DNA of 32,000 nucleotides from Pasteurella multocida (GTDB lineage Bacteria > Pseudomonadota > Gammaproteobacteria > Enterobacterales > Pasteurellaceae): positions 1,110,001-1,142,000 of the forward strand of contig NZ_LT906458.1 in assembly GCF_900187275.1 (NCBI RefSeq). Reading direction: 5' to 3'. The notes beneath the pieces are model-generated. The model ran no database searches. It saw nothing but the letters and a program-made list of their open reading frames with translations, and was not told the origin of the DNA. A program made the translations under genes and the position numbers. Position 1 is the first letter of the stretch. Each line of letters begins with the position of its first letter. Below, one piece after another: positions 1-32,000 of this stretch.

Positions 1-1
1 T

Positions 2-343
2 ATTGATCTCCAATTAGCGTTAGCGAAAGGTCTAGTGAATAATGAAAAACACGCCTCTTTACCACAAAAACAAGAAGTTTGGCAGACACTATCGCAATGG
101 GTTAAACCACAAGATCAATTAGCCCCTTACTTTCTTGAAAATGAAGAAAACTATCTACTTCATTATGTGCAAAAAAATGGAAAAAGAACCATTAATGCTC
201 AGCCTTTTGAAGAGGTCATGGCAAAATTAGATCAACAACATGAGGTGCAAGCTGACGAAAGTCAATCTCAGGGAGAACAACCTGAAATTCCAGCCTTGAA
301 TGATTCTCCCCCTGATGCACGAGATGAGGCGAAAGCCCCATAA
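2..343 (+). CDS. 3' end of an unidentified protein-coding gene, open to the left window edge, with an acidic low-complexity C-terminus
   Basis: The frame of the 35..343 ORF stays open back to nt 2 (IDLQLALAKGLVNNEKH...), so the GTG at 35 is probably internal. A USS-pair terminator follows. No family recognised. Confidence 0.5.
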   Translation: MDLQLALAKGLVNNEKHASLPQKQEVWQTLSQWVKPQDQLAPYFLENEENYLLHYVQKNGKRTINAQPFEEVMAKLDQQHEVQADESQSQGEQPEIPALNDSPPDARDEAKAP

Positions 344-352
344 TACAGCGCA

Positions 353-361
353 AAGTGCGGT
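353..361 (+). repeat. Hin-type uptake signal sequence (USS) core
   Basis: Exact AAGTGCGGT. Confidence 0.9.
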
Positions 362-381
362 CGAGAAAATGTAAAAAAACG

Positions 382-390
382 ACCGCACTT
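382..390 (-). repeat. Hin-type USS core
   Basis: Exact ACCGCACTT, the reverse complement of AAGTGCGGT. Confidence 0.9.
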
Positions 391-503
391 TTTACTTCAG
401 CCCCTTTTTCCTTTACAAAATCACAAATCCCCCTACAATATTCCCCTTTGAATTGCTCACCTTAAGTGAGTAACTGACTTGTAATCAGACTAACGGATAA
501 TTT

Positions 504-1874
504 ATGACAACTTTCACTCCAGAACTGCTCTCTCCAGCCGGTTCACTCAAAAACATGCGCTATGCCTTTGCTTATGGTGCTGATGCGGTGTATGCCGGAC
601 AACCACGTTATAGCTTGCGTGTACGCAACAATGAATTTAATCATGCTAATTTAAAAATCGGGATTGATGAAGCCCACGCCTTAGGCAAAAAATTCTATGT
701 CGTGGTCAATATTGCGCCACATAACTCCAAGCTGAAAACCTTTATTCGCGATTTAGAGCCAGTCATTGCCATGGGGCCAGATGCGTTAATTATGTCCGAT
801 CCAGGCTTAATTATGTTAGTGCGTGAACATTTCCCAGATATGGCGATTCACCTTTCGGTACAAGCCAATGCGGTCAACTGGGCTTCGGTAAAATTCTGGA
901 AACAAATGGGCTTAACCCGCGTGATCTTATCCCGTGAGCTTTCGCTTGATGAAATTGCCGAAATTCGTCAGCAAGTGCCAGAAATGGAAATTGAAGTGTT
1001 CGTGCATGGGGCATTATGCATGGCGTATTCTGGACGTTGTTTATTATCAGGCTATATTAATAAACGTGATCCAAATCAAGGCACCTGTACCAATGCGTGC
1101 CGTTGGGAATACAGTGTAACCGAAGCCAAAGAAGATGAGATCGGCAACATTGTGAATGTGGGTGAAGAAATTCCAGTGAAAAATGTAGCACCGACACTTG
1201 GCGAAGGCGACACCACCAGTAAAGTATTTTTATTAGCAGAAAGTCAACGCCCTGAAGAACAAATGTCTGCCTTTGAAGATGAGCATGGTACTTACATCAT
1301 GAACTCGAAAGATCTACGAGCGGTACAACATGTGGAAAAACTCACCGCTCTTGGCGTACATTCGTTAAAAATCGAAGGGCGTACCAAATCCTTCTATTAT
1401 TGTGCGAGAACCGCACAAGTTTACCGTAAAGCAATTGATGATGCGGTAGCAGGCAAACCGTTTGATGAAAGTTTGATGGATACCTTAGAATCTCTTGCAC
1501 ACCGTGGTTATACCGAAGGGTTCTTACGTCGTCATACTCACGATGAATACCAAAACTACGATTACGGCTACTCTATTTCTGAACGTCAACAATTTGTCGG
1601 TGAATTCACGGGTAAACGTAATGAGCAAGGCATGGCAGAAGTGGCAGTCAAAAATAAATTCTTACTCGGTGATGAAGTGGAAATGATGACCCCGAAAGGG
1701 AACATTGTGTTCAAGATTGAACGGATGCTCAACCGTAAAAATGAAAATGTGGAAGCCGGTTTAGGCGATGGACATTTTGTATTTTTAGACGTGCCAGAAG
1801 ATGTCCAATTAGACTACGCGCTACTAATGCGTAATTTGGTGAATACTAACACACGTCAACCACACAAAGTTTAG
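504..1874 (+). CDS. yegQ: U32-family peptidase-like protein YegQ/TrhP (tRNA ho5U34 hydroxylation factor)
   Basis: 456 aa, near-collinear with E. coli YegQ as I recall it (ELLSPAGSLKNMRYAFAYGADAVYAGQPRYSLRVRNNEF..., GALCMAYSGRCLLSGYINKRDPNQGTCTNACRWEY). Confidence 0.95.
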   Translation: MTTFTPELLSPAGSLKNMRYAFAYGADAVYAGQPRYSLRVRNNEFNHANLKIGIDEAHALGKKFYVVVNIAPHNSKLKTFIRDLEPVIAMGPDALIMSDPGLIMLVREHFPDMAIHLSVQANAVNWASVKFWKQMGLTRVILSRELSLDEIAEIRQQVPEMEIEVFVHGALCMAYSGRCLLSGYINKRDPNQGTCTNACRWEYSVTEAKEDEIGNIVNVGEEIPVKNVAPTLGEGDTTSKVFLLAESQRPEEQMSAFEDEHGTYIMNSKDLRAVQHVEKLTALGVHSLKIEGRTKSFYYCARTAQVYRKAIDDAVAGKPFDESLMDTLESLAHRGYTEGFLRRHTHDEYQNYDYGYSISERQQFVGEFTGKRNEQGMAEVAVKNKFLLGDEVEMMTPKGNIVFKIERMLNRKNENVEAGLGDGHFVFLDVPEDVQLDYALLMRNLVNTNTRQPHKV

Positions 1875-1996
1875 TCTTTTCTACATAGTCTCAAACAGGA
1901 TCTGTATCCCAGCGAATTTAGAGCGTAGCATATTGCCGGAATACAGATCCCTGTTGAGAACGTAATCAAAGCAACAGTATATTTATTATACGACAT
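1871..1996 (-). CDS. Candidate 41-aa hydrophobic, Cys-rich small protein (MSYNKYTVALITFSTGICIPAICYALNSLGYRSCLRLCRKD)
   Basis: Hand translation; the ORF is below the track cutoff. ATG at 1996 is preceded by AAGGAG with a 6-nt spacer, and lies 16 nt after the stop of the HlyD-like fragment. Its stop overlaps the yegQ stop convergently. No homology recognised, and the ORF contains a long inverted repeat. Confidence 0.25.
   Translation of the reverse strand: MSYNKYTVALITFSTGICIPAICYALNSLGYRSCLRLCRKD
1889..1959. repeat. Long imperfect inverted repeat (about 19-nt arms, 33-nt spacer) at the yegQ/islet boundary
   Basis: tctcaaacaggatctgtat (1889..1907) versus atacagatccctgttgaga (1941..1959). The arms differ by two single-nt indels. 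No flanking T-run on either strand, so it is not a canonical intrinsic terminator. Confidence 0.7.
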
Positions 1997-2012
1997 ATTA
2001 TTCTCCTTAATA

Positions 2013-2281
2013 TTATTTTGTGGTTTTTAATGGGCTAAATAAGTAATCTAATACACTGCGTTTACCTGTTTTAATTTCCGCAGAAACTGCCATACCTGCC
2101 ATTAATTCCACTGTTTTTCCTTCAATCAATAGAGTACTTTGATCAATTAAAATTTACTTCGAAATGTTCATCTCCTTTTTCAAGAATTTGTATTGAATCT
2201 ACTCTTTCCTCCGCTTTAGGAGTTAATTTATTTTTATATAAATATGCATTTGTGATTTCTGTTGCTGTTGGTAATGCCATT
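2013..2281 (-). pseudogene. Truncated, frameshifted 3' fragment of a HlyD-family type I secretion membrane-fusion protein
   Basis: The minus-strand translation reads MALPTATEITNAYLYKNKLTPKAEERVDSIQILEKGDEHFEVNFN*. After a 1-nt frame change in an A/T run it continues IDQSTLLIEGKTVELMAGMAVSAEIKTGKRSVLDYLFSPLKTTK*. The segment GMAV(T/S)AEIKTG.RSV..YL.SPL is the characteristic HlyD C-terminus. Roughly 350 N-terminal residues are missing. Confidence 0.6.
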
Positions 2282-2306
2282 TCTTCACCTCACTATTATT
2301 TATTTT

Positions 2307-2759
2307 TTAAAAAGAAACCTCTTCCCTTAATTCTCCACAAGGCGTATATTCGAGATAAAGCACTCTATGATCAGGTTTAAAATTCCCAACATAATGTCTT
2401 AAATATTCAATTCTTATATAACCATATCCATCATCATCTGGATAGCCATCTATTCCTTCATTAATAAATCTTGTTAATTTACAACAATCAGGGTTCATCT
2501 GTTTAAACTCCTCAACACTAGCATAACGTTTTATTTCGGTTGTTGTGCCATCTGGTTCAAAAACACCTGACGGCATGGTGGATACCACATATTCAACCCC
2601 TCTATCGATCAACTCTTGCTCGGTATAAAGGTTATGGATATATTCCCATTTGTCAAAACAATAACCTCGTCTTTCTTGTATGGTAATAAATAAATAGATT
2701 GAAAGGATAAACAATATGAACCATAAAAAATATCTCTTTCCTTTATTTTCTTCTGCCAT
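2307..2759 (-). CDS. Paralogue 1 of an uncharacterised 150-aa protein with an N-terminal hydrophobic anchor and 4 conserved Cys (possible immunity-type protein)
   Basis: Intact ORF with an RBS-like GAGGTGGAAG before the ATG. Hydrophobic stretch FLWFILFILSIYLFITI. About 85% identical to the neighbour by hand alignment. No family recognised. Confidence 0.75.
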   Translation of the reverse strand: MAEENKGKRYFLWFILFILSIYLFITIQERRGYCFDKWEYIHNLYTEQELIDRGVEYVVSTMPSGVFEPDGTTTEIKRYASVEEFKQMNPDCCKLTRFINEGIDGYPDDDGYGYIRIEYLRHYVGNFKPDHRVLYLEYTPCGELREEVSF

Positions 2760-2908
2760 CTTCCACCTCAGTACCCATGATCCATATTACTGCATGCTTG
2801 AAATAGGGAATCTACGCATTCCATCCCTTTCAGAGTGAATTGATTTTTAGATAAAGATAAATTCCTCATTATTGTTGCTGTTGGTAATGCCATTTCTTCA
2901 CCTCACTC

Positions 2909-3370
2909 TTAATTTTTTGAAAAAGCCGCCTCTTCCCTTAACTCTCCACAGGGCGTATATTCAAGATAAATCACTCTATGATAAGGTTTTAGATTCTCAA
3001 CATAATGTCTTAAATATTCAATTCTGACATAACCATATCCATCATCATCTGGATAGCCATCGCCTCCTTCATCAATAAAGGTGGTTAATGTACAACAAGC
3101 TGGGTTCATCTGTTTAAACTCCTCGACACTCGTGTAACGCTTTACTTCTTTTATTGTGCCATCTGGTTTAATAACACCTGACGGCATGGTGGATACCACA
3201 TATTCAATCCCCCGATCAATTAACTCTTGCTCAGTATAAAGCTCATGAATATATGCACGTTTGTCAAAACAATAACCTCGTCTTTCTTGTATGGTAATAA
3301 ATAAATAGATTGAAAGGATAAACAATATGAACCATAAAAAATATCTCTTTCCTTTATTTTCTTCTGTCAT
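2909..3370 (-). CDS. Paralogue 2 of the same uncharacterised membrane-anchored Cys-containing protein (153 aa)
   Basis: Intact ORF with the same GAGGTGGAAG-ATG start context. The first ~105 nt are identical to paralogue 1 except for one base. Confidence 0.75.
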   Translation of the reverse strand: MTEENKGKRYFLWFILFILSIYLFITIQERRGYCFDKRAYIHELYTEQELIDRGIEYVVSTMPSGVIKPDGTIKEVKRYTSVEEFKQMNPACCTLTTFIDEGGDGYPDDDGYGYVRIEYLRHYVENLKPYHRVIYLEYTPCGELREEAAFSKN

Positions 3371-3499
3371 CTTCCACCTCTTGGTTATTTAACGGGTTTA
3401 AACTTTAGCATATGATTCATCATATACTTAAAAACTACTACTTGGTATTTCACAAACTTTGTTTAATTTGTGATCCTATTCAAAACTTTTCTAAAACCC

Positions 3500-3508
3500 A
3501 CCGCACTT
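3500..3508 (-). repeat. Hin-type USS core
   Basis: Exact ACCGCACTT. Confidence 0.9.
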
Positions 3509-3530
3509 TTATTACCGCTCTCGCAAACTC

Positions 3531-3626
3531 TCATCTCATGTGTTTTTTTAATAGGCTAAATAAATCATCCTTTAGAATGCGTTCATTTTTACGCTCGTTC
3601 TCACACAATACGCTTACATATGATTG
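3531..3626 (-). pseudogene. Second, more decayed remnant of the same HlyD-family 3' end
   Basis: The minus-strand translation QSYVSVLCENERKNERILKDDLFSLLKKHMR* aligns with GKRSVLDYLFSPLKTTK* of the fragment at 2013..2281. The DNA tttttaataggctaaataaatcatcc (from 3546) is about 75% identical over ~45 nt to tttttaatgggctaaataagtaatct (from about 2025). A stop codon lies immediately upstream, so only ~30 codons survive. Confidence 0.35.
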
Positions 3627-3637
3627 TTAAAAAAATG

Positions 3638-3665
3638 TTGCATTTGTTATTTTTGTGTGTATAAT
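3638..3665 (+). promoter_or_regulatory. Near-consensus sigma70 promoter (TTGCAT, 16-nt spacer, TATAAT) with an upstream A-tract
   Basis: TTGCAT at 3638..3643 and TATAAT at 3660..3665, read directly. Confidence 0.55.
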
Positions 3666-3671
3666 CCGACA

Positions 3672-3740
3672 CATACCCTAAAAAGTATGACTCCAAATAT
3701 ATTTTCGCCCTTTCGTCTTTCTTGAAAGGGCTTTTTTTTT
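3672..3740 (+). ncRNA. Candidate ~70-nt small RNA or leader transcript upstream of queA
   Basis: It is bounded by the promoter above and an intrinsic terminator: gccctttc (3707..3714), gaaagggc (3724..3731) and a T9 run (3732..3740). The only ORF inside is a 12-codon one (MTPNIFSPFRLS*) with no RBS. Ends are approximate. Confidence 0.35.
3707..3740 (+). terminator. Rho-independent terminator
   Basis: An 8-bp GC-rich stem, a 9-nt loop and a run of 9 T. Confidence 0.75.
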
Positions 3741-3860
3741 GTCCAAAATCATCTCAATTCGATACTAAACAACAAAATCTGGATTTTTCCTTGTGCAAGA
3801 GCGGAATTCACACTAGACTTACGCCCACGATTTTTTAGATAACTTTTTATAACCCTATTT

Positions 3861-4952
3861 ATGCGTGTTTCTGACTTTTATTTTGATTTACCCGATGAGC
3901 TGATTGCTCGTTACCCAAAACCGGATCGCACCGCTAGTCGCTTATTACAACTTAACGGCGAAAATGGTGAGATTACCCACCGCACTTTTGCTGATATCCT
4001 TGATCAAATTCATGAAGGCGACTTATTAATTTTTAATAACACGCGCGTGATTCCTGCAAGGATGTTTGGACGTAAAGCCAGTGGCGGTAAGGTGGAAGTG
4101 TTGGTCGAGCGGATTTTATCCGACACACGCTTTTTAGCCCATGTGCGCTCCTCAAAAGCACCGAAAGAAGGGGCAGAACTGTGGTTAGGCGAAGATAAGT
4201 TAGGTGAACATCATGGTGTCAAAATGATCATGGTTGCGCGCCATGATACCTTATTTGAATTAGAAATCGCGCAAAAACAGACCGCACTTTTAGACGTGTT
4301 ACAGCAAATTGGGCATATGCCATTGCCCCCTTATATTGATCGCCCTGACGAAGAAGCGGATAAAGAACGTTATCAAACCGTTTATAACAAAGTCCCTGGC
4401 GCGGTTGCGGCACCAACTGCCGGCTTGCATTTTGACGATGCTTTATTAGCACAACTCAAAGCCAAAGGGGTTAACTTTGCTTTTGTGACTTTACATGTTG
4501 GCGCAGGCACATTTCAACCGGTGCGCGTCGAGCAGATTGAAGATCACAAAATGCACGCAGAATATGTGGAAGTACCACAAGAAGTGTGTGACGCGATTAT
4601 TGCCACGAAACAAGCAGGCAAACGTGTGATTGCTGTGGGCACCACTTCAGTTCGTTCCGTCGAGAGTGCAGCATTAGCGACGGAAGAAAAAGGCGAACAT
4701 GCCTTAATTACGCCTTATTTTTCCGATACGTCAATTTTTATTTATCCAAGCAAAAGCTTCCGCGTGGTGGATTGTTTAATTACGAACTTCCACTTACCAG
4801 AAAGTACACTGATTATGCTGGTTTCCGCTTTTGCTGGCTATCGCCATACTATGCATGCGTACCAAAGTGCGGTCGAAAATCGCTATCGTTTTTTTAGTTA
4901 TGGCGACGCGATGTTTATCAGCAAAAATCCTCACGTTAATGGGCTTGACTGA
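3861..4952 (+). CDS. queA: S-adenosylmethionine:tRNA ribosyltransferase-isomerase
   Basis: 363 aa. [19 protein letters not shown]..., GHMPLPPYI and [10 protein letters not shown] motifs are typical of QueA. Confidence 0.97.
3979..3987 (-). repeat. Hin-type USS core (inside queA)
   Basis: Exact ACCGCACTT. Confidence 0.9.
4281..4289 (-). repeat. Hin-type USS core (inside queA)
   Basis: Exact ACCGCACTT. Confidence 0.9.
4865..4873 (+). repeat. Hin-type USS core (inside queA)
   Basis: Exact AAGTGCGGT. Confidence 0.9.
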
Positions 4953-5707
4953 TGATCTTTGTGTTTGATTTAGACGGCACGATTTGCTTTGACGGCAAAC
5001 AGATTCCACTCGACATTCAACACGCTCTTGAACAGCTGATGCAAAAAGATCATCAGCTGATTTTTGCCTCGGCACGCCCTATTCGCGATCTTCTCCCCTT
5101 ACTTAACCCCAAACTCCAACAGGCTATGTTGATTGGGGGGAATGGTGCGATTACCCAAGTCAATAAACAAATTACCGCCCAACAACCAATTTCTAGTGCT
5201 GTTTTTACACAAATCAAGCAATGGATTGAGGAATTTGATTTAGATTATTTGGCTGATGACCTCTGGGATTACAGTAAACGTCTTCGCCAACCGCATAGTA
5301 TCGAACATAAAATAGATCCTGCGAAATTGGCTCAAAATCGACCGCTCTCGGCAATACAACATCCGATCAAAACCATTTTACTTAACCTGACTCAGACACA
5401 ATTTCTTTTCCTCAAACAACAGTTGACACACTTAGAGGTCAATCTCATTGAGCATAGCGAAGAAAATGGGCGATTTAATCTGGATATTACTGCTAAACAC
5501 ATCAATAAATACTATACCCTCACCACTTATATCGGGCAGGCTAAATACGTTGCTTTTGGCAACGATATGAATGACATCGAATTATTACAACATGCTGATT
5601 ATTCAGTCTGTGTCGGTGACTTCGCGCCCTTACGCAAACTTGCAAACACACATCTTTTTGCTAACCCCGCTGACATTGCGCAAAAAATTAAACAATTAAT
5701 CGGATAG
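4952..5707 (+). CDS. HAD-superfamily (Cof-like, subfamily IIB) hydrolase
   Basis: 251 aa. N-terminal FDLDGT motif and C-terminal GNDMNDIELL motif. The start overlaps the queA stop (TGATG). Confidence 0.85.
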   Translation: MIFVFDLDGTICFDGKQIPLDIQHALEQLMQKDHQLIFASARPIRDLLPLLNPKLQQAMLIGGNGAITQVNKQITAQQPISSAVFTQIKQWIEEFDLDYLADDLWDYSKRLRQPHSIEHKIDPAKLAQNRPLSAIQHPIKTILLNLTQTQFLFLKQQLTHLEVNLIEHSEENGRFNLDITAKHINKYYTLTTYIGQAKYVAFGNDMNDIELLQHADYSVCVGDFAPLRKLANTHLFANPADIAQKIKQLIG

Positions 5708-5745
5708 CGCAATATTCGACTTATCTTATTAAATGGAGATTAATT

Positions 5746-7095
5746 ATGGATTTAATTATTGGCTTAATTGCCGTTATTCTCGTTGGTTATTACATTGTCA
5801 AAGGCTATTCTGCCACTGGCGTGTTAATGACCGTCGGTTTATTGTTATTGCTTTGTAGTGTGTTATTAGACAAAGCCATTCTGCCGAACAGTGTCAAATC
5901 AACGGGTAGTCTCTACCTCGATGTGTTTGAATATGTCAAATACCTTTTAATGAATCGTGGGGGCAACCTTGGTATGCTGATTATGGTGTTGTGTGGTTTT
6001 GCGGCTTACATGACTCATATAGGGGCAAACGACATGGTAGTAAAACTCGCCTCCCAACCGCTCAAATACATCAAATCCCCTTATCTCTTAATGATTGTTG
6101 CTTATTTTCTTGCCTGTTTAATGTCATTAGCCGTTCCTTCTGCAACGGGATTAGGGGTCTTATTAATGGCAACACTGTTTCCTATCATGGTCAATGTGGG
6201 TATTTCACGCGGTGCCGCCGCCTCTATTTGTGCCTCCCCTGCCGCCATTATTCTGTCGCCCACTTCTGGTGATGTCGTACTTGCGGCAGAAGTATCAAAA
6301 ATGCCATTGTTAGATTTTGCTTTTCATCTCACCTTACCAATTTCCATTCTGACAATTATCTCTATCGCGATTGCCCATTTCTTTTGGCAGCGTTACCTCG
6401 ATCGTAAAGAGGGACATCGTGCAGAAATGTTAGCAGTGAGTGAAATCCAAACTTCAGCACCGCGTTTTTATGCGATTTTACCCTTCACCCCCATTGTTGG
6501 CGTACTGGTCTTTGATGGTAAAATAGCACCAGAACTTCATATCATTACGATTATTGTCATTTGTTTACTCTTGGTCGCCCTGATCGATTTTTTAAGAACC
6601 TTTAGTGCGAAAAAAGTCTATGAAAACTTAAATGTTGCTTATCAAGGTATGGCGGATGCTTTCTCTGGCGTGGTGATTTTGCTTGTAGCCGCGGGGATTT
6701 TTGCACAAGGATTGAGTACTATAGGCTTTATCCATGCCTTAATTGATTCCGTCCAATCAGTCAGTAGTGGTGGTTTTCTCATGATGCTCGCGCTAGCACT
6801 TATCACTGCACTAGCCGCAATTACCACTGGTTCAGGCAATGCCCCTTTCTATGCGTTTGTTGAATTAATTCCCAAATTAGCCGCCCATATGGGAATTAAC
6901 CCGGCTTACTTAACCATTCCAATGTTACAAGCCTCCAATATTGGTCGCAGCCTCTCACCAGTATCTGGTGTGGTTGTGGCAGTATCGGGCATGGCAAAAA
7001 TCTCCCCATTTGAAGTGGTAAAACGGATTTCAGTACCGATGTTAGTCGGACTCATTGTCGTGATTGTTGCGACAGAAATTATGGTGGTTGCCTAA
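5746..7095 (+). CDS. dcuC: Anaerobic C4-dicarboxylate carrier, DcuC family
   Basis: 449 aa polytopic membrane protein, collinear with E. coli DcuC as I recall it (KGYSATGVL, GFAAYMTHIGANDMVVKLAS, TGSGNAPFYAFVE, MLQASN.GR.LSPVSGVVVAV.GMAKISPFEVVKR). Confidence 0.93.
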   Translation: MDLIIGLIAVILVGYYIVKGYSATGVLMTVGLLLLLCSVLLDKAILPNSVKSTGSLYLDVFEYVKYLLMNRGGNLGMLIMVLCGFAAYMTHIGANDMVVKLASQPLKYIKSPYLLMIVAYFLACLMSLAVPSATGLGVLLMATLFPIMVNVGISRGAAASICASPAAIILSPTSGDVVLAAEVSKMPLLDFAFHLTLPISILTIISIAIAHFFWQRYLDRKEGHRAEMLAVSEIQTSAPRFYAILPFTPIVGVLVFDGKIAPELHIITIIVICLLLVALIDFLRTFSAKKVYENLNVAYQGMADAFSGVVILLVAAGIFAQGLSTIGFIHALIDSVQSVSSGGFLMMLALALITALAAITTGSGNAPFYAFVELIPKLAAHMGINPAYLTIPMLQASNIGRSLSPVSGVVVAVSGMAKISPFEVVKRISVPMLVGLIVVIVATEIMVVA

Positions 7096-7104
7096 TACTG
7101 TCGT

Positions 7105-7133
7105 TTGACTTATGTCAGTTGTACACATACAAT
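7105..7133 (+). promoter_or_regulatory. Near-consensus sigma70 promoter (TTGACT, 17-nt spacer, TACAAT)
   Basis: TTGACT at 7105..7110 and TACAAT at 7128..7133, 10 nt downstream of the dcuC stop. Confidence 0.5.
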
Positions 7134-7139
7134 AAAACG

Positions 7140-8467
<1,328 letters not shown>

Positions 8468-8763
8468 GCCTGAATCCAATCGGATTAAAACATGGGGTAA
8501 TGAGATAAATTTACCCTATTTTTATACTTGGTTGGCTTTCTTTTGTTCCTTCCCACGTTGATTTTCCAGATTACGCCACATTGTCTAAAAGATAAAAAAG
8601 CAAGGATTATCTTTAATTAAATCACCGCCTCATAACTACATTGACATAGATACCAAAAATATCCCCAATTCCTTTCACTTACTTGGATTTTATGGTATTT
8701 TTAGCAAGCGATTTTTTCGTCAAATTTATGTTTTAATTTTACTTTTAAGAAGGGAAATAACAA

Positions 8764-9060
8764 ATGGAAGCTCAACAAGGTAGTCCAATGTCAATGTTAT
8801 TTATTTTCGTGATCTTCGGATTGATTTTCTATTTCATGATCTATCGTCCGCAAGCGAAACGTAATAAAGAACACAAAAAATTAATGTCTGAATTAGCAAA
8901 AGGCACGGAAGTCTTAATCGCAGGTGGTTTAATTGGTCGTATTACGAAAGTATCACCAGATAGTGACAGCATTATCATCGCATTAAATGAGACAACCGAA
9001 GTCACCATCAACCGTAACTACGTTGTGGCTGTGTTACCAAAAGGCTCATTAAAATCTTAA
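8764..9060 (+). CDS. yajC: Preprotein translocase accessory subunit YajC
   Basis: 98 aa with a single TM segment. YRPQ.KR.KEHKKL and GG..G.I motifs are present, and the gene sits in conserved position before secDF. Confidence 0.95.
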   Translation: MEAQQGSPMSMLFIFVIFGLIFYFMIYRPQAKRNKEHKKLMSELAKGTEVLIAGGLIGRITKVSPDSDSIIIALNETTEVTINRNYVVAVLPKGSLKS

Positions 9061-9085
9061 TTTTTCATTCCTAAAAGGGAAAACT

Positions 9086-10936
9086 ATGTTAAATCGTTAC
9101 CCTCTTTGGAAGAACCTAATGGTGATCCTCGTGATCGCCATTGGCGTTTTATACTCTCTTCCAAATCTTTATGGTGAAGATCCCGCAGTGCAAATTTCTG
9201 GCACCCGAGGACAAGAAGCCAATGCTCAAATATTTAGTGAAGTCCAAACTTTATTAAATCAAAACAACTTAGAAACTAAATCGATTATTCTAGAAAATGG
9301 CTCTATTCTTGCTCGTTTTCATAATACCGATGATCAATTACTTGCCAAAGATAAACTGTCTGAAAAATTAGGTAATGGCTATTCTGTTGCCTTAAACCTT
9401 GCGCCGGCAACACCGAAGTGGCTCACTTCAGTTGGCGCTTATCCGATGAAATGGGGATTAGACTTACGTGGTGGTGTCCGCTTCTTAATGGAAGTGGATA
9501 TGAAATCGGCTTTACATAAACGTCAAGAACAATTACAAGACAACCTGCGTACCCAATTACGTAAAGAAAAATATCAGTATACGGGGATTAAATCTGCTGA
9601 AAATTTCAGTACGCTCGTCACCTTATTAAAACCAGAACAACTGGATGAGGTACAACGTTTTTTACGTAAACAGCATCATAATTTAGAGATTAAAAGCGTT
9701 TCAGACAATACCTTAGCGTTAACCCTTTCTGAAGCCGCACTCAATGAATCTCGTGAAAGTGCTATTGAGCAAAACTTGACGATTTTACGTAAACGTGTGT
9801 CTGAATTGGGTGTGTCTGAAGCAGTGATTCAACGTCAAGGCGCTGAACGTATTGTGGTTGAGTTACCTGGTGTACAAGATACCGCGCGTGCGAAAGAAAT
9901 CCTAGGCGCAACCGCGACGTTGGAATTCCGTTTAGTCAATGAAAATGTCAATCTTGATTCGGCAACACGCGGCTTTGTACCAAATGATTCAGAAGTAAAA
10001 TTGGATCGCAATGGTCGCCCAGTTGTCCTGTATAAACGTGCCGTACTCGGTGGTGAACATATTACTAACGCCAGTTCAGGGCTAGATCAACAAACTTCCC
10101 GTCCGCAAGTCAGCGTGACCTTAGACAGTGAAGGTGGCGAGATCATGTCACAAGCTACCCGTTTGAATCTGAAAAAACCGATGGCGACGTTATATGTTGA
10201 ATATAAAGACAGCGGTAAGAAAGATGAAAATGGCAAAGCGATCTTAGAAAAACACGAGGAAGTCATTAACGTCGCGACGATTCAAGGCCGTTTTGGTAGC
10301 CAATTCCAAATTACCGGCATTGATAGCCCTGCAGAAGCGTTAAATCTTGCAGTGTTACTCCGTTCTGGTGCCTTAATTGCCCCCATTCAAATTGTCGAAG
10401 AACGCACGATTGGACCCTCACTGGGGGCTGAAAACGTACGCCAAGGTTTAGAGGCCAGTTTCTGGGGCTTACTCGCCGTCATTATTTTCATGACACTTTA
10501 CTATCGTAAATTTGGTTTGATCGCTAATATTGCGTTGATTGCGAATATTGTTTTAGTGGTTGGTTTAATGTCATTACTGCCGGGCGCCACCTTGTCAATG
10601 CCAGGAATTGCTGGGATCGTACTATCCGTTGGGATGTCCATTGATGCTAACGTACTGATCTTTGAACGTATTAAAGAAGAAATCCGTAATGGTAGACCTA
10701 TTCAGCAAGCCATTCACGAAGGCTATTCTGGCGCATTCACCAGTATTTTTGATGCAAACTTAACCACTATTCTCACCTCCGTGATTCTTTATGCCGTGGG
10801 TGCAGGTCCGGTGAAAGGCTTTGCAATTACACTTGCCCTTGGGGTAGGGATTTCCATGTTTACCGCCATTGTCGGCACACGTGCAATCGTCAACTTCTTG
10901 TACGGCGGTAAACGTATAAACAAATTGTCAATTTAG
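9086..10936 (+). CDS. secD: Protein translocase subunit SecD
   Basis: 616 aa. MLNRYPLWKN start, a large periplasmic domain and C-terminal TM bundle. Confidence 0.97.
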   Translation: MLNRYPLWKNLMVILVIAIGVLYSLPNLYGEDPAVQISGTRGQEANAQIFSEVQTLLNQNNLETKSIILENGSILARFHNTDDQLLAKDKLSEKLGNGYSVALNLAPATPKWLTSVGAYPMKWGLDLRGGVRFLMEVDMKSALHKRQEQLQDNLRTQLRKEKYQYTGIKSAENFSTLVTLLKPEQLDEVQRFLRKQHHNLEIKSVSDNTLALTLSEAALNESRESAIEQNLTILRKRVSELGVSEAVIQRQGAERIVVELPGVQDTARAKEILGATATLEFRLVNENVNLDSATRGFVPNDSEVKLDRNGRPVVLYKRAVLGGEHITNASSGLDQQTSRPQVSVTLDSEGGEIMSQATRLNLKKPMATLYVEYKDSGKKDENGKAILEKHEEVINVATIQGRFGSQFQITGIDSPAEALNLAVLLRSGALIAPIQIVEERTIGPSLGAENVRQGLEASFWGLLAVIIFMTLYYRKFGLIANIALIANIVLVVGLMSLLPGATLSMPGIAGIVLSVGMSIDANVLIFERIKEEIRNGRPIQQAIHEGYSGAFTSIFDANLTTILTSVILYAVGAGPVKGFAITLALGVGISMFTAIVGTRAIVNFLYGGKRINKLSI

Positions 10937-10946
10937 CGAGGATATT

Positions 10947-11918
10947 GTGAGTTTATTTACAGATAAAAAAGATGCGCCTGAATTGAGCAATATTAAACTA
11001 CCCTATCGCTTAATTCACTTTATGGCTCACCGTAAATGGGGCTATCTACTTTCGATTTTAGTCATTGTTGCGTCACTCTTTTTCATCGTGACCAAAGGCT
11101 TTAACTGGGGGCTCGACTTTACCGGTGGAACAGTCATTGACATGAGCTTTTCTCAGCCTGCCGAATTAGATAAAGTTCGCCTCACTCTTGAGCAAAAAGG
11201 TATTCAAGGGGCGATTGTACAAAACTCAGGTAGTGTGCGCGATATTATTATTCGTTTACCTGCCGCGATCAGTGATGCCAATATTGGTAACAATATTAAA
11301 GAACTGTTTGCTGCGACGGTAGATAAAAATGTCACTGTACACAGTATTGAGTTTGTGGGACCAAACGTAGGTGAAGAATTAACCCAATCTGCGATTTATG
11401 CGACCTTAGCGACCTTATTGATGTTATTAGTTTATATCGGTATGCGCTTTGAATGGCGTCTAGCATTAGGGGCGGTTGCTTCATTAGCGCATGATGTGTT
11501 GGTAACGCTTGGACTCTTTTCTTTACTGCAAATTGAAATGAACCTCACCTTTGTGGCAGCGATTCTCACTGTGGTAGGTTATTCACTCAATGACAGTATT
11601 GTCGTCTTTGACCGTGTACGAGAAAACATCCGTAAAATTAGACGAACAGATGTTTTAGATATTATCAATATATCGCTGTCGCAAACGTTATCAAGAACTT
11701 TAATGACCTCCGCGACAACCATTATCGTCGTGGTTTCCTTGTTATTATTCGGTGGACCGAGTATTCACAGTTTTTCCGTTGCGTTATTAATTGGGATTGG
11801 TTTTGGTACCTACTCCTCTATTTTCGTGGCAATTGCGCTTGCTTATGACTTAGGCTTGAAACGCGAACACATGTTGCCACCGAAAGTGGATAACGATGCT
11901 CTTGATGAACTCCCTTAA
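10947..11918 (+). CDS. secF: Protein translocase subunit SecF
   Basis: 323 aa with a GTG start. GLDFTGGT and VGYSLNDSIVVFDRVREN motifs are present. Confidence 0.95.
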   Translation: MSLFTDKKDAPELSNIKLPYRLIHFMAHRKWGYLLSILVIVASLFFIVTKGFNWGLDFTGGTVIDMSFSQPAELDKVRLTLEQKGIQGAIVQNSGSVRDIIIRLPAAISDANIGNNIKELFAATVDKNVTVHSIEFVGPNVGEELTQSAIYATLATLLMLLVYIGMRFEWRLALGAVASLAHDVLVTLGLFSLLQIEMNLTFVAAILTVVGYSLNDSIVVFDRVRENIRKIRRTDVLDIINISLSQTLSRTLMTSATTIIVVVSLLLFGGPSIHSFSVALLIGIGFGTYSSIFVAIALAYDLGLKREHMLPPKVDNDALDELP

Positions 11919-11930
11919 GCGAACTTAACT

Positions 11931-11939
11931 AAGTGCGGT
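11931..11939 (+). repeat. Hin-type USS core (part of the secF terminator)
   Basis: Exact AAGTGCGGT. Confidence 0.9.
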
Positions 11940-11970
11940 CTGAAATTGAAAAATTTCAGACCGTTTTTTT
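11936..11970 (+). terminator. Rho-independent terminator of the tgt-yajC-secDF unit
   Basis: cggtctgaaatt pairs with aatttcagaccg across a 4-nt loop, followed by T7. Confidence 0.85.
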
Positions 11971-12004
11971 ATTTTGTCTATTTACGGCTATCAAAAGATT
12001 AAGG

Positions 12005-12035
12005 CAAAAAATAAGCGGTGATAAACACCGCTTAT
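12005..12035 (-). terminator. Rho-independent terminator of glyA
   Basis: On the minus strand, ataagcggtg pairs with caccgcttat and is followed by TTTTTT, 22 nt after the glyA stop. Confidence 0.8.
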
Positions 12036-12057
12036 GTCGTTCTCAAGTAAAAGTCAA

Positions 12058-13320
12058 TTAAGCATAAACAGGAAGACGTTTACAAATTGCTAAGACTTTC
12101 TCTTTTGTCTGTGCAACCACTTGTGCTTCGTTGTCTTTACCCATCGCATCCAACACATCACACATCCAACCGGCTAATTCTGCCGATTCAGCTTCTTTAA
12201 AGCCACGACGGGTGATAGATGGTGTGCCGACACGGATACCTGAGGTCACAAATGGTTTTTGTGGATCGTTTGGTACCGCATTTTTGTTGACGGTAATGTT
12301 TGCACTGCCTAACGCAGCATCTGCTGCTTTACCGGTTAAACCGTGGCTAACTAAATCTACTAAGAATAAATGGTTTTCTGTGCCATTGGATACCACGTTA
12401 TAACCACGTTGTTTAAACACGTCCACCATGGCTTTCGCATTTTTCACCACTTGTTGTTGATACACTTTGTATTCAGGCTCAAGCGCTTCTTTAAAACAGA
12501 CCGCTTTTGCGGCGATCACATGCACTAACGGACCACCTTGGTTGGCAGGGAAAACAGAACTTTGTAATTTTTTATAAAGATCTTCATCTTTCGCAGCCGA
12601 TAGAATTAAACCACCACGAGGTCCCCCTAAGGTTTTGTGTGTGGTAGTAGTCACAACATGTGCATGTGGTAACGGACTTGGGTAAACACCTGCTGCAATC
12701 AGCCCTGCCACGTGCGCCATATCCACGAAAAGATACGCCCCCACTTCATCAGCGATTTCACGCATTTTCGCCCAATCCACTACTTGCGAATAGGCAGAGA
12801 AACCCGCCACGATCATTTTTGGCTTGCACTCTAAGGCTTTTTGACGCACATCTTCATAATCAATTAAACCTTCGGCAGTAATTCCATATTGTACTGCATT
12901 ATAGATTTTACCCGAAAAGCTCACTGATGCACCGTGCGTTAAGTGTCCCCCGTGTGCAAGGCTCATACCAAGAATAGTGTCATGTGGCTGTAATAAGGCA
13001 CCATACACTGCCGCGTTAGCTTGCGAACCCGAGTGGGGTTGTACGTTCACATAATCCGCATGAAATAACTCTTTTGCACGATCAATCGCTAATTGCTCAA
13101 CGATATCTGCATATTCACAACCACCATAATAACGTTTACCCGGGTAACCTTCCGCATATTTATTGGTAAATTGAGAACCCTGTGCTTCCATCACGCGTGG
13201 GCTGGCATAGTTTTCTGATGCAATTAATTCAATGTGTTCTTCTTGACGGCGATTTTCGTCTTGAATTGCCTGCCATAAAACCGGATCGTAATCAGCGATG
13301 TTCATACTTCTTTTTAACAT
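12058..13320 (-). CDS. glyA: Serine hydroxymethyltransferase
   Basis: 420 aa. [15 protein letters not shown]...[12 protein letters not shown] and the [17 protein letters not shown]-lysine motif are present. Confidence 0.98.
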
Positions 13321-13425
13321 TATGATGTCCTCTTTTAAGTAAAGATGATGGTGAATTTGTTTAGTGTACTCGTTTACACGCTATTTTTTAATGAAAATGT
13401 TGTGGGAATTTTTTCATTTTTATAA

Positions 13426-13438
13426 TGAAAAAAATTCA
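13426..13438. promoter_or_regulatory. MetR-type box candidate (TGAA-N5-TTCA) upstream of glyA
   Basis: TGAAaaaaaTTCA is read directly, inside a 13406..13437 AT-only inverted repeat about 105-118 nt upstream of the glyA ATG. The low-complexity context makes a chance match plausible. Confidence 0.3.
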
Positions 13439-13447
13439 TCATGCCAA

Positions 13448-14737
13448 TTAAGCGTTATTTTTCTCTCTTGCCACCGCACGATAACCAATATCACGGCGAT
13501 AAAAACGTCCTGTCCATTTCACTTGTTCAGCCAGTGCCAGTGCTTGTTGTTGCGCATCGTAAACGGTGTCGCCTAATGCCGTCACGCACACAACACGTCC
13601 CCCATTGGTGACTAATTTGCCGTCTTTATTTTCCACGCCGGCTAAAAAAACTTTTTGATTTTCGACCGCACTTTCAATGCCCGTGATTTCATCACCTTTG
13701 CGATAATCGCCTGGGTAACTTTCCGCTGCAAGCACGATACCCAGTGACGCTTGCTCACACCATTGCGATTTTTTCTGATCTAATTTACCGTCACATGCCG
13801 CAAGACAAAGTTCCACTAAATCAGATTCTAAACGTAGCATAATTGGTTGAGTTTCAGGATCACCAAAACGGCAGTTAAATTCGATAACCTTTGGTTGACC
13901 ATTTGGCATAATCATCAAGCCAGCATAAAGGAATCCGGTATAAATATTCCCTTCGGCTGCCATACCATTTACCGTTGGATAAATCACTTGCTGCATAATA
14001 CGCTCATGAATCTCTGGCGTCACAACTGGTGCAGGCGAATACGCGCCCATGCCACCTGTATTTAAACCCGTGTCATTCTCGCCAACACGTTTATGGTCTT
14101 GACTGGTTGCCATCGGCTCCACATTTTTACCGTCCACCATCACGATGAAACTGGCTTCTTCGCCGTCTAAAAATTCTTCAATGACTACTCGGCTACCCGC
14201 CTCACCAAAGGCATTGCCTGAAAGCATCTCTTTCACTGCGGCTTCTGCTTCGTCTAAGGTCATTGCCACAATCACCCCTTTCCCTGCAGCAAGTCCATCG
14301 GCTTTCACCACAATTGGTGCACCTTTTTCACGTAAATAGGCAAGCGCAGGTTCCACTTCTGTAAAGTTTTGGTATTCCGCCGTTGGAATGTGATGACGAG
14401 CTAAGAAATCTTTCGTAAAAGCTTTTGAACCTTCTAATTGTGCGGCTGCTTTGGTTGGTCCGAAAATTTTCAACCCTGCCGCACGGAATGCATCAACTAC
14501 ACCAATGACCAATGGGGCTTCCGGTCCAACAATGGTTAAGCCAATATGGTTTGCTTGTGCAAATGCCACTAATTTTTCCACATCGGTAGCGGAAATCGCA
14601 ACATTTTCCACTTTCTCTTCTAATGCAGTTCCTGCATTGCCCGGTGCAACAAACACTTTCTCTGCCATTGGTGACTGCGCGACTTTCCAAGCCAAAGCAT
14701 GTTCACGACCGCCATTTCCAATAATCAAAATATTCAT
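13448..14737 (-). CDS. purD: Phosphoribosylamine-glycine ligase
   Basis: 429 aa. MNILIIGNGGREHALAWK start and an ATP-grasp core. Confidence 0.97.
   Translation of the reverse strand: MNILIIGNGGREHALAWKVAQSPMAEKVFVAPGNAGTALEEKVENVAISATDVEKLVAFAQANHIGLTIVGPEAPLVIGVVDAFRAAGLKIFGPTKAAAQLEGSKAFTKDFLARHHIPTAEYQNFTEVEPALAYLREKGAPIVVKADGLAAGKGVIVAMTLDEAEAAVKEMLSGNAFGEAGSRVVIEEFLDGEEASFIVMVDGKNVEPMATSQDHKRVGENDTGLNTGGMGAYSPAPVVTPEIHERIMQQVIYPTVNGMAAEGNIYTGFLYAGLMIMPNGQPKVIEFNCRFGDPETQPIMLRLESDLVELCLAACDGKLDQKKSQWCEQASLGIVLAAESYPGDYRKGDEITGIESAVENQKVFLAGVENKDGKLVTNGGRVVCVTALGDTVYDAQQQALALAEQVKWTGRFYRRDIGYRAVAREKNNA
13665..13673 (-). repeat. Hin-type USS core (inside purD)
   Basis: Exact ACCGCACTT. 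Confidence 0.9.
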
Positions 14738-14739
14738 AT

Positions 14740-16326
14740 TTATTCCTTTTTGAAACGATTTTTAGGTATAAAAAATGCAGGTGGCTGATTGGCTTGTACT
14801 TCTAAATAACCTGAATCACCCGTTAAAATCAATGAATTAATTACCCCATGTTGACAATCTGAAATCGGCATATCATATCCCAACATCTTGATAATGAATG
14901 TCGATAATTGTTGATGAAACAGTCTGTCGCAGGCTAAAAACGGTCGTTGTAGCTGCTGCAACGCTGTATTTTCGGTATAAGTCATTATCGGCACTAAGTA
15001 ATTTGCTTCTTTTGCTGTACCTTGGTTATACACTTGGTTTGACACAAACTGCCCATGATCCGATGTGTAAATTAATACCCAGTCATCATGATGTTGTTTG
15101 AGCTGCTTAAAAACTTTTTCAATAAACTGATCCGTATTGTAAAGCGTGCTGTCATAATTATCTAATGGCGTGTTTTCTTTAAATGCTTTTTCTTCTTCCG
15201 ATAAATAATATGCATAGGGTGCGTGAGACCCTCTTTGATGTAACACGATAAAATGATTCCCTTCACTCAAATCTATTTGTTCAAATAAAGGGAGAAGGGC
15301 ATGATCATGCATTCCCTCTGAACGTTTATAGCCGATATCACTCGGGAAAAGTAAATGATCAACCCAGGTTTTCCCCATGATACTCATGATCATCATTTGG
15401 TTTTCAGGCTGCGCTGAATAAAAATAGGTCTGATAGCCTCGTTCTTTCGCTAAACGGAACAAGTTTGTTCTGCCACTAACAATTTGTTCTAGACCATTTG
15501 GACGAGGAATCGCATTAAAAAAAGCAGGCAATGAAATAGCCGTACCTAACCCAGCAGAATAGGCTGGTTTCAATAGCGTTTCTGCCGGTGCATTTTTGAC
15601 TAACTGATCCAAAAATGGCATGGTTTGCCTTTCGTAGCCAAACGTCCCTACATTGCTCGCACTCAAACTTTCCCCCATAATTAGGACAATATTTTTTGCC
15701 ATGGTAGGCTGTGTCATATTAGGTTTATCTCGATAATACACAGACACATTACTCAAATTAAAGAGATCATAAGGCAGTGTTTTACCAATAAAGTAACCAA
15801 AGGCGAAAAAGTTGGCTTTAATTCTCGAATATCCAGGATTAGAGGTGATCCCTAACTCTTGATTGGTATAAAAAGAACGCACAAAGATATAGCCCATCAC
15901 CAAGATAAACGAAATATCAGCCACCCAATGCGTTTTTTGCCTAAAACGCGATATGGAAATAAAAATCAGGATATCTAGCGCCCCCCAAATAATGCCACCG
16001 GCAAGTTTGTCTAACATATGTAAACCGGCATGGGTGACTTCCCAATATTCTTTAAACATTAGTAGATAATTCGTGCCATTAATCCAGTTTTGATAAACCT
16101 CATAATGCACGTTATTAATCAACGTACTACAAGAAAAGAATAAAGCGATAAAAAAGCGTGATACCCTATATTTAGAAAAATAAAATAATGAAAGGACAAC
16201 AAAGATAATCAGAAAACTTTCACTAATACGGTATAAGCTATTAATCTTGAAAAAATAACGATAAAGTATTTCGCTCAATAGCAAAACGGCGGAATAGCCC
16301 AATAAAATAAAAAGACTTTTTTTCAT
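14740..16326 (-). CDS. Membrane-anchored phosphoethanolamine transferase of the sulfatase/alkaline-phosphatase superfamily (Lpt3/EptA-like LOS-modifying enzyme)
   Basis: 528 aa. An N-terminal multi-TM region is followed by IVLIMGESLSA, LHQRGSHAPY, YDSTLYNTD and TSDHGQ, which parallel the conserved EptA/Lpt motifs. The acceptor substrate cannot be told from sequence. Confidence 0.8.
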   Translation of the reverse strand: MKKSLFILLGYSAVLLLSEILYRYFFKINSLYRISESFLIIFVVLSLFYFSKYRVSRFFIALFFSCSTLINNVHYEVYQNWINGTNYLLMFKEYWEVTHAGLHMLDKLAGGIIWGALDILIFISISRFRQKTHWVADISFILVMGYIFVRSFYTNQELGITSNPGYSRIKANFFAFGYFIGKTLPYDLFNLSNVSVYYRDKPNMTQPTMAKNIVLIMGESLSASNVGTFGYERQTMPFLDQLVKNAPAETLLKPAYSAGLGTAISLPAFFNAIPRPNGLEQIVSGRTNLFRLAKERGYQTYFYSAQPENQMMIMSIMGKTWVDHLLFPSDIGYKRSEGMHDHALLPLFEQIDLSEGNHFIVLHQRGSHAPYAYYLSEEEKAFKENTPLDNYDSTLYNTDQFIEKVFKQLKQHHDDWVLIYTSDHGQFVSNQVYNQGTAKEANYLVPIMTYTENTALQQLQRPFLACDRLFHQQLSTFIIKMLGYDMPISDCQHGVINSLILTGDSGYLEVQANQPPAFFIPKNRFKKE

Positions 16327-16364
16327 CCTGATTTACCTTAATGTCAAAAATGACATTGCACATC

Positions 16365-17966
16365 CTAGTGTCTAAAGTGACGCATTCCGGTCAATACCAT
16401 CACCATATTATGTTCATCGGCGGCGTCGATCACTTCTTGATCACGCATTGAACCACCTGGATGAATCACGCATTGAATCCCTACTTTGGCAGCAGCATCA
16501 ATTCCATCACGGAATGGGAAGAACGCATCAGACGCCATCACACAACCTGCCACATCCAGTCCTTCATCTTGCGCTTTAATGCCCGCAATTTTAGCCGAAT
16601 AGACACGGCTCATTTGCCCCGCACCAATACCAATAGTTTGGTTATCTTTGGCATATACGATGGCATTCGATTTAACAAATTTCGCCACTTTCCAGCAGAA
16701 TAACAAATCTTTTAATTCTTGCTCTGTCGGCTGACGTTTGCTCACCACTTTTAAGTCAGCTAAATCGACCATGCCTAAATCAGCTTCTTGAACCAATAAA
16801 CCGCCATTGACACGCTTTACATCTAGGCGTTGTTGCGTACCTGACCACTCACCACATTCTAACACTCGCACATTTTTCTTTGCTTTCAATAAAGCTTTTG
16901 CCTCTTCAGCAACCATTGGTGCAATAATCACTTCCACGAATTGACGATCAATAATCGTTTGCGCAGTGGTGGCATCTAACTCACGGTTAAAGGCAATAAT
17001 GCCACCGAAAGCGGAAGTCGGGTCAGTCTGATAAGCCCGGTTATAAGCCGCCAAAATGTCTGCGCCTAATGCCACACCACAAGGATTGGCGTGTTTCACA
17101 ATGACACAAGCCGGCTCATCAAAGCTTTTCACACATTCAAGCGCAGCATCGGTATCAGCGATATTGTTATAAGAAAGGGCTTTACCTTGTAATTGTTTTG
17201 CGGTGGATACAGAAGCTTCTTTTACGTCTTGCTCCACATAAAAAGCGGCTTTTTGATGCCCATTCTCACCATAACGCATGGTTTGTTTACGGATAAAGTT
17301 TAAATTTAAAGTACGTGGAAACTGACCGCACTTCGCCTCGGCATCTTCTTCCTCTGCAACAAAATAAGGTTTGACTAATTGACCAAAATAGTTCGCAATC
17401 ATGGCATCATATTGTGCCGTATGTTCAAACGCTTTAATCGCAAGATCAAAGCGAGTTTCCAACGTTAGGCTATTTTGGTGTTGATCCATTTCAGCCAGAA
17501 TCGCGTTGAAATCGCTATTATTAACGACAATTGCAACATCTTGATGATTTTTCGCGGCTGAGCGCACCATTGTTGGTCCGCCAATATCAATATTTTCCAC
17601 GGCATCTTCTAAACTGCAATTTGGTTTCGCAACCGTTGCAGCAAAAGGGTATAAATTCACCACCACCATATCGATACCTTCGATACCCTGTTGGCTCATC
17701 ACCTCATCATCTGTACCACGACGCCCTAAAATACCACCATGTACTTTGGGATGTAATGTCTTCACGCGTCCATCCATCATTTCTGGAAAGCCTGTGTAAT
17801 CTGAGACTTCTGTTACCGCTAAGCCGTGGTCAGCTAATAATTTGGCAGTACCACCTGTTGAAAGTAATTTCACACCACGTTGAACAAGAGCTTGAGCGAA
17901 CTCAACAATACCTGTTTTATCAGAAACACTCAGTAATGCTTGGCGAATAGGACGATTAGGTTGCAT
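16365..17966 (-). CDS. purH: Bifunctional AICAR transformylase / IMP cyclohydrolase
   Basis: 533 aa. [27 protein letters not shown] and a C-terminal MRHFRH are present. Confidence 0.97.
17325..17333 (-). repeat. Hin-type USS core (inside purH)
   Basis: Exact ACCGCACTT. Confidence 0.9.
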
Positions 17967-18017
17967 GGAAAATCCTTAAAATTAAGCGTTGAAAATAAGT
18001 CATAAAAGAAAGGTCGC

Positions 18018-18047
18018 ATTATAACGCAAACGTTTGCGCTTGTGTAA
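18018..18047 (-). promoter_or_regulatory. purH promoter (minus strand: TTACAC, 18-nt spacer, TATAAT)
   Basis: The -10 is the complement of 18018..18023 and the -35 the complement of 18042..18047, about 50 nt upstream of the purH ATG. Confidence 0.55.
18024..18039. promoter_or_regulatory. PurR operator
   Basis: ACGCAAACGTTTGCGC is a near-perfect palindrome matching the E. coli PUR box consensus ACGCAAACGTTTTCNT. It fills the spacer between the -35 and -10 of the purH promoter. Confidence 0.8.
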
Positions 18048-18138
18048 CGATTTTCAATAAAAAAACAGCTTATTTCTCTCATCATAAAAATAAGCTGTAT
18101 TGTTTTAGCGCTCACAAAGATAAGAAGAAGCCTCTTCC

Positions 18139-19869
18139 TTATTGGCTAATTGGCTGAATAGACTTCATTTTTTGTAACCAATCCACAAAAGGGCTGGCTT
18201 GCATAAAACCTGTTATTCTTGAGCCTTCAATTTCCTGACCTTGTTGATTAAAGAAAATCAAGGTAGGCAAACCAATGACGTGAAGCTTTTGCATAAGTTC
18301 CCGATTCGCCTCACTGTTCTTCGTCATATCAACTTGTAAAAGTAAAACATCGGCAAATGCTTTCTGTACAGCAACATCGCTAAAGGTATGCGTTTCAAAC
18401 TCTTTACAGGCAACACACCAATCCGCATATAAATCTAACATCGCCAGAGAGTTAGGATTCTTGCTTAACACTTGTTGTAATTGGGCATAACTGGTAATGC
18501 GTTCAAATTGAGACAGAGAAGTCGTTTGATGTGCTGGCGTATATCGGTTCATTGCATAGCTATAATATAAATACCCCATTACACCAAGGATAAAAGTGAA
18601 TACCCATACCCCTTTATTATTTCTGAATTGATACAACAACCATAGCGAGAACGCAAACGCTAAACTGAACCATAATGGCATTTCGATTTCAGGAAACACA
18701 CGCGAAATTAAAAAGATCGGCAAGGCTAACAACACAAAACCAAACGCATTTTTCACTTGAATCATCCAATTACCTGATTTTGGCAAGATATTATTACCAA
18801 AGACAGTAATAAAAATGAGTGGTAAGCCCATCCCTAAGGCTAATAAATATAAGGTGATCGCACCGGTGAATAAATCACCACTTTGCGCCACATAAAGTAA
18901 TGCGCCGGATAATGGTGCAGAAGTGCAAGGTGACGCGACTAAGCCTGCAATCATTCCCATCACAAACACCCCACCAAATACCCCTGATTTCTGCTGCTGG
19001 CTATATTGGGTTAATTTGGTTTGCAAGCTAACAGGTAATTGCAAAGTGAATAGCCCAAACATAGATAAAGCGAGCAACACAAAAATCGCGGATAACGTTA
19101 ATAAGACATAAGGGCTTTGTAATGCCACTTGAAAAGGTAAACCAATCGCTGCCACAATTAAACCAAGCAAAGTATAAGTCAACGCCATCCCTTGTACATA
19201 CACAACGCTTAATCCGAACGCTTTGGCTGTACTCGGACGCTGTTCACGACCAATGACAATAGCTGATAATAAAGGCAGCATCGGCAAAACACAGGGAGTA
19301 AAAGCGAGTCCCAGACCAAACAAGAAAAACCAAAAGACCGCATATTTACTCTCGATCAACTTTGCAGCTAAACGATCTTGCTCTGCTAATGGTAGTTCAG
19401 AAAGTACACTCTCTTCTTTCAATACCGCGCTTGAAATTTGCCCAGATTCCCTCTCTAACGAGGTTAACGCAATCACTCGGGTTTCAGGTGGATAGCAAAA
19501 ACCTTCTGTGCAGCCTTGATAAGTAATTTCAACTTGTTTCGTCGCAGATAACTGAGTAAAAGGCAAAGAAAAGGTCAATTGATGACGATAAATCTCAACG
19601 TCACCAAAAAAATCATCTTGATGTATTTCCGCTAACGGCAGTTGAGGGATAAACAGTTGCCCATTCTCTCCTTTTATTTCAAGACTTTTTTTATACAGAT
19701 AATAACCAGAAGCAATATCCCAATTTAAAGATAGCCTGTCATTCTGCTGCCTTTCTGTGAAGACAAATGCTTGCTCCGCTTTCAAAAAGGCGTTTTTTTT
19801 ATCAAACACGCCCGCATTGACGGATAAACTTGTCCAAATTAAAAAGAAAATAAAAAATATTTTTTTCAT
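18139..19869 (-). CDS. dsbD: Thiol:disulfide interchange protein DsbD
   Basis: Start trimmed to MKKIFFIFFLIWTSLSVNA, a signal peptide. The N-terminal domain carries GCTEGFCYPP, followed by a central TM domain and a C-terminal thioredoxin fold with WCVACK. Confidence 0.93.
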   Translation of the reverse strand: MKKIFFIFFLIWTSLSVNAGVFDKKNAFLKAEQAFVFTERQQNDRLSLNWDIASGYYLYKKSLEIKGENGQLFIPQLPLAEIHQDDFFGDVEIYRHQLTFSLPFTQLSATKQVEITYQGCTEGFCYPPETRVIALTSLERESGQISSAVLKEESVLSELPLAEQDRLAAKLIESKYAVFWFFLFGLGLAFTPCVLPMLPLLSAIVIGREQRPSTAKAFGLSVVYVQGMALTYTLLGLIVAAIGLPFQVALQSPYVLLTLSAIFVLLALSMFGLFTLQLPVSLQTKLTQYSQQQKSGVFGGVFVMGMIAGLVASPCTSAPLSGALLYVAQSGDLFTGAITLYLLALGMGLPLIFITVFGNNILPKSGNWMIQVKNAFGFVLLALPIFLISRVFPEIEMPLWFSLAFAFSLWLLYQFRNNKGVWVFTFILGVMGYLYYSYAMNRYTPAHQTTSLSQFERITSYAQLQQVLSKNPNSLAMLDLYADWCVACKEFETHTFSDVAVQKAFADVLLLQVDMTKNSEANRELMQKLHVIGLPTLIFFNQQGQEIEGSRITGFMQASPFVDWLQKMKSIQPISQ

Positions 19870-20077
19870 AAGCAAAACCATGTCATTCCACGACAACATA
19901 AAATAATAAAAACGACTTATTTTTCATATTATTACAAACATTACAATCCGTTTATCTCTGTGACGGATTCTGAGATCACTTATTTTCCCATAAAAAATAA
20001 GTTTTGATAATTATTTCTATTTCATGTAGGATAGCCCCATTCGTTATTTTTCAGAAAAAAATAAGAGGCACGCCAAT

Positions 20078-20344
20078 ATGAAAAAAGGTATTCATCCAGA
20101 AAATTACCGTACTGTACTATTTTATGACTCAAATGCAAAGCAAGGTTTTTTAATTCGCTCTTGCGCCAGAACCACAACGACCATGAAATGGGAAGATGGT
20201 CATGAATATCCTGTCTTTATGTGTGATACCTCCTCAGCATCACACCCGTACTATACAGGTAAAACACGTCAAATTGCGAATGAAGGTCGTGCAAGCGACT
20301 TTGTCAATCGCTACGGCAAATTTGGCACATTAAAATCAAAATAA
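20078..20344 (+). CDS. rpmE2: Ribosomal protein L31 type B (zinc-independent paralogue, YkgM type)
   Basis: 88 aa. [17 protein letters not shown]...SHPYYTGK. It lacks the paired CxxC zinc ribbon of type A L31. Confidence 0.9.
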
Positions 20345-20354
20345 GGACACGCCC

Positions 20355-20495
20355 ATGCAAGTATTAAGTTCATTAAAGAGTGCGAAAACACGCCATCCCG
20401 GCTGTAAGATTGTACGCCGCCATGGGGTTGTGTATGTTATTTGCAAAGAAAATCCGCGTTTTAAAGCACGCCAAGGCGGTAAAAAGAAGCGCTAG
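20355..20495 (+). CDS. rpmJ: Ribosomal protein L36 type B (YkgO type)
   Basis: Hand translation gives 46 aa: [46 protein letters not shown]. It closely resembles E. coli YkgO and lies 10 nt after rpmE2. It is not in the ORF track because it is too short. Confidence 0.85.
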
Positions 20496-20544
20496 AAGGC
20501 TCTCGTTTTTGTATGTAAGTAAAATGAGCTATTGCTCAACTTTT

Positions 20545-20579
20545 CCCCCAATAACCTCACTCTATTGGGGGATTTTTTT
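20545..20579 (+). terminator. Rho-independent terminator after rpmE2-rpmJ
   Basis: cccccaata pairs with tattggggg, followed by T7. Confidence 0.8.
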
Positions 20580-20593
20580 ATGATCTATATCAT
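20580..20593. promoter_or_regulatory. FNR/CRP-family-like palindrome upstream of arcA
   Basis: aTGATctatATCAt compared with the FNR consensus TTGAT-N4-ATCAA: the core TGAT-N4-ATCA is exact and the outer positions mismatch. It lies about 140 nt upstream of the arcA ATG. Confidence 0.3.
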
Positions 20594-20732
20594 GAAATCA
20601 CCATCTAATTTAACAAAACGCCTTTTTCTTATTGTTACAATTATGTTGCAACTATAGAATGGGCAAGTTAATTTTATCCTTAATATTCTTAACAGAATGA
20701 TTAACATTGAAAACTTGTAATAGGATGTATAA

Positions 20733-21443
20733 ATGGGAACGCCACAAATTTTAATTGTTGAAGACGAAGCAATCACCAGAAATACCTTAAAAAGTATTTT
20801 TGAGGCGGAAGGTTATGAAGTATTTGAGGCGGCAGACGGCGCACAGATGCACCGTATTCTGTCTAATAAAGTGATTAATCTTGTCATTATGGATATCAAC
20901 TTACCCGGTAAGAATGGACTCATGCTCGCCCGCGAACTACGAGAAACGACCAATACCGCATTAATGTTTTTAACTGGTCGCGATAATGAAGTGGATAAAA
21001 TTCTTGGTCTAGAAATCGGTGCGGATGATTACATCACAAAACCATTCAATCCAAGAGAATTAACCATTCGTGCACGAAATTTATTACAACGCACGATGCA
21101 AGAAAATAGTAAAGATAGCCATCATCCTATTGAGCAATATCGCTTTAATGGCTGGACACTAGACTTAAATAGCCGCACGTTAATTAATCCAGAAGGGGAA
21201 GAATATAAACTTCCACGCAGTGAATTCCGTGCGATGTTACATTTCTGTGAAAACCCAGGCAAAATTCAAACCCGTGAAGAATTATTGAAGAAAATGACGG
21301 GACGTGAATTAAAGCCACAAGATCGGACAGTAGATGTCACTATTCGTCGTATTCGCAAACATTTTGAAGATCATCCAGAAACCCCAGAAATTATCGCCAC
21401 GATCCATGGTGAAGGTTATCGTTTCTGTGGTGAATTAGAATAA
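20733..21443 (+). CDS. arcA: Aerobic respiration control response regulator ArcA
   Basis: 236 aa, collinear with E. coli ArcA ([42 protein letters not shown]). Confidence 0.95.
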
Positions 21444-21455
21444 ACTGAATAATTC

Positions 21456-21488
21456 AAAAAGCCTGTAATACATATTACAGGCTTTTTT
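21456..21488. terminator. Bidirectional terminator between arcA and ubiD
   Basis: aaaaa-gcctgtaata/tattacaggc-tttttt: a stem with an A-run on one side and a T-run on the other. Confidence 0.75.
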
Positions 21489-21491
21489 ATG

Positions 21492-22970
21492 CTATGGCTC
21501 ATTTTCAAAGATAGCTAAACTGTCCCAAATCTCATCCACTCTTTTCACAACATCGGGATCTTTTTTAATCGGTACCCCCCATTCACGTTGAGTTTCTCCC
21601 GGCCATTTATTGGTTGCATCAATTCCCATTTTGGAGCCTAAACCGGCAACAGGTGAAGCAAAATCAAGGTAATCAATCGGTGTATTTTCCACTAAAGTTA
21701 AATCACGAGCCGGATCACATCTTGTGGTCATCGCCCAGATCACATCTTTCCAATCTCGTGCATTGACATCATCATCACAAACAATCACAAACTTTGTGTA
21801 CATAAACTGACGTAAGAAAGACCAAACGCCCATCATCACGCGTTTAGCATGACCAGCATACTGTTTCTTAATCGTAACCACCGCTAAACGATAAGAACAG
21901 CCTTCAGGTGGTAAATAAAAATCCACAATTTCGGGAAACTGCTTTTGCAGAATCGGAATAAACACTTCATTTAGTGCTTCACCCAAAACAGCAGGCTCAT
22001 CGGGCGGACGCCCCGTGTAAGTAGAATGATAAATCGGATCTTTACGCATAGTAATATGGGTAACCGTAAACACAGGGAAATATTCTTGTTCATTATAATA
22101 CCCCGTATGATCACCATATGGACCTTCCAAGGCGGTTTCATTCGGATCAATATAGCCTTCTAGCACAATTTCTGCACTGCCAGGTACTTCCAGATCATTG
22201 CTGACGGATTTCACCACAGACGTCTTGGTCCCACGTAATAATCCCGCAAAGGCATACTCTGACAAGGTATCTGGTACCGGCGTAACGGCGCCTAAAATCG
22301 TCGCAGGATCGGCACCCAGTGCCACAGAAACAGGAAATGGCTCGCTAGGGTGTGTTTCTTTCCACTCTTGGAAATCTAATGCGCCACCACGGTGAGATAG
22401 CCAACGCATAATCAATTTATTTTTAGCCACTAATTGTTGGCGATAAATGCCTAAATTTTGCCGTTTTTTCAATGGTCCTTTTGTGATCGTCAAGCCCCAT
22501 GTCACTAAGGGCGCGACATCTTCTTTCCAGCATTGCATAATAGGCAGCTTATACAGATCAACATCCTCGTCCTTTAAAACGACTTGTTGGCAATCAGCTT
22601 TACCCAATACTTTAGTGGGCATATTCAACACCTGCTTAAATTGCGGAATACTCGAAAGAAAATCTTTAAACCCTTTCGGTGGCTCAGGCTCTTTTAAAAA
22701 AGCCAATAATTTCCCGACGTCACGTAACGCGGAGACCTGCTCTTGCCCCATCCCCATTGCTACTCTTTTCGGTGTCCCAAATAAATTACACAGTACGGGG
22801 ATATCAAATCCTTTCGGATTTTCAAACAACAACGCAGGACCGCCCGCACGCAATGTGCGGTCTGCAATTTCGGTCATTTCTAAATGTGGATCAATTTCTT
22901 GCTTGATCCGCTTTAGCTCACCACGCTGTTCCAATAAAGTAAGAAAATCACGCAAATCTTTATATTTCAT
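21492..22970 (-). CDS. ubiD: 4-hydroxy-3-polyprenylbenzoate decarboxylase
   Basis: Start trimmed to [22 protein letters not shown], matching the E. coli UbiD N-terminus. The protein is collinear throughout. Confidence 0.96.
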
Positions 22971-23129
22971 AGTCAGTACCATTTGAATGTTATTTTCGAT
23001 GCCAATTTCTACTCGCACCTTAGACAGTAAAATATGTTATAGACAACAAGCTTGATTGCAAGCAATTTTGCTATCTCAAGCAACTTTCTGTAAAATCAAG
23101 CAAATTAAAATTTGATGACGCGGATTATT

Positions 23130-23612
23130 ATGACAAAGAAAAAAGTAAAAGTTGGCACAAATACGATAGCCTTAAATAAACGTGCACGACACGATTATTT
23201 TATTGAAGACGAAATGGAAGCGGGTCTGGAATTGCAAGGCTGGGAAGTGAAGTCGATGCGTGCTGGAAAAGCCAACATTAGTGACAGTTATATTATCTTT
23301 AAACAAGGCGAAGCTTATTTATTTGGTGCAACAATTCAGCCACTTAATGTCGTTTCAACGCATATTGTGTGTGATCCCACACGGACACGCAAGCTGTTAC
23401 TCAAGCAAAAAGAACTGGCATCATTATTTGGGAAAGCCAATCGTGATGGCTATACTATCGTTGCTCTCTCACTCTATTGGAAAGGCGCTTGGGCTAAACT
23501 GAAAATTGGTCTTGCCAAAGGGAAAAAACAGCACGACAAACGTGAAGATATCAAAGAACGCGAGTGGAAAGTCACGAAAGATCGTATTATGAAAAATGCA
23601 CGCCTTGGCTAA
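23130..23612 (+). CDS. smpB: SsrA (tmRNA)-binding protein SmpB
   Basis: Start trimmed to [26 protein letters not shown], as in E. coli Smp[23 protein letters not shown] is present. Confidence 0.96.
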
Positions 23613-23618
23613 AAAAAA

Positions 23619-23648
23619 GCCTTGTGAGCATCATCACAAGGCTTTTTT
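23619..23648. terminator. Bidirectional terminator between smpB and mop
   Basis: A8-gccttgtga/tcacaaggc-T6. Confidence 0.8.
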
Positions 23649-23660
23649 AAACTAGCGAGA

Positions 23661-23870
23661 TTATTCTACACCGACCATCACAGAAGTCGCTTTAATAATA
23701 GCGTAAGCGTCTTTACCAACTTCCAATTTCAATTCTTCTACTGCAGCCATTGAAATGGTTGACGTAATCACATTCCCGGCGCCAATATCAATACTTACTA
23801 CGGCATTGACAGCACCTTTTTCTAAAGCGACCACTTTCCCTTTAAATTGATTTCTTGCACTAATTTTCAT
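23661..23870 (-). CDS. mop: Molybdate/molybdopterin-binding TOBE-domain protein (Mop)
   Basis: 69 aa. MKISARNQFKGKV...IKATSVMVGVE is a typical single TOBE/Mop domain. Confidence 0.75.
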   Translation of the reverse strand: MKISARNQFKGKVVALEKGAVNAVVSIDIGAGNVITSTISMAAVEELKLEVGKDAYAIIKATSVMVGVE

Positions 23871-23891
23871 GTTTTTTCCTCTTAATAAAAT

Positions 23892-23947
23892 GGATAAAAT
23901 TCACTACGAATTCGTCGCAATTATATCCAAGATGCAAAATAAAACAA
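23892..23947 (-). promoter_or_regulatory. mop promoter (minus strand: TTGTTT, 16-nt spacer, TATAAT) overlapped by a 37-bp imperfect palindrome (candidate operator)
   Basis: The -10 is the complement of 23920..23925 and the -35 the complement of 23942..23947. The palindrome ggataaaatt...ACGAATTCGT...aattatatcc spans 23892..23928, with a perfect 10-bp core at 23906..23915. Confidence 0.35.
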
Positions 23948-23957
23948 GTTAAAAAAA

Positions 23958-25334
23958 TTAAATTTTATTTAATAAAATCAATGATCTAAATCCTTTTATA
24001 TAACCCTTATCATCTTTCACATTTTCTAACCGGAATTGATAATGATGTAGGGTGGCAATGCGCTGAACAATCGATAAACCCAATCCACTTCCCTTTTCAT
24101 TTTGCCCTGCAGGACGATAAAAACGCTGTCCTAACTTCGCTAAATCGGCATCATTCACCCCATTACCATTATCTTCAATCACAATACGATCGGCATAAAG
24201 CTTAATCGTTATGGTACTTCCTTCTGGGCAATAGCGAAGCGCATTATCAATCAAATTACGTAACATTAATGATAATAAAAGGGGTTGCCCTTGTTGCACT
24301 GGTGGCGCGGCAATTAATTCAAATTGGAGATCCATTTGCCGTTTTTGCGCAGAAAAATAAAGTTCACTCACTAAAGACGCAATTAACGGCTCCCAATGAA
24401 TCGCTTCCATTTCATCTAACTCAGCTAAATTATCCAAACGAGAGAGCGTGAGTAAACGTTCAATTAATTGACTAGCACGATCAATCCCTAACGTTAAGTT
24501 TTGCAAGGCTTGCTCGCGCATCAAAGCATCATCTCCTGCCATTTGTGCAACTTCAGTTTGAATGCGCAATGCCGCCAATGGACTACGTAATTCATGTGCG
24601 GCATCTGAAGTAAAACGTCTCTCACGCAATAACATCGTGGCAGTTCGCTCAAAGAAATGATTTAAATTGTGGATTAACGGTAAAATTTCTGTCGGTAAAT
24701 TTTCGCTCGGTAAAAGTGAAGTATCATCTGGACGGCGTTGCATTAACTGCGCATTCACTTGTTTTAGCGGTCGCAGCTCACGGCTAATCACCCAAACCAA
24801 AATCCCTAATAAAAAAGGTAAACTCGCGAACCAAATCCACATTTGCCCAAACACCATTTGGTTAATCAGATCTTCGCGATAGTCCATTTCTTGCCCTACG
24901 GCAATAATCCATTTTCCTTGATTGACTGGCAACCAAAAAATCCGCCAACGATCGTCATCTTCACGGATAGCACTGACTGAAAAACCACTGTGCGGTGCAA
25001 AAATGAAATTTTCCCCATTATTCCCATCGCTTAAAAGAAGATCACCGCGATGATTAAAAATTGCAAAAGCAAGAGCATCGTCATCATAGTGCCGAACTTT
25101 CTTGAGCTGTTTATTCACATTATGAGGGGCACGAGCAATCAGCATATTATGTAAATTCGCTGAGGCCAAACGCTGAGCTAATAGAATCTGTTGCGCATCA
25201 AAAACATCATTCACTTCTTTTCTTACTTGAAACCACGCCACCGCGGTTGAAGCTAACCAAATCACTAATGCGGTCAACGATAACGTGAAAATTAAACGAA
25301 CTCGTAAACTTGTTTGCTTAAGCCATTTCATCAT
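23958..25334 (-). CDS. qseC: Two-component sensor histidine kinase, QseC type
   Basis: 458 aa with two TM segments flanking a periplasmic domain. H-box [12 protein letters not shown] and a C-terminal ATPase N/G boxes are present. It overlaps qseB by 17 nt. Confidence 0.85.
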
Positions 25335-25989
25335 TTTTTCCTAGCGCATACCCTACACCATGCACAGTACGAATAAATTGTTTCCCTAATTTTTGGCGTA
25401 AATTATAAATATGGACCTCCAAGGCATTACTACTGACTTCATCGTCCCAGTTATAAAGTTTCTCTTCAATCATACGGCGAGAAAGCACGCGATCTTTATT
25501 CAACATAAATAACTCTAATAATTTATATTCTCTCGTCGTTAACGCCACCTCTTCCTGTCTTAAAAACACTTTGCGCTGATTCGGGTCAAAACAGACCAAG
25601 CTATGTTCAATCACTGGGCTAGCTTGCCCATAACGACGACGAATGAGTGCCTGCAAACGTGCAATCACTTCGACTAATGCAAAAGGTTTACATAAATAAT
25701 CATCAGCTCCTTTTTGCAATCCCATCACTCGTTCATCTAGCGTATCGCGCGCGGTTAGAATTAATACGGGTACATCGTATTTTTCTTTACGCCAACGCTG
25801 CAGGATGTCTAATCCATCCATTTTAGGTAAGGTTAAATCTAACACAACCGCATCATAAGGCGCACTTTTTACCGCCTCTAATCCTGTTTTGCCATCCTGA
25901 AACCAATCAACTAAAAAACCCGATTTAGTTAGCCCAATCTGTAAGCCATTGCCAATTAAGGCATCATCTTCTATTAATAAAATTCGCAT
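25318..25989 (-). CDS. qseB: OmpR-family response regulator, QseB type (PmrA paralogue)
   Basis: Start trimmed to [16 protein letters not shown]. The receiver domain has a DLTLP phospho-acceptor context, and a winged-helix C-terminus is present (RTVHGVGY). Confidence 0.85.
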
Positions 25990-25996
25990 TTTTTTG

Positions 25997-26005
25997 ACCG
26001 CACTT
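25997..26005 (-). repeat. Hin-type USS core
   Basis: Exact ACCGCACTT. Confidence 0.9.
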
Positions 26006-26062
26006 TTTTCAAAACTTGTTCTTATTTTACACAAAAATAAAGAAAATCCCCATTCTCCATGA

Positions 26063-26099
26063 CCTTAATCTAGCAGACAAAGATTAAGGAAGTCTTAAT
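26063..26099. promoter_or_regulatory. Cluster of three CTTAA/TTAAG elements (PmrA/QseB-type box candidate)
   Basis: CCTTAATCT (26063..26071) and AGATTAAGG (26081..26089) form a perfect 9-bp inverted repeat. ATTAAG-gaagt-CTTAAT (26083..26099) fits the YTTAAK-N5-YTTAAK PmrA box and the CTTAA-N6-CTTAA spacing I recall for Aggregatibacter QseB. It lies about 75-110 nt upstream of the qseB ATG. Confidence 0.4.
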
Positions 26100-26465
26100 C
26101 TCAACCTACTTTTCAAAAAACTGACGGCACTTTTATCAGTCAATCACAAAAAAAGTAAAAAAATCTTGTAAGAAATGGATTTCCTGTTTCGACTAATCCC
26201 AGCATAACGCCATGATTAAGGAAAACCAGTGCGCTATATGTCGAATGATCATAGGGATAGGGACTGGCTTCTGTGTGAGAGAGGAGGTTCCACATTAAGT
26301 AGCCAAAATGATGTTCTCTTCGGCGCATTTAAGCAGAGAAAAGAAAGGAGAGCCATTCCTGCTTAAAAGGGAATTTTTCCCGACACCATTGAAAACTGGC
26401 ATATGGAAAATGTCATCAATGGGCTTACAAGGTATGGATAACTTGTAATAACAATGAGGTAAATA

Positions 26466-26915
26466 ATGTATAAGACAAATTCCAATATCCAATGGATTGG
26501 CACTGGCATCGGCCTACTTGGTTTACGTCTTTTTCTCGCTTGGGAATTTTTTGAATCGGGTAAAGAAAAATGGAAGGGCGAAAACTGGTTTATGGAAATA
26601 CAAGAAAGTTTTCCTTTCCCATTCAATGTCATCCCAAGCGATCTTAATTGGACATTGGCAATGGGGGCAGAACTCTTATTACCGTTCTTCCTCATTCTCG
26701 GCTTTTTCACTCGTTGTAGTGCATTAAGCCTGACCATCTTAACCGCTGTTGCTTGGTACAGCGTACATGCAGGGGCGGGTTATAACGTGTGTAATAATGG
26801 TTACAAAATGGCCTTAATTTATATCGTCACCTTGTTACCATTAATCACTCAAGGGGCAGGAATATTCTCTGTAGATCACTTACTACAGCGAAAATCCCCG
26901 ACCTTAAATCAATAA
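26466..26915 (+). CDS. DoxX-family integral membrane protein, first gene of the RiPP metallophore operon
   Basis: 149 aa with four hydrophobic segments. LLGLRLFLAWEFFESGKEK is a DoxX-like N-terminal motif, and the RBS is GAGG. Confidence 0.8.
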   Translation: MYKTNSNIQWIGTGIGLLGLRLFLAWEFFESGKEKWKGENWFMEIQESFPFPFNVIPSDLNWTLAMGAELLLPFFLILGFFTRCSALSLTILTAVAWYSVHAGAGYNVCNNGYKMALIYIVTLLPLITQGAGIFSVDHLLQRKSPTLNQ

Positions 26916-26957
26916 AAAAATGCGAAAGTATTTCATACATCATAGAGGAGATTAAAG

Positions 26958-32000: not shown

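Follow-up and report, generated by a model that had tools for sequence, protein, structure and literature searches.

Tandem ApxIV ORF1-type immunity-like genes in the probable remains of a type I secretion toxin locus of Pasteurella multocida

Introduction

Orphan toxin/immunity arrays are known from the cdiA-CT/cdiI, Rhs and MafB/MafI systems, in which immunity genes stand in tandem, each with a piece of toxin gene beside it, have mosaic alleles and are kept in non-producers. These arrays are located downstream of the main toxin gene or in its place. According to Slivenecka et al. (2025, Microbiol Res 292:128043), as cited in the available text of PMC13422351, the A. pleuropneumoniae apxIV operon (orf1 and apxIVA) encodes an antibacterial toxin and its immunity protein. 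[quoted passage not shown] The portions of PMC3034196 and PMC5233953 available to us describe the role of FrpD as only putative and adhesion-related, and give no immunity role.

Here we describe a ~2-kb islet within a 32,000-nucleotide stretch of the P. multocida chromosome (the window, whose positions are used throughout unless a relative is named). The islet likely arose by deletion from a type I secretion locus that served large RTX antibacterial toxins of the ApxIVA/FrpC clip-and-link kind, and orphan immunity genes were kept.

Results

In P. multocida, the islet (1875-3860) sits between two core genes on the + strand, a yegQ-like U32 family peptidase gene (504-1874; PF01136 and PF16325) and queA (3861-4952; PF02547, E 3e-132). 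Islet GC content was 33.4% in comparison to 43.4% for the U32 peptidase gene and 45.1% for queA, and GC3 was 0.25-0.27 versus 0.39-0.40 in the flanking genes. The AT-richness noted in the preliminary description is therefore real, although hand counts of 28-30% against 40-55% had overstated its size. A scarcity of USS had also been put forward and carries no weight, since the 12 USS in the 32-kb window predict ~0.75 per 2 kb and the islet has one, at 3500-3508. The right border of the islet, 3' of the U32 peptidase gene (1875-1973), holds an inverted repeat forming a hairpin with 25-nt arms (1889-1959), and positions 1701-1950 were 94% identical to 17119-17368 of a Bisgaard Taxon 45 contig (L003), where a toxin gene precedes that stretch. 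The array found in the window was the commonest configuration among the P. multocida contigs examined (19 of 26), and copy number and alleles of the immunity-like genes differed among strains.

Two intact tandem paralogues occupy the centre of the islet on the - strand, which also carries all window features described below, and agree with the earlier account of an N-terminal anchor and four conserved Cys. Both paralogue A (2307-2759, 150 aa) and paralogue B (2909-3370, 153 aa) were recognized from the open reading frame list and as ORF1-type immunity-like genes from their homologues, which for paralogue B include Taxon 45 imm1 and A. pleuropneumoniae ORF1. The two were 84.7% identical, and each has an N-terminal hydrophobic segment, Cys at 34, 92, 93 and 141, and a retained Shine-Dalgarno sequence (GAGGTGGAAG) ahead of the ATG. 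In an alignment of 21 family sequences G32, C34, C92, C93 and C141 were invariant, the Cys lying in the motifs G-Y/F-C, NPxCC and C-G, and the four Cys and core motifs remained so down to 30% identity. In the AF2 model of paralogue A (pLDDT 83), residues 6-30 form a membrane helix and an alpha/beta domain comes after it.

The paralogues are under purifying selection. All 12 distinct alleles were intact and yielded dN/dS values of 0.07-0.34 at dS up to 0.9 (0.20-0.34 for paralogue A; 0.08-0.32 for paralogue B against other alleles), and the alleles were mosaic, consistent with gene conversion. Searches of Pfam, NCBIfam and PDB with the paralogues gave no match, and Foldseek of the immunity-protein AF2 model against PDB returned nothing significant. 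When all PDB sequences were searched with a profile at E<=1, the one hit was a chitin deacetylase (E 0.94), with no FrpD structure. No sigma-70 consensus promoter was found 5' of the array on the coding strand.

The preliminary description had allowed that these proteins could be something entirely new, which does not hold: sequence comparison shows both to be homologous to ORF1, encoded in the apxIV operon of A. pleuropneumoniae (paralogue B against ORF1, 33% identity, E 7e-17, pairwise BLASTP). ApxIV ORF1-type immunity proteins have no Pfam or NCBIfam model. An exhaustive phmmer search of 1.84 billion representatives found an A. pleuropneumoniae member (P0042) at E 3.3e-9, and its gene was confirmed 20 nt upstream of a 1805-aa SPM-containing apxIVA. 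That apxIV site is flanked by a ParA/MipZ-domain (mrp-like) gene on one side and a lacZ-like glycosyl hydrolase family 2 gene on the other. Close homologues were confined to Pasteurella and Bisgaard Taxon 45, while distant ones occurred in other Pasteurellaceae and a few other Proteobacteria.

A survey of gene neighbourhoods, proposed in the preliminary description, placed the Pasteurellaceae and Kluyvera homologues with enough downstream sequence directly upstream of an ApxIVA-type RTX toxin gene or its 5' stub. The immunity gene was followed directly by the toxin gene in L002 (P. oralis), L003, L006-L008, L012 and L013/14, and full-length toxin genes followed the homologues in L002, L003, L006, L012 and L013, whereas the window keeps 5' stubs only. 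The RTX gene near the homologue in L004 carries a different N-domain, and no ApxIVA-type domain was detectable downstream of two weak relatives from non-Pasteurellaceae MAGs (L009, L010).

Comparison of the yegQ-queA junction among relatives, likewise suggested earlier, identified an intact locus in Taxon 45 at the same chromosomal site, adjoining the same U32 peptidase gene, and an intact exporter in an assembly labelled P. multocida (L022). The Taxon 45 order is a decayed hlyD-3' remnant, RTX protein 1, ABC transporter, HlyD, immunity 1, immunity 2 and a 2003-aa ApxIVA-like toxin, whose N-domain was 43% identical to that of ApxIVA (E 6e-98). Paralogue B was 96% identical to imm1 and 90% identical to the toxin-adjacent imm2 of this locus, and a toxin fragment labelled P. 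multocida was 98% identical to the Taxon 45 toxin, which together with the L022 exporter indicates that there are producers. SPM (PF26745), HemolysinCabind and HCBP_related were found on the toxins of L002, L013, L016 and L018, and the Asp-Pro cleavage-site motif LYDPLVLDLDGDGIETV in those of L002 and L003; none of these SPM or RTX toxin features survives in the window. On these sequence features, the relatives' partner toxin is a large self-processing RTX protein (1300-2000 aa) of the FrpC/ApxIVA clip-and-link class. The AF2 model of the toxin N-domain (pLDDT 71) had as its two top PDB matches the colicin-M-like bacteriocins Pectocin M1 (E 0.014, prob 0.96) and PaeM (E 0.067), both weak at TM 0.22-0.28, and no colicin M-family match of this domain was found at the sequence level.

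Its size and self-processing module both set this toxin apart from small C39-processed bacteriocins or microcins such as haemocin, which the preliminary description had drawn on by analogy. In L002 and L003, the 706-aa ABC proteins have a C39-like N-terminal domain with no Cys within the first ~140 residues. A locus with a C39-peptidase exporter and double-glycine leader was consequently rejected, as the C39-like domain lacks Cys and the substrates are large RTX proteins.

The remainder of the islet consists of pieces of exporter and toxin genes. A 3'-terminal fragment of hlyD, encoding the membrane-fusion protein, lies at 2013-2153 and is fused out of frame to a toxin gene stub. The translation of 2013-2129, MIEGKTVELMAGMAVSAEIKTGKRSVLDYLFSPLKTTK, matched positions 380-414 of 422 of the type I HlyD profile TIGR01843 (E 1.1e-10, 41 bits), so that the HlyD assignment made earlier does reach profile significance. 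This match falls below the curated cut-off for a full-length match (208 bits), as that of a gene fragment and not a functional member. Over 134 nt (2020-2153), nucleotide identity to the 3' end of the intact Taxon 45 hlyD (L003 9698-9831) was 94.8%. The preliminary description was thus right about a HlyD 3' end here; its reading of the whole element as a frameshifted HlyD fragment was not borne out, because 2143-2280 is the 5' end of an ApxIVA-like toxin gene joined out of frame to those 134 nt. This toxin piece (stub no. 2; 45 codons, 138 nt; MALPTATEITNAYLYKNKL... / MALPTATEITNAYLYKNKLTPKAEERVDSIQILEK...) matched residues 1-43 of the toxins of Taxon 45 (2003 aa) and P. oralis (1308 aa), and positions 3-42 of the ApxIVA N-domain profile (E 1.3e-4); the N-terminus of ApxIVA itself reads MTKLTMQDVTNLYLYKTKTLPK. 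The same toxin-stub/hlyD chimera is present in P. oralis (L002 16428-16716).

Between the paralogues, stub no. 1 (2768-2893, a 41-codon ORF) is recognisable as a toxin gene 5' end only by its DNA and first seven residues, MALPTAT, and P. oralis has the same 41-aa ORF (L002 15821-15946). The repeat connecting the two stub regions (2195-2305 versus 2808-2918, 81% identical) had been noticed earlier and exists, although it derives from the ApxIVA-like toxin 5' end and not from hlyD. A second, decayed copy of the hlyD 3' end, correctly recognized as such in the preliminary description, lies at 3513-3626 with the translation ...ENERKNERILKDDLFSLLKKHMR*; it was 79% identical to 2024-2062 over 39 nt and also aligned to relatives' hlyD 3' ends. 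Taxon 45 has the same remnant upstream of its first RTX gene (L003 ~300-400), and at about 3530-3512 the window changes from the old remnant copy to true hlyD-downstream sequence. A conserved leader follows (3371-3512), corresponding to the stretch from the hlyD stop to the first immunity gene, with the USS at 3500-3508, a perfect 7-bp inverted repeat at 3410-3425 and the Shine-Dalgarno sequence; it was about 90% identical to the hlyD-immunity intergenic regions of L003 and L002.

A further element, overlooked in the preliminary description, was found at 1974-2010, where the first ~8 codons (MSYNKYTV) of a second-type RTX toxin gene are preserved together with its upstream region. It was 89% identical to L002 2314-2350, the start of an 815-aa RTX protein (MPDNKYTV...), and P. 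multocida L016 has MSDIKYTVTFK... in the equivalent place.

Discussion

The intact locus at the same site, the homology to apxIV ORF1, the gene neighbourhoods and the HlyD match all favour the broader proposal of the preliminary description, namely a degraded type I secretion toxin locus that lost toxin and exporter and kept duplicated immunity-like genes. The ancestral layout would be the Taxon 45 order at this site. The old hlyD-3' remnant, serving as left arm, would have recombined with the true hlyD 3' end, removing RTX1, the ABC transporter and HlyD, and at a second junction, common to P. oralis, toxin codon ~43 would have been joined to another hlyD 3' end. Left behind are two intact immunity-like genes, both with their ribosome-binding site and with a truncated 5' piece of the toxin gene. 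They would encode small proteins anchored in the inner membrane through the N-terminal helix, the predicted topology being one in which the Cys-containing alpha/beta domain probably faces the periplasm. Given the homology with apxIV ORF1, we propose that the paralogues may neutralise the colicin-M-like N-terminal domain of ApxIVA-type toxins coming from outside, and a toxin-less strain would therefore stay protected against toxin-making Pasteurella and Taxon 45 neighbours. By this proposal, in which expression and protection are predicted, the two paralogues probably still shield P. multocida from the toxins of its neighbours. It is important to note that only 33% identity links them to the sole family member with an immunity report in the literature available to us.

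The islet compares most directly with ORF1-ApxIVA. Shared features are the protein family with its four Cys and N-terminal anchor, an immunity gene ~20 nt upstream of the toxin gene and, in the relatives, a toxin with an N-domain 43% identical to that of ApxIVA and an Asp-Pro self-processing module. In the window, unlike the apxIV operon, the immunity gene is duplicated and the toxin is cut to stubs of 41-45 codons, which makes the immunity genes orphans, and the chromosomal site is another one. The apxIV locus lacks B/D genes, whereas the Pasteurella/Taxon 45 pair lies inside an export locus with ABC and HlyD genes of its own. Cmi, the colicin M immunity protein (PDB 2XGL, 4AEQ), and the paralogues both begin with a membrane helix that is closely followed by a Cys, continue with a small alpha/beta domain and carry another Cys towards the C-terminus; no similarity between them was found by sequence, hhalign or Foldseek. 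Colicin M is a plasmid-encoded colicin, in contrast to the relatives' toxin domain, which is part of a 1300-2000-aa RTX protein exported by type I secretion. C39-ABC/MFP bacteriocin and microcin loci such as that of haemocin likewise link an ABC transporter and membrane-fusion protein with a small membrane immunity protein, but the relatives' transporter N-domain has no Cys, a double-glycine leader peptide is absent and the substrates here are RTX proteins with HemolysinCabind and RTX_C features. The expectation drawn from such loci, that the immunity gene sits beside the export genes, was incomplete, as it is placed upstream of the toxin gene and not merely by the exporter. The paralogues are thus a member of a recently described toxin-immunity kind, in an orphan context.

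Debris surrounds the paralogues on all sides, and this, together with the missing promoter consensus, the mosaic alleles and the variation in copy number and alleles across strains, would also suit functionless relics yet to decay, maintained by hitch-hiking with the essential genes on either side and by gene conversion from one copy to the other. We regard this as unlikely, as 12 of 12 distinct alleles are intact under low dN/dS, the Cys and core motifs do not vary, both genes keep a Shine-Dalgarno sequence, and the neighbouring toxin and hlyD pieces were cut to stubs while the immunity ORFs were not. A very unlikely reading is that the paralogues assist the toxin as an activator, chaperone or membrane tether, an accessory role of the kind first proposed for ORF1. 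The haemolytic and CAMP activity of recombinant ApxIVA reportedly required ORF1 (Schaller 1999, as given in the available text of PMC3034196), and the tight binding of FrpC by FrpD, encoded directly upstream of its RTX partner, offers a parallel. FrpD differs in being an outer-membrane lipoprotein without similarity to the paralogues, no FrpD structure having appeared in the profile search of PDB sequences. An accessory factor would moreover have no client in toxin-less strains, yet most P. multocida contigs examined still carry the genes in duplicate and under purifying selection, and more recent literature gives the apxIV operon a role in toxin immunity (PMC13422351, in the text available).

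An envelope function unrelated to toxins, with incidental linkage to RTX loci, might account for the lack of Pfam, NCBIfam or PDB matches and for the two MAG relatives without a detectable ApxIVA-type domain downstream. It is nevertheless extremely improbable, as the judgeable Pasteurellaceae and Kluyvera relatives all precede an ApxIVA-type toxin gene or stub, the RTX gene of L004 differing in its N-domain.

Under the preferred reading of a decayed toxin locus with retained immunity, the layout is a mirror image of the polymorphic-toxin orphan arrays, with the hlyD 3' end and the toxin 5' end as the repeated arms. Because the toxin domain is N-terminal, the immunity gene precedes the toxin gene, of which a 5' piece is kept. 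We tentatively raise the possibility, though a doubtful one, that the hlyD-3' end, with a USS just past its stop, and the conserved toxin 5' stub are the homology arms of a mirror-image cassette system and not mere debris. The two segments flank every immunity gene, and under this reading immunity alleles, and likewise toxin N-domains, could be gained, lost or exchanged through natural transformation and homologous recombination. Such exchange would extend across Pasteurella species and chromosomal sites (yegQ-queA in one group, der-rnt in another). P. multocida would then keep a set of immunity genes, acquired and diversifying, against the ApxIVA-family toxins made by co-resident Pasteurellaceae, and the islet would be an "orphan immunity island" directed at RTX bacteriocins exported by type I secretion.

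The islet and its two intact paralogues

Between the U32-family peptidase gene (504-1874, plus strand) on the left and queA (3861-4952, plus strand) on the right, an islet of about 2 kb has a GC content of 33.4% versus 43-45% in its flanks, which bears out the AT-richer character noted in the preliminary description. Its two tandem paralogues, each with an N-terminal segment and four cysteines, were likewise upheld by ORF analysis and alignment. Paralogue A (2307-2759, 150 aa) and paralogue B (2909-3370, 153 aa) are intact ORFs on the minus strand that are 84.7% identical and share the N-terminal segment KGKRYFLWFILFILSIYLFITIQ, cysteines at positions 34, 92, 93 and 141 and a Shine-Dalgarno sequence (GAGGTGGAAG) directly 5' of the ATG, in a tandem unit of ~611 nt. 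The closest proteins to both were P. multocida entries with 99-100% identity. Scarcity of USS, earlier listed among the features of the islet, proved uninformative and was rejected as a sign of foreign origin, since the 12 USS in the 32-kb window predict ~0.75 per 2 kb and one is present in the islet.

Relationship to ORF1 of the apxIV operon

Searches of Pfam, NCBIfam and PDB sequences gave nothing significant for the paralogues. An exhaustive phmmer search recovered ~20 distant clusters with a common anchor and the motifs GYC, LYTEQELID, EEFKxxNPxCC and CG. One of these clusters, P0042, comes from A. pleuropneumoniae, where hundreds of contigs encode it; its gene lies 20 nt upstream of apxIVA (1805 aa, SPM-containing), and the pair is flanked by an mrp-like gene with a ParA/MipZ domain and a lacZ-like gene of glycosyl hydrolase family 2. 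This position and these flanking genes identify it as ORF1 of the apxIV operon, long known to be needed for recombinant ApxIVA activity (PMC3034196). Paralogue B matched ORF1 in BLASTP at 33% identity (E 7e-17), and the toxin N-domain of Bisgaard Taxon 45 matched ApxIVA at 43% identity from residue 1 (E 6e-98).

Profile searches of all fetched loci found an immunity-like gene directly followed by an ApxIVA-type domain in Pasteurella and Taxon 45, in the Pasteurellaceae isolate LIM206 (contigs labelled 'rhodentibacter'), in A. pleuropneumoniae and in Kluyvera sichuanensis; as Kluyvera is an enterobacterium, the module extends beyond the Pasteurellaceae. The Kluyvera contig (NZ_JABBJF010000037.1, 1515-8734) carries an ORF1-like gene and then a 2186-aa protein with an ApxIVA-type N-domain (E 1e-71). 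By sequence relationship, the paralogues belong to the ORF1/ApxIVA toxin-immunity kind, but they are orphans, present in duplicate within a decayed locus, a context for which no description in P. multocida was found in the literature searched.

Toxin and hlyD remnants around the paralogues

Downstream of paralogue A, the supposed frameshifted HlyD fragment of the preliminary description was only partly confirmed. Positions 2013-2129 do encode the C-terminal 38 residues of a HlyD-type adaptor, and the profile match is significant (TIGR01843, E 1.1e-10, profile positions 380-414 of 422). The adjoining stretch at 2143-2280 is instead a toxin 5' stub (MALPTATEITNAYLYKNKLTPKAEERVDSIQILEK...), whose first 43 residues are shared with the N-termini of a 1308-aa RTX protein in P. 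oralis and a 2003-aa one in Taxon 45 and which matches the profile of the ApxIVA-like toxin N-domain. HlyD identity was thereby ruled out for this stretch and also for its copy between the paralogues (2768-2893), previously read as a HlyD piece and here recognised as a degraded toxin 5' stub. With an RTX toxin start at 2143-2280 and a HlyD end at 2013-2129, the element is an out-of-frame toxin-5'::hlyD-3' chimera, and an identical chimera occurs in P. oralis (locus L002, 16428-16716). The second, more decayed hlyD 3' end reported upstream of the array was located at 3513-3626, as an older remnant.

A Hin-type USS comes immediately after the stop codon of hlyD in the intact and fragment copies aligned from P. 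oralis (~9870 and ~15205) and Taxon 45 (locus L003, ~9865) and, within the window, in the copy 5' of paralogue B (3500-3508), so that this USS travels with the immunity cassette; the window's second hlyD fragment (2013-2153) diverges before reaching it.

Intact loci in relatives and a route of decay

Bisgaard Taxon 45 (CP182107) has an intact locus at the same chromosomal site, beside a virtually identical 456-aa U32 peptidase, that encodes an RTX protein (1838 aa), an ABC transporter (706 aa), HlyD (479 aa), paralogues of 152 and 154 aa and an RTX toxin (2003 aa). A blastn map and six-way alignment were used to locate the junctions: the window tracks the decayed hlyD remnant seen 5' of the first RTX gene in Taxon 45, and at ~3530-3512 switches to sequence downstream of the true hlyD. 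This switch is the signature of recombination between two hlyD 3' repeats, the decayed remnant and the true hlyD 3' end. The event removed ~9.4 kb, and the locus documents a decay route through repeated hlyD 3' ends. In P. oralis an intact locus occupies a different site (beside rnt) and is followed by an orphan array that is collinear with the entire window array at 85% identity, and the rnt site of P. canis carries a version with a single gene. The earlier proposal that toxin and exporter were lost while immunity genes were retained is well supported.

Within the Taxon 45 RTX proteins (548-6064 and 11089-17100 of its locus) lie four to six nearly identical repeat modules of ~160 aa (GADTYIFSKGHGQD...), of the kind that collapses short-read assemblies. 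These probably explain the short partial toxin contigs in many P. multocida drafts (e.g. the 1220-nt contig of P0086).

Configurations among P. multocida strains

Among 26 P. multocida contigs sampled as carriers of the identical peptidase, 19 had the window-type array, and the others either combined other alleles or had a broken second-type toxin accompanied by a 208-aa membrane protein of its own. One locus labelled P. multocida (GCA_016820295.1, JAFBLE010000004.1; L022) is ordered ABC-HlyD-immunity-stub-208aa-toxin 2. Its ABC transporter and HlyD look intact and are 98% identical to those of Taxon 45, and it also has a long second-type RTX toxin ORF; given this exporter and toxin ORF, active RTX-bacteriocin producers may exist among strains labelled P. 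multocida. A 390-aa toxin fragment, likewise labelled P. multocida, shares 98% identity with the Taxon 45 toxin.

The second toxin/immunity-like pair was seen in the same loci (L002 744-4775 and 16826-17443; L022 5318-9018; L016, also P. multocida-labelled, 11466-16976), and only the first ~8 codons of a second-type toxin gene (MSYNKYTV...) are kept, at 1974-2010 of the window. These RTX proteins begin M(P/S)D(N/I)KYTVTFK, have an N-domain with GH(L/I)WYVL ... H(S/N)CV(H/S)YVF and each follow a membrane-anchored protein of 196-213 aa in which an ACY(D/H)F motif is conserved. Pfam returned no match for this N-domain or its membrane-anchored partner.

Selection and expression

Pairwise dN/dS values for 12 distinct alleles from seven loci ranged from 0.07 to 0.34, with dS up to 0.9, and the comparison of A with B gave 0.29 (dS 0.27, dN 0.078). 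Variation among alleles was mosaic and concentrated at residues ~60-80 and 95-110, and the cysteines and core motifs were unchanged in every allele. In contrast to the intact paralogues, the toxin and hlyD sequences beside them are reduced to stubs.

A sigma-70 scan found no consensus site 5' of paralogue B on the coding strand, and the region holds fewer sites than shuffles. A Fur box upstream of the array was considered because frpDC is iron-regulated, and was rejected as the best match (12/19) was equalled in 228 of 300 shuffles. A perfect 7-bp inverted repeat (ATATGAT-TC-ATCATAT, 3410-3425) ~40 nt upstream of paralogue B is kept at the equivalent position in the hlyD-to-immunity intergenic region of P. 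oralis and Taxon 45; it could be an operator, and its identity as a Fur box was ruled out.

Rfam gave nothing at gathering score for 1700-4000. Between the islet and queA, a compact transcription-unit-like element (3638-3740, plus strand) consists of TTGCAT-16 nt-TATAAT (3638-3665) and, ~40 nt on, a strong hairpin (3707-3731) and a T9 run. Its 78-nt RNA has a folding energy of -18.5 kcal/mol (z = -4.5) and matched no Rfam family at threshold; candidate identities are a small RNA and a queA leader/attenuator. The flank holding it is conserved in Taxon 45 (1-437 of its locus).

Partner toxin and predicted mechanism

In relatives, the toxins combine RTX repeats with HCBP_related modules and an FrpC-type self-processing module with an Asp-Pro site. 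The earlier analogy to C39/GG-leader bacteriocin loci fails, as the transporter N-terminal domain in relatives has no cysteine and the substrates are large RTX proteins. For the toxin N-domain, the best two PDB matches of an AF2 model (pLDDT 71) were pectocin M1 (E 0.014) and PaeM (E 0.067), both colicin-M-like bacteriocins, a resemblance that is weak but specific; the sequence-level search gave RTX-repeat matches only and none to colicin M. In a 2025 apxIV study the N-domain is reportedly colicin-M-like and ORF1 a periplasmic protein resembling Cmi, and our model agrees with the N-domain part. The paralogue model (pLDDT 83) comprises a membrane helix and a small alpha/beta domain. As neither Foldseek nor hhalign (with a Cmi sequence identical to PDB 4AEQ/2XGL) detected similarity to Cmi in sequence or fold, only an analogous predicted architecture is proposed.

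With this architecture, the immunity domain would sit at the periplasmic face of the inner membrane, where it would block the incoming toxin domain. Type I secretion would bypass the producer's own periplasm, so immunity would matter for toxin that comes in from outside, precisely the case that a non-producer faces.

Significance

P. multocida is generally regarded as lacking RTX toxins. ApxIV has been called A. pleuropneumoniae-specific and serves as the diagnostic marker of that species (PMC13503222). The locus runs counter to both views: the ORF1/ApxIVA module is spread over Pasteurella, Taxon 45, LIM206 and even Kluyvera, and most P. multocida contigs examined keep the immunity half alone. 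This provides independent comparative support for the very recent reinterpretation of ApxIV-class 'clip-and-link' RTX proteins as antibacterial weapons, and extends it by placing the module in species other than A. pleuropneumoniae. About thirty clusters annotated as 'hypothetical protein' could be given a name. Orphan immunity is already familiar as a principle; the prediction here is that in P. multocida it would confer resistance to the toxins of neighbours in the shared upper respiratory and oral niche of animals.
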